A DNA stretch of 64,000 nt, from contig OY776510.1 of NCBI GenBank assembly GCA_963675665.1, positions 3,744,001 to 3,808,000 on the forward strand. The letters run 5' to 3'. This document shows, in pieces, positions 1 through 64,000 of this stretch. The translations under genes and the position numbers were made by a program. The notes beneath the pieces are model-generated. The model saw only the letters and a program-made list of their open reading frames with translations. It made no database searches and was not told the DNA's origin. Source of the stretch: Spirochaetia bacterium (GTDB taxonomy: Bacteria > Spirochaetota > Spirochaetia > UBA9216). Within the stretch, counting starts at the first letter, position 1; every line of letters begins with the position of its first letter.

Positions 1-141
1 CCTGTGGAAGATCTTGTTGCCGAAATTGCAAAAGGCGCGTCTGTTCCTGAAGATATGAAGGCAAAATGCAGCCGGTGCGGAGCCTGCTCATTCCTTTGTC
101 CCGCAGGCAAGGATGTATGTTCGCTGATTGCATCCGCATAA
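1..141 (+). CDS. 3' end of a 4Fe-4S dicluster/RnfC-like protein (partial)
   Basis: Frame 1 reads PVEDLVAEIAKG...KCSRCGACSFLCPAGKDVCSLIASA*, containing a CxxCxxCxxxCP ferredoxin motif; stop TAA at 139-141. Confidence 0.7.
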   Translation, partial: PVEDLVAEIAKGASVPEDMKAKCSRCGACSFLCPAGKDVCSLIASA

Positions 142-177
142 TACCGGACCTATATTTAACACTTAAGGAATCATAAA

Positions 178-708
178 ATGAATATCAAGATATTTTACTA
201 TTCCCTGACGGGAAACAACAAGATTCTGGCCCTAAGCCTTGCCGAAAGGCTTGGGGCACAATACAATGAAGTAACAGAATGGAAAGAGAGAACCGTTTGG
301 ACAACCGCCTTCGACATGATGTTCAATCGCACGCCCAAAGTTAGTTATGAGTTGGCAGAAATACAACCGGAAGATCTGGTTATTTTCATTGCCCCTATCT
401 GGATGGGAAGCGCAGCCTCACCCTTGCGGGACTGTTTTAAACGTTTGCGTAAATCAATCGGCACCTTTGCCTTTATTTCCATCAGCGGAGGAGCGGACGA
501 CAATCCAAACCCGAAACTTGATGTTGATCTAAAAAAAAGGCTTGGGAAAAAACCGGCAGCAGTCATTGCTCTTTATATAGCCAATCTGCTTCCACCGGTG
601 CCGAAACCTACGAGGGATGATACATCCGCTTACAGAATTACCGCAAACGATACAAAAAAGCTTACCGAAGAAGCATTGTCAATTCTCAATAAAAAAGGTG
701 TTATATGA
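178..708 (+). CDS. Flavodoxin-like protein
   Basis: N-terminal YYSLTGNN FMN phosphate-binding loop and APIWMG motif; AAGGA SD upstream. Confidence 0.75.
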   Translation: MNIKIFYYSLTGNNKILALSLAERLGAQYNEVTEWKERTVWTTAFDMMFNRTPKVSYELAEIQPEDLVIFIAPIWMGSAASPLRDCFKRLRKSIGTFAFISISGGADDNPNPKLDVDLKKRLGKKPAAVIALYIANLLPPVPKPTRDDTSAYRITANDTKKLTEEALSILNKKGVI

Positions 709-2273
709 AAAAGAATTTTATTTTTATCTGCCGCTGCGTTTCAGCGGCAATTTTACTGGCCCTTTCGTTCCCGGCAATGCTTCAGGCGGACGAAACTAAG
801 GGGCAGAAAAACTCCGTCGATATCTATAAAGCAGTTGATGCATACCTGGACAGACAACTGTACAGGCTGAATATCCCCGGAACGGCGTTGGCAATTGTAG
901 AAGGTACGGAAATCGCTCATTTTTACAATTTCGGCGAAGCAGGACCTTCCGGAGAAAAGCCGGCTTTGACGACCCCTTTTATTCTGGGTTCGCTCACAAA
1001 ATCAATTACCGCCATGGCAATTATGCAGCTTGCTGAAGCCGGAAAGTTGACCCCGGACGCCCCGGTTCAGCAGTATCTGCCCTGGTTTAAAACAGCCGAT
1101 GCCTATGCTTCTGCAAAGATAACGGTGCGGCACCTGCTTAACCATACCAGCGGGCTTTCGATGTTCTCGGGAATGAAGCACCTTGCTGTTTTCGATGATT
1201 CTGCCGATGCCTGCGAACAGCGGATCAGAGAGCTTGAAACATTCTCCCCTTCCCGGGCTCCAGGCGAAGCTTTCGAATACAGCGATGTCAATTACAACCT
1301 GCTTGGACTTGTCATTGAGGCGGCCGGCGGGGAACGCTACGATGATTATATTGAAAAGCACATTTTTGCCCCGCTGGGAATGGTCAACAGCCATACTAAC
1401 CAGGGCGATGCCGTCTCAGACAATATGGCCACAGGACATACCATGCGTTTCGGCCTCACAAAGCCCGAGCCCGACCTTCCGAGACCCACAGGTTCAACAC
1501 CTTCGGGGCAGCTGATATCCAGCGCAGGAGACATGTCTCGTTATATGGCGGCCATGCTGCAGGGCGGCGCCGTTAACGGGACCCGGGTGCTTTCCACGGA
1601 AAGCACAGCCGAACTTGTCCGCCCTGCTGTAAGTGCCGGTTCAATGGGTGTTGATATGGGTGATTACGCCATGGGCTGGTTTATCGAGAACGGCGCCGGG
1701 GAACTTCGCATCTGGCACGACGGCATGGTTCCGGACTTTTTTTCGTATATGGTTCTTCTGCCGGAGCAGGACCGCGGCCTGATTTTTCTGGTAAATGCCA
1801 ATCACATGATTGTAAACTATTCACTTCTGGATGTGAGCGAGGCAATTACGGATATGCTGACAAATCAACCCGTTGAAACCGGAGATATGGGAGGCGTATT
1901 CAGGACGCTGCGTCTTTTCCTTCTTCTTCTCCTGCTACAGATTTTCGGTATCGTTTTTACCGTAAGCCGGGTAAGGCGATGGAGGAACAACCCCGAGCGG
2001 CGTCCGGGTAAAGCGGTTGTTTTCTGGATTTATATCATCCCGGCTTCTGTTTTCCATTTTCTGATTGTCGTTTCCGCTGCCGCGCTACTGTTCATGGGCA
2101 TGACACGGTTTATGATGCTTTTTCTGCCCGATCTAACAGGACTTCTGCTTTTCAGCGGCGGCATTTCTTTTATCTGGATCTGGCTGCGGATATTGCTTAT
2201 ATTTCGGAAAGCGCCGATCGGGAGCAAAAAGCCTTTCAGCCGGCAACGGAGGCCAGATACTGCCGGGGCGTGA
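705..2273 (+). CDS. Serine hydrolase, beta-lactamase class C/AmpC-like family, with signal peptide and C-terminal TM helices
   Basis: SxxK (SLTK), LLNHTSG, YSD (YxN-like) and WHDG motifs; three hydrophobic C-terminal segments; ATG overlaps the upstream stop. Confidence 0.85.
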   Translation: MKKNFIFICRCVSAAILLALSFPAMLQADETKGQKNSVDIYKAVDAYLDRQLYRLNIPGTALAIVEGTEIAHFYNFGEAGPSGEKPALTTPFILGSLTKSITAMAIMQLAEAGKLTPDAPVQQYLPWFKTADAYASAKITVRHLLNHTSGLSMFSGMKHLAVFDDSADACEQRIRELETFSPSRAPGEAFEYSDVNYNLLGLVIEAAGGERYDDYIEKHIFAPLGMVNSHTNQGDAVSDNMATGHTMRFGLTKPEPDLPRPTGSTPSGQLISSAGDMSRYMAAMLQGGAVNGTRVLSTESTAELVRPAVSAGSMGVDMGDYAMGWFIENGAGELRIWHDGMVPDFFSYMVLLPEQDRGLIFLVNANHMIVNYSLLDVSEAITDMLTNQPVETGDMGGVFRTLRLFLLLLLLQIFGIVFTVSRVRRWRNNPERRPGKAVVFWIYIIPASVFHFLIVVSAAALLFMGMTRFMMLFLPDLTGLLLFSGGISFIWIWLRILLIFRKAPIGSKKPFSRQRRPDTAGA

Positions 2274-3354
2274 TTCCGGTTATGCGTTTAAAAGCATTGT
2301 AAAACGCACCCTTTGAATTGAAACCGGAAGCGAAGGCAAGATCAAGAATATTCGCATTCCGGTCCTGCATAAGCAGTTTCTTAAAATGTTCGATTCGGTA
2401 GGAATTTACAAAATGATAAAAACTTGATCCCGACTGGCTGTTGATCACTTCAGACAATTCGTTCCTGTAAAAACTGGTTTTCTCGGCCAGCAGCGGGAGC
2501 GTCAGTTCGGGATTAAGATGATGTTTGTTCTGCTCCATTTCCTGTTTAATAACAACGTACATATCGGTCAGCTGCTTCTGCGGAATCTTGCCTTTCAGAG
2601 GATTAGGATCATGTCTGACCGGACTGCTCGGAAAAAGGTTGAGCAGGTAGCTGTATCCTATAACTATAAGGTAAACGGCAGGAAACATAGCTGAGGCTTT
2701 AAGGGTAACTTCCACCATCCACCGGTTAATGCTGAATGCACATAAAAGGGCTATTACGATCCAGCATATGAAAAGAAGCCAGATCTCCCTGCTCATAAGG
2801 GAAAGATCGATTCCTTCCGTATTGGAATGCTCTTTCATAAGGGATCTTCGGTAGCTCCTGATCTTCAGCAATGCCATTGCAAGAAGAAACCAGTTGAATG
2901 CCAGTCCCGTAAGCCAGACGACCCAGTCATAATCCGGAAAATTATGGTTCTGTCGGATAAAGAGCAGATATTCCGCCCGGGCCGCACTGTCTTTAATAAA
3001 AAATGGGACAGATAACGCAATTCCCGCACCCAATCCGATAAACAGCCAGCATAACTGCTTAACCGATGTCCGGACATCTTCCATCAGGGAGTAAACATAA
3101 AAAAGAGTAAAAAATCCGGAGATGAAAATGAACGGATATGGAATACCGATCAGCTGCGGGAACAGCGAAAACATATTGGTTGTAGTTACCAGTGAAGAAC
3201 TCAATACCATGGCCCCCGACATTTGGGTCAGCCCCAGAAAGAGAGCGGATATCCCGCGTTTGTTTACCTGAAACATCAGAAAGATACCTATGAGAATGCT
3301 GTGGAATATTGCAAACATCGCTATAATTCCGAAAAAATCAGTCTCCAGTTTCAC
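2236..3354 (-). CDS. Membrane-anchored AraC-family transcriptional regulator
   Basis: Multiple N-terminal TM helices; C-terminal HTH LAFASGFNSKGAFYNAFKRITGITPRQY. Confidence 0.85.
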   Translation of the reverse strand: MKLETDFFGIIAMFAIFHSILIGIFLMFQVNKRGISALFLGLTQMSGAMVLSSSLVTTTNMFSLFPQLIGIPYPFIFISGFFTLFYVYSLMEDVRTSVKQLCWLFIGLGAGIALSVPFFIKDSAARAEYLLFIRQNHNFPDYDWVVWLTGLAFNWFLLAMALLKIRSYRRSLMKEHSNTEGIDLSLMSREIWLLFICWIVIALLCAFSINRWMVEVTLKASAMFPAVYLIVIGYSYLLNLFPSSPVRHDPNPLKGKIPQKQLTDMYVVIKQEMEQNKHHLNPELTLPLLAEKTSFYRNELSEVINSQSGSSFYHFVNSYRIEHFKKLLMQDRNANILDLAFASGFNSKGAFYNAFKRITGITPRQYLASVAG

Positions 3355-3520
3355 AATGAAAGAATATCATCAACAAATATTTTAGTAAAGAAAATATCGG
3401 AGCAGGCGAATTTTCATGAAAGTTAAACTGCTGCGGGCTATTAAAAAATATAAAATGGTTTGAATTCTCATTTTTATTTATTATAATTCGGATATTAGAC
3501 AATTTGTGGTGATGTAAGAC

Positions 3521-6514
3521 ATGGAGAGAATTATGAATAACCTTCCCAAATTCCGGATTCATTTCAGGTTAAGTATAATAATTACCGTCGCGTTGATAGT
3601 TCTCATTCTGACAACCGGAATCTTCATTATTGTATTCACAACAAGCATGAATTCCGCCCGTAATAATATGAACACGCTATTCATAGAGATCGGGGCCAGA
3701 GCGCAGGAAAAAATAGAAAACCAGATGAACATGCTTATGCGAACTGCAAGCATGGGAGCGGCTATAGAGGATTTTGATGAGGAAATATCAGGAACCGGTA
3801 TTAATCATTCGTCCATAGTTTTCATGAAACAATGCCTGGATCAGCATGAACTTATTTATTCTGTCTATTACGGGAAAGAGAACGGAAACTTTATCCAACT
3901 TATAAAAACCAACGGAAATCCTGATATTATACAAACACATAATGCTCCGGATGCAACAATGTATATACTTAGAAGTATTGTAGATATTGCCGGAACCAGG
4001 GTTCAGCATTGGACATTTCTTGATTCCGGCTGGTCAGTTTTGGATCAGCAGGATGAAACAACCCCCGATTATGACCCGAGAGAACGACCCTGGTATTCGA
4101 CGTCATTATCCGTCGGTAAAACAATGATATCCGAAGCCTATCTTTTCAATTCTCTTCAGCAGCTAGGAATTACCGCGTCAAAACAAATGGTAACCGGGAC
4201 AGGTGTATTCGGTGTTGATATGACCCTTCAGGATTTAAATAATTTTATGGAAGAAGGAAAACCTTCTGAAAACGGGGGTTTGTTTCTTATTGATCAGCAG
4301 GATAGAATTTTGGCGGCAACTCCTGAACTGATGACCTTGTTCAAATCCGAATTTGTTCCCCTTTGCCGGACACCCGATTTGCTGCAGAATTTTCTTGAAG
4401 GTAACAAGTACCTTAATAATGAAGAGTATCTAAGCAGTCAGACTGTATGGAATGACGGAACTGATAATCTTATTCAGATTGTAATATTATCCCCTTTGTC
4501 TGATTTCACCAAATATCTGATAGATATGCGTGCCAAAATCATTTTATTTTCCACAATACTGCTGACTGTTTTACTCGGATTTTCAATTATCATTTTACGA
4601 AAACTTACTGCAATCCTCTTTTCATTGGCTGATGATGCCGAACGGGTAAAACAATTTGATTTTACCGGTGAAATTCCGATGGATTCATTTTTCATTGAGA
4701 TTCACAAGCTGGCGGAAGGGTTTCATCATATGAAGCAAACCATTGGGGAAAGAACTGAAGAGCTTGAATCAGCTAAAAAGAAATTGGAAAAAATTGTTGA
4801 ACTCGGTATTGCAATGGCATCTGAAAAGGATGTTAACCGTCTTGTGGAATTAATCCTTCTCGGTTCCAAGGAACTTTCCAACTCAGACGGTGGAAGTGTC
4901 TATTTAAAAAACAGCACCGAAAATCTTCTTGATTTTAAAATTGTTCTCAATGATACTTTAGGGTTTATTCAGGGCGGTACAAGCGGGACCCCGATAACCC
5001 TTCCTTCAGTACCCCTTTTAAACCCTGACGGTTCTCCGAATCATCACAATGTTGTTACCCATTGTTTTCATACGGGCGAAACAGTAAATATTGAAGACGC
5101 GTATAATAATGATTTTTTTGATTTTTCAGGAACAAAAAAGTTTGATGAAGGTAATAATTATGTGTCACATTCATTCCTTACAATTCCTTTAAAGCCCAGA
5201 GGCGGTGAGGTTCTGGGTGCATTACAGCTGATAAATGCGAAAGATATCAATAACGGAAGCAACATCAGCTTTTCGACTGAAATTCAAAGGTTTGTTGAAG
5301 CGCTTTCTGCATCAGCCGCGACTTCTCTCTATAATAGAGATCTTCTTGAAACACAGCATAAACTTTTTGATTCGATGATTGAGTTTACTGCAGGAGCAAT
5401 TGATGCCAAGAGCCGGTATACAGGAGGACACTGCTCCAGGGTTCCAAAGATTGCTTTAATGCTTTCAGAAGAAGCCCATAAACTTAAAGAAGGACCTCTG
5501 GCTGACTTTCAATTAAACAATCCGGATGATTGGAGAGAGCTGAGGATTGGAGCCTGGCTTCATGACTGCGGCAAGATGACGTCCCCTGAATTTGTAGTAG
5601 ATAAAGCAACCAAACTTGAAACTATTACAAACAGGATTCATGAAATAAGAACAAGGTTTGAGATTCTGTTGCGTGATGCGGAAATTGACAGCCTGAAATT
5701 AAAGATTAACGGTATTGATTCAAGGAAAGCTGATCTTCAATATTCAAAAAGAGAAGAAGAGCTTCAAAAGGATTTCAAATTTATTGCCGAATGCAATTCA
5801 GGCGACAAGTTTATTGAAGCTGAAGATATTGAACGGATAAAAAAAATTGGAGCTCAGAACTGGATTAGACACTTCGACGATAAACTTGGATTATCCTGGG
5901 AAGAGCTTAGCCGAATTTCAACCGGAAACGCCCCGGACGGGCCTGCAGTTGAAAATCTTTTGTCGGACAAACCTGAACATCTTATAAAACGGGATTTTGA
6001 TCTTGTTTCCGATTACACTGAATATAATCTGGAATTACCGGAATATCTGTACAACCGCGGAGAAATATACAACCTGACAATTCCGAGAGGTACGCTTACC
6101 CCGGAAGAACGTTTTAAAATTAATGAACATGTAATTCAGACAATAACCATGCTGGAAAATCTTCCGCTTCCCGACAGCATGAAAAAGGTTCCGCAATATG
6201 CCGGAACGCATCATGAAGCAATGAACGGCAAAGGATATCCCCGCGGACTGACATCAGCCGAATTGTCAATTCCGGCACGAATCATGGCTATTGCAGATAT
6301 CTTTGAAGCTCTTACTGCATCAGACAGACCATATAAAAAGATAAAGACATTATCCGAATGTATCAGGATCCTTTACTTCTTTAAAAAGGATGAACATATT
6401 GATCCGCATCTGTTCGATCTGTTTCTGACTTCAGGAATATACAAGAAATATGCGGATGAATTTCTAAAACCGGAACAGATCGACGAGGTGGATATAACTG
6501 AGTATACAGGTTAA
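3521..6514 (+). CDS. HD-GYP c-di-GMP phosphodiesterase with Cache, HAMP and GAF domains
   Basis: TM-YDPRERPWY (Cache)-TM-HAMP-GAF; LHDCGK and HHEAMNGKGYPRG motifs; ADIFEALTASDRPYKK. Confidence 0.9.
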   Translation: MERIMNNLPKFRIHFRLSIIITVALIVLILTTGIFIIVFTTSMNSARNNMNTLFIEIGARAQEKIENQMNMLMRTASMGAAIEDFDEEISGTGINHSSIVFMKQCLDQHELIYSVYYGKENGNFIQLIKTNGNPDIIQTHNAPDATMYILRSIVDIAGTRVQHWTFLDSGWSVLDQQDETTPDYDPRERPWYSTSLSVGKTMISEAYLFNSLQQLGITASKQMVTGTGVFGVDMTLQDLNNFMEEGKPSENGGLFLIDQQDRILAATPELMTLFKSEFVPLCRTPDLLQNFLEGNKYLNNEEYLSSQTVWNDGTDNLIQIVILSPLSDFTKYLIDMRAKIILFSTILLTVLLGFSIIILRKLTAILFSLADDAERVKQFDFTGEIPMDSFFIEIHKLAEGFHHMKQTIGERTEELESAKKKLEKIVELGIAMASEKDVNRLVELILLGSKELSNSDGGSVYLKNSTENLLDFKIVLNDTLGFIQGGTSGTPITLPSVPLLNPDGSPNHHNVVTHCFHTGETVNIEDAYNNDFFDFSGTKKFDEGNNYVSHSFLTIPLKPRGGEVLGALQLINAKDINNGSNISFSTEIQRFVEALSASAATSLYNRDLLETQHKLFDSMIEFTAGAIDAKSRYTGGHCSRVPKIALMLSEEAHKLKEGPLADFQLNNPDDWRELRIGAWLHDCGKMTSPEFVVDKATKLETITNRIHEIRTRFEILLRDAEIDSLKLKINGIDSRKADLQYSKREEELQKDFKFIAECNSGDKFIEAEDIERIKKIGAQNWIRHFDDKLGLSWEELSRISTGNAPDGPAVENLLSDKPEHLIKRDFDLVSDYTEYNLELPEYLYNRGEIYNLTIPRGTLTPEERFKINEHVIQTITMLENLPLPDSMKKVPQYAGTHHEAMNGKGYPRGLTSAELSIPARIMAIADIFEALTASDRPYKKIKTLSECIRILYFFKKDEHIDPHLFDLFLTSGIYKKYADEFLKPEQIDEVDITEYTG

Positions 6515-6522
6515 ATCGTCTG

Positions 6523-7312
6523 TTATTTAACTGCGCAAATTGTACAGCTCCATGACGGACCCGCACAATCCGCCCTTCTGCTCAGTTCCAATTCAATTTT
6601 CTTATATCTTTTTAGAAGTTCGGTATCAAATTATTTTGAATACCGAATGTCCAGCGGCAACGTATTGGATAGCATAATAAGGCCGAATTGTAAGCGGATT
6701 TTAAAACCGCTGTTATCAAGCAGCGTTTTCATTTTATTTATGCTGAAAATTCGCGCCGGATACTCCCAATCCGGCATTTGTATCAATTTCTCATCTTCGA
6801 GGGCAATTTCGGATTTAAAAGTCATATCCGGCGATTCAATCGCCCAGCCCAGAGAATTTATAAAATCAAAGAAAAGTAATCCCCCGGGTTTTAATATACG
6901 GAAAACTTCTTCTAATAATTTTCGTGGATTAGGCGTATAACTTATTACCCCCCCCATTCATCATAACAAAGTCATAAGATTCATCCTTAAAATCAGTTTT
7001 TTCACTATTTCCGACATAAGTTGATATCATCACATTCTGTTCAGCGGTTTTTCCTTTTGCAATATTTACGCTTTCTTCGCTGATATCAATGAGATCAATT
7101 TTATAACCCATTTTTGCCAGAAATAAAGAATATTTACCGGTTCCACCGCCTGAATCCAATATTCGAATCGTCCGATTTTCCGGTAATATTTCAAGCAAAT
7201 TGTTTATTGTTACGTGTTCAATGATTTTATGATGGAATGTATTCGTTTCATTATCATAATCGCCGGAGATATTATTAAAAGTTTTTAATAGATTCAATAG
7301 TTTTTGTTCCAC
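6523..7312 (-). pseudogene. Class I SAM-dependent methyltransferase pseudogene (frameshift plus premature stop)
   Basis: ILDSGGGTG motif in ORF 6929-7312 and the continuation RILKPGG in ORF 6631-6957 join at a G8 run (C8 at 6948-6955). After TAA at 6631-6633 the frame continues for 35 codons (FDTELLKRYKKIELELSRR...CAVK*) to 6523. Confidence 0.8.
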
Positions 7313-7350
7313 TTAAAACCTCTCTACAACAATTGGACGCTTCCTGAGAA

Positions 7351-7680
7351 TTAATTATCAATACTTTTTTTCTTCTTTTTCACTGGTATTTTAATTACTT
7401 TCTCAAGCTCTTCAATAATTTTATTAAAAGACTCCCTTTCCTCAACATCAACGATGTAATGTTCTTTGGCACCGCTATACGGAAAACCACAATTCTCTTC
7501 TATGAAAAACTGTTTTATACAATCCAGCTTTTTTACATAAACTGTATTATCACAAACAATCAGTACCGGCTTCTCGTTTACGTAGACCATATATTCTCCG
7601 AACATTTTTCTATATCGTTTATTCCATACGTTATCGATCTGGTCGTAAACAAAATCTATAAAATCAGGTGTTGTTGACAT
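7351..7680 (-). CDS. TfoX/Sxy N-terminal domain protein
   Basis: RKMFGEYMVY...VCDNTVYVK...PYSGAK is typical of the TfoX_N family; AAGGAG SD. Confidence 0.8.
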   Translation of the reverse strand: MSTTPDFIDFVYDQIDNVWNKRYRKMFGEYMVYVNEKPVLIVCDNTVYVKKLDCIKQFFIEENCGFPYSGAKEHYIVDVEERESFNKIIEELEKVIKIPVKKKKKSIDN

Positions 7681-7770
7681 TGTACCTGTTACTCCTTTAC
7701 AAGTTCTCCGTCTGAACGGATCTGTTGATAATTACGTAAATTAAAAAATAGACTTTCGCTTTGTCTGAGC

Positions 7771-8601
7771 CTATACATGTGAATACTGTACCTCAGGTTC
7801 TGTTATTCCGTTAATGGAAACCGTAATATGATAATGCATATCTGTTCTATAATATCTCCTATTTTCAGAAATGAACTCCTGTAACACGATATCATGCGGG
7901 TGACGGTAATCACGTCTAAACATACAACTAATCCCGAGCATCGCTTCTGCAGGGCATTGTCGTAACCAGGTCGGCCGACCGTGATGATCCAGACTGCCGT
8001 TCCGGGAACCATGATGAGGCACCTTAAAAAAAACAGTATCCGTCGGTATTTTTGAGGCTATTTCATCCCAGACTTCCTGCTCGGCATCTCCTGTCAACAA
8101 TGCTGTACTGTTCCCGTATTTCATGGAAATCACTACGGAATTATTGTTTTCATTATCGGAAATCCGGCCGTCATGGGGCCATAAGGTCTTCATTTCGACA
8201 TCTCCAAAAACAGGAAGTTCCTTGCTTGTATGTGCAGCGTCATATTGTTCTACTTTTGCCCTTGGATTGGCACAGTATTTCATTAACAGCGAATTCTGAT
8301 TCAATTTATGCGACTTTGGATGAAGGAAGTATCGTGTGCCGAATTTTTGCATAATACCCTTGATACCATTCATATGATCGTCATGGGGATGAGACAACAG
8401 AATAAAATCAAACAGGGGTGACGGGGTGTCTATACGCTTCAGACTGAAAAAACGCTTTATGAAAATCTGTGTTGATTTGATTTCCTTAGTGTCATTCGAA
8501 TCGATCAATCCGTAATGAGCATTGCCCTGTTCATCTATATGCTCGATAAAAATCGAATCACCCCATCCTGAATCAATTAATGTAATATTTAATTTTCCCA
8601 T
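7771..8601 (-). CDS. ComEC/Rec2-type metallo-beta-lactamase-fold hydrolase (stand-alone, soluble)
   Basis: GWGDS, SHPHDDH (HxHxDH), NNNSVV, LLTGDAE, KVPHHGS and YRHPH motifs; no TM domain. Confidence 0.85.
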   Translation of the reverse strand: MGKLNITLIDSGWGDSIFIEHIDEQGNAHYGLIDSNDTKEIKSTQIFIKRFFSLKRIDTPSPLFDFILLSHPHDDHMNGIKGIMQKFGTRYFLHPKSHKLNQNSLLMKYCANPRAKVEQYDAAHTSKELPVFGDVEMKTLWPHDGRISDNENNNSVVISMKYGNSTALLTGDAEQEVWDEIASKIPTDTVFFKVPHHGSRNGSLDHHGRPTWLRQCPAEAMLGISCMFRRDYRHPHDIVLQEFISENRRYYRTDMHYHITVSINGITEPEVQYSHV

Positions 8602-8602
8602 T

Positions 8603-9157
8603 TCAGTTTATCCTTTTTAATTCGAGTTTGCTGTTCTTGGGATATACTTCAATGACGTTTTTCAATACATTCTCACCCCATCTGGTAAAAGCCCTGGTTT
8701 CATTCTCAGAGAACACGATTTCGGAATTCACATCCCGAATACCGAAATCGTATGCAGAGGAAACAGCATTATCTCTTTTAAGCAGATATAACCTGGTAAA
8801 AAGATCAGCTGAAATCCTGAAAACATCACCCTTTTCCGGTTTTTTTTCTGCCCTTAACAAGGCATTAGGAATCCAGATATAATCAGCTTCGATATAAAAG
8901 TGTTCCAAATCTTCAGCATAATTAAACAGTTGTTCAAACTCGTCAGGCGAGTCGAAATACAACTTTTTTCCGACAGGTTTGTAAATCACACCTGCTATTT
9001 CAAGCGGAAAAAAAGCAATTTCAAAATTTTCAAAAGAAAAGTTCAGATTTCCTGCAGGTTCCAGTAGTTCAATATAATAATAACTTGCCCTTGTCATTTT
9101 AAAATCGTCAAAAATTTTCTGATCATCAATAATTATTGGAATAGTAAATAAATTCAT
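8603..9157 (-). CDS. Hypothetical protein, coupled to the MBL hydrolase
   Basis: 184-aa ORF with AAGGAG SD; stop lies 1 nt before the MBL start; no motif recognised. Confidence 0.7.
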   Translation of the reverse strand: MNLFTIPIIIDDQKIFDDFKMTRASYYYIELLEPAGNLNFSFENFEIAFFPLEIAGVIYKPVGKKLYFDSPDEFEQLFNYAEDLEHFYIEADYIWIPNALLRAEKKPEKGDVFRISADLFTRLYLLKRDNAVSSAYDFGIRDVNSEIVFSENETRAFTRWGENVLKNVIEVYPKNSKLELKRIN

Positions 9158-9170
9158 AAATTCTCCTTTT

Positions 9171-9719
9171 TTATATCACGTTTTTGCTTTTTATTAATTC
9201 AATCTTCTTTGCTATTTCATTTATAGAATCATGGCATTTTTGCTGGTTTTTAATGTTGCCTCCTTTTATACCAAAAAACTGTAAACCTGAGCTATCAGCA
9301 AAGATTCTATCACTTTCAGAGTCTCCAATCATTATTGAGTCACCAGCTTTTATATTACTATATTTGCTTAATGCCTGTTTAAACATCCCTGTTTTAGGTT
9401 TCTTACACTCGCAGTTTTCCTGATCTGTATGCCTGCAGTAAAATACATCTAATACGTTTACAGCATTTTCTACCAATTGACTTAGGATTTTTTCCGAAAA
9501 AGCGTTATATTGCTCCAAACTAATAATACCTTCATTTATTATATATTGATTTGTAATTATAATGATCTCATATTCCAACTTAATTAATCTTTGTATCCCT
9601 TTAATGGAATCTTCAAGAAAGTCCGGTTCGGTTATATAGCTCCATTCACTGTCAGGATAATCACGAATAATTGTTCCGTCTCTATCTATAAATGCAACCT
9701 TCATTGTATTATTCTCCAT
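9171..9719 (-). CDS. HAD-IIIA hydrolase, GmhB/histidinol-phosphatase-like
   Basis: FIDRDGT, ITNQ, CRH...CECKKPKTG and MIGDSESD motifs. Confidence 0.85.
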   Translation of the reverse strand: MENNTMKVAFIDRDGTIIRDYPDSEWSYITEPDFLEDSIKGIQRLIKLEYEIIIITNQYIINEGIISLEQYNAFSEKILSQLVENAVNVLDVFYCRHTDQENCECKKPKTGMFKQALSKYSNIKAGDSIMIGDSESDRIFADSSGLQFFGIKGGNIKNQQKCHDSINEIAKKIELIKSKNVI

Positions 9720-9752
9720 CCGCCGGATCTCATTTTACCAAAGCCCATGAAT

Positions 9753-9783
9753 AAAAAAAAGACCGGTTAGCACTTAACCGGTC
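9753..9783 (-). terminator. Rho-independent terminator downstream of xylA
   Basis: GACCGGTTA-gcact-TAACCGGTC 9-bp stem followed by U8 on the minus strand. Confidence 0.85.
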
Positions 9784-9807
9784 CCATTCAATTCAGATGA
9801 AATATTT

Positions 9808-11151
9808 TTATTTTCCGTAAATAGCACTGTTTATCAGGTTCTCATACAGTTCCTGTTTCCCGCTCAGCATGGCAGGCTCCGCGGTTTCCGCCGCAAGATC
9901 ACGCAGCTGTTCAAGACTGTAATTGCCTTTTTCAAATTCAGATCCATTGCCCGAATCGTATGATGCATAGCGCTTCTTTAGCATTGACGGAATTTTGCCT
10001 TCGTTCTTGATTTTATACGCTGCCTCAAGACCAAGTGCAAAGGCGTCCATTCCACCGATATGAGCAATAAAAAGATCTTCCGGGTCAGTAGAATTTCTTC
10101 TTCGCTTAGCATCAAAATTCAATCCGCCTTTTCCGAGTCCGCCGTTATCAAGCACAACCATCATAGCCCTGGTAGTTTCGTATACGTTAGTCGGAAATTG
10201 ATCGGTATCCCACCCATTCTGATAATCACCCTGGTTGGCGTCTATACTGCCCAGAAGCCCGGCGTCTACAGCTACCTGCAGATCATGCCAGAAGGTATGG
10301 CCTGCAAGTGTTGCATGGTTATTTTCTATATTGACGCGAAAATCCTTGTCCAGACCATTGGTTTTAATAAATGCCACAACGGTCTCAGTGTCATAATCAT
10401 ACTGGTGTTTGGTCGGTTCCATCGGCTTGGGCTCAATCATGAACTGGCCCTTAAATCCCATTTTCCGGCCGTAATCGCGGGCTGTTTCGAGCATTCTGAG
10501 AAGGTGTTCCTTTTCCCGTTTCATATTGGTGTTAAGAAGACTCATATAACCTTCGCGTCCGCCCCAAAAGACATAACCTTCACCGCCCAAATAAATAGTT
10601 GCATCAATTGCAGCCTTAATCTGAGCGGCAGCATAGGCAAGAACCTCAAAATTGGGATTGGTAAAAGCGCCGTTCATGTACCGTTCATGAGAAAAAAGAT
10701 TGGCAGTACCCCAGAGAAGATTCATCCCGGTAGCATCCTGCCTTTCCTTCGCCATTTCGACTATCGTCTGAAGATTTTTTTCCGTTTCGGCTACGTTTGC
10801 CCCTTCAGGTGCTATATCGCGATCATGAAAACAGTAATAAGGCGCATCTATTTTTGTGAAGAACTCAAAAGCTGCATCTACCTTGTCTTTTGCCTTATCC
10901 ATAGGATCCGACTTTTCATTCCAGGGGTAAAAGTGGGTTGTACCGCCGAAAGGATCTGTTCCGTCTCCGCAGAATGAATGCCAGTAGGCAATCGCAAACC
11001 TTAAATGTTCCTTCATTGTTTTTCCGCCGATCATTTTGTCGGGATCATAAAACTTGAATGCAAGCGGATTATCAGACTGCGAACCTTCAAACCTGACCTT
11101 GCCTATCCCGGGAAAATACTCCCTGTTACCAATAAAAAAATCTTTTGCCAT
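9808..11151 (-). CDS. xylA: Xylose isomerase (class II)
   Basis: [45 protein letters not shown] and GGLNFDAK motifs. Confidence 0.97.
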
Positions 11152-11157
11152 ATTAAT

Positions 11158-11253
11158 CTCCTATTTTTTCCGCCATGGATGGCGGTATGTATTTGAGTAA
11201 GTTTGCTTAAGCAAACTTCAGATTTAAAAATTACATGGAAGTAATTTTTAAAT
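11158..11253 (-). repeat. Three-hairpin intergenic element (diverged relative of 20695-20802)
   Basis: Minus strand: ATTTAAAAATTAC-TTCCAT-GTAATTTTTAAAT, then AAGTTTGCTTAAGCAAACTT, then CCGCCAT-CC-ATGGCGG, then ATAGGAG (xylA SD). Same order, loops and spacing as 20695-20802. Confidence 0.75.
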
Positions 11254-12741
11254 AAACTTTGGTTTTAGCAGTTCAAGATACTGCTTGTACTCGTCATATA
11301 CTTGTTCGTATTCCTTAACCGAGGATGGATCAGGAAAAACGGTTTCTTCCTCTCTCAGCCTTATATGCTTATCCGTAATGTCCGACAGTTCCGAATGACT
11401 CTCCTCGGAATTCTTCAAAGCCCATAATGCCTGAAGCGCGGCGCCCAGCGCGGCAGCCTCTTCTTCAACAAGGGTAACAACCTTTGCGTTTAATGCATCC
11501 GCCGTGATTTTCCGCCACAGCGCGCTTTTTGCTCCGCCGCCGATAAGTCGAACCTCATTTGTTTTCACTCCAAGAGCTGCAAGCGACTCAAATCCAAGCT
11601 TCAAACCGAAAACAGCAGACTCCATTGAAGCGCGCATGATATTGGCTTCGGTCACATTATTCATGTTCATACCGGCAATTACGGCACGTCCGTTCGGAAG
11701 GCTGGGAGTCCTCTCGCCGCTGAAATACGGAAGCATAATTATTCCGCCTGCGCCGGGACCCGCAGATTCGGCTTTGGCATTGAGTTCGTCAAGCGGCATC
11801 TCAAACAGCGCCCGCATCTGCTCGGTCGCCACGGTACAGTTCATTGTACAAAGAAGCGGCAGCCAGCCGCCTGTGGATGAACAGAAAGCCGCAAGGTTTC
11901 CTTCCGGATCAATCAACGGATTGTCTCCGTATACATAGATTGTGCCTGATGTTCCGAGGCTCATCGTCAAAACGCCTTCCTGAACAGCACCTGTTCCCAC
12001 CGCACCCATCATGTTATCGCCGCCGCCGGTTGAAACGGGGATGCCTTCAGGTATCCCGAAATACGACGCTGCTTTTTGCGTAACGAAACCTGCCAGATCA
12101 TCAGCGTCCTTCAGTTCAGGAAGGCATGACAGCAAATCCCTGTCGGGATCAATTGCCCTTAGCACGTCTTTTGACCAGCAACGTTTTCGAACATCCAGAA
12201 AAGCCGTTCCCGAGGCATCGCCGTATTCAGCCGTATATTCGCCGGTCAGAATAAAGTTCATATAGTCATGCGGAAGCATGATATGAGCAAGCCTGGCATA
12301 AAGTTCAGGTTTGTTCTTTTTAAGCCAGAGCACTTTCGGCGCCGTGTATCCCGGCAGTACTTTGTTACCGGCTTTCTCAATAAGTTCAGCCTCGCCGCCG
12401 AACCGTTCCGTTATTTCCCTGCATTCCGCCGCCGTTGAAACATCATTCCACAGCTTGGCATTGTAAAGAGGTTTTCCGTCGGAGTCCGCCGGCACAAAAC
12501 CATGCTGCTGCCCGGAAACCCCGACAGCCCTTATCGTCTTTCTGATGCCTGGTTCAATTGAATCCGAACATATCTTTGCGGCTTCTATCCACCATTCAGC
12601 TTTCTGCTCGCTTGTTCCGTCAGCTTTTGTAATGATATCAAGCTTCTGCTGGGCCGTAGCTACTGTTTTCTTCGATTCGTAATCATAAACAAGGAACTTG
12701 ATGCTTTGAGTTCCCATATCGATTCCAAGAACCGTATTCAT
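11248..12741 (-). CDS. xylB: Xylulokinase (FGGY family)
   Basis: LGIDMGT, SGQQHG, GGGDN, SLGTSG, PYFSGERTP and GGGAKS motifs; adjacent to xylA. Start set at MNTVLG, after a GGGGG SD. Confidence 0.92.
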   Translation of the reverse strand: MNTVLGIDMGTQSIKFLVYDYESKKTVATAQQKLDIITKADGTSEQKAEWWIEAAKICSDSIEPGIRKTIRAVGVSGQQHGFVPADSDGKPLYNAKLWNDVSTAAECREITERFGGEAELIEKAGNKVLPGYTAPKVLWLKKNKPELYARLAHIMLPHDYMNFILTGEYTAEYGDASGTAFLDVRKRCWSKDVLRAIDPDRDLLSCLPELKDADDLAGFVTQKAASYFGIPEGIPVSTGGGDNMMGAVGTGAVQEGVLTMSLGTSGTIYVYGDNPLIDPEGNLAAFCSSTGGWLPLLCTMNCTVATEQMRALFEMPLDELNAKAESAGPGAGGIIMLPYFSGERTPSLPNGRAVIAGMNMNNVTEANIMRASMESAVFGLKLGFESLAALGVKTNEVRLIGGGAKSALWRKITADALNAKVVTLVEEEAAALGAALQALWALKNSEESHSELSDITDKHIRLREEETVFPDPSSVKEYEQVYDEYKQYLELLKPKFI

Positions 12742-12856
12742 ATTTCCCCCTTTGCGTAATTCCACTTTAATACCGGATCCGGACTTTTAATATGGAAAAG
12801 ATTGCCATTACATATATATAATTGACATTGATTTTAACAAATGGTAGCTTTTTAAC

Positions 12857-13675
12857 ATGCAGATCAGCATAAGCGATGCAGTTTTCGTATACCTTCTTCA
12901 GGATGACGATCAGATAAGGTGGCACAGCCGGACTCACACTCACAGAGACGATGAATATGAGATTCATTACTTTTTACAGGGAGCAGGATCATTTCAGAAT
13001 GCCGGCGTGACAAGGAAGCTTACGCCCGGTTCCCTTTTTTTAAGCGCTCCCGGCGAAATCCACACGGTAATGCCCGCCTCCAAAACACATCCGATAACCT
13101 ACTACGCCATTCTTTTCAGGGTCACGGAAAATGATTCGGAATTCATTAAACTTCTTGAACAGCTTGATATCCATCGAAAACACAGCAATGTCGGAACCAA
13201 TTACCGTTTCTTTTTTGAGGAGCTGAAAGACAAATTTCTGTCCCACAACAGAGCCAGGGTAAACTCGGGCATTCATCAGTTTATTTCTTTTTTGTATATG
13301 CTCAGCGACGACAGCTGGAATTTTCATTATTCGGACGGAAGCAACACCCATATTGAGCGTTCACTGAGGATAATGCAGAATAATGTGTTCGATAAACTCA
13401 CCCTGGAGGAACTTTCCGACAAGCTCAAGCTGAACAAGTCGTATTTTATCAGGCTGTTCAGTAAAAAGATGAACACAACGCCTATGAAATATTTCACAAA
13501 ACTAAAGATTGAAGCAGCGTCGTCAATGCTTATAAGTACGCCGCTGCCCATATATGAGATATCAGAAAAGCTGTGTTTTTACAGCGAATTTCATTTCAGT
13601 AAATGTTTCAAACATTACAAGGGAATTCCGCCCAGTGAATACAGGGCCAATTACAGCGCGACTCAGATAGGATAA
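12857..13675 (+). CDS. AraC-family regulator with cupin sensor, probable xylose regulator
   Basis: HTH..YEIHYF cupin domain plus C-terminal AraC HTH; divergent from xylBA. Confidence 0.85.
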   Translation: MQISISDAVFVYLLQDDDQIRWHSRTHTHRDDEYEIHYFLQGAGSFQNAGVTRKLTPGSLFLSAPGEIHTVMPASKTHPITYYAILFRVTENDSEFIKLLEQLDIHRKHSNVGTNYRFFFEELKDKFLSHNRARVNSGIHQFISFLYMLSDDSWNFHYSDGSNTHIERSLRIMQNNVFDKLTLEELSDKLKLNKSYFIRLFSKKMNTTPMKYFTKLKIEAASSMLISTPLPIYEISEKLCFYSEFHFSKCFKHYKGIPPSEYRANYSATQIG

Positions 13676-13681
13676 TCCGTT

Positions 13682-14104
13682 TCACTCACACGGAATAACC
13701 AGCACCGGAATATTGAGCTGATTTATTATTCGTCTTTCCTTTGTGTTTTCTGAAAGCCTCTGAAGAATTGAATGTTTGTGATGTCCGACAACAAGCATGT
13801 CCGGTTTCCATTCTTTTACAACGGTTTTTATTTCCTCTACCGGATCACCGACCTGTTCGAAATCTACAAAACCCGCATCAGGAAACTTTTTTTTCACATC
13901 CTCTACAGTTTTTTCCGCCCTCATCCTGTCGATATCTTCAAGATCAGACGGATATATTCCCGCTTCGATATAACCAATGGACAATCGGGCAACATCAATC
14001 AGGCCAACCTCAGCATTCAGCTGTTCTGCAACCTCCAGAGCCCTGCTGACCAGGCAAGTATCCGGAAGTTGATCATCGATTGCTATAAGAATTTTCCTTA
14101 TCAT
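13682..14104 (-). CDS. Universal stress protein
   Basis: KILIAID...GDPVEEI...DMLVVG...IPVLVIP; AGGAGG SD. Confidence 0.85.
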   Translation of the reverse strand: MIRKILIAIDDQLPDTCLVSRALEVAEQLNAEVGLIDVARLSIGYIEAGIYPSDLEDIDRMRAEKTVEDVKKKFPDAGFVDFEQVGDPVEEIKTVVKEWKPDMLVVGHHKHSILQRLSENTKERRIINQLNIPVLVIPCE

Positions 14105-14352
14105 AACGCACCTCCTGTACGTTAATGCCTTTAACGTACCGCAACACTGCTGTAATACTGTGTTACGTTACTTGTTAATAGTATATTATGAATTCTGTTG
14201 AAAACAAAGCCTGCGTCAGGATAAATTAATCAGAGACACCGCATAAACTGATTAGACAGATAATTACTCCAAACAATAATTATAGATCTCTTAATGCTTG
14301 ATGCAGATGCTGTTTTTATGTATTATCATCGACAGTTGAAATAAATCAGCGA

Positions 14353-14424
14353 GCCAGAATAGCTCAGCGGTAGAGCAGCTCACTCGTAATGAGCAGGTCT
14401 GGGGTTCAATTCCCCATTCTGGCT
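14353..14424 (+). tRNA. tRNA-Thr(CGT)
   Basis: Cloverleaf: acceptor GCCAGAA/TTCTGGC, D arm GCTC/GAGC, anticodon arm GCTCA-CTCGTAA-TGAGC, T arm TGGGG-TTCAATT-CCCCA; CCA not encoded. Confidence 0.95.
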
Positions 14425-14907
14425 TTTTCCAAAGCCCGCCTTGTTATTGATAACCAAATTTTATTCTTTTTCGTAATGACGCAGGTAGAGCAATTTACAG
14501 CGGAGCCGGCACGGCGCAGATGGAAATTGCTCCGGGTTCCAATTCCCCATTCTGGCTTGATGGGCAGACGGTTTTTATATCCCTGGTTCGTGCTCACTCG
14601 TAATGACGCAGGTAGAGCAATTTACAGCGGAGCCGGCACGGCGCAGGTGGAAATTGCTCCGGGTTCCAATTCCCCATTCTGGCTTGATGGGCAGACGGTT
14701 TTTATATCCCTGGTTCGTGCTCACTCGTAATGACGCAGGTAGAGCAATTTACAGCGGAGCCGGCACGGCGCAGGTGGAAATTGCTCCGGGTTCCAATTCC
14801 CCATTCTGGCTTTTTCCAAAGCCCGCCTTGTTATTGATAACCAAATTTTATTCTTTCTCGTAATGACGCAGGTAGAGCAATTTGCAGCGGAGCCGGCACG
14901 GCGCAGA
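14425..14907 (+). repeat. Array of tRNA-Thr 3'-half-derived repeats carrying a hairpin insert
   Basis: Units at 14471-14557, 14592-14684, 14719-14811 and a partial unit at 14858-14907, separated by two linker types in the order A,B,B,A; 127-bp period across the B linkers. Confidence 0.9.
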
Positions 14908-15795
14908 TTATTGTCTCAAATCGGATACAAGATCCCCAAGCAGATCGGCTGTAACAGCCCCGTTTCTTACTGAATGGATTTTCCCGGTCAGGTTGATTAT
15001 GAATGTGGTCGGAACTGTTGAGATCCTGTAGGCTTCTGCAACTGTACCTGCTGAATCGAACAGAACGGGAAAATTCAGCCGGTTCTCCTCAAGATATCTC
15101 TTTATGTTTTCCGGATCAGATTCAGTTGAATACAAATTAACGGACAGAAAGACAACTTCCTCTTCATTGATCCCGGCAGCAAACTCAACAAGTTCAGGCA
15201 TTTCGGCACGGCAGGGAGGACACCAGCTTGCCCAGAAATTCAGCACTACTGTTTGCCCTCTGTAATTCGAAAGCCGGAAAATTTTTCCATTCTCATCTTG
15301 AAGGCTGAAATCAGGGGCTGCATCTCCTTCGACAACTGAGATTGGTGCATTCCAGGCCGTTTTTTTATTAATAAAAAACATGCCGCTCCCGAGCAAAATA
15401 AAAAGTACAGCAAAAACCGTAATATTCAAAACAAGGGCTTTCACGGCCTCTTTACGGCCTTTCTTTTGCCGTAAAAGGGCTGCCGAGGCATATACTGCAG
15501 CAACGCCTGAAGCCGCAAAAAGACCTGTCTTTCCGCCGGGCAGGTAAAGAATCGCGGCAGGATTGCTTAATACCGTTGAAAATTGAAATATAAGCGGAGA
15601 CAACTTCCATACTGCTATAACGATGAAAAATATATTAAACAGAATTTTATCGGCACGCCCGAGAAGTTCTTTCCTGTCTTTATACAGGAACCTGATAACA
15701 ATAGAATACATAACCAGGCAGAGAAAAAATACGATCACCCCTGCCGGGATATTAAGGGGACCTATTGAAATTGTCTGTCCGAGCGAATTTAACAT
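14908..15795 (-). CDS. Membrane-anchored TlpA-family thiol:disulfide reductase
   Basis: Four N-terminal TM helices; APDFSL and NFWASWCPPCRAEMP (CxxC) motifs. Confidence 0.85.
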   Translation of the reverse strand: MLNSLGQTISIGPLNIPAGVIVFFLCLVMYSIVIRFLYKDRKELLGRADKILFNIFFIVIAVWKLSPLIFQFSTVLSNPAAILYLPGGKTGLFAASGVAAVYASAALLRQKKGRKEAVKALVLNITVFAVLFILLGSGMFFINKKTAWNAPISVVEGDAAPDFSLQDENGKIFRLSNYRGQTVVLNFWASWCPPCRAEMPELVEFAAGINEEEVVFLSVNLYSTESDPENIKRYLEENRLNFPVLFDSAGTVAEAYRISTVPTTFIINLTGKIHSVRNGAVTADLLGDLVSDLRQ

Positions 15796-15853
15796 TCCGC
15801 GACACCTCTACTGAAAGCTTGAAGAAATCTTAAAAGCATAGCATATTTTACTC

Positions 15854-17164
15854 ATGGATCCGAGTTCTGAAAACCTTAAAAAACAGGCGCTGACAGTTAC
15901 CCTGGTCAAAATCACGTCTTTTGCCCGAACCTGTTTTCTCCATTATTTCCTCGACGGGGAACACTACAATGCAATCCTAAAAAATCCGGATGTATTAAGC
16001 GGAAACATAATCACCGGGACCGAACTGAAGATCAACCTTTATACTTCAGATACTGATGCATTTCCGGAGGCTGAGCTGTTACTCAGTGATAATGATTTTA
16101 TTCCTGAAGATTTCATCGCAGTCCATAAAAAACAGCTGCCTGCATATTCAACATTTTTCGGCCTGATTTCAAAACCGGAGAATGGGCGCGGCCGGTATTA
16201 TATGCTGCGTGACCATAATGCCGATGGTTTGCTGCTGTGCACGGGCACCTATGAAATTAAAAACGGAAAAGGCTGCTGCAGCGTATTCGACGGGCAGTGG
16301 CCGCTCAGATACAATATAATTGAGAACTACTATTACGGAATTGACAGGCCTGAAAGCGAAATTGAATACTGGAAACATCCCCGGATAAAACTCAGAAAAA
16401 TCGACGACAACCTTATATTCAAAAACCTTAAAAAGTCTTACAGGGACTACGCCGCAGGCTGGCACAGATACAATTTCTTTTTCTCCGACGACTGGTCGCT
16501 TCAATTTTACCGAAAACAGGCAATCCTTGGTTTCATATCCATAACCCATACTGAAAACGGAAAAAACCGCCTGACTCCGCAGCTTCAGCGCGAATATGCA
16601 GTGCTTGACTGGAAAAATCTTGTTATCGATAAAGGCGTCGGTAAAATCATCGGCAGCGGGCGCATTGAAAAAGAAAATATCAGCCTTCATATAGACGCCG
16701 ACCCGGCAACAGCGCTTGAACAGCTTAGAAAAGCGTGGCCGGAAACCTGGATTACCGACAGGTATGCGGAACTTGTCATAAAACTCGCTGCCGAATGCAT
16801 CAGGAAAAAAGATAAACGATTCAGAATGTGGGGAGTAACGCTCACCGCCGGAAGCGATAAAAACATCATTGCAGGCGAACTCGGTTACTCGATAGGAAAA
16901 ACCTACACGAGCCTTTCTGGATTTTTTCACCGCGGTGAAAAACAATACAACAACTTCGGGAAACTTCAGATGGTTATGCTCGCGGATGTTCTGCGTAAAG
17001 CCGGTATTAAATTCTGGAACCTCGGCCAGCCTTACATGGAATATAAAATCAAGCTTGGCGCTGAAGTAGTCCCCCGGGGTCTTTTTCTGAAACGATGGGA
17101 CAAGGCCGTCAGAGGCAGAACACCCGAGCTGGGAAAATACTGCCGAGGCAAACCCGCAGTATGA
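15854..17164 (+). CDS. Leu/Phe-tRNA-protein transferase (Aat)-like protein with long N-terminal extension
   Basis: C-terminal IAGELGYSIGKTYTSLSGF...GKLQM...FWNLGQPYMEYKIKLGA resembles Aat-like GNAT folds. Confidence 0.65.
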   Translation: MDPSSENLKKQALTVTLVKITSFARTCFLHYFLDGEHYNAILKNPDVLSGNIITGTELKINLYTSDTDAFPEAELLLSDNDFIPEDFIAVHKKQLPAYSTFFGLISKPENGRGRYYMLRDHNADGLLLCTGTYEIKNGKGCCSVFDGQWPLRYNIIENYYYGIDRPESEIEYWKHPRIKLRKIDDNLIFKNLKKSYRDYAAGWHRYNFFFSDDWSLQFYRKQAILGFISITHTENGKNRLTPQLQREYAVLDWKNLVIDKGVGKIIGSGRIEKENISLHIDADPATALEQLRKAWPETWITDRYAELVIKLAAECIRKKDKRFRMWGVTLTAGSDKNIIAGELGYSIGKTYTSLSGFFHRGEKQYNNFGKLQMVMLADVLRKAGIKFWNLGQPYMEYKIKLGAEVVPRGLFLKRWDKAVRGRTPELGKYCRGKPAV

Positions 17165-17791
17165 TTACTGTTTTTCTGCGGCAATATAATAATTCGGGGG
17201 AGACTCAAAAAGATTCTTTTCCAGAATAATTTTAAAACCGGCATTCTCAACAGATTCAAGCAGATCTGAAGTACTTAACGGGTTAAGATAGGGAAAAACC
17301 CCCAGCCTGCTTAAAAATACCTCAATTGCGGTTTTTAAAGTCGCTTTTTCACCGATACAGTCGGTAACTGACAGAAAGACTCCTCCCGGTTTTAAAAGGT
17401 CGTGGATTCTGCCCAGCAGACCGTCAAGATCCCTGATAAAATAAAGCACGTTAAATGCGGTAACGGCATCGAATGAGCATTCGGAAAATTTCCCTGAAAA
17501 AATGTCGTCGGTGCTGAATTCAACATTCTTGATACCTTTTTCATTCGCTTTGGTCTTTGCGATTGATATCATGCCGCCCGACAGATCAATAGCCTTAATT
17601 TCAGAAACATGTCCTGCAAGCTCTACCGTAGTTATTCCTGTTCCGCAGGCATAATCCAGAACAAGGTCGTCGCTGCCGAGATATTCCTTTGAAAGTTCAA
17701 TAGTGTTTTTATATGCTTCTGCATAAACTGAATTAACCGAATTGTCATAACCTGATGCAATTCTGTCCCAGAATTTTGTTAACTTTTTCAT
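17165..17791 (-). CDS. Class I SAM-dependent methyltransferase
   Basis: VLDYACGTG, AIDLS, FDAV and LLKPGG motifs. Confidence 0.88.
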   Translation of the reverse strand: MKKLTKFWDRIASGYDNSVNSVYAEAYKNTIELSKEYLGSDDLVLDYACGTGITTVELAGHVSEIKAIDLSGGMISIAKTKANEKGIKNVEFSTDDIFSGKFSECSFDAVTAFNVLYFIRDLDGLLGRIHDLLKPGGVFLSVTDCIGEKATLKTAIEVFLSRLGVFPYLNPLSTSDLLESVENAGFKIILEKNLFESPPNYYIAAEKQ

Positions 17792-17903
17792 GGATCTCCT
17801 GTTTCTTTATAATTCCTTTTTTTACAGGATATTACAAGAGGTATAAATTATGGAAAAAAAGTTGAAATGTTGATATACTAACCGCATAAAGGGAATTTTA
17901 TTT

Positions 17904-20717
17904 TTGAAGATTAAAAGTTTAATTTATTTGATAACAGGTATTTTTATATTTACCATACTCACCTCCTGCCCTTCTCCGCTTGAACCTGAAAAGCTTGCTT
18001 TGCTTAAGGATCTTGAAGCACCCAGGATTGTCATTACATCTCCGGCCGACTACAGCGAATACGCCACAGTTATCGAGCTTGAAGGCTATATTGAAGATAC
18101 ATCTCTTGCAAACCTGCCGGCCGACAGCGGGCTATCCGTTTCATACAGCATTCCCGGAACAAGCATCAACGGGACTGTTGATGTTAGTCTTCCCGACGGT
18201 TCTTTTTCGGGAATCATTAATGTGGCCGCGCTCAGCGGAGAAAAGGTGATTGAATTCAGCACTACTGATATAAACGGAAATTCAGCTTCTGCGTCTGTAA
18301 ATATTCTCAAACCTGAAGGTGGAGATATCTCCGGATTCACAGTCACGCCCGGCAACAGACAGGTAACAATATGCTGGGCCCCTGTTTCCGGCGCAGAGTC
18401 ATATTCGATATTTGAGTCGTCATACGGAGAGACTATAGAACCCGGAGAGATAACCGGAACAAGCTATACCTGGACCGGTCTTGAAAACGGCGAGATATAC
18501 AGCTTTCAGCTTACCGCGCACCTGCCCGTCGGAATCGGTGAAGATGCGTATTCCTCGACGGCTACAACAATGCCGCTTTCTCCCTTTAACCTCACTCCGG
18601 TGATAAAGAATACCGAACATAAAGCAATAACCATTGAATGGCCTGCTAATGATAATATCGACCGGTTCATCGTTGAACGCAGCGGCAGCCATCTCGGTCC
18701 ATGGGAAATAAAAAGGGTACTGACTCAAAATGTATTTACCGACGAAAAAGTTGAATACGATACTAACTACTATTACAGGATTACTCCTTCCGGCTTTACA
18801 GAGATAAACAGCCTCTGCGCCGGGAGCAGCCCCACCAGGTTCTCAGGTGACGATATCATCGCTACTTTGCCGTTGCCGGGCTCAATCACGCCCTTCTCGC
18901 TGCAAATCGATGATAACTATGCCTATATTGCAAACTTCAGAGACGGTTTAGCGATTGCTGATATATCGGACCCATACAATCCGATTATTGTTTCAAGTTA
19001 CGGCGTGGCTTCCACAGTGGAGATACGGGACATTTTCGTGAGAGACCGTATTGCATATCTTGCCGGTTATGACGACGGCCTTCTTCTTGTCGACATATCC
19101 GATATTGACAACCCCGTACTTCTATCCTCATGCAGCACACCCGGCAACGCGTTGGGAGTATATGTTTCCGGCGATTATGCGTATATAGCCGATGATTCTG
19201 AAAGAATATCTATCGTCGACATCTCAACCCCGGCTTCGGTAACAGACAGCTCATTGATATCCGGCTGCAGCACCGACGGGATTGCGGACAAAGTCCTTGT
19301 AAAGAACGGTTACGCCTATGTGGCTGCCGACGGGCTGGAGGTAATTGATGTATCCAATCCTCCGCTTGTAAATGATCTTTCAACAAAGGGAAGCTGGAGC
19401 AGCCTGGACGGAAAAATAAGCAAGGATATATACATCTCCGGTGAATATCTGTATATAGTGCTTCAACCCCCGCCTCCCGGCATTCCCCCGGGTCCGAGTT
19501 CCCTGCATATAATCGATATTTCAGTCCCTGCGAATGTAACGAACTCATCCGGTGTCGGCAGCTGTGAAATCTTAGGAAACGCGGAAGGCGTTACAGTATC
19601 CGGAAATCTCGCATACGTAGCATCATATGACGCCGATTTGCAGGTAATCGATGTATTTAATCCGGCAGCGCCGGTATTGGAAAGGACATACGCCACCTCC
19701 GGCGACCCGTTTGATGTAAAGGTTTCCGGTTATTACGCATATATCGCAGATCGCTACGGCAGCGGCCTCGTTGTATTGGATCTTGCAAAGCCCGGATCAC
19801 CTTCAATTGTTTCCGCTTCTGCGGACATGTACCGGACAAGCGATATAGAAATATTCGACGAATATGCCTATATTGCCGACGGCACTGACGGGTTAAAGAT
19901 TATGGATATATCCGAACCGGAAGAGATCTCACCGGCCTCCAATATTATTGAGTTTTCTCTCCCCGGCGAATGTCTTGAAATTAATATCCGCTATCCCTAT
20001 GCTTTTATAGCGGCACAGGGCTCAGGGCTTGTTGTCGTAAATATTGCTGATCCGCTTCATCCGTCCCTGCTTAGCAGCACTGAAACAACCCAGAATGCTA
20101 AGGATTTATATGTGCTGGGAAATTATGCATATGTTACGGACAGCGGATGCAGTCTTGAAATAATCGACATCACATTTCCGGAAACTCCTTCCATAGTTTC
20201 CACATGCGACACCGACGGGACTGTAAGCGGCATCACCGTATCCGGTGATTACGCATATATTTGCGCCGGAGGAAGCGGGCTTCAAATCATAGATATCTCC
20301 GATCCGCTCAGTCCGTATATTGCCGCATCCTGTACAAGCGCGGGAGGGGCGAGAAAAGCTGAAATCATCGGCAATTACGCCGTTGTCTCTTCAAATAGCG
20401 CAGGATTATATATTATTGATATTTCCGACCCGTCCGGAGTTACAAACACATCTATTGTAGCCAGCCATCCCGTAACAGGTCACGGATACAGCCTTGCAAT
20501 TGCCGGCGATTTTGTCTATGTCGGCGGAGACGAACGTTTCACGGTTGTGGATATAACCGACCCCGAATCTCCCTCAACCTTTTCCGGCTGCGCGCTGCCG
20601 ACACTCGGTATCGGCTACGGAATTGCCGTCGCAGACTCATACGCCTACATTGCAGACATTAATAGCGGACTTCAGATAATAAACCTCTTAGGAGGAATGA
20701 TAAAAAGTCCTCCATGA
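17904..20717 (+). CDS. Surface lipoprotein with Ig/Fn3 domains and LVIVD repeats (beta-propeller)
   Basis: TTG start; lipobox ILTSC; Fn3-like segments; many YAYIAD..GL.IIDISDP repeats. The last residues (GMIKSPP) come from the inserted element. Confidence 0.85.
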   Translation: MKIKSLIYLITGIFIFTILTSCPSPLEPEKLALLKDLEAPRIVITSPADYSEYATVIELEGYIEDTSLANLPADSGLSVSYSIPGTSINGTVDVSLPDGSFSGIINVAALSGEKVIEFSTTDINGNSASASVNILKPEGGDISGFTVTPGNRQVTICWAPVSGAESYSIFESSYGETIEPGEITGTSYTWTGLENGEIYSFQLTAHLPVGIGEDAYSSTATTMPLSPFNLTPVIKNTEHKAITIEWPANDNIDRFIVERSGSHLGPWEIKRVLTQNVFTDEKVEYDTNYYYRITPSGFTEINSLCAGSSPTRFSGDDIIATLPLPGSITPFSLQIDDNYAYIANFRDGLAIADISDPYNPIIVSSYGVASTVEIRDIFVRDRIAYLAGYDDGLLLVDISDIDNPVLLSSCSTPGNALGVYVSGDYAYIADDSERISIVDISTPASVTDSSLISGCSTDGIADKVLVKNGYAYVAADGLEVIDVSNPPLVNDLSTKGSWSSLDGKISKDIYISGEYLYIVLQPPPPGIPPGPSSLHIIDISVPANVTNSSGVGSCEILGNAEGVTVSGNLAYVASYDADLQVIDVFNPAAPVLERTYATSGDPFDVKVSGYYAYIADRYGSGLVVLDLAKPGSPSIVSASADMYRTSDIEIFDEYAYIADGTDGLKIMDISEPEEISPASNIIEFSLPGECLEINIRYPYAFIAAQGSGLVVVNIADPLHPSLLSSTETTQNAKDLYVLGNYAYVTDSGCSLEIIDITFPETPSIVSTCDTDGTVSGITVSGDYAYICAGGSGLQIIDISDPLSPYIAASCTSAGGARKAEIIGNYAVVSSNSAGLYIIDISDPSGVTNTSIVASHPVTGHGYSLAIAGDFVYVGGDERFTVVDITDPESPSTFSGCALPTLGIGYGIAVADSYAYIADINSGLQIINLLGGMIKSPP

Positions 20718-20802
20718 CTTTTTATCATTTTGAAGTTTACAAACTTTGTTTGAAAACTTCACTATTCATTACCTGCATCCATGCAGGAATTTCTTATAGG
20801 AG
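20695..20802 (+). mobile_element. 108-bp non-autonomous three-hairpin element sharing ends with the IS110
   Basis: First 15 nt are identical to the IS left end (GAATGATAAAAAGTC); ends in TTATAGGAG like the IS right end; flanked by TAGGAG. Hairpins at 20696-20729, 20731-20761 and 20772-20787. Confidence 0.75.
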
Positions 20803-20827
20803 GAATGATAAAAAGTCTTCATGAGCT

Positions 20828-20980
20828 GGTGAATTGATATACTGCCTTAACTTTAATTGAGGCAGTAAGGTTACTGTTCGACATTTTTACTGGTCCGCGA
20901 GACCGTTTAGGAGATTGAAGAGCCGTAACCGAAACATTCAATGGTCTGCGAGACCGGATAGGAGAATGGAACAATTCACC
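20828..20980 (+). ncRNA. Putative bridge RNA of IS110 copy 1
   Basis: Closing stem GGTGAATTG/CAATTCACC; 5' hairpin TACTGCCT..AGGCAGTA; two similar modules (GGTC-yGCGA-GACC..TAGGAG) whose flanks match the target and donor sequences. Confidence 0.75.
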
Positions 20981-21015
20981 GTATAGGCACTGCTTCAAAC
21001 TATTGGAGATAGAAC

Positions 21016-22128
21016 ATGAAGATGAGTATTGGCGTGGATCTTCACAAAACGCAGTTTACAGTATGCCTTTTAAGTGAAGACCGAAAAATTGATCAATTGG
21101 GAATGTATCCGACCAGCGGAAATGGTTATGGAGCATTTCTGAAAATGCTGGATGAATATTGTGAAGAGGAATATGAGTTGAGAGCAGCGGTGGAAACAAC
21201 CGGGAATGCCCGTTATTTCCGCAATAAACTGTTAAAGGCTGGAGTCGAAGTGGTTGTAGTGAATACTTTGAAATTCAAGGTAGTGAATGAATCTGTAAAA
21301 AAGACAGACAAACATGATGCACGCACCCTGGCGGAGTTTCTTGAGAAAGACATGCTGCCTGAATCGATATTATGTTCCCAAGAGAGTGAGGATATTCGAA
21401 GGGTGCTGAAATCCAGGTCGATACTGGTAAAATCTGTTGTGTCGTTAAAGAACCAGGTGCATGGCTTATTACTTGGTTATGGAATAGAGACCAAACGCGG
21501 ACAGCTGCAGAGTAAAAAAGAAAGGCAGCGAATCCTGAACGGTCTCGAGGACCACGACTTTTACGGAAGCGCTGCCAAAACGGTAATACCGTTACTGGAT
21601 ATGATAGATAATCAGGCATCGCAAGTCAAGCAGCTTGAAAAGGTTTTGGCTGAGCTTGTGGAGGACGATGAAGATGTTGAGCTTCTGCAGACAATACCAG
21701 GCGTGGGTCTAATAACAGCAGCAACAGTAAGAGCCTATACAGACGATATCGGCAGATATGATAGTGCGAAGAAATATGCAGCAAACGCCGGGCTTGTGCC
21801 ATGGGTGCAGAACTCAAATATGACAATACATCATGGACATATAACAAAGCGTGGGCCTGTAGAACTGAGGACAGCCTTCGTACAGATGGTGATGGGAATG
21901 GTTCGTATGCAAAAGAAGACCGGGACGTACCGAATAATGACGAAGTATGCAGCGATGAAGAAGCAGAAAGGCTCGGGTAAGAGTGTAATAGCTGCCGCCC
22001 GCAAGATGAGCACTTTGGTATATACAATTTTAAAAACCAGAGAGCCGTTTGATCCGATGAAAATGGCTTTTAGAAAAGAATACAGGGAAATGCAGGCAGC
22101 AGCATGGGAAGCTGTAATGGTCGGTTGA
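21016..22128 (+). CDS. IS110-family DEDD recombinase/transposase
   Basis: GVDLHK, VETTG and KTDKHDA (DEDD) motifs; LQTIPGVG and AGLVP..QNS in the C-terminal Transposase_20 region. Confidence 0.95.
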   Translation: MKMSIGVDLHKTQFTVCLLSEDRKIDQLGMYPTSGNGYGAFLKMLDEYCEEEYELRAAVETTGNARYFRNKLLKAGVEVVVVNTLKFKVVNESVKKTDKHDARTLAEFLEKDMLPESILCSQESEDIRRVLKSRSILVKSVVSLKNQVHGLLLGYGIETKRGQLQSKKERQRILNGLEDHDFYGSAAKTVIPLLDMIDNQASQVKQLEKVLAELVEDDEDVELLQTIPGVGLITAATVRAYTDDIGRYDSAKKYAANAGLVPWVQNSNMTIHHGHITKRGPVELRTAFVQMVMGMVRMQKKTGTYRIMTKYAAMKKQKGSGKSVIAAARKMSTLVYTILKTREPFDPMKMAFRKEYREMQAAAWEAVMVG

Positions 22129-22191
22129 TATCCGACTAGATCATAAGCTTATATTTTTAGCTTGTGGTTGACTTTTTATAGGAGAATAAAT

Positions 22192-24381
22192 ATGAAAAAA
22201 GGATTTCAAACAATAAAAACAATACTTTTTGCGGGACTCATCCTGCTACTGACTACCCTGCTTCCCCTCACTGCATTCTCCCAAAGCGGGGAAGTCGATT
22301 TAAACGAATATTACGCCTACCCGGTTTCCGCCGGGGCTTATTATCATCAGCTTTCGGGGCTGGGCAACAAAGCCCTTGCCGACTTCAGCATAAATGAGAT
22401 TTCCAGCGAAGCGCGCGTGCCGATTCCCGGTATTCCCGTACTGCAGCCGCTTGTCAGGGCCGGATACCTTAGCTACGGTTTTACCGGCAGCGTTGAAGAA
22501 CTGCACCAGGACTGGACACATTTTCATGTCTTCGGCGGGCCGGGCGTTGCCTACTGTTCCCGTATATCACGCGAATTCGAAATCGGCGCTGATCTTTTCG
22601 GGGCGCTGACACAGTCATATTTTACGGAACTGGTTTTCAACGGCGTCCAGGAAACACAGGGGCAATTGAATATACTGGCAGGACTGTCGGGGCGTCTTGC
22701 CTTGAATCCGTCCTATAATTTTTCCATATCGGTTAACCCGGCGCTGAATTACCTGTACGGGCTCGGCCCGCTGCATGATTACGACGGATTTACGTTCGGG
22801 GTCGGCTTTTCGGGTACATACCGCTTCGGACAGGACCCCGACGCGGCGCAGTCTTCAATAAAGGCGATACGTTTCGACGATGTTGATCTGCCTCCGCTGT
22901 TTGCCGCGATGCAGAGTTACTATGTAAAAAACCCGGCGGGAACGCTGACAATTTCCAACAAGGAAAAATACACGCTTGAAGGCGTCTCCCTGTCATTTAT
23001 GCAGCCGGGATTCATGGATTCGCCGAGCCCTATGGCGTCGGATATTGTTCTTGAGCCGGGCGAGAGTATAGAGGTCCCCATCACCCTGACTTTTAATAAC
23101 GAGGTTTTTTCAACCCAGGGGGTCACCCCGCTTACAGGCGAAATAATCGCAGGTTATACCGTACGCGGGCGCGAGGTTGAGCAGAGACAGTCGGTTACCT
23201 ACGATCTGCATGATCGCAACGCCCTTACGTGGGACGACGACCGGAAGGCCGCCGCATTTATTACAGCCCAGGACAGCGCCGTCCGCAACTATTCAAGCTA
23301 TATCCGCCAGATTCACCGCGACGCGGTCAGACCTTATATCAGCAGCAACCTTCAGTTTGCCATGCAGGTATTCAACGCCCTCGGCGAACTGGGCATTCTG
23401 TACCAGATTGATCCGACCGCTCCGTTTACCGAGGTCCAGGGCGACACCTTCGTCGTCGACTCAATCAGCCTGCCCCGCGAAACGCTAAAACGGCTGACCG
23501 GCGACTGCGACGATCTTACAGTACTTTTCTGCACAATGCTTGAATCAATCGGCATCGAATCCGCGCTGGTTACCGTTCCGGGACATATCTTCTGCGCTTT
23601 CAACACCGATGTTGAGTCTTCGGACTACATGATGATAAACCCCGACCGCAACCAGATAATCGAAGTTGACGGCAACATCTGGATACCGGTTGAAATTACA
23701 ATGATAGGAAAACACAGCTTTACGGAAGCCTGGAACAAGGGATACTCGGAATTCGCGGAATGGGACGCCGAACCCGACCGCAGGGGTTTTTATAAAACCG
23801 GCGATGCACAGGGCATATTCCGGCCTGTAGTCCTGCGCGAAACCGATCTTGGGCTTCAGTACGGAGACGATGAGGCGGTTGTTTCGGCATTTGAAAAGGA
23901 CCTTGATTCCCTGTCGCAGTCAATCTTAAAACCTGCCAAAGCCGACGCTGAGGCAAAAGGCACCCCGAAAGCCTGGAATTCCTACGGGGTAGCCGCGGCA
24001 AAACTCGGCGCGTACGGCACTGCGGAAACCGCCTTTGACAAGGCCGTAAAATCAAAACCCGATTACACAAGCGCCAAGCTGAACCTCGGCTCACTGTATT
24101 ACATAATGGAAAAATATTCAGATGCGTTTAAAGTTTACCAGAATATCGAACAGAATGCCGCAAACCTGAATATTTCCGACCGTACCATGTTCAATCTTTA
24201 CCTTAACATGAGCAAAACAAGCTATGCTCTTGAGAAAAATGACGAGGCTGATTCCTATTTCCGCAAAGCCACTCAGCTTGACGCTGATAAAGCCGCCGAT
24301 TTCGCCTACCTCGGCACAGGCGGTACAGGTGTCGCAAGAGCTGCCGAGGCTGCTGACAGTAAGATATCGTTTTTTGAATAG
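22192..24381 (+). CDS. Exported protein with beta-rich N-terminus, Ig-like region, transglutaminase-like domain and TPRs
   Basis: Signal peptide from MKKGFQ (ATG 22192, after the IS-supplied SD); GDCDD...VPGHIF Cys/His motif; C-terminal TPR helices. Confidence 0.75.
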   Translation: MKKGFQTIKTILFAGLILLLTTLLPLTAFSQSGEVDLNEYYAYPVSAGAYYHQLSGLGNKALADFSINEISSEARVPIPGIPVLQPLVRAGYLSYGFTGSVEELHQDWTHFHVFGGPGVAYCSRISREFEIGADLFGALTQSYFTELVFNGVQETQGQLNILAGLSGRLALNPSYNFSISVNPALNYLYGLGPLHDYDGFTFGVGFSGTYRFGQDPDAAQSSIKAIRFDDVDLPPLFAAMQSYYVKNPAGTLTISNKEKYTLEGVSLSFMQPGFMDSPSPMASDIVLEPGESIEVPITLTFNNEVFSTQGVTPLTGEIIAGYTVRGREVEQRQSVTYDLHDRNALTWDDDRKAAAFITAQDSAVRNYSSYIRQIHRDAVRPYISSNLQFAMQVFNALGELGILYQIDPTAPFTEVQGDTFVVDSISLPRETLKRLTGDCDDLTVLFCTMLESIGIESALVTVPGHIFCAFNTDVESSDYMMINPDRNQIIEVDGNIWIPVEITMIGKHSFTEAWNKGYSEFAEWDAEPDRRGFYKTGDAQGIFRPVVLRETDLGLQYGDDEAVVSAFEKDLDSLSQSILKPAKADAEAKGTPKAWNSYGVAAAKLGAYGTAETAFDKAVKSKPDYTSAKLNLGSLYYIMEKYSDAFKVYQNIEQNAANLNISDRTMFNLYLNMSKTSYALEKNDEADSYFRKATQLDADKAADFAYLGTGGTGVARAAEAADSKISFFE

Positions 24382-24618
24382 AACATTATGAAGCATCTCT
24401 GAGAGGACTATATTGAATATTCAACGTTGCCGCTTCCTGAAGTCTTTACATATTGTCAAACTATGGAAGGAATAGTCTCATAACGCAGGAACAGGTTTTA
24501 CGACCGATCGGTCTTTTTTTGTATGTATACTCAATCCTCTTTAATATTTATAAAACCATTTGCGTTTTTTTTAATTTTCGGATATTCTACTATAATCTGT
24601 TTTTATAAGGAGAAACGC

Positions 24619-25650
24619 ATGAAAAAACTTTTTATCGTTGCGGCAGCCCTGCTTGTTCTTTTTTCGGGCTGTTCAAAAGACGACGGAGGCTCCGACGCAG
24701 CAGCCAAAACCCCTGAAAAAAAGAAAACATACGAATTCAATTATGCCGTCTTTTTCCCGGCAACCCATCTTCAGGCACAGACAGCCGAAGCCTGGGCAAA
24801 GGAAGTTGAAAAGAGGACTGACGGTCAGATTAAAATAACCATGTTCCATGGCGGGACACTATCACAGGCAGCCCAGACCTATGAAGCTGTAGAATCAGGT
24901 ATTGCGGACATCGGCATGAGTGTTTTTGCATATACCCGCGGCCGCTTCCCGCTGCTTGAAGGTCTTGATCTGCCGCTCGGCTATCCAGATGGAGTAACTG
25001 CAACAAAAGTTGCCAACGATATGGTAAAAAAATACCAGCCTGAAGAATTATCCGGAGTACATGTCCTTTATCTGCACGCTCACGGCCCCGGAATTCTTGC
25101 AAGCAAAAAAGAGGTAAAAAGTGCATCGGATCTTGCAGGAATGCAGATCAGGGGTACAGGACTCTCTGCCAAAATTGTAGAGGCGCTCGGAGCAACACCT
25201 ATTTCAATGAGCCAGGGTGACACGTATGAAGCACTTCAGAAAGGCGTTGTAGACGCCACTTTCTGCCCTATCGAAACACTAAAAGGCTGGAAACAGGGCG
25301 AAGTTATTGATTATGTCGTAGATACAAAATCGATTGGATACACAACAGCAATGTTTGCGGTAATGAACAAGGACAAATGGGAATCACTTCCTGAAGATCT
25401 GCAGAAAATTGTTACGGAAGTCAGCGAGGAATGGATATTAAAACAGGGCGAGGCCTGGGATGAAGCTGATAACGCCGGAGAGTCTTTTGTCAAGGATCTC
25501 GGAAAAACCTTCATTGATCTGCCCGCTTCCGAGAAGGCTGCTCTTGTAGATGCAATGGCCCCGATCTATCAAGCCTATATTGACGCAACCAGTGAACAGG
25601 GCCTTCCCGGAGATGAATTTCTTGCAGATATTCAGGCTATGCTCAAATAG
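24619..25650 (+). CDS. dctP: TRAP transporter solute-binding lipoprotein (DctP family)
   Basis: Lipobox LFSGC; [13 protein letters not shown] and [10 protein letters not shown] motifs; AAGGAG SD before 24619. Confidence 0.9.
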
Positions 25651-25665
25651 CAGAACTTTCGTTAA

Positions 25666-26148
25666 ATGAAATTCTTTTCTTTCATCAAGCGAATTATAAT
25701 TATATTCGCATACATATCAGGAGCCGCAGGACTTTTAATGATGGGCATTACGGTAGTTGATGTTTTTCTGCGGCTCTTTAATACCGGTATTACCGGAGCA
25801 TATGATCTTGTTCGGGCCTGCGGCGCGCTCTCAGTCGCTTGCGGCCTGCCTTACCTGACGGCAGTTAAAGGCCATATAGCTATTGAGTTTTTCTACCATA
25901 AAAGCGGTCGTACCGGAAGATTTTTAATGGACACTATAATACGAACCTCATCGCTTCTGATTTTCGGTTTATTATCTTTTTACACTTTCAGACACGGTAT
26001 TGCCCTTTTTGACAAAGGAGAAGTTTTCCCGAACCTGGGCCTTCCCGTATTCTGGATTCCGATTGTTATAAGCTTCAACAGCGCTTTGATGATTATCGTC
26101 TTTCTTTATCACATGATACATCCGGGAAAGGAGTATATAAAACCATGA
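25666..26148 (+). CDS. dctQ: TRAP transporter small permease
   Basis: Four TM helices, DVFLR and GHIAIEF motifs; lies between dctP and dctM. Confidence 0.88.
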   Translation: MKFFSFIKRIIIIFAYISGAAGLLMMGITVVDVFLRLFNTGITGAYDLVRACGALSVACGLPYLTAVKGHIAIEFFYHKSGRTGRFLMDTIIRTSSLLIFGLLSFYTFRHGIALFDKGEVFPNLGLPVFWIPIVISFNSALMIIVFLYHMIHPGKEYIKP

Positions 26149-27446
26149 CCCCGATTCAGATTGGTATTATAGGATGCCTTATTCTTTTTGCATTGCTGAT
26201 CACCTCCATGCCTGTTGCCTTCGCAATGATTGCTTCCGGAGTTATCGGTTTTGCCCTGATTGTCAATCCCGGTGCAGCTTTCAGTATGGTAATTGCTGAT
26301 CTTTATGAGACATTCTCCTCTTACAGCCTTTCGGTAATTCCCCTGTTTGTCATGATGGGCCAGATTGCACTGCATGCCGGAATCAGTAAACGGCTTTTCC
26401 GGACTACTTACGTTTGGGCCGGACATCTTAAAGGCGGCCTTGCCATGGCCACTGTATGGGCATGTGCCGGATTCGGCGCAATATGCGGATCAGGACCTGC
26501 AACAGCCGCTACAATGGCTTCGGTTGCGTTGCCGGAGATGAAACGCTATAACTATGCCGACAAGCTTGCATCAGGGACTGTCGCCGCCGGCGGTTCGCTT
26601 GGAATGCTTATTCCTCCATCGGTAGTATTCATTGTCTACGCATTAATGACCGAACAATCAATTGGTTCTCTTTTTCTTGCGGGAATTATTCCGGGAATTA
26701 TGATTGCCGGCTTATTCTGCGTTTCCATATGGTTTCAATGCAGCAGAAATAATGCCCTCGGTCCCGCCTGTGAAAAACACAGCTGGAAAGAGAGATTTCA
26801 ATCGTTGAACGGCGTAATTGAAACGGTCGTACTTTTTGTTCTGGTTATGGGCGGAATGTTTCTTGGACTTTTTACTCCGATCGAAGCGGCTGCAATCGGC
26901 GCAGCCGGAAGTTTTGTTATAGCTTTAATACAAAAAGAAATGAACATGCATAAACTGAAACAGATTTTGCTGGAAACAGTGCGTACCTCCTGCATGGTCT
27001 TTTTTATTGTTGCAGGCGCGACAATATTCGGCCGTTTTCTTGCTGTTTCACGTATACCGTTTGCCCTTGCACAGTTTTTTATATCACTGCCGCTTCCGGG
27101 ATGGTCAATTATGCTTTTAATAATTTTATTTTTCCTGGTTGCCGGATGTTTTATAGACGCGCTGGCGCTTATCCTGCTTACAATCCCCATATTCTATCCG
27201 GTTATAATTGAATTGGGATACGATCCGATATGGTTCGGTGTAATTGCAGTAGTTATCACCCAGATGGGGGTAATAACACCGCCGGTCGGAGTCAATGTTT
27301 ATGTAGTCAGCGGCATGGAAAGGGATATTCCGCTAACAGAGATTTTCAAAGGTGCAATGCCGTATCTGCTGATGCTTGTGCTTTCGGCAATTATACTTAT
27401 AGCGTTTCCGCAGATTTGCCTTTTTCTGCCGGGGTTATTAAAGTAA
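26145..27446 (+). CDS. dctM: TRAP transporter large permease
   Basis: IPLF, GGSLGMLIPPS, FTPIEAAA and ITPPVG motifs. Confidence 0.92.
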   Translation: MTPIQIGIIGCLILFALLITSMPVAFAMIASGVIGFALIVNPGAAFSMVIADLYETFSSYSLSVIPLFVMMGQIALHAGISKRLFRTTYVWAGHLKGGLAMATVWACAGFGAICGSGPATAATMASVALPEMKRYNYADKLASGTVAAGGSLGMLIPPSVVFIVYALMTEQSIGSLFLAGIIPGIMIAGLFCVSIWFQCSRNNALGPACEKHSWKERFQSLNGVIETVVLFVLVMGGMFLGLFTPIEAAAIGAAGSFVIALIQKEMNMHKLKQILLETVRTSCMVFFIVAGATIFGRFLAVSRIPFALAQFFISLPLPGWSIMLLIILFFLVAGCFIDALALILLTIPIFYPVIIELGYDPIWFGVIAVVITQMGVITPPVGVNVYVVSGMERDIPLTEIFKGAMPYLLMLVLSAIILIAFPQICLFLPGLLK

Positions 27447-27457
27447 GGGAGGCTGTT

Positions 27458-27919
27458 ATGCCGCATAGAAATATTTTTAAAAAGATACTTTTCTGTACCG
27501 ATTTCAACACGGATGCAATGACGGCGTTCCACTATACTCTGAATATCGCCGAAGGGAATACCGATAGCGAGATTATAATTTTTCATGCAATTCCGGAACC
27601 GGACGCCCAGTTCTGGAAATCCTATATTTACGAAGTAGATAATGTCGATGAAAAGGCAAAGGCGGATATCGACAAGAAAATTCAGGAAGTATATCTGCCA
27701 AAGATTCCCGAAGGAATAAGCTTTTCATCGCATTTTGCAGTAGGCAATGTTGGTGAGGAAATTCTCAAGCATTCGGTTGAGATAGATGCTGATCTTATAG
27801 TTATAGGCCGCGGAGCCGGAGCCAATATGGTCAACCGGCTGCTTGGCAATTTTACTGAAAAAGTTATCAGGAAATCACACTGCCCCGTTCTCGTTGTCCC
27901 GGACGAAACAGAAGATTGA
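27458..27919 (+). CDS. Universal stress protein (TeaD-like, TRAP-linked)
   Basis: KKILFCTDF...ADLIVIG...LLG...CPVLVVP; GGGAGG SD before ATG 27458. Confidence 0.87.
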   Translation: MPHRNIFKKILFCTDFNTDAMTAFHYTLNIAEGNTDSEIIIFHAIPEPDAQFWKSYIYEVDNVDEKAKADIDKKIQEVYLPKIPEGISFSSHFAVGNVGEEILKHSVEIDADLIVIGRGAGANMVNRLLGNFTEKVIRKSHCPVLVVPDETED

Positions 27920-27935
27920 TACCCCCTATACAATT

Positions 27936-28085
27936 TCAGTTCCTGCATCCTTTTTTAATATAATCTTTCAATATCATCCTTATAAGAAGACTGAGGTTTC
28001 CTTCGTATTTTTCTTCTGCTTCCTTTTTAAGCGGTGCCCGCATTTCAGGATCAATCCTGACTGATGCATGTAAAGATTTTCTCAT
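27936..28085 (-). CDS. Small ribbon-helix-helix-like DNA-binding protein (49 aa)
   Basis: AGGAG SD; SVRID strand followed by two helices (NLSLLIRMILKDYI). Confidence 0.55.
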   Translation of the reverse strand: MRKSLHASVRIDPEMRAPLKKEAEEKYEGNLSLLIRMILKDYIKKGCRN

Positions 28086-28201
28086 TTTGTACTCCTGTTT
28101 TTTATAAATGTTTTCAATATATTTCTTCAATGTCGGACTTTGGTCCACATTTTATTATCGGTAATATTCTAACACATTACTTTCCATACAGAAAGATATA
28201 T

Positions 28202-29074
28202 CTATAACCCCCTCATCCATTGCGGTCTCATACCTATTTCTCCATCAAGGGCTTGTTCAATTTTCGAAATAAGCCTGTTCCTGTCTGCAGGCAGAGTTCC
28301 CCTTAATGCAAGCGCATTTGATGCATGATTTGACCTGAATATAATGTTGCCGGGAGGATCTATCAGTTTTATCAGAAGCTTTTCTTCTTCCAGCATTCCT
28401 TCATCGGTTTGCGATGTAAAATTATCAAACGCATCAGTAAATTGTTTCTTTGCAGTAGGGCTGAGCATGAGAGACAATGTCGATAGAAACGCAGGAACAG
28501 CCTGACTTACAAGCTCCGCACTCTTTTCAATATGTTCGCGCCATAGTTCTTTTCCACCCAGGCCGGTAATAATTGTTGCTGAAACATCGATCCCGTTATC
28601 CATCGCTTTAATTATGGCTTCTTTATGATTTGCAAAAAGCGCGCCCTTATTAATCTTCTTCAAAATCAAATCGGAACCCGATTCGATTCCCAGGTAAAGA
28701 AGCGTCAGTCCCGCCTCCGAAAGCTTTTTCAGTTCCGAAGCGGTTTTCTTCAACAAGTTACCGGGATTAGCATAAATCGAAACCCGCTGAATTGACGGAA
28801 AAACAGAATGAAGTTTGTCCAGAATCTGCATCAGCTTATCGGTATCCAGCGCCATAGCATCGCCATCCGCCAGGAAAACCCTGCGAACAGGTCCGTAAGC
28901 CGACATGATATCAATCTCGTCAAGAATATCTTTAATATTTCTTTCTTTGTAAGTTTTTGACTTATACATCTCACAAAACGTACACCGGTTATGGCTGCAA
29001 CCGAGTGTTGCCTGAATTATCAGGCTGTTTGCTTCTGAAGGAGGTCTGAATAACGGTTCGTCATAGAATATCAT
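28202..29074 (-). CDS. Radical SAM protein
   Basis: CSHNRCTFC (CxxxCxxC), RPPSEA, FLADGDA and GIESGS motifs. Confidence 0.9.
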   Translation of the reverse strand: MIFYDEPLFRPPSEANSLIIQATLGCSHNRCTFCEMYKSKTYKERNIKDILDEIDIMSAYGPVRRVFLADGDAMALDTDKLMQILDKLHSVFPSIQRVSIYANPGNLLKKTASELKKLSEAGLTLLYLGIESGSDLILKKINKGALFANHKEAIIKAMDNGIDVSATIITGLGGKELWREHIEKSAELVSQAVPAFLSTLSLMLSPTAKKQFTDAFDNFTSQTDEGMLEEEKLLIKLIDPPGNIIFRSNHASNALALRGTLPADRNRLISKIEQALDGEIGMRPQWMRGL

Positions 29075-29105
29075 ATCATCATATTACAGTTTTTTATTTT
29101 TATAT

Positions 29106-29852
29106 TCAATCTGACGGATTTGCCCGCTGTCTTCTCAATTCTTCGCACATGATTTCATGACACTTCAACGCAAGCACGGCAGGATCGGAACCTTTTTCAA
29201 CTTCAACAGGCGGCATTACATGCATGTGCAGAATAAATACCCCGTTTACAATAATACCGCTTTTCGGAAGCGCCTGATACGCGCCGTCGAGCAGCACAGG
29301 AAGGACCGGAGTGCCTGTTCCTGTTGCGGATCTGAACGCTCCCTTTTTAAAATCGGCTATCTCACCATTGCGGGTTCTTGTTCCTTCAGGATACACAAGC
29401 AAAGAGTCCCCATAGTTCAACAACGCTTCCATTTTTCTTATTGCCTCAAACTGGCTCTTGCGGCTTTTCCTGTCCACAAACAGGTGTCCGCCTATTACCA
29501 GGTTCCATCCCAGAAAAGGTACTCTTGACAGTACTTTCTTACCGATCATCTTGCATGGATAAAACAGAATGAAAGACAAAAGAATATCCAGAAGCGACTG
29601 ATGGTTCATAACTACAACATGGGCTTTTGATCTGTCCAGATTCTCACGACCTGTAACCTTAACCCTGAAAACAGGGCTGATAAACAGGGCAAAACGGGCA
29701 AATGCCGAACCAATGTAATGTACTGCATGTCTTTTTTTATCAAATGCAAAGGTAAAAAGAAAAACAACCGCCTGAATCGGTGTATAAATTATAAAGAGCA
29801 GAAATATCTCAGCCCATGTAAAAATCGAAGCTGCAGCATATAAAAAATACAT
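29106..29852 (-). CDS. plsC: 1-acyl-sn-glycerol-3-phosphate acyltransferase (PlsC family)
   Basis: NHQSLLD, FVDR, YPEGTR and FKKGAF motifs. Confidence 0.85.
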   Translation of the reverse strand: MYFLYAAASIFTWAEIFLLFIIYTPIQAVVFLFTFAFDKKRHAVHYIGSAFARFALFISPVFRVKVTGRENLDRSKAHVVVMNHQSLLDILLSFILFYPCKMIGKKVLSRVPFLGWNLVIGGHLFVDRKSRKSQFEAIRKMEALLNYGDSLLVYPEGTRTRNGEIADFKKGAFRSATGTGTPVLPVLLDGAYQALPKSGIIVNGVFILHMHVMPPVEVEKGSDPAVLALKCHEIMCEELRRQRANPSD

Positions 29853-29914
29853 CTTAATCTCCTATAAAAAGTCAACCACAAGCTAAAAATATAAGCTTAT
29901 GATCTGGTCGGATA

Positions 29915-31027
29915 TCAACCGACCATTACAGCTTCCCATGCTGCTGCCTGCATTTCCCTGTATTCTTTTCTAAAAGCCATTTTCATCGGATCAAACGGCT
30001 CTCTGGTTTTTAAAATTGTATATACCAAAGTGCTCATCTTGCGGGCGGCAGCTATTACACTCTTACCCGAGCCTTTCTGCTTCTTCATCGCTGCATACTT
30101 CGTCATTATTCGGTACGTCCCGGTCTTCTTTTGCATACGAACCATTCCCATCACCATCTGTACGAAGGCTGTCCTCAGTTCTACAGGCCCACGCTTTGTT
30201 ATATGTCCATGATGTATTGTCATATTTGAGTTCTGCACCCATGGCACAAGCCCGGCGTTTGCTGCATATTTCTTCGCACTATCATATCTGCCGATATCGT
30301 CTGTATAGGCTCTTACTGTTGCTGCTGTTATTAGACCCACGCCTGGTATTGTCTGCAGAAGCTCAACATCTTCATCGTCCTCCACAAGCTCAGCCAAAAC
30401 CTTTTCAAGCTGCTTGACTTGCGATGCCTGATTATCTATCATATCCAGTAACGGTATTACCGTTTTGGCAGCGCTTCCGTAAAAGTCGTGGTCCTCGAGA
30501 CCGTTCAGGATTCGCTGCCTTTCTTTTTTACTCTGCAGCTGTCCGCGTTTGGTCTCTATTCCATAACCAAGTAATAAGCCATGCACCTGGTTCTTTAACG
30601 ACACAACAGATTTTACCAGTATCGACCTGGATTTCAGCACCCTTCGAATATCCTCACTCTCTTGGGAACATAATATCGATTCAGGCAGCATGTCTTTCTC
30701 AAGAAACTCCGCCAGGGTGCGTGCATCATGTTTGTCTGTCTTTTTTACAGATTCATTCACTACCTTGAATTTCAAAGTATTCACTACAACCACTTCGACT
30801 CCAGCCTTTAACAGTTTATTGCGGAAATAACGGGCATTCCCGGTTGTTTCCACCGCTGCTCTCAACTCATATTCCTCTTCACAATATTCATCCAGCATTT
30901 TCAGAAATGCTCCATAACCATTTCCGCTGGTCGGATACATTCCCAATTGATCAATTTTTCGGTCTTCACTTAAAAGGCATACTGTAAACTGCGTTTTGTG
31001 AAGATCCACGCCAATACTCATCTTCAT
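29915..31027 (-). CDS. IS110-family DEDD recombinase/transposase
   Basis: Translation identical to 21016-22128. Confidence 0.95.
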   Translation of the reverse strand: MKMSIGVDLHKTQFTVCLLSEDRKIDQLGMYPTSGNGYGAFLKMLDEYCEEEYELRAAVETTGNARYFRNKLLKAGVEVVVVNTLKFKVVNESVKKTDKHDARTLAEFLEKDMLPESILCSQESEDIRRVLKSRSILVKSVVSLKNQVHGLLLGYGIETKRGQLQSKKERQRILNGLEDHDFYGSAAKTVIPLLDMIDNQASQVKQLEKVLAELVEDDEDVELLQTIPGVGLITAATVRAYTDDIGRYDSAKKYAANAGLVPWVQNSNMTIHHGHITKRGPVELRTAFVQMVMGMVRMQKKTGTYRIMTKYAAMKKQKGSGKSVIAAARKMSTLVYTILKTREPFDPMKMAFRKEYREMQAAAWEAVMVG

Positions 31028-31062
31028 GTTCTATCTCCAATAGTTTGAAGCAGTGCCTATAC

Positions 31063-31215
31063 GGTGAATTGTTCCATTCTCCTATCCGGTCTCGCAGACC
31101 ATTGAATGTTTCGGTTACGGCTCTTCAATCTCCTAAACGGTCTCGCGGACCAGTAAAAATGTCGAACAGTAACCTTACTGCCTCAATTAAAGTTAAGGCA
31201 GTATATCAATTCACC
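31063..31215 (-). ncRNA. Putative bridge RNA of IS110 copy 2
   Basis: Reverse complement of 20828-20980. Confidence 0.75.
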
Positions 31216-33584
31216 AGCTCATGAAGACTTTTTATCATTCCTCCTATAAAATACAGGCGCGAACCGAAGTCTCCTACAAGCCTCGTTTTTTCGGTGTAGC
31301 CCGTTCCGGTGAATTGATGGTAAGGTCTTATTCCAGCGAACATCAGTTCGTCGCCGAAAGCTTCAAATTCCTCTACCTCGTTTTCCAACATATAGTTATT
31401 GCTGATAACAGTGTGAAGAATACCGTCGGCCTTCAGCTTTATCGGGCTGATATGATTTACCAGATTACCGAATGCACGGATATTCACATACTGTCTTCTT
31501 GTTATAACTTTATACATCATATCCGGTTCAAGGCCAACAGTTTTAAGCTGCTCAAAACCTCCGTTTGGTTTCTGCAGAATCTGGTAATAACCGAGAACGG
31601 CATTTTTTTTATCTTTGCTTACAGTAATCCATAACGGCTGGTTATCTGAAAACGGAGATTTTAACCGGTAAAAATCTCCGTACTGAAAGAGGCTGCGCCG
31701 GCTTTTATAGTCGGTTATCTGCTGTTTTATTGTTTTCTTTTCAAAATTGGAAAGTTTCGTCAGATCCAGTTCATAGCCCAGAAGACCGAAAGCTGCAACA
31801 TTGAATCTTGTCTCAAGAGGCGTATTACGCAGTACCTGATGCGAAGGCGCGGCGCTTACGTGCGCCCCCATTACCGACGGCGGGTATACCATTGAAGTAC
31901 CGTACTGAATACTGATTCTTTCAACCGCGTCGGTATTGTCGCTTGTCCAGGTCTGGGGCATATAGTACAGCATTCCGAGATCAAAGCGGTTTCCGCCGCT
32001 CGCGCATGATTCAAAAAGGATATCGGGAAACTCATTTTTAAGCTTGTCCAGAAGCCGGTAGAGCCCAAGAACATACCTGTGCGCCTGCTCTTTCTGACGT
32101 TCCGCCGGCAGGATGTTTGAATAGAGGTCCGAAAGGTTCCGGTTGCAGTCCCATTTCACATACTGCAGACCTGCCCTCCTGAAAAGATTTGACAGAACTT
32201 CATACATATAATCAATTACATCCGGGTTTGCGTAATCAAGCATCAGCTGGAAACGCCCTTCCGAAGCGGGTCGTTCCGGTGTTTTTATAGCCCAGTCGGG
32301 ATGCGCCCGGTACAGTTCGCTGTCGGCATTGACCATCTCTGGTTCAACCCAGAGGCCGAATTTCAAACCTTTAGCATGAAGTTTTCTGCCAAGTCTTTCC
32401 AGACCACCTGGAAGCTTCTTCCTGTTTTCATACCAGTCGCCGAGGCTTGAATGATCATCATCACGCTTTCCGAACCAGCCGTCATCAAGAACAAACAGCT
32501 CGATACCGAGTTTTACTGCTTCATCGGCAAGCTTGAGCAGTTTACTTTCGTTAAAATCGAAATATGTCGCTTCCCAGTTATTTATAAGGACAGGCCTGTC
32601 CTTATACTGCCAGGCCGGGTTTACAATATTATTATTAATCAGCTCGTGAAAATTCCTGCTCATCCCGTTTAATCCTGAATCTGAATAAGTCAGAATCGCT
32701 TCGGGTGTTTGAAATGATTCACCGGGGACGAGTTGCCAGCTGAAATCGAAAGGATTAATCCCCATCTGGATCCTTGTAAACGAATGAGGATTTACTTCAG
32801 CAAGACCGATATGATTACCTGAATAAACAAGCGAAAAACCGTAGCATTCACCTGCATTCTCGGTGGTATCGGCTCTCTTTAAACAAAAAAACGGGTTATG
32901 ATTAGCGCTGCTCACGCCTTTTTTTGAATCTATATAGAAAATACCCTCTGAAAGTTTCCGGGTATTTATATGGCGTTCGCTTATCCATTTCCCGTCAAGG
33001 GTAAGCAGCTCAAAACCGGATTCACTGAAATCAAGATTAAAACTCATCAGCTTCTCTATGGACACCGGGAGATTCCCGCTGTTTACAAGCTTCGAACTTC
33101 GTGTAATAACATTACGCTCATAATACACGGTATAGCTGAGCACCAGAATCAGGTTGGCGTATGTGTCTTCAAGAGTTATTTCCAGCGTCTCAACATTATC
33201 GTTGTTTCTGAACGCATGCGGCATATCCTGAAGCTTGTTTTCGCCTTCATAGATTCTGTGGCTTTTATAAATGAAATCACAAACCCTGGTTCCGTTGCTG
33301 AAATTGATTTCCGTAAACGGTTCGCGGTAATCACCCTTGCCGTACGCCGGGGCTTCCAGGCAGGCGGCATCAAGACTGAAGTGTCCTGTTTCCGTACTGT
33401 AGCATGTTGAACTGCCCGTCCACAGGCTGAACGACTGGTGCATATTATTGTATGAACTTTTTTCCCGTATTCTTTTTCCGAAATACAGATTAACAGGATG
33501 GCCCGAGTCAAGGATTCTTATGATATAACTTGTATTCTCTGTAGAAAGATGGAAATCTGATTTGTTATTCCTGATTTTTATCAT
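31206..33584 (-). CDS. Alpha-galactosidase (GH36)
   Basis: INNWEATYFDF, LFVLDDGWFG, FGLWVEPEM, YVKWDCN, ESCASGG and WTSDNTD motifs. The last residues (GMIKSLHELVN) come from the IS left end. Confidence 0.93.
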   Translation of the reverse strand: MIKIRNNKSDFHLSTENTSYIIRILDSGHPVNLYFGKRIREKSSYNNMHQSFSLWTGSSTCYSTETGHFSLDAACLEAPAYGKGDYREPFTEINFSNGTRVCDFIYKSHRIYEGENKLQDMPHAFRNNDNVETLEITLEDTYANLILVLSYTVYYERNVITRSSKLVNSGNLPVSIEKLMSFNLDFSESGFELLTLDGKWISERHINTRKLSEGIFYIDSKKGVSSANHNPFFCLKRADTTENAGECYGFSLVYSGNHIGLAEVNPHSFTRIQMGINPFDFSWQLVPGESFQTPEAILTYSDSGLNGMSRNFHELINNNIVNPAWQYKDRPVLINNWEATYFDFNESKLLKLADEAVKLGIELFVLDDGWFGKRDDDHSSLGDWYENRKKLPGGLERLGRKLHAKGLKFGLWVEPEMVNADSELYRAHPDWAIKTPERPASEGRFQLMLDYANPDVIDYMYEVLSNLFRRAGLQYVKWDCNRNLSDLYSNILPAERQKEQAHRYVLGLYRLLDKLKNEFPDILFESCASGGNRFDLGMLYYMPQTWTSDNTDAVERISIQYGTSMVYPPSVMGAHVSAAPSHQVLRNTPLETRFNVAAFGLLGYELDLTKLSNFEKKTIKQQITDYKSRRSLFQYGDFYRLKSPFSDNQPLWITVSKDKKNAVLGYYQILQKPNGGFEQLKTVGLEPDMMYKVITRRQYVNIRAFGNLVNHISPIKLKADGILHTVISNNYMLENEVEEFEAFGDELMFAGIRPYHQFTGTGYTEKTRLVGDFGSRLYFIGGMIKSLHELVN

Positions 33585-33664
33585 GTCTGCAGCTCCGCAT
33601 TATTTCATTCATCGAGTTCATTCTAATATCAGAGGAGCATTTAATCAAAGCTTTATTTAAAATG

Positions 33665-33695
33665 AAAAAGCGACCCGGATTTCCGGATCGCTTTT
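33665..33695 (-). terminator. Rho-independent terminator after the SSS gene
   Basis: AAAAGCGAcCCGGA-TT-TCCGGaTCGCTTTT; the mismatch is a G-U pair on the minus strand, followed by a U-run. Confidence 0.8.
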
Positions 33696-33713
33696 CTGAT
33701 TTTTTCAGACTTT

Positions 33714-35189
33714 CTAATAAGCCTTATTATATACGGCTTTTTGTTCTTCCTGAACATCAACAATCGAACTCTCGCGGGGTTTTGAAGCGAGGCTTACAAC
33801 GATAAATATAATCGCGTTAATAATCAGGCTGAATAGTCCCGAATGCAATCCGAACGGAACGCTCAGCGGAGTAAAGGTAAAAAGACACAGCAGAATTACT
33901 CCGGCAAGAAGACCTGATATTGCTCCGGCCGAGGTTGATTTTTTCCAGAACAGAACGCCGGCCGTAGGAACGAATACCTGCGCGGTGCCGCTGAGTGCTA
34001 CCAGACCTACATTAACAAGCAACCCCGGAATAAAAACCGACATGAAATAAGCTATCAGTGCAAAAACAAGTATTGCTATTCGGCCTACCCAGACAAGCGC
34101 TTTCTGATCCATGGTTTTATTTATATATCTCTGATGAAAATCAACAGTATATACTGCCGACATGGAGTGTATCTGCGAATTTGCCGAAGACATTGCTGCC
34201 GCAGCTCCGCCGGCACAAACCAGGCTTGCGAGAGCAAATGGCGCGTACTTGAACAGCATTATAGGCAATATCCTGTCGGGCCGGTCAAGTCCGGCCGATT
34301 CCAGAACCATACCCGTATTCCCGAGAAGCATTGATCCTACGTAGGCTATAGCGGCAAACCCCAGCAGAAACGGCATAAGGTTAAACAGCTTCGATGATTT
34401 TACGGAGTACATTCTTGTCCAGAGCTGCGGTCCCATAAATGCGCCGATCGGCGTAACAATGAACATTGAAATCCACAAGCCGTAACCGTGAACGCCCTGC
34501 GGTCCGGGAAGAGTCAATGATTCGGGAGCAGTCTGTTTCAGGGTCTGGAAAAGCTCCGCAGTACCGCCCACTTTTGCAGCTACAAAGAACCCGCCGAAAA
34601 TCATTCCGAAGAAAAGTAGTATGCCGTAAAATATGTCTGTCCATGCGACAGCCCTCAGGCCACCGGCCCAGACATAAACAATAATTATCGCGTAAAAGAG
34701 CAATCCGCCTATCTTCCACGGTATCAGTCCGCCCGATGCAACTTCGATAAGATATGCACCGCCGGTCAGCTGAATCTGCAGATACGGAAGGGTGAAAAGG
34801 ATCATGATAACAGCTACGATTACAGCCAACGGCCCCGAACCGTAAAGCTTTCTGAAGAAATCGCTTGGCGTTATAAGGTTATTCTTTTTGCCGTAAAACC
34901 ATATTCTTTTACCGACAACATAATACAGAACTCCGAACAGGATATTCCATGCTATGGCAGTCCAGTAAACCGGCCCGCGCGTGTAAAAGTACGACGGCGC
35001 ACCCAGGAACGCAAAAGAAGACCACCATGTAGCGGCAACCGTAAAAAATACCGCCAGAGACCCCATTGCCCGTCCCTGAACAAAGAAATCTTCCGTTGTT
35101 GGGAGAGATCTTTTATTTGCGACAGCGCCCATTACCAGAGGAATCAGCATAAAAAGTCCCAGAATTGTTAAAGCTATTGCACCTTCCAT
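33714..35189 (-). CDS. Sodium:solute symporter (SSS family)
   Basis: About 13 TM helices; DFFVQGR, GGLRAVAWTD and AAAMSS motifs. Confidence 0.92.
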   Translation of the reverse strand: MEGAIALTILGLFMLIPLVMGAVANKRSLPTTEDFFVQGRAMGSLAVFFTVAATWWSSFAFLGAPSYFYTRGPVYWTAIAWNILFGVLYYVVGKRIWFYGKKNNLITPSDFFRKLYGSGPLAVIVAVIMILFTLPYLQIQLTGGAYLIEVASGGLIPWKIGGLLFYAIIIVYVWAGGLRAVAWTDIFYGILLFFGMIFGGFFVAAKVGGTAELFQTLKQTAPESLTLPGPQGVHGYGLWISMFIVTPIGAFMGPQLWTRMYSVKSSKLFNLMPFLLGFAAIAYVGSMLLGNTGMVLESAGLDRPDRILPIMLFKYAPFALASLVCAGGAAAAMSSANSQIHSMSAVYTVDFHQRYINKTMDQKALVWVGRIAILVFALIAYFMSVFIPGLLVNVGLVALSGTAQVFVPTAGVLFWKKSTSAGAISGLLAGVILLCLFTFTPLSVPFGLHSGLFSLIINAIIFIVVSLASKPRESSIVDVQEEQKAVYNKAY

Positions 35190-35434
35190 TATTCGTCTCC
35201 CTCACCTTCGATAAAATCTTTGCCTTTTCCCCAGTTTGCCTTATAGGCAACAAACAGAATGATGCACATGATTGCCCACATTATCAGGGTAAACCCGTAA
35301 ATAAAGGGCATCCCGAAAATCATGGGATCGATTCGATTGATGAAAAAGATTCCCGGCAATTCCATGATCATAAAGCAGATAATGATCAAGACCCAGAACA
35401 CTTTCTTCATCGGATAACTTTTCTTTTCCGACAT
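35189..35434 (-). CDS. Small two-TM partner of the SSS transporter (DUF3311-like)
   Basis: NRIDPMIFGMPF motif; coupled to the SSS gene; AGGAG SD. Confidence 0.8.
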   Translation of the reverse strand: MSEKKSYPMKKVFWVLIIICFMIMELPGIFFINRIDPMIFGMPFIYGFTLIMWAIMCIILFVAYKANWGKGKDFIEGEGDE

Positions 35435-35478
35435 AACATCTCCTTCTTTTCTTTATTCGGGAAGTTCTGATGCTTCCC

Positions 35479-37089
35479 TCAGGCATCGAAGACCTTGCGG
35501 CCTCCGAGCCATGTTTGACAAACTTTGATTTCCCTGATTGCAAACGGGTCCGTTTTTACAGGGTCTTTATCAAGCACCACAAAATCAGCCAGTTTCCCGT
35601 CTTCAATTGTGCCTTTGATTTTTTCTTCAAAGGAAGAATAGGCGCTGCCGGCCGTATAAATCCGGAGGGCCTGTTCTGCGGTTATTCTCTGGCTGAAGCC
35701 TACGCGCAGCCCCTGGGAACTTGTTCTTGTTACCATTGCCTGAACCGCCGTCATAACATCCTGCATCCCGCAGGGATTATCCGAGCTGGCGGCCACCGGG
35801 ATTCCCGCATCAAGAAACGACTTATGCGCAAACATGTTTTCAATGCGTTCCCCGTACACATGCATCTTTTCGCCGTGTTCCCATACATAGGTTGTAAAAG
35901 GCAGGGGTATAACTTCCGCCGCCCTGATTCTTTTCAGCAGCTGTTCATTTATAACTGTGCAATGCGCAATTCTATGCCTCAGTCTTTTTTCAGGATGTTC
36001 CGCCTGCGCTTTTTCAATGGCAGTCAATACCATATCGATTGCGTTGTCGCCGTTAGCATGAATTTCCATCTGGTAACCGCCGGAATGAGCTTCAAGAACA
36101 AGCGCTTCGGTGTCCTCGGGTGTTTTTGTCGGAATGCCGTAATAACCGGGCCGCCCGCCGTACGGTTCGCTTAACCAGGCCGTGTGGGCGGCAATTGCGC
36201 CGTCGACAAAACTTTTTATTGCTCCGAACTGCAGCATTTCATTCCCGAACCCGGTTCTTACCCCGACGTCCTTCAGCATATGCAGATAATTCTCAAGCAC
36301 ATTCATATATACCCTGCAGCTTAACCTTCCGCTTTCAAATGCCGACTGAAAAGCCGATATTTCAGGAGGCCCGACAAGTCCGTCGCCGACACTGGTTATG
36401 CCGTAAGATGAAGCTTCCTTACAGGCTATTTCCACAGCGGTTGCGAGCTGTTCCGTAGTATATGAAGGGACAAATGAGCCTTCCTTTCCCATTCCGGTAA
36501 CAAATTTAAAATGGGCTTCTTCAAGGCAGAGGCCCGTCAGCCTGCCGTTTTCATCCCGCACAAAATCTCCCCCGGGTGGGTTGGCTGTATTTTCGTCTAT
36601 GCCAGCAATTTTAAAGGCCGTTGAATTAACAACTCCGCAATGGCATGTCTGGGAACGCAGATGAACAGGATGCGATTTCGAAACACGATCCAGCTCGGCC
36701 GCAGTGGGATGTCTTTTTTCTTCAAGCTTGGAAAAATCGTAGCTTCCGCCCAAAACCCATTGTCCCGGCGTGGTTTCGTCAGCTTTCTTCCGAAGAAGTT
36801 TTATTATATCTTCAATGTTTTTAACTTTTGCCGGGCTGCAGTCAACCTGAAGCAACTGCTTGCCCCTGAGTGATAAAAGATGGCAATGCGCATCATTAAA
36901 ACCCGGAAGAATAATTTTCCCGGCGGCGTCTATTACTTTTACTCCCGGGGCATCGAGGTTAATTACATCGGAGGTTTTTCCGACAGCCGCAAACAATCCG
37001 TCTTTTACGGCAAACGCTTCAAAAACATCATTATTTCCGTTCATACTCCGGATAACTGCATTCTTTATAATTAAATCGGGGGTAATCAT
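35479..37089 (-). CDS. Amidohydrolase family 3 (YtcJ-like)
   Basis: PGFNDAHCH, KSFVDG, IHANGD, RHRIAH and GKLADFVVL motifs. Confidence 0.9.
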   Translation of the reverse strand: MITPDLIIKNAVIRSMNGNNDVFEAFAVKDGLFAAVGKTSDVINLDAPGVKVIDAAGKIILPGFNDAHCHLLSLRGKQLLQVDCSPAKVKNIEDIIKLLRKKADETTPGQWVLGGSYDFSKLEEKRHPTAAELDRVSKSHPVHLRSQTCHCGVVNSTAFKIAGIDENTANPPGGDFVRDENGRLTGLCLEEAHFKFVTGMGKEGSFVPSYTTEQLATAVEIACKEASSYGITSVGDGLVGPPEISAFQSAFESGRLSCRVYMNVLENYLHMLKDVGVRTGFGNEMLQFGAIKSFVDGAIAAHTAWLSEPYGGRPGYYGIPTKTPEDTEALVLEAHSGGYQMEIHANGDNAIDMVLTAIEKAQAEHPEKRLRHRIAHCTVINEQLLKRIRAAEVIPLPFTTYVWEHGEKMHVYGERIENMFAHKSFLDAGIPVAASSDNPCGMQDVMTAVQAMVTRTSSQGLRVGFSQRITAEQALRIYTAGSAYSSFEEKIKGTIEDGKLADFVVLDKDPVKTDPFAIREIKVCQTWLGGRKVFDA

Positions 37090-37101
37090 GCCACTGGTAA
37101 A

Positions 37102-37118
37102 TGCAATTTATATACCAA
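37102..37118 (-). promoter_or_regulatory. Sigma-54 (-24/-12) promoter of the amidohydrolase operon
   Basis: Minus strand TTGGTATATAAATTGCA = GG-N10-GC; lies next to an NtrC-family gene. Confidence 0.75.
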
Positions 37119-37233
37119 TTCCCTGTTTTCATTATAAATCGTTCGTTATTACTTACTATAAAAAGAATTATAAAAAAACAGACTGTTTTGGTCGAAATAA
37201 AATGCAGATATTCTTAATTTTTAAAATCAGAAT

Positions 37234-37290
37234 TATAACTTTTTTTATAACAAAAGTTATAACAGTCTATAAACCATAACTTTTGTTATA
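37234..37290. promoter_or_regulatory. Candidate enhancer sites (ATAAC-N4-GTTAT palindromes)
   Basis: TATAACAAAAGTTAT (37246-37260), its perfect inverse (37276-37290) and a partial third site near 37234, about 130-190 bp upstream of the sigma-54 promoter. Confidence 0.6.
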
Positions 37291-38691
37291 TCATGACCTT
37301 TTCGCCAGCCGTTTGCTTAGCGCAGGCTGGCTGATTCCGAGCAGAGCCGCCGCCGAAGAAATATTACCTCCGCTTCTGCGAAGCGCTTCATCAACAAGGA
37401 TATTCGACCACTCCTTTAATTGAGGCAGGTTTTCAGGAAAAACAACCTCCTGAAAATATTCGCTTCCGGAACTTTCGTCAGAGGCAATTTCCGATTCGGG
37501 CACTATCTTCGCAAGTAAACTCTCAGACAGTATTCCGTCCGCAGCACTGTTTATACACCTGTTCAGAATGGTTGTCAGCTCCCTTACATTACCAGGCAAA
37601 TCAAGACTGCTTACCCGCTTTATAAAACTGCTTTTGATTTCAGGTTCCGCAGTTTTAAGTTCAGTCGAAATTTTTAAAGTAAAATATTCTATAAGCAGCG
37701 GAATATCCTCACGTCTTTGGCGTAAAGGCGGAAGCGTAACCTCATGAGCAGACAGTCTGTAATATAAATCCCTTCTGAATACGCCTTCTTCCATGAGGCT
37801 CTCAAGATCACAATTGGTTGCCGCGATTATCCGGCAGGAGGCTTTCTTCAGTAAATCGGATCCGAGGGCATAATATTCCCCTTTTTCCAGCAGTCTTAAA
37901 AGTTTAATCTGGCTGCCTGAAGACAGATCTCCTATTTCGTCAAGGAAGAGAGTTCCCCCGGCGGCTTTATCGATCAATCCCGGGCGATTGCTGTCGGCCC
38001 CCGAATAGGCGCCCTTTTTATGCCCGAACAGGGCGTCTGAAAACATTGCATCATCCAATCCGGCCGCGTTTATGCTGATAAATTCGCCTTCCCTGCCTGA
38101 AGCCTTATGTACGGCCTCAGCGGTGAGTTCTTTGCCCGTGCCGGTTTCGCCCCTTATTAGAACAGTCTGATTTGTTCCGCTGATTATCGTCAGGTACCTG
38201 AAAACCGACTGCATCGATCTGCTTTCGGTAATGATGCTTTTGAAAGCATCGTCCACATCATCAGAACTGGAAAGCAAACTTTTCTTGAGCAGGCTATTTT
38301 CTTTCTTCAGATCATTTATACTGAGCGATTTTTTCACAACAGCCAGCAGTTTCGTATTTTCAATTGCTTTTACAAGATAATCTGACGCTCCGTTTTTCAT
38401 GCATTCGACAGCGGTAGACAGTTCATTTACCCCGGTTATAATCACTACAGGCAAATCGGGATATAACTTCTTGAGTTCAGGAAGAAGCACCTCCCCGGAC
38501 ACATGAGGCATTGTTAAATCAAGGAGAACAAGAGAAGGCGGTTTTTGCAAAATCATTTCAAGAACATTCCTGCTGTCGTTGCAGGTTACTACATTATTAA
38601 TTCCGGATGTACGCAATACCGCTTCCAGAGATTGAAGAATATACTGCTCATCATCAATAATATAAACCGGTCTGTCAGGATATTCCGACAT
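37291..38691 (-). CDS. Sigma-54-dependent response regulator (NtrC family)
   Basis: REC domain; GETGTGKE, GAYSGA (GAFTGA loop), LFLDEIGD and FRRDLYYRL motifs; Fis-type HTH. Confidence 0.93.
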   Translation of the reverse strand: MSEYPDRPVYIIDDEQYILQSLEAVLRTSGINNVVTCNDSRNVLEMILQKPPSLVLLDLTMPHVSGEVLLPELKKLYPDLPVVIITGVNELSTAVECMKNGASDYLVKAIENTKLLAVVKKSLSINDLKKENSLLKKSLLSSSDDVDDAFKSIITESRSMQSVFRYLTIISGTNQTVLIRGETGTGKELTAEAVHKASGREGEFISINAAGLDDAMFSDALFGHKKGAYSGADSNRPGLIDKAAGGTLFLDEIGDLSSGSQIKLLRLLEKGEYYALGSDLLKKASCRIIAATNCDLESLMEEGVFRRDLYYRLSAHEVTLPPLRQRREDIPLLIEYFTLKISTELKTAEPEIKSSFIKRVSSLDLPGNVRELTTILNRCINSAADGILSESLLAKIVPESEIASDESSGSEYFQEVVFPENLPQLKEWSNILVDEALRRSGGNISSAAALLGISQPALSKRLAKRS

Positions 38692-40711
38692 CATCATCTC
38701 CTTCAGTATCAGAGCCCGGCTGCCGAAGCAAAACCTCTGCAACGGTACCTTTGCCGTATTCTGATTTATAGCTTAAAATCCCGTTATGCTTATCTATAAT
38801 GCTTTTTGAAATACTTAATCCGATACCTGTTCCTCCGGAGTTTCTTTTTGTTGTATAGAACGGATCAAAAATCTTTTTCAGGTCATCCGGTTTTATTCCG
38901 CATCCGTTGTCTTCGATTACAATACTGATACCGCCGTTACTGCCAATCGAGGTTTTAATTCTAATCTGCTGGTTGCGCCCCGTAAGCGATTGTACAGCAT
39001 TTTGGATAAGGTTTATGAAAACCTGTTCAAGCTGCTGCGCATTACCGAAAACTTCAGGCAGGGACTCTTCAAGCCTTAAAACAAAATCATCAGTGGCTTT
39101 TTTTATCATATTGGAACAAAGATTGACAGCTGATTCGATTGTTCGGTTAATATCAACTCTTGACCAGGGTTGTTCCGAATCATTCCTGGAGAGGGTTTTA
39201 AGATCGCTTACAATTTTGTCTATTCTTCTGGCTCCCTCAGTCATGCTTTTCAGGTAGTCCGGAATATGGTCCTTTATTTCAGAATAATTCCACCCGTGAA
39301 TTAAAAAGTCGCCGTTTTCATCGTAATATTCACCAAGCACTGAAACGCAATCCTTCCAGATATCCTCCAGAAGGCCGGCATTTGAAAGAATAAACTGGTT
39401 AGGATTGTTAATCTCATGAGCTACACCCGAAACAAGAACCCCAAGCGAGGCGAATTTATCCGCCTGTATCAACTGCTCTTTCTGTATCTCGGCACGTCGT
39501 TCAGCGATTTTTCTGTTGGTAATATCTACACCGGTCATTAAGACCTTATTCTGATCTTCAGGAATCTCCAGAATATCCGAAATCAGTATTGTTCTGTTGT
39601 TTCCGCCTGCGTCTTTTAAATCAAAATCAAGCGCTTCCGAACATCCGCCTGAAAATGCATTTGTAATCATCCTGTTTATTTTTTCATCCTGACCAGGCTC
39701 AAAAATATCAGAAAGATTCTTTCCGTTAAACTCGGACTGCGTGAATGCCATGGTTCGAAGAAATGAAGAATTGGCCCCTGAAACAACCCCGTTCTTGTCT
39801 ATAATGATCCTTACGCCGAGACTTTCTTCATATAAATAACGATACTTTTCTTCCGAGTTTTTAAGCTCTTCACGGCTCTTTCCGACAGTTGAAATCATCT
39901 CGCTGAATCCGCATAAAATCTCATATTCATCAGAATCTTCCGGGAAATAATGTACAGGAACTTCAGGTACTCTGTCAGGGTTCTGCGAAATATGGTGAAC
40001 CGTATCCAGTAAATAATAAAAACACCTGAATAGCGGGCGCATATATATAATTATAAGAAGGCAAATAGATGCGAATCCGATTATTATGATAATCATCGGT
40101 CCTAATAAATATTGCCGGAAAAGATTGTCGATATCATCAAAAAACATTCCGGTTCCGATATAACAATCCAGCTCCTGTATTCCCCTTACATACGACAGCT
40201 TTTCCCCGGGAGTCCGGGCACCCGGCGGAGGATAAAAATAAGAAACAAACCCTTCTCCTTTTTCACTGCGGGCAGTTGCAATAAGCTCTTTAATATAATA
40301 ATTACCGTAAGAATCCCGGGCATTAAGCTGGTATGTGTCCTGCTTCCAGGGTTCAAGCGGCTGAACCAGCATCATCCCTTCGTACGAACTCATGAAAATA
40401 TAATTTTTCATAGTTTCGCTTGTGTAGGTCATTCTTCTGACAAGGGTTACAGCCTGAATAAGGGCATCATCTTTCGTTAAAATCCCTTTTTTGAGCTCCT
40501 CAATAATCGGCTGAATTGTATTTAGACTTATTTCAACCTGCCTCTTAAGCTCAGCTTTCCTGAAATCTATCAGGTTGTTCCTGTAATTCTGTGCAAGATA
40601 AAAAAGAAGAATAAACATAATTATAAATAAAAGTATAAGTGACAGAGCAGTTCTTGTTGTTGTCCGCTTAAAAGGACCGGGAATAATATTTCGTTTCATC
40701 AGCATAGCCAA
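38675..40711 (-). CDS. Sensor histidine kinase (Cache, PAS, HisKA, HATPase)
   Basis: Single Cache domain between two TM helices; GVAHEINNP, QVFINLIQNA, DNGCGI and GTGIGL motifs. Confidence 0.92.
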   Translation of the reverse strand: MAMLMKRNIIPGPFKRTTTRTALSLILLFIIMFILLFYLAQNYRNNLIDFRKAELKRQVEISLNTIQPIIEELKKGILTKDDALIQAVTLVRRMTYTSETMKNYIFMSSYEGMMLVQPLEPWKQDTYQLNARDSYGNYYIKELIATARSEKGEGFVSYFYPPPGARTPGEKLSYVRGIQELDCYIGTGMFFDDIDNLFRQYLLGPMIIIIIGFASICLLIIIYMRPLFRCFYYLLDTVHHISQNPDRVPEVPVHYFPEDSDEYEILCGFSEMISTVGKSREELKNSEEKYRYLYEESLGVRIIIDKNGVVSGANSSFLRTMAFTQSEFNGKNLSDIFEPGQDEKINRMITNAFSGGCSEALDFDLKDAGGNNRTILISDILEIPEDQNKVLMTGVDITNRKIAERRAEIQKEQLIQADKFASLGVLVSGVAHEINNPNQFILSNAGLLEDIWKDCVSVLGEYYDENGDFLIHGWNYSEIKDHIPDYLKSMTEGARRIDKIVSDLKTLSRNDSEQPWSRVDINRTIESAVNLCSNMIKKATDDFVLRLEESLPEVFGNAQQLEQVFINLIQNAVQSLTGRNQQIRIKTSIGSNGGISIVIEDNGCGIKPDDLKKIFDPFYTTKRNSGGTGIGLSISKSIIDKHNGILSYKSEYGKGTVAEVLLRQPGSDTEGDDDVGIS

Positions 40712-40781
40712 GCATGATGATAGTTAAACAATCATCCGCTGTCAATGAAAATAAAACCTGAAGTGTTGGTTTCATTTATAG

Positions 40782-40943
40782 TTATTTTATTTTTTCCGGT
40801 CTGCATAAGTATTTTTCATCTGCTGCAGTTCTCAGGCATTTTCTGCAGATATATTTGGCATTTTTAACCTGTTCAAGAATTTCTTCATCATCTGCACTGA
40901 AACCTTTTTTAACAGCTTTACACATTTTCTTCAATTTCAACAT
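40782..40943 (-). CDS. Small Cys-rich protein (53 aa)
   Basis: MLKLKKMCK...KYICRKCLRTAADEKYLCRPEKIK; starts 7 nt after the ABC-F stop. Confidence 0.65.
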   Translation of the reverse strand: MLKLKKMCKAVKKGFSADDEEILEQVKNAKYICRKCLRTAADEKYLCRPEKIK

Positions 40944-40950
40944 AATTTCT

Positions 40951-42834
40951 CTAACCTTTTTCAGCCTCAAGATACTCCCAGCGTTTATATTTTTCTTCAA
41001 TCTCACTGCATATATTATCATATTTTATCTTTTTATCTCCAAGATCAGATCCGCCGGCGCTTGAAGAAATAAAATATTGATCAAGCTGCTCTTTCTCTTC
41101 TTCCAACCGAATTATTTCTTCTTCAACAGTTTCAAGCTCTTTCTTTTCGCTGAAACTTAATCCCTTTTTCTGCCTGTTAACTGTCTTTTTTCCGGAAGAT
41201 GGCCTTGAAGATTTCTGATTGGATTTTTCAGATTCTTCATTTAATTCAGCCTTTGTTTTACCGTAATAAGACATGACGTCGCCGGAATAACCGCTGATAC
41301 CGCCTGCGCTGTCAAGTACAAAAAGGAAATCTGTTGTTCTGTCCAGAAAAAACCGGTCGTGTGAAACAACTACTATACAACCGTAAAATTTTTCGAGAAA
41401 GTCTTCAAGAATGGAAAGTGTCTGAATATCAAAATCATTGGTAGGTTCGTCAAAAAGCAGGAAATTAGGATTCTCCAGAAGAATTTTCAATAAATACAGC
41501 TTCTTTTTTTCTCCGCCCGACAGATTTGCGATTTCCGTATAAATCATATCCTTGGGAAATAAAAACCGTTCCAGGAACTGATTGGGAGAAAGCCTGCTGC
41601 CGTCCTTTAATGTTATAACTTCAGCCGTTTCCTTTATATAATCGATAACCTTTACAGCACCTGGTAAATCATGGGAAAGTTGATCATAATAACCGATTTT
41701 GGTATTTACACCTGTATCAACCGTTCCTTCATCAGGTTCGATTTTTCCGACAAGGATATTTAACAGTGTTGTCTTACCGCTGCCGTTTGCTCCGAGAATA
41801 CCGATACGGTCGCCTTTTTTGAAACTGAATGAAAAGCCTGAAAAAAGCCTGTTATCTCCATAACTTTTCCCTACATTCTCCAGTTCAAGAATCTTCCCTC
41901 CAAGTCGCCTGCCTTCAACTGAGAAATCATCTGATTCCGTTTGTTTTTCAGGCCGGCTGTTCTTCAAATCAAAGAACCTGGCAGTCCGCTTTTTATCTTT
42001 GCCGGCCCTTGCCCTCGGCCCCCGAAGAATCCATTCTACTTCATTTCTGAGAAAGTTTTCCGTACGCGCAGCTGCTTTCTGCCGGGCATTTTCACGATCG
42101 GCTTTCTGTTGCAGGTATAAAGAATAATTACCTTTATAAGTATAAAGATTGCCGTTTTCGATCTCCATGACCGAACTGCAAACCGAATCCATAAAATATC
42201 TGTCGTGAGTAACAAGAACAACAGCCTTCCCGGAATTTTTAAGATACTTCTCAAGCCAGTATATTGTTTCAATATCAAGATGGTTTGTCGGTTCGTCCAG
42301 GATCACAAGGTTTGACTCTGTTACAAGAGTACGGGCTATTGAAACCTTTTTTACCATACCCCCGGACAATTCCTCCATCCTCTGAGACAAATCATTAATT
42401 CCAAGCTCGCTCAGTATTGAGTGGATTCTGTGTTCCAGTGACCAGCAGTCAAGCCTGTCTATTTCTGTCATGACATTTTCAAGCCTCTCGGCATAGCTGC
42501 TGTCTTCCCCGATTACGCCTGTTATCGTTTCGTATTCGCGAATAAGATTTATTTCCCGTGAATTACCGGAAAGAACAAAATCCGCTATTTTATCTGATGG
42601 AGAAAAAACAGGCTGCTGATCAAGAAATGCACATTTAAGCTCACTATTATGGACAACTGAGCCCGTATCAGCCTGTTTCAGTTTTGAAATCAACCTCAGC
42701 AGCGTTGATTTTCCGCTGCCGTTCCTTCCCGTAAGCGCAATTTTATCACCTTCATCTATACCGAAAGTAATATCGCTGAAAAGTGTTTTACCACCTTCAC
42801 CATGGCCTAGATCTTTTACGGAAATCAGATTCAT
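40951..42834 (-). CDS. ABC-F family ATPase (Uup-like)
   Basis: Two ABC cassettes (GRNGSGKS, GANGSGKT; LSGG; DEPTN), no TM domain, C-terminal coiled coil. Confidence 0.9.
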   Translation of the reverse strand: MNLISVKDLGHGEGGKTLFSDITFGIDEGDKIALTGRNGSGKSTLLRLISKLKQADTGSVVHNSELKCAFLDQQPVFSPSDKIADFVLSGNSREINLIREYETITGVIGEDSSYAERLENVMTEIDRLDCWSLEHRIHSILSELGINDLSQRMEELSGGMVKKVSIARTLVTESNLVILDEPTNHLDIETIYWLEKYLKNSGKAVVLVTHDRYFMDSVCSSVMEIENGNLYTYKGNYSLYLQQKADRENARQKAAARTENFLRNEVEWILRGPRARAGKDKKRTARFFDLKNSRPEKQTESDDFSVEGRRLGGKILELENVGKSYGDNRLFSGFSFSFKKGDRIGILGANGSGKTTLLNILVGKIEPDEGTVDTGVNTKIGYYDQLSHDLPGAVKVIDYIKETAEVITLKDGSRLSPNQFLERFLFPKDMIYTEIANLSGGEKKKLYLLKILLENPNFLLFDEPTNDFDIQTLSILEDFLEKFYGCIVVVSHDRFFLDRTTDFLFVLDSAGGISGYSGDVMSYYGKTKAELNEESEKSNQKSSRPSSGKKTVNRQKKGLSFSEKKELETVEEEIIRLEEEKEQLDQYFISSSAGGSDLGDKKIKYDNICSEIEEKYKRWEYLEAEKG

Positions 42835-42887
42835 CGGTCTAATTTAACAGGTTTTTTAAGTTTAAGCGATAGTATACGATTATAAAA

Positions 42888-44735
42888 TCAGGATTGTGAA
42901 AGTGTAGTTCCAATAATATCAAATAAAGTTCGCTGATTAACCGGTTTTGAAATAAAATAGGTAATTCCGGCTTTCTTGCATTTTCTTCGTATCTCTTCTT
43001 CTGTATTTGCAGTTACAGCTATAATGGGAACCGGAACAACCTGATACTTGGGGTTTTTCCTGATTTCCATGGATATATCTATTCCGTTCTTTCCCGGAAG
43101 ACCTATGTCCATGAGAATCAGGCAATAATCGTTGCGGTTGAACAATTCGATCGCCTTCATTCCGTCTGAAGCGTCATCAACCGTAAACCCGGCTTTTTCA
43201 AGTGCCATTTTAAGATACATTCTGTTTATAGCTTCGTCTTCTACAAGCAGTATCTTCTTTCCGAGGCCGGAAACCCCTTCGTGCCCGGAAGGATTATCAG
43301 GAGGATCCGGAACCGATCTGTCTAACGGCAGCCTAATCGTAACGGCAGTACCGGTGCCCTCCGAACTCTTTAATTGTATCTCGCCGCCCATAAGTTCTAC
43401 CAGAAGCTTTACAATCGACAAACCTATGCCAACCCCCCTGTAGACTTTTTCAAGCGGGTTTTCAACCTGATACAGAAGACTGAAAACTTCCTGCTGTTTA
43501 TCCCTGGGGATCCCTATTCCGGTATCGTCAATTTGTATTATAACCGTTTCGTCCCAATAGATTTTAACTCTTATCCACCCTTTATGGGTGAATTTTACGG
43601 AATTGTTAAGAAGCATAACCAATATCTGTTCAACACGCTCTTCATCACCAGTAACTCTTTTGCAGTCGTCCCTGATTTCGTATTCAAATTTAACCTGTTT
43701 CCCGCCAAGCATTACATCAATGCTATGCTTCAATCTATTCATTAGATGTTCAAAATTGAAATCTTCTTTTTGAAGTCTGCAAAGCCCTGATTCAAGCTCA
43801 ATCAGATCGAGGAGATTTCTTATTATCGACGTCAGGGTTTCAGATGAAATTAAAATCTTGTCTAAAAGCATCTTTTGCGAATCATCAAGTTCAGTATCGT
43901 TTAACAGAGAGGCGAATCCCGTTATCCCGTTAAGCGGAGTTCTGAGTTCATGACTGATATTCGCCAGGAAAACGGATTTTGCTGAATTCGCGCGCTCAGC
44001 TTCAGTTTTTGCGTCTTTCAGCTGCTTCTCCCGTCTGTCCAACTTTCCTGCAAGAACATTATAAGAGTCCTGCAGCTGGGAAAGCTCCGATATCCATTGC
44101 CCGGTTTCAAGTTGTCTATAATCACTTTCGGAAAATATCCTGACGGCAGAATTTAATCGCTGAACAGGCTTGCTTATAATTTTTGAGAGCAATAAACTGA
44201 TGATTATGCAGAAAGTCAGAAAAACTGCTCCTATAAACACAAAATGCAATATTATTCGATGAAGTTCCATATTCATTGCATCAAGAGTTAAAACTATTAT
44301 TACCTGCCCCAGCAGTTCTTCTTCAATTACAACTTTGCGGATAAACCTTATCTCTTCATTCTTATATCCTGATATACAAATTTCCTTATATTCATCACAT
44401 TCAGAAATGTATTTGCTTTCCTTTCCCAATTCGTCTTTTAAACTTCCTGCTACAACAATGTTATCCGTATTCAGGATGGACAATTCCGTAACAAAATTTC
44501 TTGTTTCATACTCGCTGATAATGTGTTCCAAAGCCGGGTAATTTTCATTAAACAGGAAATCTGATGCACTGAAAGCCAAATCTCCGGCCAGCATGATCCC
44601 ATAGGCTTCAATAATTCCGGTCGCAGAAGCTTTGAATCTGTTATAAGTGAGAGAAGAATATATTATTATTGCTGTTGCTGCCAGAATAATGAAAACCAGA
44701 ATAATTAGCTGTGATAATTTAATCTGTTTTTTCAT
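42888..44735 (-). CDS. Hybrid sensor histidine kinase/response regulator
   Basis: TM-HAMP; FLANISHELRTPL, DTGIGI and GIGLSIV motifs; C-terminal REC domain. Confidence 0.92.
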   Translation of the reverse strand: MKKQIKLSQLIILVFIILAATAIIIYSSLTYNRFKASATGIIEAYGIMLAGDLAFSASDFLFNENYPALEHIISEYETRNFVTELSILNTDNIVVAGSLKDELGKESKYISECDEYKEICISGYKNEEIRFIRKVVIEEELLGQVIIVLTLDAMNMELHRIILHFVFIGAVFLTFCIIISLLLSKIISKPVQRLNSAVRIFSESDYRQLETGQWISELSQLQDSYNVLAGKLDRREKQLKDAKTEAERANSAKSVFLANISHELRTPLNGITGFASLLNDTELDDSQKMLLDKILISSETLTSIIRNLLDLIELESGLCRLQKEDFNFEHLMNRLKHSIDVMLGGKQVKFEYEIRDDCKRVTGDEERVEQILVMLLNNSVKFTHKGWIRVKIYWDETVIIQIDDTGIGIPRDKQQEVFSLLYQVENPLEKVYRGVGIGLSIVKLLVELMGGEIQLKSSEGTGTAVTIRLPLDRSVPDPPDNPSGHEGVSGLGKKILLVEDEAINRMYLKMALEKAGFTVDDASDGMKAIELFNRNDYCLILMDIGLPGKNGIDISMEIRKNPKYQVVPVPIIAVTANTEEEIRRKCKKAGITYFISKPVNQRTLFDIIGTTLSQS

Positions 44736-45579
44736 AATTTTCCGGCTTTTTGTAATCAGTTATTTTCTGATAAATGGATCTGAATTCAGCATAATCTGAG
44801 TCCTGTCTTAAAATAAAAGATTCTAGATTCAACTGTTCAAGGACAACCCGCCCTTTTTCCGTCCCGGATGTTATTGTCATTATTCCAGTTTGAATCTTTT
44901 TCACAAGTTCAGGATCTGTTCCCGGTTTTACCGCAAAGGGAAACCTCGGTATATCAATTGAATATGCAATAATTCTGAGTTTTTCATTCGTGTTCTGATA
45001 GATGGTGGAATCGAAATATATTTGTTCGCTGAAAACACAGGCATCATAAAATCCGTTTAAAACAAGAAAAGGAAGCGATTCAATATCTTCATTAAATTCT
45101 ACGGAAAAATCGTCCGGCGAATACAATCCGAGATCAGCCATGCCGGTTCTGAAAAACAGATATCCGGCAAATGATTCTTCTGCTATGGCTACAATCTTTT
45201 TTCCTTCAAGATCTTTCAGGCTGTATATGGAACTGTCGTCTCTGACCATCACTACACCGTTTAGATCCGGAACCCCGGAAGCAATAGCATAATAACCGGT
45301 TAAATCCGATGCTTTAAAATACAATGCATTATTCGTCCAGATTAAATCATATCTTCCGTCCAGCGTCCTCTGATTGAACGTTTCCCAGTCAGGAGCTGAT
45401 ACAAGCCTGACGCTGATTCCGGCAGAACGCTCAATGCTTTCTGCAACCGGTTGAAACAATTTTATCAACGTCTTTGAATTGAATACCGGGTAAACTCCAA
45501 ATATTAATTCGCCATCAGATGATAACGACTGTAAAATGAATGATAAAAGGATTACTGTAAGAATAAAAACTTTCTTCAT
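44719..45579 (-). CDS. Phosphate/phosphonate-type substrate-binding protein (PhnD-like)
   Basis: Signal peptide; FGVYP, SLKDLEGKK, SFAGYL and IPRFPFAV motifs. Confidence 0.75.
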   Translation of the reverse strand: MKKVFILTVILLSFILQSLSSDGELIFGVYPVFNSKTLIKLFQPVAESIERSAGISVRLVSAPDWETFNQRTLDGRYDLIWTNNALYFKASDLTGYYAIASGVPDLNGVVMVRDDSSIYSLKDLEGKKIVAIAEESFAGYLFFRTGMADLGLYSPDDFSVEFNEDIESLPFLVLNGFYDACVFSEQIYFDSTIYQNTNEKLRIIAYSIDIPRFPFAVKPGTDPELVKKIQTGIMTITSGTEKGRVVLEQLNLESFILRQDSDYAEFRSIYQKITDYKKPENYEKTD

Positions 45580-45723
45580 ATTATATTACTTTATTTAAAG
45601 TATAGTGAATCCGTATACCTGTTTTCAAGCTTGCAACCAATATTATTCAGCAATATATTTTTATGTTTTCTTCATATAGTTTTTTTATTATATTATAATA
45701 AATTGTTTTTACGGAGAGTTAAT

Positions 45724-46578
45724 ATGAAGAAGATAACCATAATTCTGTTTTTTATAATATATTTGACAGCATCAGCTTATGCCGAAGGTTCACTTATTAA
45801 TAATGAAAATTCAAACGTCAAATTCTTTCTTGAATCCGAGCTTGGGACGGTCGGTATTCAGTATCATACAATCAGTATCGGCGATCCTGGAACAGCAAGT
45901 ACTTTTGACTTTGTCAACGAGGGCGGCCAGGAAATTCTATACAGGTTTGAACGCTATAATGCCGGTATGCTCATAAACAATCAGCATAAAATATCCTTTC
46001 TGTACCAGCCTCTTGAGATTGTAACGGAAACCGTTTTCGATGAAGAGAGAATCATTGACGGGGTTACGTTTGCAGAAGATACCCCTATGGAAATATCATA
46101 CGGTTTCCCCTTTTACAGGATAACTTACGGCTTTGATTTTTTTCGCAGTGAGAAAATCGATCTGGGAATCGGCGCTGCTCTTCAGTTAAGAAATGCTTCA
46201 ATCGTATTCAAGCAGCTTGACGGTGAGCAAATGACGGTCAGTCAAAACCTAGGACCTGTTCCGGCTCTTCACATATTCGGAAGATATAATTTTCCGGGTA
46301 ATTTTTTCCTGTTGACAGATATTACAGGCCTGTATGCCTCCTCGGCAATAATAAACGGTGCCGATTTCGAATTTGAGGGATCTATTCTGGACGCCTCCGT
46401 CAGGGCCGGTTATACTCTGAAAAACAATATTGATATATTTTCCAATCTCAGATTTCTTGGAGGTTCCGCATCCGGGGTAAGCGAATACGCGCGGGACCAC
46501 TGGACAGACAGCGAAAGTGCGGCAACATCAAACTACCTTGCCACTACTTCACTTACCCTGGGAATAACGGTCAGGTGA
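45724..46578 (+). CDS. Exported beta-strand-rich hypothetical protein (outer-membrane-like)
   Basis: GGAG SD, signal peptide MKKITII..AYA, amphipathic strands. Confidence 0.65.
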   Translation: MKKITIILFFIIYLTASAYAEGSLINNENSNVKFFLESELGTVGIQYHTISIGDPGTASTFDFVNEGGQEILYRFERYNAGMLINNQHKISFLYQPLEIVTETVFDEERIIDGVTFAEDTPMEISYGFPFYRITYGFDFFRSEKIDLGIGAALQLRNASIVFKQLDGEQMTVSQNLGPVPALHIFGRYNFPGNFFLLTDITGLYASSAIINGADFEFEGSILDASVRAGYTLKNNIDIFSNLRFLGGSASGVSEYARDHWTDSESAATSNYLATTSLTLGITVR

Positions 46579-46612
46579 TATTTTAAATTACATCATAAAC
46601 CATTTTTATAAT

Positions 46613-46662
46613 GCGGCGCAGGCGATACCGGGCAAACAGGTATAAGCTTTCGCCGCTTTTTT
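46613..46662 (+). terminator. Probable terminator hairpin
   Basis: GCGGCG...CGCCGC outer stem with an inner ATACC/GGTAT stem, followed by T6. Confidence 0.55.
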
Positions 46663-46752
46663 ATTATCTGTCTTAAAACATCCTGAAATTATATTTACAT
46701 TAAAACGGCTGATTATTATAATTGCGGCAAATTCTATTTAGATGGAGATAGT

Positions 46753-47562
46753 ATGAAAAAAATAGCTTCAATTTGTTCGATGTTATTGCTTGCAACCATA
46801 ATTTTTGCCGGAGGAACACAGGAAGGAACTTCAGGCAATGATGATTCGCTTAAATACATCATGGAAAAGGGAAATATTGTCCTCGGGCTTGACGACAGCT
46901 TTCCTCCGATGGGATTCAGAGATGAAAACGGAGAAATTGCCGGGTTCGATATTGATCTTGCCAAAGAAGTCTGCAAACGCCTGGGCGTAGAGCTGAAGCT
47001 TCAGCCGATAGACTGGGACGCAAAAATCCTTGACTTAAACAGCAGGGATATTGATATCATATGGAACGGCCTTACCATAACTGATGAAAGAAAGGAAAAG
47101 ATTGATTTTTCCAAACCCTACATAGCCAACCGTCAGATTGTGATTGTTCAGGCCGGTTCCGGTTTGAATTACAAAGCTGATCTGTCCGGGAAAAAAATAG
47201 GCATCCAGCTTGGAAGCAGCGCTGAAGATGCCGTCAGTAAAGACCCTGCCGTACTTGAAAGCTTTGCAGAACTTGTAAAATACCAGGATAATGTTCAGGC
47301 ATTAATGGATCTCGGCACCGGGCGCATTGACGCTGTAGTAGTTGACGAAATCCTGGGCCGTTATTATGTTTCAGGCAAACCGGGCATTTATGAAGTAGCC
47401 GAAGATTATTTTGCCGAAGAAGAATACGGAATAGGCTTCAGAAAAGGCGAAAGTGCTTTTATCAACGCAGTAGATCAGGTAATTGATCAGATGGCAACCG
47501 ACGGCGCTGCAGCTGAAATTTCGAAGAAATGGTTTGCTGAGAATATACTTCTCGACCGTTAA
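46753..47562 (+). CDS. Polar amino acid ABC transporter substrate-binding protein
   Basis: GLDDSFPPMGF, GFDIDLA and ITDERKE motifs. Confidence 0.92.
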   Translation: MKKIASICSMLLLATIIFAGGTQEGTSGNDDSLKYIMEKGNIVLGLDDSFPPMGFRDENGEIAGFDIDLAKEVCKRLGVELKLQPIDWDAKILDLNSRDIDIIWNGLTITDERKEKIDFSKPYIANRQIVIVQAGSGLNYKADLSGKKIGIQLGSSAEDAVSKDPAVLESFAELVKYQDNVQALMDLGTGRIDAVVVDEILGRYYVSGKPGIYEVAEDYFAEEEYGIGFRKGESAFINAVDQVIDQMATDGAAAEISKKWFAENILLDR

Positions 47563-48209
47563 TGGAATACATTCTAAAATCAACCTGGTACATCCTTTCA
47601 GGATGTACCGTTACTCTTAAACTTTTTGCATTGACGCTGGTGTTTTCAGTGCCTCTCGGGTTTGTCTGTGCAATGGCAAAAACTTCAAAATTCAGACTAT
47701 TAAAACTCGTAATGGGTTTGTATACATCCGTTGTACGCGGAACACCGCTTCTTCTTCAGATCTTCTTTGTTTATTACGGACTACCCATCTTCTTTCCGGC
47801 CCTGAGACTTGAACGTTTCACAGCCGCGGCAATCACCTTCATAATAAATTACGGGGCCTATTTTACAGAGATCTTCCGGGGAGGCATTCAATCCATTGAC
47901 CGGGGCCAGTATGAGGCTGCCAGGGTCCTTGGCATGAATTACCGCCAGACAATGGGCAGAATCATCCTTCCTCAGACAATCAAACGCGTACTCCCTCCGG
48001 TGGCCAATGAAGCTATCACTCTTGTAAAAGATACTGCCCTTGTTGTCGTACTCGGAATTGGTGAAATTCTCAGAAACTCAAAAGAAATCGTTGCCCGCGA
48101 TTTTACTGTCAGCCCTTTTATTATTGCTGCTGTTGTATATCTTGTCCTGAACTATTCTGTTGTTTTATTTTTCCGAAAACTGGAAAAGAGGTATTCTGTA
48201 TATGAATGA
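47562..48209 (+). CDS. Polar amino acid ABC transporter permease
   Basis: [21 protein letters not shown] and LVKDTAL motifs. Confidence 0.92.
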
Positions 48210-48960
48210 AGTTATCACTGTTGTGAATCTGAATAAACATTTCGGAGAGCTTGAAGTTCTCAAAGAGATAAATCTTGGTGTTGCGCAGGGTGACACAATT
48301 TCAATAATCGGTCCGTCGGGATCAGGAAAAAGTACCCTTTTGCGCTGCCTTATACACCTCGAAAAGCCAACTTCCGGAAGTATTCTTATCGAGAATGAAC
48401 CTGTTTCGCTTGAAAAAGACGGAAAAAAAGTTCATATCCCCGAACACCTTATAAAAGAACGTTGCCGAAAACTTGGAATGGTTTTTCAGAATTTTAATCT
48501 TTTTCCCCATAAAACCGTACTGGAAAATATCATTGAAGCTCCTGTAACCGTCAGCGGAAAAAGCAGAAAAGAGGCTGCAGGACAGGCGGAAAAACTGCTT
48601 TCACAGGTTGGCCTGAGCGACAAAAAAGATACGTACCCGTGTTATTTATCAGGAGGTCAAAAACAGAGGGTTGCAATAGCGCGTGCGCTTGCGATGGAAC
48701 CCGATGTAATGCTGTTCGATGAACCTACCAGCGCCCTGGATCCTGAACTTATAGGCGAGGTTCTTTCCGTAATAAAAAAACTTGCAATTGAAAAGATGAC
48801 AATGTTAATAGTAACACACGAGATGAGTTTTGCCCGCGAAGTTTCAGACACGGTTGTTTTTATGGATGAAGGAAGGATAATAGAAACCGCCCGGCCTGCA
48901 AAGCTTTTCACCAATCCTGATCATCCCAGAATTAAATCCTTTCTTGATAAAATGCTGTAA
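48202..48960 (+). CDS. Polar amino acid ABC transporter ATP-binding protein
   Basis: [26 protein letters not shown] and [10 protein letters not shown] motifs. Confidence 0.92.
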
Positions 48961-48966
48961 TTTTCC

Positions 48967-49023
48967 TTGACCTGGTTGCAATAACCTACTATATTTACCG
49001 TGATTAGTTGCAATAGCATACTA
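48967..49023 (+). promoter_or_regulatory. Sigma-70 promoter with two MarR-type operator repeats
   Basis: TTGACC-17-TATATT; imperfect palindromes TGGTTGCAATAACCTACTA (48973-48991) and TAGTTGCAATAGCATACTA (49005-49023). Confidence 0.65.
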
Positions 49024-49041
49024 TTTTTATCGGAGAGTTAA

Positions 49042-49488
49042 ATGCATCATTCACCGGGACATTATATTTCTTCGGCGTACCGCCATCTTCAGATTTATCT
49101 GAATAACCGGTTTTCCGTTCTCGGCTTCGGCAGCGGACAGTACCTGTTCTTTAGCCATATTGCGCATAATGAAGGAATAACACAAAAAGAACTCAGCAGA
49201 CAATTGGCTGTAGATAAAGCTACCGCGGCAAAAGCTGTCCACAAATTGTGCCGGCTGGGATACCTCGAGCAGCGTCAGAATATCCTGGACAAACGTTACA
49301 ACAACCTATTTATTTCGGACAAAGGCAGGGGTATTTTACCCGAAGTCGAAAAAATTCTTTTCAATACCCGGGACATTCTTCAGTCGGGAATGAATAAAGA
49401 AGAACAACAGCAGATGTTGCGTCTGCTTGATTTAATGCTGAAAAACCTGACCGCCGAAGTGGATAAAATCAGGAGAACAGATGACTGA
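49042..49488 (+). CDS. MarR-family regulator
   Basis: GITQKELS...VDKAT...DKR winged-HTH pattern. Confidence 0.9.
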   Translation: MHHSPGHYISSAYRHLQIYLNNRFSVLGFGSGQYLFFSHIAHNEGITQKELSRQLAVDKATAAKAVHKLCRLGYLEQRQNILDKRYNNLFISDKGRGILPEVEKILFNTRDILQSGMNKEEQQQMLRLLDLMLKNLTAEVDKIRRTDD

Positions 49489-50833
49489 CAGGATAAAAAT
49501 AATTACAAACAACAGCGAAACAGGTGTTCTTGCCGGTTTGGCTTTTCCGATGATGGCGGGAATTCTCGGGATGAGCATTTTCAATCTTATGGATACCTTT
49601 TTCGTTGGCAAACTTGGAACGGTTGAACTTGCCGCACTCTCTTTCACTTTTCCCGTAGTACTGATAGTAAGCAGCGCCGCCCACGGTCTCGGTGTTGGAA
49701 TGACGGCGGCGGTATCCAAGGCTGCGGGCATGAACGACCGAAACAGATTAAAGAACATTATCAGCTGGGGCCTGCTGCTCGCGCTGATAATAGTTACAGC
49801 TATTGTAATTGTCGGCCAGCTTACAATTGAACCGGTTTTCAGGGCCCTCGGTGCTGATGATCAAACGCTTCCGGTAATCATTGAATATATGAGGATATGG
49901 TATTTCGGAGCAATATTTGTAGTAATTCCAATGGTCGGAAATTCGGCAATCAGGGGATTGGGCGACACACGGCTGCCTTCGATGGTCATGCTTGTCGCCG
50001 CAGCAATAAATACTGTTCTTGACCCTCTCCTTATCTTTGGGCTAGGGCCTTTTCCCGAACTGGGCGTTGCGGGCGCAGCAACAGCAACCGTGGCAGCACG
50101 TTTTTCTACATTTTGTGTTGCATTATGGGTGCTGATAAAAAGAGAAAAAGTCATATCCGTTCCCGATCTTTCCGCCGCGGCAGAGACCTGGAAGGAAATT
50201 CTTTTTGTCGGCGTTCCCAATATTCTAACAAAACTTATATTACCCTTCGGCGCCGCCATAATCACCAGGCTTATTTCTATTCACGGACGTGAAGCAGTTG
50301 CCGGATTCGGAGTTGCAGGCAAACTCGAGATGTTTGCCCTTATTCCTCTTATGGCTCTTACATCGATCATGCCGGTATTTATAGGCCAGAACATGGGCGC
50401 CGGAAAAAAAGACAGAGTAATTAAAAGCCTGTCTATAAGCGGAAAATTTTCTGTTTTTTACGGTTTATCCATCTATATAATACTGCTTCTTTCCGGACGG
50501 GCTATCGGAAGACTATTCAATGATAATCCTGATGTCATTAATACTGTCGCACTCTATCTTTCAATCGTGCCTGCAGCATACTGTTTTCGAAACATGATGG
50601 ATCTGTCCATCTCTGCACTTTCAGTTACCGGAAAGCCGATTCACGGAGCTCTAATCAGTATTTTTCAAATGTTTGTACTCTATGTTCCGCTTGCAATTGC
50701 AGGTTCCCGGTTATTCGGGGTTACCGGGATTTTCAGCGCGCTGTCCTTATCCCTGTTGGTAGCCGGACCGGCATCCTTCCTGCTGACAAGGAAACATATC
50801 ATAAAGATGTCTATATCAGGGAAAGCCGGTTAA
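49481..50833 (+). CDS. MATE-family efflux transporter
   Basis: 12 TM helices; DTFFVGKLG, RGLGDT, LDPLLIFG and IGQNMGAG motifs. Confidence 0.92.
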   Translation: MTDRIKIITNNSETGVLAGLAFPMMAGILGMSIFNLMDTFFVGKLGTVELAALSFTFPVVLIVSSAAHGLGVGMTAAVSKAAGMNDRNRLKNIISWGLLLALIIVTAIVIVGQLTIEPVFRALGADDQTLPVIIEYMRIWYFGAIFVVIPMVGNSAIRGLGDTRLPSMVMLVAAAINTVLDPLLIFGLGPFPELGVAGAATATVAARFSTFCVALWVLIKREKVISVPDLSAAAETWKEILFVGVPNILTKLILPFGAAIITRLISIHGREAVAGFGVAGKLEMFALIPLMALTSIMPVFIGQNMGAGKKDRVIKSLSISGKFSVFYGLSIYIILLLSGRAIGRLFNDNPDVINTVALYLSIVPAAYCFRNMMDLSISALSVTGKPIHGALISIFQMFVLYVPLAIAGSRLFGVTGIFSALSLSLLVAGPASFLLTRKHIIKMSISGKAG

Positions 50834-51203
50834 GTTCCTTCTCAAGCTGATCCCTTGAAAAAGGTTTAACAAGATATCCGTCGCATAATTCATAAAAAGC
50901 GCCCATTACAGTTTTTACATCATCGAGCGCAGTAGTCATTACAATCCTGGATCTTGCCGAATATTTAATATTTGCATCGTCTTCGAGTTTACGGATTGTC
51001 TTCAATGCTGTGTGGCCGTCCATCTCCGGCATCATAATATCCAGACAGATAAAATCATATATTTCGTTCTTCTTTAATGCTTCGGCGCATACCTTAACTG
51101 CCTCATTTCCGTTTACAGCGATATGAGAAGTCCCGTACGGTTTTAACAGCTCCTGAAGCAAAAGCCTGCATGTAAAGTCATCTTCAACAATAAGTGTTTT
51201 CAT
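50811..51203 (-). CDS. Single-domain response regulator (CheY-like)
   Basis: LIVEDD, LDIMMPEMDG, TTA and YLVKP motifs. Confidence 0.9.
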   Translation of the reverse strand: MKTLIVEDDFTCRLLLQELLKPYGTSHIAVNGNEAVKVCAEALKKNEIYDFICLDIMMPEMDGHTALKTIRKLEDDANIKYSARSRIVMTTALDDVKTVMGAFYELCDGYLVKPFSRDQLEKELNRLSLI

Positions 51204-51300
51204 TCCGGCATACTAAATTTTTTTTATAATAATTTCAAACTGTTTTAGTAATATATAAAGCATTTTTTGATTAATTTTTCATTAAAAAATTAATCAAAAC

Positions 51301-51370
51301 TTGACAATTTTTTTAACCCATGTGAAACTGTTGATATGATCAGTAATATTACTTATAGTATATTACTAGT
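51301..51370 (+). promoter_or_regulatory. Promoter/operator region of the GntR operon
   Basis: TTGACA at 51301; palindrome AGTAATATTACT (51342-51353) and near-repeat TAGTATATTACTA (51356-51368). Confidence 0.5.
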
Positions 51371-51405
51371 CTTACGATTACTTCAGAGATATACAGGGGT
51401 ATCAT

Positions 51406-52065
51406 ATGAGCGATTCCAAAAATACTTTAAAATCCCAGGTTTACGAAAGCATACTTACCAAAATCATAAACAATGAATTTCCAATGGAATCGCTGCTTGT
51501 CGAAAATCAACTGACAAAAATGTTCAATGTCAGCAGGGCGCCTGTTCGAGAGGCTCTTATCGAATTGTGCCGTGAAGACATTCTCACCAACATTCCACGG
51601 GCCGGATACCAGATTGTCCGTATTTCGGAAAAGCAGATGCGTGATGCGTTTCAGCTTCGTTTGATTCTTGAACTGGAAGGCTGTCGCCTTGCTTTTGAAA
51701 GAATGTCCGACGCAAATGTTGAAGAACTGACAAATATTGCAGCAGACTCGGACCGTATCAGGGCTGAGGGAAAAAGCTCTGATTCTCTTGATTTAAAAAT
51801 GCAGCTTAATGATCAGTTTCATTTGCGTCTGAACGAGCTTTCCGGTAATGCGCTAATTCATAAAACACTCACTGAAACATTCAATCTTATCAGAAGAGGT
51901 CTGGCTCAGGTAATGATACAGGAATACGGACTGCCCTCTCCCGACATCACATATCATACCGGGCTGGTTCAGGGATTACAGGAAAGAAACCTGGAAAAGG
52001 CGTTAGAAAACCTGGAAAATGACATTCTTGTTTACAAGCAGAATGTATGGAGCAGAGTTTTTTAA
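51406..52065 (+). CDS. GntR-family (FCD) regulator
   Basis: VSRAPVREAL HTH; LRLILE and NDQFH motifs. Confidence 0.9.
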   Translation: MSDSKNTLKSQVYESILTKIINNEFPMESLLVENQLTKMFNVSRAPVREALIELCREDILTNIPRAGYQIVRISEKQMRDAFQLRLILELEGCRLAFERMSDANVEELTNIAADSDRIRAEGKSSDSLDLKMQLNDQFHLRLNELSGNALIHKTLTETFNLIRRGLAQVMIQEYGLPSPDITYHTGLVQGLQERNLEKALENLENDILVYKQNVWSRVF

Positions 52066-52127
52066 TCATATGTAACGGAGGTAACCCCTTAACGGGCTTC
52101 CGAACAAATTTTTATAATGGAGGAATT

Positions 52128-53267
52128 ATGAAAAGCAAAGCAAAGGTTATCGTTATCCTGCTTGTTCTGGCACTGCTGGCAATACCTGTTTTCGCAGGCG
52201 GTCAGCAGGAAGCAAGCAACGATGACAGCGACACAATCCACATCGCGCTGACGGCGCCGATTACCGGAGATTACTCCGAATACGGCAAAAACTTTCAACG
52301 CTCTGTAGAGATGGGAATTGAGTTTATCAATGCAGACGGCGGTGTACTTGGAAAAGAACTTGTTCTTTCGGTAGGCGATTCCAAAGGCGACCCCAAAGAA
52401 TCAGCAACGCTGGCACAGAAATGGACTTCTGATCCTACTATTGTTGCGCAGATTGGAGACTTTACTTCTACCTGTTGTATGGCTTCACAGCCTATCTACG
52501 ATCAGGCACAGATGGTACAGCTCTCACCTACTGCCAGTCATACAGATTATGCAAAGGGTTCAACCTGGAGCTTCGGCATAGTCGGTACACAGGCAGCAGA
52601 AGGTCCTTTCATGGCTGATTTTGCATACAATGAGCTGGGACTCAGAACAATTGCAGTCATCAACATTAATAATGACTGGGGCGTTGATACCCAGAAATAC
52701 TTCTCTGAAGCCTTCAAAAAACTCGGCGGTAAAATAATAGCAAAAGAATCTTACTTCGATGGAGAAAAAGACTTTACTGCAATATTGACAAAACTGAAAA
52801 CTTCAAATCCGGATGCTCTTTTCATGGCAGCCATGTATAACGACGGTGCGCTTATCAGCAAACAGCGCGCTAAACTTGGATGGGATGTTACAGTAGTCGG
52901 ACCTTCTTCACTTTATTCAGAACAGCTTCTTAATCTGGGCGGAGACGCAGTTGAAGGACTTTATACCAATGTAAGTTTCTTTACTGAAGATCCGGATCCT
53001 GCAGTACAGTCATATGTATCTGAATTCGAATCACGTTACGGCATCAAACCTAATTTCCACGCTGCACTTGCTTTCGATGCTATCAACCTTCTTGCAGATG
53101 CAATTGAAAAAGCCGGAACAACAGATCGGGCCGCAATACGTGAAGCTCTTTCCGGCACAAAGGACTTTGACGCTCTTACGGGATCAATTACCTTCACTCC
53201 GGTAGGTGACGCTGTTAAACAGTACACAAGAGTATGGATCAAGGACGGAAAATTCAAGGTTTATTAA
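52128..53267 (+). CDS. Liv-type ABC transporter substrate-binding protein
   Basis: Signal peptide FAGGQQE; APITG, GGVLGK, DSKGDP and KDFTAILTK motifs. Confidence 0.9.
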   Translation: MKSKAKVIVILLVLALLAIPVFAGGQQEASNDDSDTIHIALTAPITGDYSEYGKNFQRSVEMGIEFINADGGVLGKELVLSVGDSKGDPKESATLAQKWTSDPTIVAQIGDFTSTCCMASQPIYDQAQMVQLSPTASHTDYAKGSTWSFGIVGTQAAEGPFMADFAYNELGLRTIAVININNDWGVDTQKYFSEAFKKLGGKIIAKESYFDGEKDFTAILTKLKTSNPDALFMAAMYNDGALISKQRAKLGWDVTVVGPSSLYSEQLLNLGGDAVEGLYTNVSFFTEDPDPAVQSYVSEFESRYGIKPNFHAALAFDAINLLADAIEKAGTTDRAAIREALSGTKDFDALTGSITFTPVGDAVKQYTRVWIKDGKFKVY

Positions 53268-53287
53268 AACCTGTTCAATTCTATCTA

Positions 53288-53312
53288 TGGAGCCTGGTAA
53301 TGCCAGGCTCCA
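53288..53312 (+). other. Intercistronic stem-loop after the binding-protein gene
   Basis: TGGAGCCTGG-taatg-CCAGGCTCCA 10-bp stem with only a short U-tract. Confidence 0.6.
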
Positions 53313-53342
53313 CTTTCAAGAATCAAGTTTAAGGGGTTACTG

Positions 53343-54209
53343 ATGTTACTGCAACAGTTAATTAATGGTATTACCCAGGGCAGTATTTTCGCACTTTTAG
53401 CAATTTGTTTTTCGCTGGTCTGGGGATTATTGAAAATGGTAAACTTCGCGCTGGGCGAAATATATATGTTCGGCGGTTTCATGGGCTGGCTTATAGTCAC
53501 ATATTTTACCAAAAATATTTTTGTAGCCATGGCGGCCGGAATCATCATCGGCTGGTTTCTTGGCTGGATAATAGAGAAATCAGCATTCAAGGCACTTCGC
53601 GGTGCACCTCATATAGCATCGCTTATTTGTACCCTTGGGTTCTCGGTACTTCTCAAAGAGCTTGCTAACGTTCTGTTCGGTGCCGAGACAAAATCAATGC
53701 CCGATTTTTTCAGCTCTTCAGCTTTCACTATCGGACCGGCAAATATTACCTGGCTTCAGGTGATAATGATTGTCACTGCGGTAATCATTCTGGTCGGTCT
53801 GCAGTTGTTCATTTATAAAACGAAACTCGGTCTTGGGATCAGGGCAGTTTCGCTTGATTACCAGGCAGCAGGCTTAATGGGAATCAATGTAGACAGGGTA
53901 ATTTCTGTTGCATTTTCACTATCCGGAGCTCTTGCTGGTTTAATTGGTGTTCTCGGGGCAACTTACTATAATGCTGTAAATCCGCATATCGGGTTTGCAC
54001 CAGGAATGAAGGGATTCACAGCCGCGGTTTTCGGCGGAATAACATCTATCCCGGGAGCAATTCTCGGCGGCTATCTGTTAGGCATTATTGAGAACCTCAG
54101 TGTTCAGTTTGTTGCATCGGGGTACAGGGACTTTATCGCATATTCGATTCTGATCCTGTTTCTGCTCTTCAGACCGAACGGAATTCTCGGTAAAAAATCC
54201 AAGCTGTAG
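53343..54209 (+). CDS. Liv-type ABC permease (LivH-like)
   Basis: QQLING..GSIFAL, GLGIRAV..D..AA.LMGINV and AAVFGG motifs. Confidence 0.9.
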   Translation: MLLQQLINGITQGSIFALLAICFSLVWGLLKMVNFALGEIYMFGGFMGWLIVTYFTKNIFVAMAAGIIIGWFLGWIIEKSAFKALRGAPHIASLICTLGFSVLLKELANVLFGAETKSMPDFFSSSAFTIGPANITWLQVIMIVTAVIILVGLQLFIYKTKLGLGIRAVSLDYQAAGLMGINVDRVISVAFSLSGALAGLIGVLGATYYNAVNPHIGFAPGMKGFTAAVFGGITSIPGAILGGYLLGIIENLSVQFVASGYRDFIAYSILILFLLFRPNGILGKKSKL

Positions 54210-54221
54210 GGGGTAATTAAA

Positions 54222-55229
54222 ATGGATAAATTCAAGAAATTCGCCGCCGAACACAAGCTTGTTTTCGGTATAGTCATTGCTGTCCTGCTTGTTCTGGCGC
54301 CTTTTATTCTCGGCAGCCCCTATCTTGTCAGGGTTGCTATAATGATTTGCATATTCGTTATTCTTTCATCCAGTCTCAATCTGATTATTGGATTCACCGG
54401 AATGTTTTCACTGGCGCATGCCGCATTCTACGGCCTCGGCGCTTACTGTTCCGCCCTTCTTGCAACCAACTTCGGTCTTCCCTTCCTTGTGACTCTGCCG
54501 ATTGCCGGAATCTTTGCGGGACTGCTCGGAGCATTTGTAGGCCTGGCCACATTAAGACTCAGAGAGACATTCCTGGTATTCGGGACCCTTGCCTTCGGCG
54601 AGATAGTACGAATCGTTATAATGAACTGGAATTCCGTCACCAGGGGGCCAATGGGCGTGCCCGGAATACCTTTTCCGAAAATATTCGGACTGGAATTCAG
54701 CAATTATACCCTTTATTACTACCTTGTGCTTGTATTTGCTGCCGTTATCGTATTTTTGATATACAGAATGTACAATTCCAGAATCGGCCGTGCGTTTATC
54801 GCTCTTCGTGAGGATGAAACAGGTGCCTCTTCAATGGGAGTTTTCGTCTTCGGCTACAAGGTATGGGCTTTTACTCTCGGCTGTTTTTTTGCCGGAATTG
54901 CCGGAGCGCTTTATGCACACTTTGTGAGATACATTTCTGCCGACCAGTTCGGAGTTAACGAATCCTTCGCTATTCTCACCATGGTTGCGCTCGGCGGAAC
55001 GGGTTCAATTATAGGGCCTATTGTCGGCGCTGTGATTCTCATGGTTTTCCCGGAGCTGTTCAGGTTCCTCGAAGAATACCGAATGGTTCTCTACGGGTTG
55101 ATTCTTATTTCAATAATGATGTTCAAACCCGAGGGCATAGCAGGATTCAAGGGAATGTTTCCACGAGATTTTGATATGTCGTCCATATTCAAACGCCGCA
55201 AAAAAGTTGCTGAATCGGAGGAGGCATAA
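54222..55229 (+). CDS. Liv-type ABC permease (LivM-like)
   Basis: SLNLIIGFTG..SLAHAAFYG, TLAFGEI and GRAFIALREDE motifs. Confidence 0.9.
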   Translation: MDKFKKFAAEHKLVFGIVIAVLLVLAPFILGSPYLVRVAIMICIFVILSSSLNLIIGFTGMFSLAHAAFYGLGAYCSALLATNFGLPFLVTLPIAGIFAGLLGAFVGLATLRLRETFLVFGTLAFGEIVRIVIMNWNSVTRGPMGVPGIPFPKIFGLEFSNYTLYYYLVLVFAAVIVFLIYRMYNSRIGRAFIALREDETGASSMGVFVFGYKVWAFTLGCFFAGIAGALYAHFVRYISADQFGVNESFAILTMVALGGTGSIIGPIVGAVILMVFPELFRFLEEYRMVLYGLILISIMMFKPEGIAGFKGMFPRDFDMSSIFKRRKKVAESEEA

Positions 55230-55231
55230 TT

Positions 55232-55996
55232 ATGATACTTGATATTAAGAATTTAAATAAATCCTTCGGCGGACTCAAGGCTGTAAACAATGTTAATATG
55301 ACGGTTGAAAAAAACAGTATTCATGCTGTTATCGGTCCCAACGGCGCCGGAAAAACAACATTCTTCAATTGTATAACCTCTATAAAACCGTCAGATTCAG
55401 GTGAGATAATCTGGAAAGGAGAAGATATTGCAGGGCTGTCCACACATGTAATTTCAACAAAAGGCATATCACGAACCTTTCAGAATATAAGGCTTTTCTC
55501 CTACATGTCCGTGCTTGATAATGTACTTGTCGGTACGCATAACCTGACAAAATCATTCATTCTTGACGCATGTTTCCACAGCAGCCGATATCGTCGTGAA
55601 GAGAAGGAAATGCGTGAATTCGGAATGGACCTTTTAAATAAAGTCGGCCTTGCCGATAAAGCCGGCGAATACGCTAAAAACCTTCCTTACGGAGAACAGC
55701 GGAAACTTGAGATAGCTAGAGCAATGGGCAGTAAACCCGAAATCCTTCTTCTAGATGAACCTGCAGCAGGCATGAACAGCCACGAAACGGCTGAACTCGT
55801 AGATTTTATCAGCGTACTGAAAGATGAAGGTTTTACCATTCTTCTAATTGAGCACGATATGAAGCTTGTAATGAGCCTGGCCGATATAATTTCAGTTATT
55901 GATTACGGCAGCAAGATAGCTGAAGGAGCCGCTGCTGATATTCAGTCGAATGAACGGGTAATTGAAGCCTATCTCGGCAAGAGGAGGTACGAATAA
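55232..55996 (+). CDS. Liv-type ABC ATPase (LivG-like)
   Basis: FGGLKAV, GPNGAGKTT, LPYGEQRKLEIARA and LLDEPAAG motifs. Confidence 0.92.
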   Translation: MILDIKNLNKSFGGLKAVNNVNMTVEKNSIHAVIGPNGAGKTTFFNCITSIKPSDSGEIIWKGEDIAGLSTHVISTKGISRTFQNIRLFSYMSVLDNVLVGTHNLTKSFILDACFHSSRYRREEKEMREFGMDLLNKVGLADKAGEYAKNLPYGEQRKLEIARAMGSKPEILLLDEPAAGMNSHETAELVDFISVLKDEGFTILLIEHDMKLVMSLADIISVIDYGSKIAEGAAADIQSNERVIEAYLGKRRYE

Positions 55997-56712
55997 TGGG
56001 AATACTTGATATTAATAAACTTGTAGTACATTACGGAAAAATAAATGCGCTTAAGGGCGTTTCCCTTTCGGTTGAAGCCGGAGATATTGTTACAATAATC
56101 GGAGCAAACGGAGCCGGCAAAACTACTCTTCTTCAGACTGTAAGCGGCGTTATCCGGCCCACATCCGGCACTGTAAAATTCAACGGTAAGAATATTACCG
56201 GAGAACGATCGGACAACATCCTCAAACTCGGGGTAGCTCATGTTCCTGAAGGAAGACGTGTTTTCTCCGAACTTTCGGTTGAGGACAACCTCCTTTGCGG
56301 GGCCTACCTTAACAATAACAAAGAGGACAAAAAGCGGCTGCTTGATGAACAGTATGAGCTTTTTCCCAGGCTTGCCGAACGCAAAACCCAGGAGGCAGGA
56401 AGTCTCTCAGGCGGCGAGCAGCAAATGCTGGCTATTGCAAGGGGCATGATGTCCAAACCCGGAATTCTTCTTCTTGATGAACCGAGCCTTGGTCTGGCTC
56501 CGATTCTGGTAGAGCGTATTTTCGACATGATCGCCGAGATCAACAAAAAAGGAACTACAATACTCCTGGTTGAACAGAATGCAAATATAGCTCTCCACGT
56601 AGCTTCCTACGGCTACATACTCGAAACGGGAAAGATAACGGTTGAAGATACAACCGAAGTACTGAGAAGCGATGACACCGTTCAGAAAGCATATCTCGGT
56701 ATAGCAGATTAG
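55996..56712 (+). CDS. Liv-type ABC ATPase (LivF-like)
   Basis: GANGAGKTT, VPEGRRVF, LSGGEQQMLA and LVEQNA motifs. Confidence 0.92.
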   Translation: MGILDINKLVVHYGKINALKGVSLSVEAGDIVTIIGANGAGKTTLLQTVSGVIRPTSGTVKFNGKNITGERSDNILKLGVAHVPEGRRVFSELSVEDNLLCGAYLNNNKEDKKRLLDEQYELFPRLAERKTQEAGSLSGGEQQMLAIARGMMSKPGILLLDEPSLGLAPILVERIFDMIAEINKKGTTILLVEQNANIALHVASYGYILETGKITVEDTTEVLRSDDTVQKAYLGIAD

Positions 56713-56723
56713 ATGGGGGAACA

Positions 56724-57656
56724 ATGAATAAAATTGAACGGATAGACGCAGTGCTTGCCGGTGAAAAACCGGATCGCGCGCCTGTTTCATGCTGGTATCA
56801 TTTCGGGCTGCAGTATCTGCCGGGAGAACAGTTTGCCGATATAGTGCTTTCTTTTTTTGAACATTATGATTTTGACTGGCTCAAGGTGATGAATGACTAT
56901 TTTTATCCCATGCCCGACGGTATGACGGCACTCAAAACTGCCGGTGATCTTGAAAAAATAAAAATATTCGATATCGACAACTCTCCTTTTATCGAACAGT
57001 TACGCGCTATTGCCAAAATATCAAAAGCGCTTGAAGGAAAAGCCTATTTCTGCGATACGATATTTGATCCGTATCAGGCGTTCCAGAAAAGTCCGGTAGG
57101 CGAACATTTGCCGCGGCTGATGAAAGAAGAACCGGATGCTGTTCTGAGTGCGCTGGATATTGTCAGCGACAATATAATTACCTATGCAAAAAGAACACTT
57201 GAAGCAGGCACTCACGGCATTTTCATGTCCGTTCTTGCCGGTACCGATCAGATGAGCAGAGAAGATTTTCTGAAATTCGAAAAACCCTTTGCGATGAAGG
57301 TTTTTGATGCAGTCAAGGACATGGGAGCAATGAACACCGCACATCTTCACGGTAAAAACGTGGACATAACAAATTGCCTGGACTTTCCTGTATCAGTTTT
57401 CAGCTGGGAAGACAGGCTTCCGGGCAATTTAAGCCTTGCCGAAATGAAAGCTCAATGGAACGGCTGTGTAATGGGCGGTCTTGATAATACAATCATGACC
57501 CGCAGAACACCGGAAGCGCTTATGAAACATACACGCGAGGGAATGGAGCTCGGCGGCGACAGCAGGTTCTTTCTTGCCAACGGCTGCAGCACTCCCGGTC
57601 ATATGGATCCTTATGCGCTTAAAGCAATGGTGGATGTAGCCCAGGGAAAACTTTAA
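56724..57656 (+). CDS. Uroporphyrinogen decarboxylase-fold (URO-D/MtaA superfamily) protein
   Basis: GEKPDRAPVS.W.HF, HLHG, MGGLD and LANGCS motifs; lacks the HemE RQAGRY motif. Confidence 0.8.
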   Translation: MNKIERIDAVLAGEKPDRAPVSCWYHFGLQYLPGEQFADIVLSFFEHYDFDWLKVMNDYFYPMPDGMTALKTAGDLEKIKIFDIDNSPFIEQLRAIAKISKALEGKAYFCDTIFDPYQAFQKSPVGEHLPRLMKEEPDAVLSALDIVSDNIITYAKRTLEAGTHGIFMSVLAGTDQMSREDFLKFEKPFAMKVFDAVKDMGAMNTAHLHGKNVDITNCLDFPVSVFSWEDRLPGNLSLAEMKAQWNGCVMGGLDNTIMTRRTPEALMKHTREGMELGGDSRFFLANGCSTPGHMDPYALKAMVDVAQGKL

Positions 57657-57663
57657 GAAACTT

Positions 57664-59154
57664 ATGAATTACCTTATTGTGGACTACGGAACTTCAAGCT
57701 GCCGTGCATCTCTTGTCAGCAGTGATTCAGGCAAAATAATTGCCTCATGCAGGAAAGATACCTCTGTATTGACTGTAAACAAATCAGCAGAAATTGATAC
57801 AGATACAGCCTGGGATTCAGTTCTGTCCGTAATCAGGCACATTTCAGACAATAATGCCGCCGCAGAGATTTCCGCGGTCGGGATAAGTTCGCTTCTGGGG
57901 TGGGTTTTTCTGAACAAAAACAACACTCCTGTTCAAAACAGTATTATATGGATGGATGCCCGAAACAGTACTTCGCTTGAAACCAGCATCAAAGAAAACA
58001 GCTCTGCTGTCTACAAAAAAACCGGCCGTAAACTCAGCAACGAACTTCTTGTTTCCAAATGGGCCTGGCTTCTTGAAAACAGCCCGGAAACAGCAGAGTC
58101 CGCTGTGAAAATAATCAGTTTAAAAGACGAGTTTATACGAAGACTAACCGGTGAAATAATCACGGATATTGCACATCTTGATTATACAATGCTCTGGAAT
58201 ATCAGGCAGAACAATATCGATTCCGATATGCTTGAAATTGCAAATATTAAACCCGGAATGACGGCGCCTGCGCTCTACCCCTATCAACAGGCCGGTTTTG
58301 TATCGGGCGAAGCCGCAGCTGCAACCGGGTTAAAACAGGGGACTCCCGTTATTGCAGGTTCAATTGACGGAACCACTGCAATGTACGGAGGCGGCATGGC
58401 TGAAACCGGCAAAGCAGTTCTTGTATCCGGGACTACCGATGTACTCATGACGCTAACATCCGAATATTTCCCGGATAATCCCGGATGCAGTGATGTCCTT
58501 ACTGTTAATAACGGAATGGTTCCCGGTACCTTCGCAGCAGGAGGTTCAACCGGGACTTCGGGCGGGGCGTTACTCAGAATAGTCAATCTGTTCGGCGGAG
58601 AGCTGGAGAATCTTATTGACCAGGCCTCCGGAATCACGCCCGGGGCCGAAGGTCTTCTCTTCTCAGCCGGACTGTCCGGCGAACGGGCCCCATACTGGGA
58701 CCCGGATATTACTGGAGGCCTTTTCGGTCTGCGAATGAATCATAAACCCGGTCATATAATAAGAGCCCTGCTGGAAGGCACAGCTTTTCGCCTGAGAAGA
58801 CTCGCAGATGAATTATTCATCCTTACAGGCAAACCGGAAAATTTATTTGTACTTGGAGGAGGTTCTGAAATTGAATGCTGGAACAGTATAAAAGCTGATA
58901 TTTCAGGTATCCCCTTATGCCGTCCTGCTGAAACCGAGGCTACAACAATCGGCACCGCAATGTTTTGCGACTGCTTTATGAGGAATTCATCTGATATAGA
59001 AAAAGTAAGCAAAAAATGGATAAAATCCGGCACGGACTATCCTGTTGATTCTGAAAATCACGAGATCTACAGCAGGCTTTTCCGTATCTTTGAAGGTTTT
59101 ATTGAACAAAATAAAGAAAACTATGCTGCGTTAGGCAGATTTGCAAGGATATAA
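57664..59154 (+). CDS. FGGY-family carbohydrate kinase
   Basis: VDYGTSSCRA, WMDAR, SGTT, GERAPYWD, RALLEG and GGGS motifs. Confidence 0.88.
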   Translation: MNYLIVDYGTSSCRASLVSSDSGKIIASCRKDTSVLTVNKSAEIDTDTAWDSVLSVIRHISDNNAAAEISAVGISSLLGWVFLNKNNTPVQNSIIWMDARNSTSLETSIKENSSAVYKKTGRKLSNELLVSKWAWLLENSPETAESAVKIISLKDEFIRRLTGEIITDIAHLDYTMLWNIRQNNIDSDMLEIANIKPGMTAPALYPYQQAGFVSGEAAAATGLKQGTPVIAGSIDGTTAMYGGGMAETGKAVLVSGTTDVLMTLTSEYFPDNPGCSDVLTVNNGMVPGTFAAGGSTGTSGGALLRIVNLFGGELENLIDQASGITPGAEGLLFSAGLSGERAPYWDPDITGGLFGLRMNHKPGHIIRALLEGTAFRLRRLADELFILTGKPENLFVLGGGSEIECWNSIKADISGIPLCRPAETEATTIGTAMFCDCFMRNSSDIEKVSKKWIKSGTDYPVDSENHEIYSRLFRIFEGFIEQNKENYAALGRFARI

Positions 59155-59155
59155 T

Positions 59156-59647
59156 ATGAACAACGCCGAGATGGTTACTGAAAAAGAACTGATAACCAAA
59201 TTCAGGGCTGCAATTAAAGACAGAGCTACATGGTTTGCACTGCTCTATCGGGAGTTTCTGTCCGAACTTCCTGCGGCGACAGTCGAAAAGGCAAGCCGGA
59301 ACGCTATATATGCATACGGAAAGCTGAAAGCCTCACGGGATACAGCGGATTTTTCAGCAGGGGAGCTTCTTGACAATTTCGTAGAAACGGGGGGCGCAAA
59401 AATCTTCGATGCAAAAATTGAGAATACAGCTGAAGGAGTACTTAATAAAGTTCACAACTGCGCGCTTGTCGATGCATGGAAAGAAATGAACTGTTCACAG
59501 GAAGAAGTTGAACTATTCTGTGATATTGCGATGGACGGCGATCGGGGTCGCGCTGAAGGCCACGGTTTAACCCTCAAACTCAGGGAAACTCTGGCCAAAA
59601 ATGATGATTATTGCTGGATTTGCCTGTCTGATCCTGATAATAAATAA
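59156..59647 (+). CDS. L-2-amino-thiazoline-4-carboxylate hydrolase-like protein, paralog 1
   Basis: AIKDRATW, CALVDAW, LFCDIAMDGDRG and C-terminal Cys motifs; family assigned from recall. Confidence 0.7.
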   Translation: MNNAEMVTEKELITKFRAAIKDRATWFALLYREFLSELPAATVEKASRNAIYAYGKLKASRDTADFSAGELLDNFVETGGAKIFDAKIENTAEGVLNKVHNCALVDAWKEMNCSQEEVELFCDIAMDGDRGRAEGHGLTLKLRETLAKNDDYCWICLSDPDNK

Positions 59648-59671
59648 AACACACAAATTATGGAGACAAAT

Positions 59672-60160
59672 ATGAGCGAAAACAAGGAAATGGTTACCAA
59701 GGAAGAGATGATTACAAAAATCAGAGCAGCAATTAAGGACAGAGCTACATGGTTTGCCCTCCTTTATGAAGAATTCTGCAAAGAACTTCCTGAAGAAAAG
59801 GTTATTGAACTCAGCCGAAAAGCAATAACCAGGTACGGTTATATGAAAGCGGCAAAAGATCCTGAACCCTTCAAAGCAAAAGACTGGGTAATAAGACATA
59901 AGGATAAAGGATCTGCCGATGTCTTTGATTCGGATATTGAATACAATGATACTGAAGCAACGCAAAGAATGAAAAATTGTGCCCTTGTAGATGCCTGGAA
60001 AGAGATGAATTACAGTCCGGAAAAAATTGATCTTTTCTGCGATATTGCAATGGACGGTGACCGGGGCCGGGCTCAGGGTCACGACAATATTATAATGGAG
60101 TTACATGAGACCATTGGCAAGGGGTGTGATTTCTGCAGACTGGTTATAAAAGAAAAATAG
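59672..60160 (+). CDS. L-2-amino-thiazoline-4-carboxylate hydrolase-like protein, paralog 2
   Basis: Same motifs as paralog 1; GGAG SD before ATG 59672. Confidence 0.7.
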   Translation: MSENKEMVTKEEMITKIRAAIKDRATWFALLYEEFCKELPEEKVIELSRKAITRYGYMKAAKDPEPFKAKDWVIRHKDKGSADVFDSDIEYNDTEATQRMKNCALVDAWKEMNYSPEKIDLFCDIAMDGDRGRAQGHDNIIMELHETIGKGCDFCRLVIKEK

Positions 60161-60175
60161 TCGGAGGATGGATAG

Positions 60176-60724
60176 TTGAACATTTATTTCTGCGGAATGA
60201 TTGGCACCGGCAAAACTACCATCGGGCTGAAACTTTCTGAAGAGCTTGGGCTTGATTTCTATGATCTTGATCGTGTTATGGACAACAGACTCGGTTATTC
60301 ATTTCACAAACTGGTAGCAGAAAAAGGCTGGCTGGCATTCAGGGAACTTGAATATTCAATCTGCCGCGATTTTTCAAAAAAGAAAAACTCAATAATATGC
60401 CTCGGCGGCGGTACGGTTCGATACGACTGGAACGTCGATATTCTGAAACCAACAGGAAAATTGATTCTTTTCGAAGCATCAATTGCAGTACTGGTTAACC
60501 GTGTATCGAAGGCGGACAGGCCCCGGGTCAATGAAGGTGTAAGCCTTGAAGAGGACCTTCGAATTATGTATGAACAATCGCATGACAAGTATCTTGCCGC
60601 CGCAGATATTATTTATCGGACAGACAAAAAATCTGAAGATGAAGAAGTTCAGGACATCAAAGATATGATTTTTACAGATCCGGATCTGTCTGAAATTAAA
60701 TTACATTGCAAATCATCAGCATAA
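60176..60724 (+). CDS. Shikimate kinase-like P-loop kinase
   Basis: TTG start after GGAGG; GMIGTGKTT, DLD, FRELE, LGGG and RP motifs. Confidence 0.8.
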   Translation: MNIYFCGMIGTGKTTIGLKLSEELGLDFYDLDRVMDNRLGYSFHKLVAEKGWLAFRELEYSICRDFSKKKNSIICLGGGTVRYDWNVDILKPTGKLILFEASIAVLVNRVSKADRPRVNEGVSLEEDLRIMYEQSHDKYLAAADIIYRTDKKSEDEEVQDIKDMIFTDPDLSEIKLHCKSSA

Positions 60725-60735
60725 AGGAGAATTAT

Positions 60736-61116
60736 ATGAAAGAAATAATTAATACTGAAAAGGCCCCGTCCGCTATCGGGCCATATTCACAGGCCGTTAA
60801 AATAAACGGCTTTGTATATACTTCCGGACAGCTCGGTATTAACCCGGCAACAGGAGAACTTCCGGAAGGAGTTGAAGCCCAAACTGAAGCTTCCATTAAA
60901 AACGCCGAAGCGATTCTGAATGCCGAAGGATTAACGCTTTCCGATGTCTTTAAAACTCTGGTGTTTATTAAAGACATGAATGATTTCGGAAAGGTCAATA
61001 ATGTATACAGCAGATTTTTCACCGAAAATTTCCCTGCGCGAAGCTGTGTTGAAGTTGCCAGACTTCCAAAGGATGCGCTTGTTGAAATTGAATTCATTGC
61101 CGGCTGTCAGGAATAA
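60736..61116 (+). CDS. ridA: RidA-family enamine/imine deaminase
   Basis: APSAIGPYSQA, SGQL and FPARSCVEVARLPKDALVEIE motifs. Confidence 0.9.
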   Translation: MKEIINTEKAPSAIGPYSQAVKINGFVYTSGQLGINPATGELPEGVEAQTEASIKNAEAILNAEGLTLSDVFKTLVFIKDMNDFGKVNNVYSRFFTENFPARSCVEVARLPKDALVEIEFIAGCQE

Positions 61117-61119
61117 TAA

Positions 61120-62445
61120 ATGAAAAATGAACTATGGAATGATTTTATTATTCTAATCAAACAGGAAGTTGTGCCGGCCCTGGGCTGCACGGAACCAATT
61201 GCCGTAGCTCTTGCTGCAGCCAAAGCTGCGGAAGTTCTCGGAAAAGAACCTGAGGCTATTGATGTATATCTCAGCCAGAATGTACTTAAAAACGGCATGA
61301 GCGTCGGAATTCCGGGAACCGGGCTTTACGGCCTTGAGATAGCAACCGCCGTAGGAGCATTGGGCGGGAATTCCACTTACGGACTTGAAGTACTTAAAAA
61401 CCTTACTCCTGAAAATCTTGAAAAAGGCAAAGCTATGCTTAAAGCCGGAAAAGTAAAGGTTAACCTTAAAGAAGTTCCGGATGTACTTTATATTGAAGTT
61501 ACAGTAAGAACATCCGATGAAAACGCAAAGGTTATCATCAAAAAACGCCACGACAATATCTGTTATATTGAGCAAAACGGTAAAATCATTCTTGATTCCG
61601 ATATGGATAAAGCATCAGCAGATTCGGCATCAGATAATCCTTCCGCCAAATTACTTGAAGAACTCAGTGAAAAGGATATCTGGGATTTTGCAACAAATGT
61701 ACCGCTTGAAAAAATTGAATTTATAATGGAAGCCGTAGAATTAAACAAAAAGATATCAGAAGAAGGATTAAGGGGTGATTACGGCCTTAAGGTAGGAAAA
61801 TCTATTGATGAAAATATCATCAAGGGATTTCTTCAGTCCGACCTGAGCAATGATGCCGTAAAAAGAACAGCAAGCGGCGCCGATGCCCGAATGGCCGGTT
61901 CGGACCTGCCGGTTATGAGTAATTCAGGAAGCGGAAACCAGGGAATAACTGCGACAATGCCTGTAGTGGCCGTAGCGGAAAAAATCGGCTCAGGCCGTGA
62001 ACAGCTTATACGCGCGCTGATTTTAAGCCACCTTACTTCCATTCACATGAAATCCAAAATGGACAGGCTGTCCGCCCTTTGCGGAGCGTCTGTTGCAGCT
62101 ACCGGCGCCAGCTGCGGAGTTGTGTACCTTCTCGGCGGTGTTTATGAACATGTAGAGTATGCAATTAAAAATATGGTTGGAAACATTGCCGGAATGGTAT
62201 GCGACGGAGCCAAAACAAGCTGCGCGCTTAAAGTAGCTTCATCAGTAAGCGCCGGGGTTCAGGGAGCATTACTGGCCATAAACAGCATAGGCGTTACGGA
62301 AATAGAAGGTATTGTTGAAGAAGATATCGAAAGAACAATAAACAATCTCGGAAAACTCGGTTCAAGCGGCATGGCTGAAACCGATAAGGTTATTCTTTCA
62401 ATAATGACATCGAAAGTTAAAGCATATAAAGACAAGGCGGTTTAG
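61120..62445 (+). CDS. L-cysteine desulfidase family (CyuA/YhaM-like)
   Basis: PALGCTEP, KNGMSVGIPGT, DARMAG..PVMSNSGSGNQG, LSALCG and GMVCDGAKTSCALK motifs. Confidence 0.88.
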   Translation: MKNELWNDFIILIKQEVVPALGCTEPIAVALAAAKAAEVLGKEPEAIDVYLSQNVLKNGMSVGIPGTGLYGLEIATAVGALGGNSTYGLEVLKNLTPENLEKGKAMLKAGKVKVNLKEVPDVLYIEVTVRTSDENAKVIIKKRHDNICYIEQNGKIILDSDMDKASADSASDNPSAKLLEELSEKDIWDFATNVPLEKIEFIMEAVELNKKISEEGLRGDYGLKVGKSIDENIIKGFLQSDLSNDAVKRTASGADARMAGSDLPVMSNSGSGNQGITATMPVVAVAEKIGSGREQLIRALILSHLTSIHMKSKMDRLSALCGASVAATGASCGVVYLLGGVYEHVEYAIKNMVGNIAGMVCDGAKTSCALKVASSVSAGVQGALLAINSIGVTEIEGIVEEDIERTINNLGKLGSSGMAETDKVILSIMTSKVKAYKDKAV

Positions 62446-62447
62446 AA

Positions 62448-62936
62448 ATGAAAATTAAGAATAATCCTGTACAGCATGATTCACATATAGATTCAATCAG
62501 AAACGCAATCGAGCACAGGGCCACCTGGATGTATCTGCTTATGGATGAAGCAAGAAAGCGGGGTCTTGAATGGGAAGACTTCGGCAGGGATGCAATTCTT
62601 CGCTGCGGGCATTTCCACGGTCAGACAAAATTTCCTGAAACTGAAAACCTGAAAACTTTCGGTGAAAGTTTTGCTACTGAAGACCTGAAAAAAGTCTTTG
62701 ACATGAATGTTGTTCAGTGCGACGAAGATGCTTTTATTGTCGAATTCAATTACTGCCCGCTCCTCTCCGCCTGGATTAAACAGACGGATAATGAGAAAGA
62801 TATTGAGCTTCTTTGTGATATCGCCATGGACGGCGATCGCGGAATTATTGAAGAATACCCGAAATTCAATTTTGATCTCCAAAGTACTCTCGCCTGCGGC
62901 GACAAGGTCTGCCGGCTGGTGATTTCAAAGAAATAG
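62448..62936 (+). CDS. L-2-amino-thiazoline-4-carboxylate hydrolase-like protein, paralog 3
   Basis: AIEHRATW, CPLLSAW, LLCDIAMDGDRG and TLACGDKVC motifs. Confidence 0.72.
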   Translation: MKIKNNPVQHDSHIDSIRNAIEHRATWMYLLMDEARKRGLEWEDFGRDAILRCGHFHGQTKFPETENLKTFGESFATEDLKKVFDMNVVQCDEDAFIVEFNYCPLLSAWIKQTDNEKDIELLCDIAMDGDRGIIEEYPKFNFDLQSTLACGDKVCRLVISKK

Positions 62937-62947
62937 GGTTTTATTCG

Positions 62948-62975
62948 ACGGGTATCCTTAAAGACGGATACCCGT
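62948..62975. other. Stem-loop at the end of the catabolic operon
   Basis: ACGGGTATCC-ttaaagac-GGATACCCGT 10-bp stem with a weak U-tract. Confidence 0.5.
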
Positions 62976-62987
62976 TATAATCCCGTC

Positions 62988-63872
62988 ATGACGGTTAAAA
63001 TCCCCCGGTTAACCGGATTCTGTCCGGGTGTTAAAGCGGCTGAAAAAAGAATTTTTTCGGAAACAGAAAACTCTCCCCAAAAAAAACATTCTGTTATCGG
63101 AATGATGATAAATAATCGTAAATATATTGAGTATCTGAATGAAAACAATATCCTTACAATAGAATCGGAAGACAATATTCCTGATGGTTCTACCCTTTTT
63201 ATCAGAACGCATGGAATAGACAGGGAAACTCAGTCACGGTTGTCTCAAAATTATAACCTTATCGATCTTACCTGCCGGAATGTAAAACGGGTTCAGGAAA
63301 TAATCAAAATACATTCGGATAAAGGACAAACTATAATTATAACCGGAAAAAAAAGTCATCCCGAGGTCACGGGTCTAAAAAGTTACGGGTCAGAGGTATT
63401 TGTCATAGAAACACCTGAAGAACTTGAAAACTTTCTGTCCAATCTGAAAATCGACGGAACTGCATTCAATCCTGCATCAGTTTCAGGGATATTCATAACG
63501 TCCCAGACAACCGGCAGCCGTACACTTTTTGAATCTGCAATTGAAAAAATCAGAAGCCGATGGCCTGAATTAACAGTTGAAAGTTTCAATTCCATCTGCC
63601 CCGTTACAGAAAAAAAAGAAAATGAAGCGCTTGAAATTCAGCAGGAAGTAGACATCAGTTTCGTCATCGGCGACCCGTTGTCTTCCAACGCCAAAAAGCT
63701 TTACAGGCGCTTATCCGAATCCGGCAGAAAAACCTTCTTTATACAGGATGTCGAAGAACTCAAAAAACTTGATATCGACTTCAGCGGCCTTGAAAGCGCC
63801 CTTGTTGTATCATCTGCTTCAACTCCGGACTTTGTTGAAAAAAAAGTTGTAGATTACCTGCTTCTTAAATAA
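62988..63872 (+). CDS. ispH: 4-hydroxy-3-methylbut-2-enyl diphosphate reductase (divergent)
   Basis: GFCPGV, RTHG, DLTC, HPEV, SQTT, SIC, SSN and AST motifs; three cluster Cys present. Confidence 0.85.
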   Translation: MTVKIPRLTGFCPGVKAAEKRIFSETENSPQKKHSVIGMMINNRKYIEYLNENNILTIESEDNIPDGSTLFIRTHGIDRETQSRLSQNYNLIDLTCRNVKRVQEIIKIHSDKGQTIIITGKKSHPEVTGLKSYGSEVFVIETPEELENFLSNLKIDGTAFNPASVSGIFITSQTTGSRTLFESAIEKIRSRWPELTVESFNSICPVTEKKENEALEIQQEVDISFVIGDPLSSNAKKLYRRLSESGRKTFFIQDVEELKKLDIDFSGLESALVVSSASTPDFVEKKVVDYLLLK

Positions 63873-63905
63873 AAACGGCCGAAGGATTTTACTCATCCGG
63901 CCGTT
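63871..63905. terminator. Probable terminator between convergent genes
   Basis: AACGGCCG...CGGCCGTT stem, with an A-run that gives a U-tract on the minus strand. Confidence 0.55.
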
Positions 63906-63927
63906 AAATATTTAATTAAGTTAAAAA

Positions 63928-64000
63928 CTATTTGAATGCTTTTTCCATAATGGCAATTGTATCATCTTTGGAAAGCTCATAGCGGTCCATATCAAAGAGT
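63928..64000 (-). CDS. 3' end of a gene, possibly an iron-containing alcohol dehydrogenase (partial)
   Basis: Minus frame LFDMDRYELSKDDTIAIMEKAFK*; resemblance judged from the C-terminus only. Confidence 0.45.
   Translation of the reverse strand, partial: LFDMDRYELSKDDTIAIMEKAFK

Follow-up and report, generated by a model that had tools for sequence, protein, structure and literature searches.

A TD-2/TD-1-type repeat between xylB and xylA of an uncultured spirochaete, aimed at Shine-Dalgarno junctions and possibly dependent on an IS110-family element

Introduction

The junction between xylB and xylA in an uncultured spirochaete contains a three-hairpin element that, judged from its sequence, is an old and slightly worn copy of a 100-115-nt non-coding repeat, matching the Rfam family TD-2 on the reverse strand and lying in a TD-1-like orientation. 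We regard it as very likely that the element belongs to the TD-2/TD-1 family and that this family is mobile DNA aimed at Shine-Dalgarno (SD) junctions. The repeat lands in one orientation, between the upstream stop codon and the SD of the next gene. It may well be a miniature element dependent on an IS110-family insertion sequence (IS), its engine an IS110/IS1111-type DEDD recombinase with a guide RNA, both acting in trans.

According to Weinberg 2007 (PMC1950547), TD-1 (28 copies) and TD-2 (36 copies) occur in Treponema denticola only and are of unknown function; some TD-1 copies overlap reverse complements of TD-2, and TD-1 is usually found 5' of genes. No other paper naming either motif turned up in the literature searched, and since 2007 both have been carried as candidate structured RNAs with no assigned function. 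The family is known, and its link to an IS110 mechanism appears to be new; the window analysed here, a 64,000-nt stretch of contig OY776510.1, offers a mechanism that can be tested.

Results

Anatomy of the element between xylB and xylA

Both genes lie on the minus strand of the window. The xylB product matches the FGGY kinase domain. The product of 'xylA' has 447 aa and a TIM-barrel match only, below threshold (28.7 bits vs 31.1); its name follows the preliminary description of this DNA and a presumed likeness to the N-termini of xylose isomerases. That description had drawn three hairpins between the two genes, and the gene strand indeed folds in this way, with a minimum free energy of -30.8 kcal/mol vs -12.9 +/- 3.0 in 200 shuffles (z -6.0; 0/200 as good). 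The opposite strand gives a z of -4.45.

On the gene strand, hairpin 1 (11222..11253) has a 13-bp stem and the loop TTCCAT. The xylB gene ends ..AAG TTT ATT TAA, its last codon and stop (TAA, 11250-11248) falling within the 5' arm of this hairpin, and the SD-like left end usual in the family is missing. Three nucleotides on lies hairpin 2 (11199..11218, 8 bp, arms AAGTTTGC/GCAAACTT), with the conserved base GAAGTTTG/CAAACTT and a short apex, a part whose length varies in other copies. Hairpin 3 (11170..11185) follows after 13 nt and reads CCGCCATCCATGGCGG, a G+C-rich stem CCGCC/GGCGG enclosing ATCCAT. The remaining stretch, 11158..11169, consists of the tail AAAAAAT and the xylA SD AGGAG (11162-11158), and the xylA ATG is at 11151-11149. 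The boundary between natural presence and absence of the element falls between this tail and AGGAG. The copy now provides the stop codon of xylB and stands 5' of an unchanged xylA SD.

A second copy of the same layout, which the preliminary description had used as its point of comparison, is present on the plus strand at 20690..20802. Its stem sequences are different and its ends canonical, running from AGGAGG and AATGATAAAA on the left through three hairpins and a tail to AGGAG on the right.

Assignment to the TD-2/TD-1 family

The Rfam TD-2 model (RF03162) matches the xylB-xylA copy at 11169..11257 on the plus strand with 51.1 bits, above the curated gathering cut-off of 48.7, and the twin at 20695-20788 on the minus strand with 44.7 bits, below it; at both sites the model strand is opposite to the flanking genes. 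Rfam membership at a score of 48.7 bits or more thus extends to the first copy and stops short of the second. TD-2 alone is listed at each site, in a listing that gives the best overlapping match per clan. A reading of the element as a new family was therefore rejected in favour of TD-2, with TD-1 as its reverse-strand relative. Elsewhere in the window, Rfam also identified a tRNA gene (RF00005, 70.6 bits) at 14353-14424 on the plus strand.

Across the family, the left end is often AGGAGG followed by AATGATAAAA, and hairpin 1 has 12-16 bp and the loop YTCCRTG. Hairpin 2 has the conserved base TTGAAGTTTG/CAAACTTCA and a variable apex, sometimes with nested extra modules; after a spacer of about 12 nt comes hairpin 3, with a G+C-rich stem of 4-9 bp enclosing TCCATG. 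The 3' part is a tail AAnTTTTTAT, then the AGGAG and ATG of the gene. Read on the opposite (Rfam model) strand, both conserved loops are CAYGGAW, in which GGA is presented in a hairpin loop. Such a GGA would be reminiscent of CsrA-type binding sites.

Copies with one to three nested modules (TAAACTGC..GCAGTTTA) in the apex of hairpin 2 form a sub-family, represented in the host genome (G000) at C1:738790-738954, 894798-894946, 1454618-1454766 and 4930030-4930176; they are the most alike of the unlinked copies, at up to 92.5% identity. A mini-ORF that would start at the left-end ATG and end at the TAG in the right SD was considered and rejected: its ATG is separated from the SD-like motif by just 1-2 nt, and the frame is open in some copies and meets a stop inside hairpin 2 in others, such as 4968479 (by eye).

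Copy number and position

At least 42 TD-2 model matches were found in the 5.15-Mb genome, at least 18 of them above the cut-off, among the 150 of 681 candidates that were scored. A gene-sense profile built from 24 copies (nhmmer) gave 125 matches at E<=1; those with E<1e-4 and at least 60 model positions make up the set of 79 copies used here, and the genome total is at least 79. With further copies in congeners, the structured element family proposed in the preliminary description is borne out.

Its proposal that such elements land at coupled stop/SD junctions also holds. The next gene is co-oriented in 77 of the 79 copies by a crude ORF-based gene caller, and the other two likewise have an SD and an ORF in sense. 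An SD and the first codon of an ORF that is 60 aa or longer lie within a few bases of the copy end in 61/79; the remaining 18 are followed by another copy (9), the IS described below (5) or something else (4). Upstream, by the same crude ORF calls, the gene is co-oriented in 65/79, and its stop codon is at or inside the copy edge in 32/79.

Head-to-tail arrays of 5, 3, 2 and 2 units occur in the host genome at C1:1652336-1652899, 2973061-2973375, 836239-836464 and 4576535-4576751, respectively, and the junction orthologous to that at 2163401 holds three units in the congener G004 vs one in G000. The tail-to-head joint in arrays reads TTTTATAGGAGGAATGATAAAA.

The family is also present in related genomes. 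TD-2 matches were found in 5/5 congeners (3-19 each) and in 1/5 other genomes of the taxonomic family, and BLAST found dozens of repeat pieces in the congeners G004 and G005. In the species-genome collection, 20 stretches match the canonical left end and loop pattern, all from records of uncultured Treponemataceae or Spirochaetales or from Spirochaeta MAGs.

In orientation and position the copies agree with TD-1, a motif in sense and 5' of genes that has two hairpins in common with the TD-2 reverse complement. They do not behave as the free-standing sRNA that TD-2 could be in Weinberg 2007: on the model strand, each copy runs antisense to the start region next to it. An sRNA gene encoded opposite to the genes, with CAYGGAW loops that could sponge a GGA-binding protein such as CsrA, would suit the Rfam type of TD-2, which is sRNA, the strand that the model matches, and the suggestion of a non-coding RNA in Weinberg 2007 (PMC1950547). 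An sRNA gene would have no need, however, to lie exactly antisense to a translation start region in all copies. Around the xyl copy, moreover, promoter-like sites number 0 vs 1.0 expected, the terminator-like match is at chance (1 vs 0.6), and the fold is no better on the model strand. We consider an sRNA gene here highly improbable.

Pairing is kept on both strands

With all but one of the 61 full-length copies aligned by MAFFT (60 copies), RNAalifold recovered hairpins 1 and 2, with double changes in 16 of 17 pairs. Over those pairs, 95.8% of 998 cells were paired vs 77.1% in shuffles, so that the preliminary observation on two copies, that stems differ and pairing is kept, holds family-wide. 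Cells changed on both sides numbered 151 vs 36 in shuffles; none of 500 shuffles reached any of the covariation measures, and slid controls were 36-49% paired. Hairpin 3 was misaligned by MAFFT and was therefore scored copy by copy, giving 351/358 Watson-Crick pairs in the set of 61. For the 5' part, each copy was represented by the best hairpin within its first 85 nt (hairpin 1 for 54 copies, hairpin 2 for the other 7), and 819 of 842 pairs were Watson-Crick. At 5 junctions that G000 shares with G004, out of 9 G004 stretches compared, the orthologous copies likewise differ by compensatory double changes, such as AGATAAG/CTTATCT vs AAAAAAG/CTTTTTT and GGAC/GTCC vs GAAC/GTTC.

Wobble pairs are nearly missing from these stems. 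G-U is as rare as A-C (five of each among the 842 pairs of the first-hairpin scan; two G-U and one A-C among the 358 of hairpin 3), and the folds of the sense and antisense strands are equally stable (-40.34 vs -40.42 kcal/mol in 60 copies; Wilcoxon p about 1). Pairing is thus kept, and nothing here marks either strand as the important one. The scarcity of wobble pairs fits a constraint or correction at the level of DNA at least as well as one at the level of RNA. Thus, of the 'selection for shape' put forward in the preliminary description, the part that stands is that pairing is kept through many double changes; the pattern is strand-symmetric and nearly free of G-U, and a DNA-level constraint fits it no less well. 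Taken from sequence alone, stems that pair perfectly and strand-symmetrically beneath conserved, asymmetric loops suggest a structure formed by single-stranded nucleic acid and recognised by some factor.

Several of these properties could be those of a mainly cis-acting mRNA element, co-transcribed in 5' leaders or from one cistron to the next, in which the hairpins would protect the upstream message or be processed, the A/U-rich tail and SD would form an insulated ribosome-binding site for the next gene, and spread would be secondary; in some copies hairpin 3 and a T run would also attenuate transcription. Strict sense orientation, a fixed distance to the SD, very stable folds and strong covariation, including the double changes between orthologous copies, would all be expected of it, as would the usual position of TD-1 5' of genes (Weinberg 2007, PMC1950547), and a run of four or more T follows hairpin 3 in about 28/61 copies (hand count). 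Selection on one RNA strand should nevertheless leave an asymmetry, and G-U pairs are no commoner than A-C and sense folds no more stable than antisense ones. The downstream genes are functionally unrelated (22 examined, 19 of them with Pfam families, including metK, malic enzyme, ferredoxins, P-II and an ABC binding protein), and some copies decay, namely the xyl copy in G003 and 4758470-4758580 in G000. An intrinsic terminator was rejected for the xyl copy, whose tail, AAAAAAT, holds no T run and whose gene strand yielded no site in the terminator scan. A primarily cis-acting role seems unlikely to us.

Filled and empty sites

Relatives lacking the roughly 90 bp at the xylB-xylA junction were sought and found. 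In contigs of two sequencing runs of one sample, X4 and X5, position 11254 is joined to 11162 with five other letters, giving AAGTTT GTATA AGGAGATTAATATG; the element is absent, and xylB ends ..KPKFV* with its TAA overlapping the SD. The flanks of this empty site are 94-98% identical to those of the window, with 34/563 differences on the xylA side and 10/647 on the xylB side, an unevenness that hints at recombination with a breakpoint at the junction without the element. The element is also absent from G004, G008 and G010, in which 12-22 nt separate stop and start. G002 has a different, 70-nt spacer, and G003 has a decayed copy that is about 42 nt shorter and misses the SD-like left end. Given this decayed copy at the same site in the more distant G003, the empty site of the close strain may be a secondary loss or an imported allele.

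Deletion of the element on paper had led the preliminary description to an ancestral xylB ending in ..KFIGD*. The arithmetic is right, but the natural empty sites end otherwise, with KPKFV* in X4 and X5 and KPKFQ*, KPKFE* or KPKFL* in other species; since xylB ends KPKF-x-stop everywhere, ..KFIGD* is ruled out.

Other copies are also polymorphic. The copy at 4968477 is absent from 5/5 congeners, that at 857796, 5' of metK, from G001, G003 and G004, the three of five congeners that hold the locus, and that at 2904329 from G002, G003 and G004. In the reverse case, G003 has a copy where G000 is empty (GCGTAA AA CGGAG AAAAAA ATG), and the odd CGGAG is retained to the right of the insert. The metK site reads GCAATCTAAGGAG-CAAAATT-ATG when empty and has TAAGGAG on both sides of the insert when filled, and the 2904329 site likewise has TTGGAG on both sides; each of these motifs occurs once in its empty sites.

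The insert always lies between the SD and whatever precedes the SD. Because an SD is left 3' of the repeat, the ribosome-binding site of the downstream gene is preserved; on the 5' side, canonical copies have an additional orphan SD-like AGGAGG, then AATGATAAAA. The same odd SD variant flanks both sides of two of three lineage-specific insertions. As for a general target-site duplication, the SD cores on the two sides of full-length copies, compared in 61 of them, have no clear overall match. Insertion may duplicate 6-7 bp or exchange a short core.

An IS110-family element with the same ends, target and orientation

Directly at the 3' end of the twin copy lies an IS110-family IS (20803..22184, plus strand), with the right end ..GACTTTTTATAGGAG and the ATG of the next gene at 22192. 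Its transposase (21016-22128, plus strand) is a 370-aa DEDD ORF matching PF01548 and PF02371, and is preceded by a left non-coding end of 213 nt. A second copy, at 29883..31223 on the minus strand (coordinates of the BLAST match to 20820-22160), is also at an SD. The genome holds 15 copies, two in the window and 13 more, that are 99.9-100% identical. In all 15, ..AGGAG borders an IS that begins GAATGATAAAAAGTCTTCATGA and ends ..GACTTTTTATAGGAG, and the ATG of a gene follows 5-7 nt on; the same ends of the IS can be given as GAATGATAAAAAGTCTTCATGAGC, after ..AGGAG, on the left and GGTTGACTTTTTATAGGAG on the right. The IS therefore shares with the repeat its target and orientation, 5' of an SD and in sense (15/15). 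It carries a T-rich tail and SD of its own, its right end supplying TTTTTATAGGAG.

The two are also alike at their ends. The left end of the IS agrees with repeat 5' ends at 22/23 bases with one gap, in a match that runs into the loop, and its right end agrees with the repeat tail over about 14-15 bases; in two of these alignments, 2/9 and 2/8 rows were uninformative, the wrong end having been taken. The repeat has two features expected of an IS110-dependent miniature element, namely IS-like termini on both sides and the target and orientation of the IS. Only the termini are in common, and nothing in the IS corresponds to hairpins 2 and 3. The preliminary description had connected the xylB-xylA junction to the empty site of the second IS copy by a shared sequence. 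What they share is the SD region ATAGGAGATTAA and nothing beyond. A connection to the IS target does exist, and it is broader than that description had it, taking in ends, target and orientation.

G028 is a genome from the same class and a different family. It contains a 71%-identical IS whose ends are the same and which lies directly at the SD of a xylA homologue (L062, C18:1-2962). Because the G028 genome has 0 TD-2 matches, these termini evidently belong to the IS lineage.

The left non-coding end of the IS folds well (z -4.6) into two near-identical small hairpins, each followed by a segment containing AGGAG. Compared by eye between the two IS, the second segment is conserved, like the ends, and the first differs, like the targets, a pattern that fits a candidate guide RNA; this guide assignment is itself a by-eye reading of one predicted fold. 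The position of AGGAG-like segments 3' of both small hairpins has no simple fit to the guide rule of IS621, in which the 5' side pairs with the bottom strand (PMC11208160). When the IS ends are joined head to tail, TTGACT, 17 nt and TAAAAA form a promoter-like sequence across the circle junction (by eye).

Related systems offer precedents for movement in trans. A 22-bp donor is enough if the bridge RNA comes from elsewhere (PMC11208160), transposase and non-coding region provided in trans allow mini-IS to move (PMC11187229), and MITEPpu9 has been tied to the IS110-family ISPpu9 (PMC12288879). No IS110 member aimed at SDs or ribosome-binding sites was found in the literature searched; natural-target lists in supplements could include SD types.

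A second IS110-family element of the host genome has a 387-aa transposase, a length of about 1.54 kb and seven full copies (C1:2621193-2622735 and six more, such as 553730-555272). One of these interrupts hairpin 1 of a repeat copy, and several lie beside a different palindromic repeat (GGGGACTTCTAAAAACTGCAG..).

The association could also be that of a landing pad. In such an account the repeat is a REP-like host or selfish repeat with an unknown engine of its own, and the IS110 element uses its tail, as well as ordinary SDs, to insert. IS110-family elements are known to target repeated palindromes (PMC11208160), and a stem-loop 5' of the ISPpu10 target acts as a specificity gate (bioRxiv 10.64898/2026.03.19.712850). 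Five of the 15 IS copies lie directly 3' of a repeat copy, with hairpin 3 about 10 nt 5' of the insertion point, and one or two more follow degenerate copies (by eye); compared with the IS, the repeat is both older and found more widely across the genus, and the second IS110-family element has entered hairpin 1 of one copy. A landing pad leaves unexplained, though, why the left end of the IS equals the repeat 5' end through the stem into the loop, and why an IS relative has the same ends in a genome without TD-2 matches. The other 10/15 IS copies are at SDs with no nhmmer-detected repeat copy in front, and G000 has no Y1/RAYT transposase. We judge this account improbable, to about the same degree as a cis-acting mRNA element.

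Two more specific classes were rejected. A REP/REPIN with a RAYT partner is at odds with 0 matches to PF01797 in G000, in a search whose control was positive in 6/14 known genomes. A classical MITE is contradicted by an interior unlike that of the IS, by an inverted repeat that is only short and sub-terminal (ATAAAAA..TTTTTAT) and by flank duplication that is inconsistent across copies.

Discussion

How the repeat might move

If the repeat depends on the IS, the recombinase and guide RNA of the IS would act in trans on its two IS-like termini, which, head to tail, would form a donor junction of TTTTTATAGGAG joined to GAATGATAAAA. The hairpins would persist through a need for single-stranded pairing, as a DNA-level recombination substrate or gate; alternatively, they would make the insert harmless inside a polycistronic mRNA. 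We lean toward a role in recombination, with harmless passage through mRNA as a side requirement.

Extended to the known motifs, this suggests that TD-1 and TD-2 are not RNA genes and are instead miniature passengers of an IS110/IS1111-type recombinase, directed by a guide RNA set to the ribosome-binding site; we hold this broader claim to be plausible, if somewhat short of probable. The IS and its passengers would insert at SDs of the type TTTATAGG followed by AG, between these two parts, and would bring a replacement SD, so that the downstream gene survives. A start region of the TTTATAGGAG type would be one such target. Passengers would regenerate the target at their own 3' end, hence the tandem arrays, and their single-stranded hairpins would be needed in the recombination substrate.

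Several observations speak against the IS as the engine. One is that the repeat is older and spread more widely in the genus than the IS: the cognate IS is in none of the five congeners that carry the repeat, and a Pfam search for IS110 found none in the draft assemblies G001, G002, G003 and G005 and, in G004, one with unrelated ends. The repeat copies are old, the best unlinked pair being 92.5% identical and the median 66%, and the IS copies are at least 99.9% identical, which means that no fresh repeat copies accompany the IS burst. Under cut-and-paste transposition, however, identical pairs are not expected, which makes the age argument weak either way. Others are that the predicted SD-like left end is missing both at xylB-xylA and from the decayed copy of G003, that hairpins 2 and 3 are not represented in the IS, and that left and right SD cores do not generally match across full-length copies.

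If an IS110-dependent origin is correct, the system would be a natural RNA-guided recombinase set to a universal, short and functional motif, and the spare SD that it brings along would make insertions at ribosome-binding sites tolerable. Strong covariation in repeat families could then reflect a DNA-level constraint and not RNA. For annotation, TD-2-type repeats supply stop codons and occupy operon junctions, as at xylB.

Comparison with known systems

Correia, ERIC and BOX elements are small structured repeats that also lie inside operons and can alter mRNA stability or expression; to our knowledge, none of them targets or re-supplies an SD, and none is linked to an IS110-type recombinase. 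REP/BIME sequences, the targets of IS621 and ISPpu10, resemble the repeat as dispersed intergenic palindromes that serve as landing sites for IS110-family elements. Most REPs are found 3' of genes, and they occur in either orientation. They are tied to Y1 RAYT transposases, of which G000 has none, whereas the repeat described here is strictly oriented and abuts the SD.

The closest match in form is to TD-1 and TD-2 of T. denticola, which share with the repeat the three-hairpin layout, conserved loops, covarying stems and many copies per spirochaete genome. The original description is confined to T. denticola and presents both motifs as candidate RNAs, whereas the host here is an uncultured Treponemataceae lineage in which every copy runs antisense to the TD-2 model. 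Here there is also insertion polymorphism and a partner IS, neither of which Weinberg 2007 (PMC1950547) describes.

MITEPpu9 and ISPpu9 of Pseudomonas putida offer a parallel in mechanism, a short non-coding element with IS110-like left and right ends for which a transposase acting in trans has been proposed. As reported (PMC12288879), MITEPpu9 contains an sRNA gene, has REP targets and is present in 8 copies; the repeat described here, in contrast, has about 80 old copies, SDs as targets and about 23 + 15 terminal bases in common with its IS.

Follow-up and report, generated by a model that had tools for sequence, protein, structure and literature searches.

All positions below refer to the window, the 64,000-nucleotide stretch of DNA that we analyzed; the genome that bears it, with the elements described here, is labeled G000. 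On the + strand, an open reading frame of 937 amino acids (17904..20717) encodes an LVIVD-repeat protein (PF08309, E 2.9e-92), and the next gene (22192..24381) encodes a TPR-repeat protein of 729 amino acids. Between the two, also on the + strand, lie the motif TAGGAG (20689..20694), a non-autonomous element of 108 bp (20695..20802), called here the mini, and an insertion sequence (IS) of the IS110 family, 1383 bp long (20803..22185), that ends 6 nucleotides ahead of the ATG of the TPR gene. The motif TAGGAG is the original Shine-Dalgarno sequence (SD) and the left half of the insertion target. The LVIVD frame intrudes 23 nucleotides into the mini, where its present stop codon lies; without mini and IS, it would end GGA GAA TAA, overlapping the SD. 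On the - strand, the window holds another copy of the same IS (29858..31240), likewise between an SD and an ATG, and another member of the mini family (11166..11257), which matches the Rfam motif TD-2 with 51.1 bits, above the gathering score.

The mini consists of a left end GAATGATAAAAAGTC, three hairpins, all given here on the + strand, and a right end TTATAGGAG; its predicted fold has an energy of -39.7 kcal/mol (z -6.3). Its left 15 nucleotides (20695-20709) are identical to those of the IS (20803-20817), and its right 9 (20794-20802) to the last 9 of the IS (22177-22185). The right end of the mini is a re-created SD, a site now occupied by the IS. Hairpin 1 (20695..20730) is made of the left end and its own inverted copy around the loop CTCCAT: the arms, 20696-20709 and 20716-20729, are 14 nucleotides long and 100% complementary, and hold ATAAAAAGTC and GACTTTTTAT, the two sides of the 10-nucleotide subterminal inverted repeat of the IS (20808-20817 and 22170-22179). 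In hairpin 2 (20731..20761), the letters of the stem differ among copies of the family, with pairing retained. Hairpin 3 (20772..20787) reads CCTGCAT CC ATGCAGG, is followed by AATTTCTTAT, and is terminator-like.

The mini has no open reading frame of its own of 50 amino acids or more. Removing 20695-20802 in silico restores TAGGAG, leaving CTCTTAGGAG joined to GAATGAT; removing both mini and IS leaves CTCTTAGGAG joined to AATAAATATG, that is, an SD separated by 7 nucleotides from the start codon ATG of the TPR gene. The shared ends, the lack of a gene, the presence of both subterminal repeats inside the first hairpin and the clean excision had all been reported in an earlier note on this DNA, and they stand. 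The same note claimed that a circle of the mini would form the junction encoded by the donor loop of the IS: such a junction would indeed equal that of the IS over 24 nucleotides, but the loop in question, GGATAGGAGAATGG, reads ATAGGAG then AATG, and so lacks one G relative to the literal ATAGGAG-GAATG.

Like a MITE-like derivative, the mini thus carries both termini of an autonomous IS without the recombinase gene. A classical MITE of a DDE transposon, with terminal inverted repeats and a target-site duplication of fixed length, is rejected: the left end of the mini, GAATGAT, is not the inverted copy of its right end, TATAGGAG, and the flank shares (A)GGAG only. When the flanking TAGGAG is included, the mini is bounded by a direct repeat of 24 nucleotides (20689-20712 and 20797-20820), 96% identical and spaced by 108 nucleotides.

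In the neighboring IS, the recombinase gene (21016..22128, + strand) encodes 370 amino acids and contains the domains DEDD_Tnp_IS110 (PF01548, E 9e-18, 64.9 bits for a cut-off of 29) and Transposase_20 (PF02371, E 1e-17, 64.3 bits for a cut-off of 21.3). The IS has no long terminal inverted repeats, and its flank and right end share AGGAG only. The non-coding region at its left end (20803..21015, + strand) folds with a predicted energy of -64.2 kcal/mol (z -4.45) and is a putative bridge RNA, with two modules of 39 nucleotides. The first (20879..20917), in which an inner hairpin separates the 5' side CATTTTTAC from the 3' side TTTAGGAG, matches the target and may be read as the target-binding loop; the second (20930..20968), with 5' side CATTC and 3' side ATAGGAG, matches the donor junction and may be read as the donor-binding loop, CATTC being the match to the GAATG side. 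The right end of the IS, TGGTTGACTTTTTATAGGAG (22165..22185, + strand), provides the SD of the downstream gene.

The genome holds 15 copies of this IS, 99.9-100% identical. All 15 lie after (T/A)AGGAG, 5 to 7 nucleotides before an ATG (exactly 6 in 12 of them), and all are co-oriented with the gene. This orientation differs from that of IS900 of Mycobacterium avium subsp. paratuberculosis, whose recombinase gene runs antisense to the gene at its target site.

By sequence comparison, the IS belongs to a lineage of the IS110 family that is present in several phyla: relatives with 53-79% amino acid identity are found in metagenome-assembled genomes of spirochaetes, Syntrophales, Desulfobacterales and Gracilibacteria, and all have the left end GAATGATAAAA. 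The right end TTGACTTTTTATAGGAG and the position between SD and ATG are the same in the three lineages checked, namely G000, Oceanispirochaeta and Syntrophales. Across 13 lineages, the 5' sides of the loops read CAT followed by six variable positions (N6) in the first and CATTC in the second, and the 3' side of the second loop is invariant, (A/G)ATAGGAG. The nucleotide that precedes AGGAG varies, with four different bases, and in 13/13 lineages the 3' side of the first loop agrees with the target flank at this position. As part of the overall explanation given below, it is rather probable that the bridge RNA of this lineage reads a target made of an SD, about 6 nucleotides and ATG, and a donor junction ATAGGAG-GAATG. 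The 13 lineages provide as many natural guide-target pairs for a bridge RNA that would read an SD plus a start codon.

The earlier note had suggested a genome-wide search for copies, and the mini proves not to be single. An nhmmer census of G000 yields 90 three-hairpin copies, 71 of them near full length, with the mini itself scoring 85 bits against the family profile. At its left terminus the family has AGGAG followed by GAATGATAAAA, and at its right terminus TTTTATAGGAG; both perfect ends, GAATGAT and ATAGGAG, are found in only 15 copies. Nearly all minis lie between an SD and a start codon: 70 of the 90 directly precede the start codon of an open reading frame of at least 60 codons, 9 precede another copy, 5 precede the IS, and 6 neither. 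Multiple copies are thus found at the target type of the autonomous IS (the 70, plus the 14 that precede a copy or the IS), and some stand in tandem, 2 to 5 in a row. The 15-mer GGAGGAATGATAAAA has 34 occurrences in the genome, nearly all at left ends of minis or IS copies, where base composition predicts 0.02, an excess of about 1700-fold.

No two dispersed minis exceed 96.6% identity, the best pairs lying at 90-96.6%, and no dispersed identical copies are found in the genome despite its 15 intact IS copies. The mini at 20695-20802 has only partial matches elsewhere, none full-length; the 84 nucleotides between its direct repeats have relatives at many other loci. Recent dispersal goes with intact ends: of the 8 minis dispersed most recently, 6 have perfect ends of the IS type, against 9 of the remaining 82 (Fisher p 2e-4), a comparison in which the 8 are not independent, since they form only three clusters.

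Does the similarity between mini and IS extend beyond the termini? In the 13 lineages, the distance from the left end to the first loop is 111-118 nucleotides, in agreement with the size of a mini, and true derivatives of this extent exist elsewhere (L107, L112, L147). A covariance model of the IS from the left end through the first loop gives the mini 23.4 bits (E 0.022), against 70-114 bits for real ones, which argues that the two share no homology beyond the termini; a diverged deletion product of this kind is rejected as unsupported. Two other candidate drivers were also rejected. A RAYT (Y1) transposase, of the REP/BIME class, would require a Y1_Tnp domain (PF01797), and there is none in G000, G009, G048 or G075. 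The second IS110 family of G000 (7 copies) has, as ends and target, a different hairpin repeat. One broken copy of Y1_Tnp was seen in G006.

The mini family is present in all five sister species examined, and in four of them minis have left ends of the IS type. The IS itself is a different matter: the only recombinase match in these species at E<=1e-5 is an IS110 of 22% identity in G009, the only IS DNA is a left-end remnant of 98 nucleotides in G008, and 24 pattern matches in G007-G010 contain no IS junction apart from this remnant. In a sister genus, G001 holds at least 6 minis with IS-type left ends and no recombinase match. Co-occurrence with an autonomous partner, expected of MITE-like elements, is thus not seen in these species, the full IS being found only in G000, among draft assemblies that can hide IS copies (contigs of G004 and G152 end inside the IS left end).

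Comparison of orthologous sites reveals presence/absence polymorphism with exact boundaries. One site is empty in G006, which reads TTTAGGAG followed by gcatgtATG, in G007, which reads TATAGGAG followed by tgtataaATG, and also in G010; the same site is filled in G000 and G009, by different minis, exactly after TTTAGGAG. A second site is filled in G000 and empty in 5/5 relatives. Conversely, 12 mini-bearing genes of the sister species have counterparts in G000 with at least 59% amino acid identity, and none of the 12 G000 sites bears a mini. The earlier note had considered that a single copy with no empty orthologous site would speak against mobility; since the family is multi-copy, with filled and empty sites, this situation does not arise at the level of the family. 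For the copy at 20695-20802, no empty orthologous site was found among relatives of the downstream gene, the best of which (G006, 68% amino acid identity, and G009, 76%, partial) differ upstream, so that no usable comparison is available there.

The mini family overlaps the orphan Rfam motif TD-2 (RF03162). The mini matches it on the minus strand with 44.7 bits, below the gathering score of 48.7, and 18 of the 33 TD-2 matches in the genome are at or above this score. The minis share with TD-2 and TD-1 a three-hairpin architecture, conserved loops of the TCCATG type, many copies per genome and restriction to spirochaetes, as these motifs are described in Weinberg 2007 (PMC1950547); they differ in that TD-2 was modeled on the strand opposite to the mini, and in the score of the present copy. 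Among 2686 Watson-Crick pairs in the stems of the family, 11 G:T and 14 A:C one-by-one mismatches are counted, with no strand bias. This is not the G-U-tolerant, strand-specific covariation of a structured RNA, and the pattern would fit DNA palindromes better than folded RNA. An RNA-level function is not supported: in addition to the missing G-U strand bias, a promoter scan yields nothing above shuffled sequences, and the single terminator-like match lies within shuffle expectation. Four complete genomes of another genus (g38) each contain at least 19-25 TD-2 elements, and the IS110-family recombinase domain PF01548 is found in 0/4 of them; in the 12 copies inspected, these elements lack SD-type ends and are not at SD-ATG positions. 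The core can thus multiply in the absence of this IS.

It is natural to conjecture that the roughly 90 minis are an old, MITE-like family of short, gene-less, three-hairpin riders of the IS110 lineage, and that at the present locus the IS arrived afterwards, in an SD re-created by a mini. We lean towards this explanation, with a confidence somewhat above even. The shared ends of minis and IS lineage, together with the target and donor reading of the bridge RNA, suggest that minis are non-autonomous riders of the lineage recombinase; we infer that whichever full copy the genome has would provide recombinase and bridge RNA in trans. The left half of the donor would be an SD that fits the target loop. 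Since this half is itself an SD, each insertion would re-create both a target and a working SD, making head-to-tail stacking possible. At 20695-20802, a diverged mini would have been resident first, and one of the 15 recently expanded IS copies would then have landed in the SD that it re-created. A moving mini might pass through a circle or through a strand-transfer intermediate; at 108 bp, a double-stranded circle is sterically strained.

The opposite order would make the mini an active passenger of this very IS, as the earlier note proposed, inserted after it at the junction of flank and left end. The donor junction, identical over 24 nucleotides, is consistent with this, as is the left flank TTAGGAG, which matches the 3' side of the first loop, TTTAGGAG, at 7/8 positions; moreover, the 5 census minis that directly precede IS copies are joined by a sixth mini-like flank before another. 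However, the right half of the target would then have been GAATGATAA, which has no ATG at N6 and agrees with the expected A-rich N6 plus ATG at only 3/9 positions (a hand count); the gene side of the IS, where the target is re-created, bears a mini at 0/15 copies; and no two of the minis next to other IS copies are the same, their likeness reaching 90% at most. A passenger of this particular IS also accords poorly with 15 nearly identical IS copies set against a mini that has no near-identical copy elsewhere, and with a family present in 5/5 sister species when the IS is found in G000 alone. We regard this order as distinctly improbable: the stacking is more simply explained by an IS landing in an SD re-created by a mini. 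Given TATAGGAG, IS insertions next to minis number 4/27, against 5/114 (p 0.068), a weak excess. A local duplication of the left junction of the IS, or an assembly artefact, could produce the 24-nucleotide direct repeat at both junctions, but it is scarcely credible when the intervening 84 nucleotides have relatives at many loci and contigs from public sequencing runs, with the depth of a single copy, extend over 20300-20720 and 20710-20799; the runs being probably the source data of the assembly, this depth is not independent support.

A TD-type structured repeat, either an RNA leader or a DNA palindrome with a host function, could also have spread by means other than IS110, the IS merely preferring its SD and the likeness of the ends reflecting SD context. 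The TD-2 matches in G000, the TD-2-rich genomes of g38, the persistence of the family in five sister species where the IS is not found, and the terminator-like hairpin 3 with its T-run are all compatible with this account, and TD-1 is described as usually in a 5' regulatory position (Weinberg 2007, PMC1950547). We nevertheless hold it to be unlikely. The left end of the minis matches the lineage-wide IS end for 11-15 nucleotides beyond the SD, and the 15-mer is strongly over-represented; orthologous sites are filled or empty with exact boundaries, one of them occupied by two different minis, and there are tandem arrays; the stems, nearly devoid of G:T pairs, fit DNA palindromes better, and G000, G009, G048 and G075 have no RAYT transposase. 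One scenario would combine a TD-type origin with the rider family that we favor: an IS110 lineage that reads SD, N6 and ATG and re-creates its target would have acquired a resident spirochaete core of the TD type, and cores with IS ends would have been copied from gene to gene as donors of about 100 bp, stacking, replacing ribosome-binding sites and outliving the lost IS. We offer it tentatively, at a little less than an even chance. If true, it would supply this bacterial family's orphan TD-like motifs with a mechanism, and would show bridge recombinases acting in nature, in trans, on minimal donors.

The closest relatives of the mini are the MITEPpu9 elements of Pseudomonas putida KT2440: as described in PMC12288879, they are gene-less, have left and right ends of the IS110 type, occur in tandem with ISPpu9 or alone, and are proposed to be moved in trans by the IS recombinase. 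The kind of element, an IS110 MITE, is thus not new. According to the same source, MITEPpu9 is present in 8 copies, is located on the downstream side of the recombinase gene, contains an sRNA gene, targets REP sequences, and has been observed as minicircles. The present family has about 90 diverged copies at SD-ATG sites, made of three DNA palindromes and lying upstream of the IS; scale, site and target regeneration are what is new here. For IS900, the target given in PMC8141618 is CATGNNNNNNTCTCCTT, the reverse complement of AAGGAGA-N6-CATG, that is, an SD, 6 nucleotides and a start codon: the same type of site, with the same spacing, as at 12/15 sites of the present IS. A mini family is not among the features of IS900 reported in the available text of that paper.

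The architecture of the IS resembles that of IS621, for which PMC11208160 describes a DEDD recombinase and a non-coding RNA at the left end with two loops, the first for the target and the second for the donor junction. According to PMC11208160, each loop of IS621 uses its 5' side to pair with the left part of the bottom strand and its 3' side to pair with the right part of the top strand; when the present IS is read in the direction of its recombinase gene, the two sides are exchanged. The left halves of donor and target also have nearly the same sequence here, unlike in IS621, with the consequence that the target is re-created, an outcome that insertion normally does not have, as stated in the preprint of Hu et al. 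2026 (10.64898/2026.08.14.744561). That preprint describes non-coding repeat units stacked beside IS110 recombinase genes, whose boundaries keep donor half-matches (n = 468). As presented there, those units are local expansions of one locus, whereas minis occupy independent SD sites throughout the genome, and have remained in species in which the IS was not found.

With its bridge RNA provided in trans, IS621 can work with a donor of just 22 bp (PMC11208160). If the riders are indeed moved by a bridge recombinase, G000 would offer a collection of minimal donors, each about 100 bp long, that occurs in nature, and a class of orphan RNA motifs of the TD type, known since 2007, would be linked to a DNA-level mobile element, in this bacterial family at least. 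It would also be a natural case of coinciding left halves of donor and target, in which each new insertion regenerates both the target and a functional ribosome-binding site: this would explain the stacking and make insertion nearly neutral for the downstream gene.

Scans of metagenomes for two exact stretches of the locus, of 30 and 34 nucleotides (left flank; start of the downstream gene), gave 0 matches each. In the public-run data, which consist of contigs from four runs, none spanning the locus, no junction between a right end and a left end was seen. One joint in these data links 20835 to 22165 across 6 other letters (the shorter of its sides has 20 nucleotides, at a likeness setting of 90%). 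This joint is absent from the assembly, in which 15/15 left and right ends of the IS belong to full copies; it may represent an IS with an internal deletion, and its source may be a different organism.

The 108-bp gene-less element at positions 20695 to 20802 of the window, which we call a mini together with its relatives, is a real feature, and the anatomy first proposed for it, with shared ends, subterminal repeats inside the first of its three hairpins and clean removal, was verified throughout. The mini starts with GAATGATAAAAAGTC, the same as the first 15 nucleotides of the adjoining IS110-family element (the IS, 20803 to 22185), and its last 9 nucleotides, TTATAGGAG, are also the final 9 of the IS. 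A 24-nt direct repeat that includes the flanking TAGGAG recurs 108 nt apart at 96% identity. Hairpin 1 has arms of 14 nt, 100% complementary, in which the subterminal inverted repeat of the IS recurs as ATAAAAAGTC and GACTTTTTAT. Deleting the 108 bp in silico joins CTCTTAGGAG to GAATGAT; deleting both mini and IS joins CTCTTAGGAG to AATAAATATG, where a Shine-Dalgarno sequence (SD) stands 7 nt before the ATG of the TPR-protein gene downstream, and the upstream LVIVD-repeat gene then ends in GGA GAA TAA. As the sequence stands, the insertion gives the LVIVD-repeat protein the C-terminus ...NLLGGMIKSPP in place of ...NLLGE (20695 to 20717), with the stop codon of its gene in the loop of hairpin 1.

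The IS is 1383 bp long and codes for a 370-aa protein with the domains DEDD_Tnp_IS110 and Transposase_20. Its left end is a structured stretch of 213 nt (-64.2 kcal/mol, z -4.45), a putative bridge RNA with two modules of 39 nt each, 77% alike. The source genome, G000, holds 15 copies at 99.9-100% identity, all in the orientation of the gene they precede, with (T/A)AGGAG directly before and ATG 5-7 nt after, at exactly 6 nt in 12 of the 15; the SD of the targeted gene is replaced by the element's own end, TTTTTATAGGAG. A second full copy in the window (29858 to 31240, minus strand) lies directly after TATAGGAG, 6 nt before an ATG, with no mini adjoining. In contigs of three public sequencing runs (X1, X2 and X3), the 33 nt that open the IS (to position 20835) and the 21 nt that close it (from 22165) have only 6 other letters lying between them, at a depth close to single copy; the joined piece is absent from the G000 assembly, and its source is a variant with a deleted IS or else a different organism.

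Recombinase relatives, at 53-79% amino acid identity, occur in MAGs labelled Oceanispirochaeta, Syntrophales, Desulfobacterales, Gracilibacteria, Marispirochaeta and Treponema, among others. The left end GAATGATAAAA is directly behind an SD in all IS relatives inspected, and in the three checked a start codon comes 5-8 nt after the right end TTGACTTTTTATAGGAG. Guides and targets were compared in 13 lineages. The 3' side of the first loop, read as target-binding, has the form xxxAGGAG and tracks the target flank: the base preceding AGGAG agrees in 13 of 13 lineages, and all four bases occur there. Its 5' side, CAT plus 6 nt, is complementary to spacer and ATG. In the second loop, read as donor-binding, the 3' side is invariably (A/G)ATAGGAG, the right end, and the 5' side contains CATTC, complementary to the left end GAATG. 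The earlier note had this loop encode an ATAGGAG-GAATG junction, which is a near match: the loop has ATAGGAG-AATG, one G fewer.

The pattern fits the bridge-RNA scheme reported for IS621 (PMC11208160), except that the two sides of each loop appear swapped in role when read along the recombinase gene. In that direction, within 20879 to 20968, each loop has a 5' side that pairs with the top strand to the right of the crossover and a 3' side identical to the top strand to its left, the reverse of the IS621 rule. The recombinase gene has the orientation of the targeted gene. The same type of site, SD-N6-ATG, is described for IS900, with motif CATGNNNNNNTCTCCTT (PMC8141618).

BLAST returns many partial relatives of the 108-bp mini. 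On the minus strand it matches Rfam family TD-2 (RF03162) at 44.7 bits, for a gathering score of 48.7; another mini of the window, in front of a gene (11166 to 11257, minus strand), exceeds that score with 51.1 bits. With 150 of 681 candidates scored, G000 has at least 33 TD-2 matches, at least 18 of them over the cut-off. The genome-wide search for copies suggested earlier, done with an iterated nhmmer profile, gives 90 family members, 71 of them near full length, rather than a single copy. The consensus reads AGGAG, GAATGATAAAA opening the element, hairpins 1, 2 and 3, AAnTTTTTATAGGAG closing it, 5-8 nt, and ATG; the loops are (C/T)TCCATG in hairpin 1 and TCCATGG in hairpin 3. Behind 70 of the 90 minis there is a start codon with an ORF of at least 60 codons; the other 20 stand before another copy (9), before the IS (5) or before neither (6). 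Stem sequences vary among minis while pairing is kept, one-by-one mismatches in the 71 copies being 11 G:T and 14 A:C versus 2686 Watson-Crick pairs. The lack of strand bias and the near absence of wobble suggest that the hairpins are palindromes at the DNA level rather than folded RNA.

Arrays hold 2 to 5 copies. In one (G000:C1:1652330-1652891), five minis of about 112 bp, 95-100% identical, stand head to tail: all internal junctions are alike, TTTCAGGAG meeting GATTTATGATAAAAG, and only the gene-proximal copy has the TTTTTATAGGAG end.

Several observations point to mobility of the family. The 15-mer GGAGGAATGATAAAA occurs 34 times in G000 versus 0.02 expected, and 0, 2, 6, 9 and 7 times in five sister species of the genus (G006-G010); these 24 matches are 21 minis before ORFs, one cut by a contig end, one ordinary gene start and one truncated IS left end. 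Of 17 mini-bearing genes examined in sister species, G000 has counterparts for 12 at 59-94% amino acid identity, none with a mini; for one more the counterpart is only 32% identical, and for four there is none. In front of a 138-aa gene, the site is empty in G006 (...aaccTTTAGGAG followed by gcatgtATG), G007 (...TATAGGAG followed by tgtataaATG) and G010, while G000 and G009 carry different minis, each exactly after TTTAGGAG, and G008 has no match. A second orthologous site is filled in G000 and empty in five of five relatives. The empty sites that the earlier note asked for thus exist at the level of the family. The closest dispersed pairs in G000 are 90-96.6% identical, tandem neighbours 93-100%. 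Perfect IS-type ends are found in 6 of the 8 elements of the closest dispersed pairs versus 9 of the other 82 minis (p 2e-4, the 8 elements falling in only three clusters and thus not being independent); of the remaining two of the 8, one is a mini with perfect ends that another IS has split.

Whether minis are passengers of this IS, as was also proposed, is a different matter, and the proposal is supported only in part: the family shows signs of mobility, sits at SD sites and has IS ends, but the IS was not found in the sister species, identical dispersed minis are absent from G000, and the hairpin core occurs in another genus, g38, without the recombinase. Within the genus, recombinase and IS DNA were found in G000 only, bar a 98-nt left-end remnant in G008 (88% identity) and an unrelated IS110 in G009 (22% identity). 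Draft assemblies may hide IS copies, since contigs of G004 and G152 end within the left end; no such junction is seen in G007-G010. G001, in a sister genus, has at least six SD-adjacent minis (L207-L212) with IS-type ends, the same hairpin 1 and different inner hairpins, undetected by the TD-2 model, and no recombinase match.

In a sample of 151 genomes of the class, TD-2 is confined to this genus, one occurrence in a sister genus, and four g38 genomes. The latter, complete and about 2.8 Mb each, hold at least 19-25 TD-2 matches apiece, with no relative of the recombinase and no PF01548 domain, so the hairpin core is able to exist and multiply without this IS. SD-type ends are absent in the 12 g38 elements inspected for them; a partial extra hairpin 1 often lies behind the g38 copies inspected (L167-L170, L195-L206). 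In G000, no mini stands between IS and gene at any of the 15 IS copies, and both ends are perfect in only 15 of 90 minis.

The IS lineage itself sheds short derivatives through internal AGGAG repeats. In a Treponemataceae MAG, L107 (G014:C2) spans about 113 nt from the left end to the AAGGAG of the first loop, with an SD before and N7-ATG of a 166-aa ORF after, and L112 is a second of this kind; L147 (G008:C379:2186-2285) is a short natural deletion derivative, and L222 (G017:C15) has its two loops fused. The segment from left end to first loop measures 111-118 nt in 13 of 13 lineages, which puts it in the size class of a mini. Against a covariance model built from this segment the 108-bp mini scores only 23.4 bits, so common descent past the termini is unsupported. 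A 108-bp circle would be strained. Copy-out with direct top-strand transfer, reported in a preprint (10.1101/2025.10.25.684509), would spare it; for IS621, a 22-bp donor is reported to be enough in trans (PMC11208160).

Why mini and IS are stacked may follow from the guide. The donor left half, TTTTATAGGAG, nearly equals the target left half (TTTAGGAG in the first loop, TATAGGAG at 9 of 15 occupied sites); consequently, the right junction of any insertion is a target again, with original spacer and ATG. IS110 insertion is reported normally to proceed without target regeneration (Hu et al., preprint 10.64898/2026.08.14.744561). The right end of the mini would thus supply a regenerated target for the IS. 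The IS occupies 4 of 27 TATAGGAG sites inside minis versus 5 of 114 elsewhere (p 0.068; including one mini-like flank lowers it to 0.013). Hairpin 3 resembles the GC-rich hairpin just upstream of the target that reportedly aids another IS110 (preprint 10.64898/2026.03.19.712850). The left junction of a resident element should be a poor target, because it presents GAATGATAA where A-rich N6 and ATG are expected; newcomers should then be gene-proximal, as the IS is here, and we infer that it is the younger insertion.

MITEPpu9, a MITE-like companion that stacks with its own IS110-family element, is already in print and can form minicircles (PMC12288879), and tandem non-coding units beside IS110 have been reported at scale (10.64898/2026.08.14.744561). 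The dispersed family of about 90 copies appears to be new, as do the SD-start-codon site with regeneration of target and SD, the persistence of minis in species in which no IS was detected, and the overlap of the family with the orphan TD-2 motif. In the literature searched, TD motifs are treated in a 2007 paper only (PMC1950547), and IS110, MITE and bridge RNA together in the ISPpu9 paper only; the supplementary tables of these papers may contain further lists of interest.

Another IS110-family element, unrelated to the first, is present in G000 in 7 copies; it codes for a 387-aa recombinase and targets a different hairpin repeat. In a three-layer nest at G000:C1:2621185-2624190, it lies within hairpin 1 of a mini whose right end is occupied by the SD-targeting IS.

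Follow-up and report, generated by a model that had tools for sequence, protein, structure and literature searches.

We find that positions 20828-20980 (plus strand) of the window, by which we mean the whole stretch of 64,000 nucleotides from a Spirochaetia bacterium (contig OY776510.1) that was analysed, very probably encode the bridge RNA (seekRNA) of a 1,382-bp insertion sequence of the IS110 family. Judged from the sequence, we give this reading a probability of roughly 0.85. The region lies within the left end of the element, which occupies 20803-22184 (+) and is present in 15 copies with 100% identity in the 5.15-Mb, one-contig genome. These limits were set from the flanks of the 15 copies, which diverge exactly outside GAATG...ATAGGAG. 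The non-coding left end comprises 213 bp and only 56 bp follow the stop codon of the transposase gene. Ten-bp inverted repeats are located near the two ends with five bases outside them on the left (GAATG) and five on the right (AGGAG). The element has the following parts:

20803..22184, plus strand: IS110-family element, copy 1, with unrelated flanks beyond its ends.
29859..31240, minus strand: element copy 2, seen as an inverted repeat of 1,396 nt and reported as 100% complementary.
About 31063-31215, minus strand: bridge-RNA region of copy 2, a copy preceded by ATAGGAG and followed by ATTAAGATG.
20803..20807, plus strand: left terminus GAATG, right half of the donor (circle-junction) site, which covaries with the donor 5' guide.
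20808..20817, plus strand: left subterminal inverted repeat ATAAAAAGTC, reverse complement of 22170-22179, holding a -10-like TAAAAA preceded by TG.
21016..22128, plus strand: transposase/recombinase gene, 370 aa (Pfam DEDD_Tnp_IS110, 9.3e-18; Transposase_20, 1.4e-17).
22168..22184, plus strand: right end TTGACTTTTTATAGGAG with a -35-like TTGACT; 107 of 110 right ends, from several phyla, have TTTTTATAGGAG.
22170..22179, plus strand: right subterminal repeat GACTTTTTAT, 10-bp partner of 20808-20817.
22178..22184, plus strand: right terminus ATAGGAG, read from the sequence.

Relatives of the element were found by scanning species genomes, which yielded 80 related loci with 33-79% protein identity in Spirochaetota, Desulfobacterota-type MAGs, Lentisphaeria and others, and metagenomes, which yielded 80 further related loci. 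Plasmid matches in tblastn carried only the generic name 'IS110 family transposase', the best being a plasmid of Thiospirochaeta perfilievii (76.6%). At E <= 1e-30, ten further genomes from this taxonomic family (0 of 10) had no match to the transposase. An empty site was not obtained, as the right flank matched over 77 nt with 73% identity in only one of five genomes of the genus. Among the relatives, almost no variation is seen in the right end TTGACTTTTTATAGGAG or in the left end G...GATAAAAAG, where the motif G....GATAAA is nearly invariant. The recombinases of IS621 and ISCro4 (PDB) gave weak matches to residues 202-348 of the transposase only (E about 1e-15), and similarity to the IS621 protein is confined to the C-terminal domain (E 5.6e-15). 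The segment GLVPWVQNS, translated by eye, fits GL-P----S of the IS1111 motif with N in place of the next G. In four sequencing runs that carry the stretch (contigs of one study), the depth of the insertion sequence was about 14-fold that of its flanks. The circle junction was absent from these four runs, and neither observation speaks to expression.

The putative bridge RNA consists of a closing stem that encloses the whole molecule, a 5' stem-loop and two modules of parallel build. Its parts are:

20828..20836, plus strand: 5' strand of closing stem P1, GGTGAATTG, pairing with 20972-20980, with compensatory variants in relatives.
20840..20867, plus strand: 5' stem-loop of 11 bp, present in the minimum-free-energy fold.
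20869..20930, plus strand: module 1, the target-binding loop, with basal stems GGUUAC/GUAACC and GUUC/GAGC, an internal loop and a top hairpin.
20869-20874 / 20925-20930, plus strand: closing GGTTAC/GTAACC of module 1, read from the sequence.
20882..20888, plus strand: target 5' guide CAUUUUU, the complement of NNNN-ATG on the target gene's top strand.
20891-20905, plus strand: top hairpin of module 1, part of the target-binding loop.
20907..20913, plus strand: target 3' guide UUAGGAG, same sequence as the left target half on the top strand, so that it could pair with the bottom one.
20935..20939, plus strand: donor 5' guide CAUUC, which complements GAATG at the left terminus.
20942..20956, plus strand: top hairpin of module 2 (helix 8).
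20958..20964, plus strand: donor 3' guide AUAGGAG, same sequence as the right terminus.
20972..20980, plus strand: 3' strand of closing stem P1, CAATTCACC, pairing with 20828-20836.

The closing stem has 9 bp, or 10 if the flanking U-G pair is counted. Module 1 reads CATTTTT (20882-20888), act, GGTCCGCGAGACC (20892-20904), gt and TTAGGAG (20907-20913), and module 2 reads CATTC (20935-20939), aat, GGTCTGCGAGACC (20943-20955), gg and ATAGGAG (20958-20964). All sequences and coordinates given by a first-pass annotation of this DNA are present in the window, base for base. The hairpin motif GGTCYGCGAGACC has six matches with up to one mismatch in the window versus 0.02 expected; four are exact and lie in the two copies of the insertion sequence, and two with one mismatch fall within transposase genes. 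The open reading frame of the transposase begins 35 nt 3' of the RNA structure.

Folding of 157 nt of the plus strand gave -56 kcal/mol (z = -6.2; none of 200 shuffles as good) and the minus strand gave -45.3 kcal/mol (z = -5.6). As both strands fold well, folding alone cannot assign the strand. Conservation of the proposed structure was assessed on an alignment (A2) of 27 distinct related RNAs with 1,255 cells; A2 was used instead of a MAFFT alignment of the whole left ends (A1), which mis-registered the closing stem so that RNAalifold missed it. Among the 27 relatives, 86.1% of the cells were paired as compared to 29-42% when the partners were slid by 1-3 columns, and 22 of 47 pairs had changed on both sides. 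The closing stem (helix 1) was paired in 85.7% of cells with both-side changes in 5 of 8 pairs, and has been rebuilt with unrelated sequences in relatives, for example CGGATAATAGC/GCTATTATCCG and TGGTGGGTAGT/ACTACCCACCG. The 5' stem-loop (helix 3), the least well aligned part, showed both-side changes in 8 of 11 pairs but only 65% of its cells were paired on A2. Helices 4 and 6 were 95.9% and 100% paired, respectively, with compensatory changes in both. The two top hairpins were 100% paired, that of module 2 with both-side changes in 3 of 5 pairs. The CAU of each loop could instead pair with a conserved AUG of the 3' strand inside the RNA. These CAU/AUG mini-helices were 90% paired in both loops with zero compensatory changes and, conserved as they are in the absence of both-side change, constitute evidence neither for nor against this pairing.

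The guides were compared with the DNA in 118 parsed loci out of 175, corresponding to 114 unique insertions; the 57 unparsed loci (truncated copies, contig ends and a distant group with 33-35% identity) were not counted. For the donor 5' guide and the left terminus, seven terminal pentamers (GAATG, GCACG, GAACG, GTATG, GCATG, GAGTG and GTACG) each occurred with a guide of perfect complementarity, together accounting for 103 of 112 sites. The other nine sites held eight further combinations with 1-4 mismatches, of which three or more arose from faulty parsing and were kept in the counts. Over the 15 distinct combinations, the mean was 3.87 matches out of 5 versus 3.0 after permutation, with 0 of 10000 permutations as high; like all permutation figures given here, this one overstates significance because the related sequences are not independent. 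The donor 3' guide was ATAGGAG in all 114 parsed RNAs and the same sequence formed the right terminus at 109 of 110 right ends. With both partners invariant, the data agree with pairing, which is beyond the reach of covariation.

In the target loop, the 3' guide agreed with the left flank at position -7 with an identity of 0.73 (0.34 permuted) and at -6 with 0.88 (0.55 permuted), neither value being reached in 3000 permutations, while no signal was seen at -8. Since the signal ends before -8, the target 3' guide has 7 nt, the length that the first-pass annotation had proposed. Rare variants of the AGGAG core occurred as pairs in guide and flank (GGGAG at locus L189, GAGAG/TAGAG at locus L085). 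The target 5' guide begins with CAT in 112 of 114 relatives, and CAU and ATG being invariant, their pairing is likewise outside the reach of covariation. The four bases after CAT matched the four bases before the ATG of the target with a score of 0.469 versus 0.328 permuted (0 of 3000 as high), and nine shifted registers showed no comparable excess (p 0.017 to 0.97). The annotation had named guide-target covariation as a check on its proposal; three of the four guides covary with DNA in about 100 related insertions, and it was right to designate module 1 as the target loop and module 2 as the donor loop, as these covary with the flanking DNA and the element ends, respectively. A by-eye look in A2, in either loop, for handshake guides, i.e. 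a partner of the variable base after AGGAG-A, took in the opening bases of the left end and of the right flank, and yielded none that was consistent.

These results bear on a different view of the region, namely that it serves only to control transposase expression, either as a structured mRNA leader or as a group of DNA sites bound by protein, while the protein picks the insertion site. Regulation of expression was the view of IS110 non-coding ends before 2024 (as recounted in PMC11208160), and zero families of Rfam 15 match 20828-20980 at E values up to 10, apart from two chance-level rows that touch the 5' edge (snoR15, E 5.5; NRON, E 1.3). A leader, however, offers no reason for segments that change in step with the host flanks and with the first five bases of the element, and experiments have shown the recombinase family to be RNA-guided (PMC11208160; PMC11187229). 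We regard the leader explanation as very improbable.

In the window, the sites of insertion are represented by:

20695..20802, plus strand: mini-element of 108 bp with ends GAATGATAAAAAGTC ... TTCTTATAGGAG like those of the insertion sequence, following TTAGGAG (20688-20694) and directly left of copy 1.
20796..20802, plus strand: left target half of copy 1, ATAGGAG, the last 7 nt of the adjoining mini-element.
22185..22194, plus strand: right target half of copy 1, AATAAAT followed by the ATG (22192-22194) of a downstream TPR-repeat gene.

The left flanks of all 15 copies end with AGGAG, preceded so as to give ATAGGAG (9 copies), TTAGGAG (4), TAAGGAG (1) or AAAGGAG (1). In the right flanks of all 15, the distance to an ATG is 6 nt in 12 copies, 5 nt in two and 7 nt in one, and each of these ATGs has the orientation of the transposase gene. 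In relatives, 91 of 96 sites have an ATG 3-9 nt past GGAG; the mode is 6 nt (51 sites), and spacings of 5, 7 and 8 nt occur at 15, 13 and 8 sites, respectively. It had been claimed that the Shine-Dalgarno (SD) half of the loop matches real targets at 7/7 and 6/7 positions, which holds true: TTAGGAG (20688-20694) flanks the mini-element and ATAGGAG flanks both copies of the insertion sequence in the window. The accompanying claim that the loop spells one contiguous, ideal ribosome-binding site plus start codon fails, as the loop would read GGAG-AAAA-ATG with a spacing of 4 nt and the real targets have 5-8 nt. One of the two target halves would then have to be read across a gap, which varies in length and amounts to 1 to 4 nt beyond the contiguous reading.

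Such a gap counts against a mechanism like that of IS621, for which both guides are described as overlapping a shared core, so that a variable gap is not predicted. AGGAG is common to target and donor; its final AG, which reads CT when reverse-complemented, is covered by both 3' guides. The bases of the 5' strands at the core position (aAT, aCT and variants) are not conserved as CU.

The variable spacing could also mean that the RNA guides through the SD half only, that ATG and A-rich bases occur in the flank because of the natural order of SD and start codon and because selection removes insertions elsewhere, and that CAU is purely structural and paired with AUG inside the RNA. The spacing (3-9 nt) has roughly the natural distribution of WTAGGAG-ATG sites in the genome, the CAU/AUG mini-helices are conserved, and pairing of the target 5' guide in a fixed register (best offset 0.371 vs 0.303, p = 0.002) is weaker than in the register anchored to ATG. 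Against this stands the ATG-anchored match itself, which is far above permutation and absent from the shifted registers, arguing against a simple composition effect. Furthermore, the homologous CAU position of the donor loop does covary with DNA (CGUGC with GCACG, CGUUC with GAACG). In the genome, ATG is found at +4 to +8 of WTAGGAG in 132 of 545 cases (24%, including 15 right junctions) versus 15 of 15 insertions; purifying selection against insertions within genes could explain part of this bias. Taken together, we consider guidance by the SD half only to be unlikely, and prefer a target loop that reads both halves.

The organization shares features with the bridge RNA of IS621, in which each of two loops bears a pair of guides (Durrant et al., 2024; Hiraizumi et al., 2024; PMC11208160, PMC11208158). 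As in IS621, the left non-coding end holds the RNA, upstream of a DEDD/IS110 recombinase gene; a 5' stem-loop is followed by the target-binding and then the donor-binding loop; the loops are internal loops capped by hairpins with two guides that read opposite strands, namely the bottom strand in the left half of a site and the top strand in its right half; and a -35 element in the right end and a -10 element in the left end would form a promoter at the circle junction. In contrast to IS621, the guides are swapped along the RNA, as first suggested for this DNA by the annotation: the complement of the top strand lies 5' of the guide that is identical to it. The swapped order is equivalent to DNA turned round relative to the cargo. 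Further differences to IS621 are target halves that stand apart by a variable gap and do not overlap at a CT core, a donor 5' guide of only 5 nt, 5' guides with no visible coverage of the core, and subterminal inverted repeats of 10 bp as opposed to 2-3 bp.

The annotation went too far in suggesting a distinct architecture, as the same guide order has been published for IS1111-type seekRNAs. Siddiquee et al. (2024; PMC11187229) report that in these the top-strand complement lies 5' of the bottom-strand complement, whereas the IS110-type ISEc21 shows the order of IS621. With the IS1111-type elements ISEc11, ISKpn4 and ISPa11, the present element shares the guide order with CAUUUUU 5' and UUAGGAG 3', 10-bp subterminal inverted repeats with few extra outer bases (about 7-17 bp with few bases outside in IS1111, according to PMC11208160), ends that abut in the circle, and a target duplication that does not extend beyond shared bases. 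It departs from them in the position of the RNA, which is upstream of the transposase gene here and downstream there; according to the same source (PMC11187229), the non-coding region follows the transposase gene in IS1111 types and precedes it in IS110 types, with few exceptions, e.g. ISMtsp17.

The choice of target resembles that of IS900 and its relatives. IS900 probably has the opposite orientation relative to its target gene, and its transposase differs from ours in subgroup and size. For IS900 (IS110 group, Mycobacterium) the target motif is given as CATGNNNNNNTCTCCTT, i.e. CATGN6TCTCCTT (PMC8141618); its reverse complement, AAGGAGA-N6-CATG, follows the same logic of SD, spacer and start codon. 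In a limited literature search we found no paper that joins IS900 with a bridge RNA, and on that search a bridge RNA that reads SD and ATG appears to be absent from print. A 2026 preprint presents 86 covariance models of bridge RNAs, many unlike the IS621 shape (10.64898/2026.10.21.760802), and these could already include the RNA family of this element.

We propose the following sequence of events for transposition. The recombinase would bind the RNA. In the target, UUAGGAG of module 1 would base-pair to the SD half's bottom strand and the 5' strand of module 1 (CAU and four bases) to the top strand at the four bases before ATG and the ATG itself, with the gap between the two halves looped out. 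In the donor, AUAGGAG on the 3' strand of module 2 equals the right terminus and CAUUC on its 5' strand complements GAATG, so that together they would read the junction ATAGGAG/GAATG of the circle. The DEDD recombinase would then swap strands inside the AGGAG common to target and donor, with the crossover probably at the final AG of GGAG, opposite which stands CT, as in IS621. The element would thereby insert directly 3' of a host SD and share the orientation of the host gene, and its right end would supply a fresh ATAGGAG to the downstream ATG. The host gene would keep a ribosome-binding site and the sense orientation would let host transcription through. Residence would be cheap for the host, as the element restores the SD.

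The RNA may be made from a promoter that is rebuilt at the circle junction or by host read-through. The abutted ends read TTGACT, 17 nt and TG-a-TAAAAA, which is promoter-like, the -10-like hexamer TAAAAA being devoid of the usual final T; a promoter role of TAAAAA in the left end is suggested by this arrangement. A consensus scan of the plus strand of the integrated copy returned zero promoter-like sites upstream of the RNA and zero terminator-like sites, and host read-through could therefore also transcribe it.

In its full form, this model comprises a bipartite target, with a 7-nt SD half at the crossover and a 7-nt half of four bases plus ATG at a flexible distance (1-4 unpaired bases). 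It also comprises a left-end RNA with a guide order so far seen only in the right-end seekRNAs of IS1111 types, and an element specialised for sense entry into translation-initiation regions that would borrow the host promoter, return the SD and mobilise mini-elements (TD-1/TD-2, see below) in trans. Taken as a whole it is tentative, and we would rate its chances at a little under even.

It does not constitute a new kind of system, as RNA-guided transposition in IS110/IS1111 is already established. What is new is the bipartite SD and start-codon target with its variable gap, the family of mini-elements with the same ends, and the combination of this guide order with an upstream RNA. Bridge RNAs and seekRNAs underlie a new class of programmable recombinases, and natural variants reveal which rules are fixed. 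Our results suggest that two of the rules are not: guides appear to be swappable even with an upstream RNA, and a target half appears to be readable at a variable distance from the crossover. They also offer a possible RNA-based reason for insertion of the IS900 type between ribosome-binding site and start codon.

The mini-element adjoining copy 1 belongs to a larger family. A BLAST search of the genome with a query of 112 nt (20691-20802, the mini-element and the four preceding bases) returned 41 rows, many of them full or partial diverged copies lying between GGAG and ATG, some in tandem. On the opposite strand, the mini-element matched the Rfam family TD-2 (RF03162) with 44.7 bits. Four other copies reached 50.1-56.5 bits (gathering score 48.7) and two more 43.7-45 bits, while nothing was detected at E <= 0.01 in four of the eight loci tested. 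TD-1 and TD-2 are orphan motifs of Treponema denticola described by Weinberg et al. (2007; PMC1950547), where TD-1 is stated to be usually in a 5' regulatory position and to overlap the reverse complement of TD-2. They were proposed as possible structured RNAs; the copies found here carry the termini of the insertion sequence and lie between SD and ATG. The TD-2-matching copies fit non-autonomous mobile elements, and this points to kinship of the orphan 'TD' RNA motifs in spirochaetes with such insertion sequences, of which they may be non-autonomous relatives.

Directly upstream of the 1,382-bp IS110-family element at window 20803-22184 (+) lie two features, of which the second precedes the first:

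20695-20802, mini-element carrying the termini of the IS110-family element; the same family is found at loci L191-L198 of the same genome
17904-20717, LVIVD-repeat ORF, upstream of the mini-element

The members of the mini-element family are about 110-130 bp each, and their ends, GAATGATAAAA ... TTTTTATAGGAG, are those of the IS110-family element. Their insertion sites lie between GGAG and an ATG, and tandem copies occur as well. When compared with Rfam on the opposite strand, four mini-element copies scored above the gathering score of TD-2 (RF03162). Given these shared termini and the matches to TD-2, the orphan TD-1 and TD-2 motifs of Treponema denticola may be non-autonomous relatives of the family to which the element at 20803-22184 belongs.

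The LVIVD-repeat ORF extends through the Shine-Dalgarno (SD) sequence into the mini-element (window 20688-20717). Without both insertions, its stop codon would be the TAA between the SD and the ATG of the next gene. Hence, the last residues of the encoded protein are altered by the two insertions.

In contigs from three sequencing runs of one study (X1-X3), left-end base 20835 was fused to right-end base 22165, with six other letters in between. Because the short side of this joint is only 20 nt, it hints only weakly at an internal-deletion derivative of about 59 bp that would retain just both ends of the element.

In the relative at L059, a tandem duplication of the right end lies downstream of the transposase (2298-2380), with two copies of GACTTTTTATAGGAG 29 nt apart. 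The relatives L058, L065, L081, L086 and L090 retain the donor loop and the transposase but lack the 5' portion of the left end, target loop included, or carry other sequence in its place; these may be decayed or recombined copies. A distant group (L091-L109, 33-35% identity) from Lentisphaeria, Victivallales and Clostridia metagenome-assembled genomes has a left end of different shape, yet with ...AAAGGAGATTAG... and ...GTATAGGAGGATGG...; this, too, may be an AGGAG-reading bridge RNA.

Elsewhere in the window, a tandem array of four units (14398-14908; period about 127 nt) has units that are 61-99% alike, and diverged direct repeats of 49-81 nt (59168-62842; 80-82% identity, spacings of 519 and 2,776 nt) look like paralogous coding segments.
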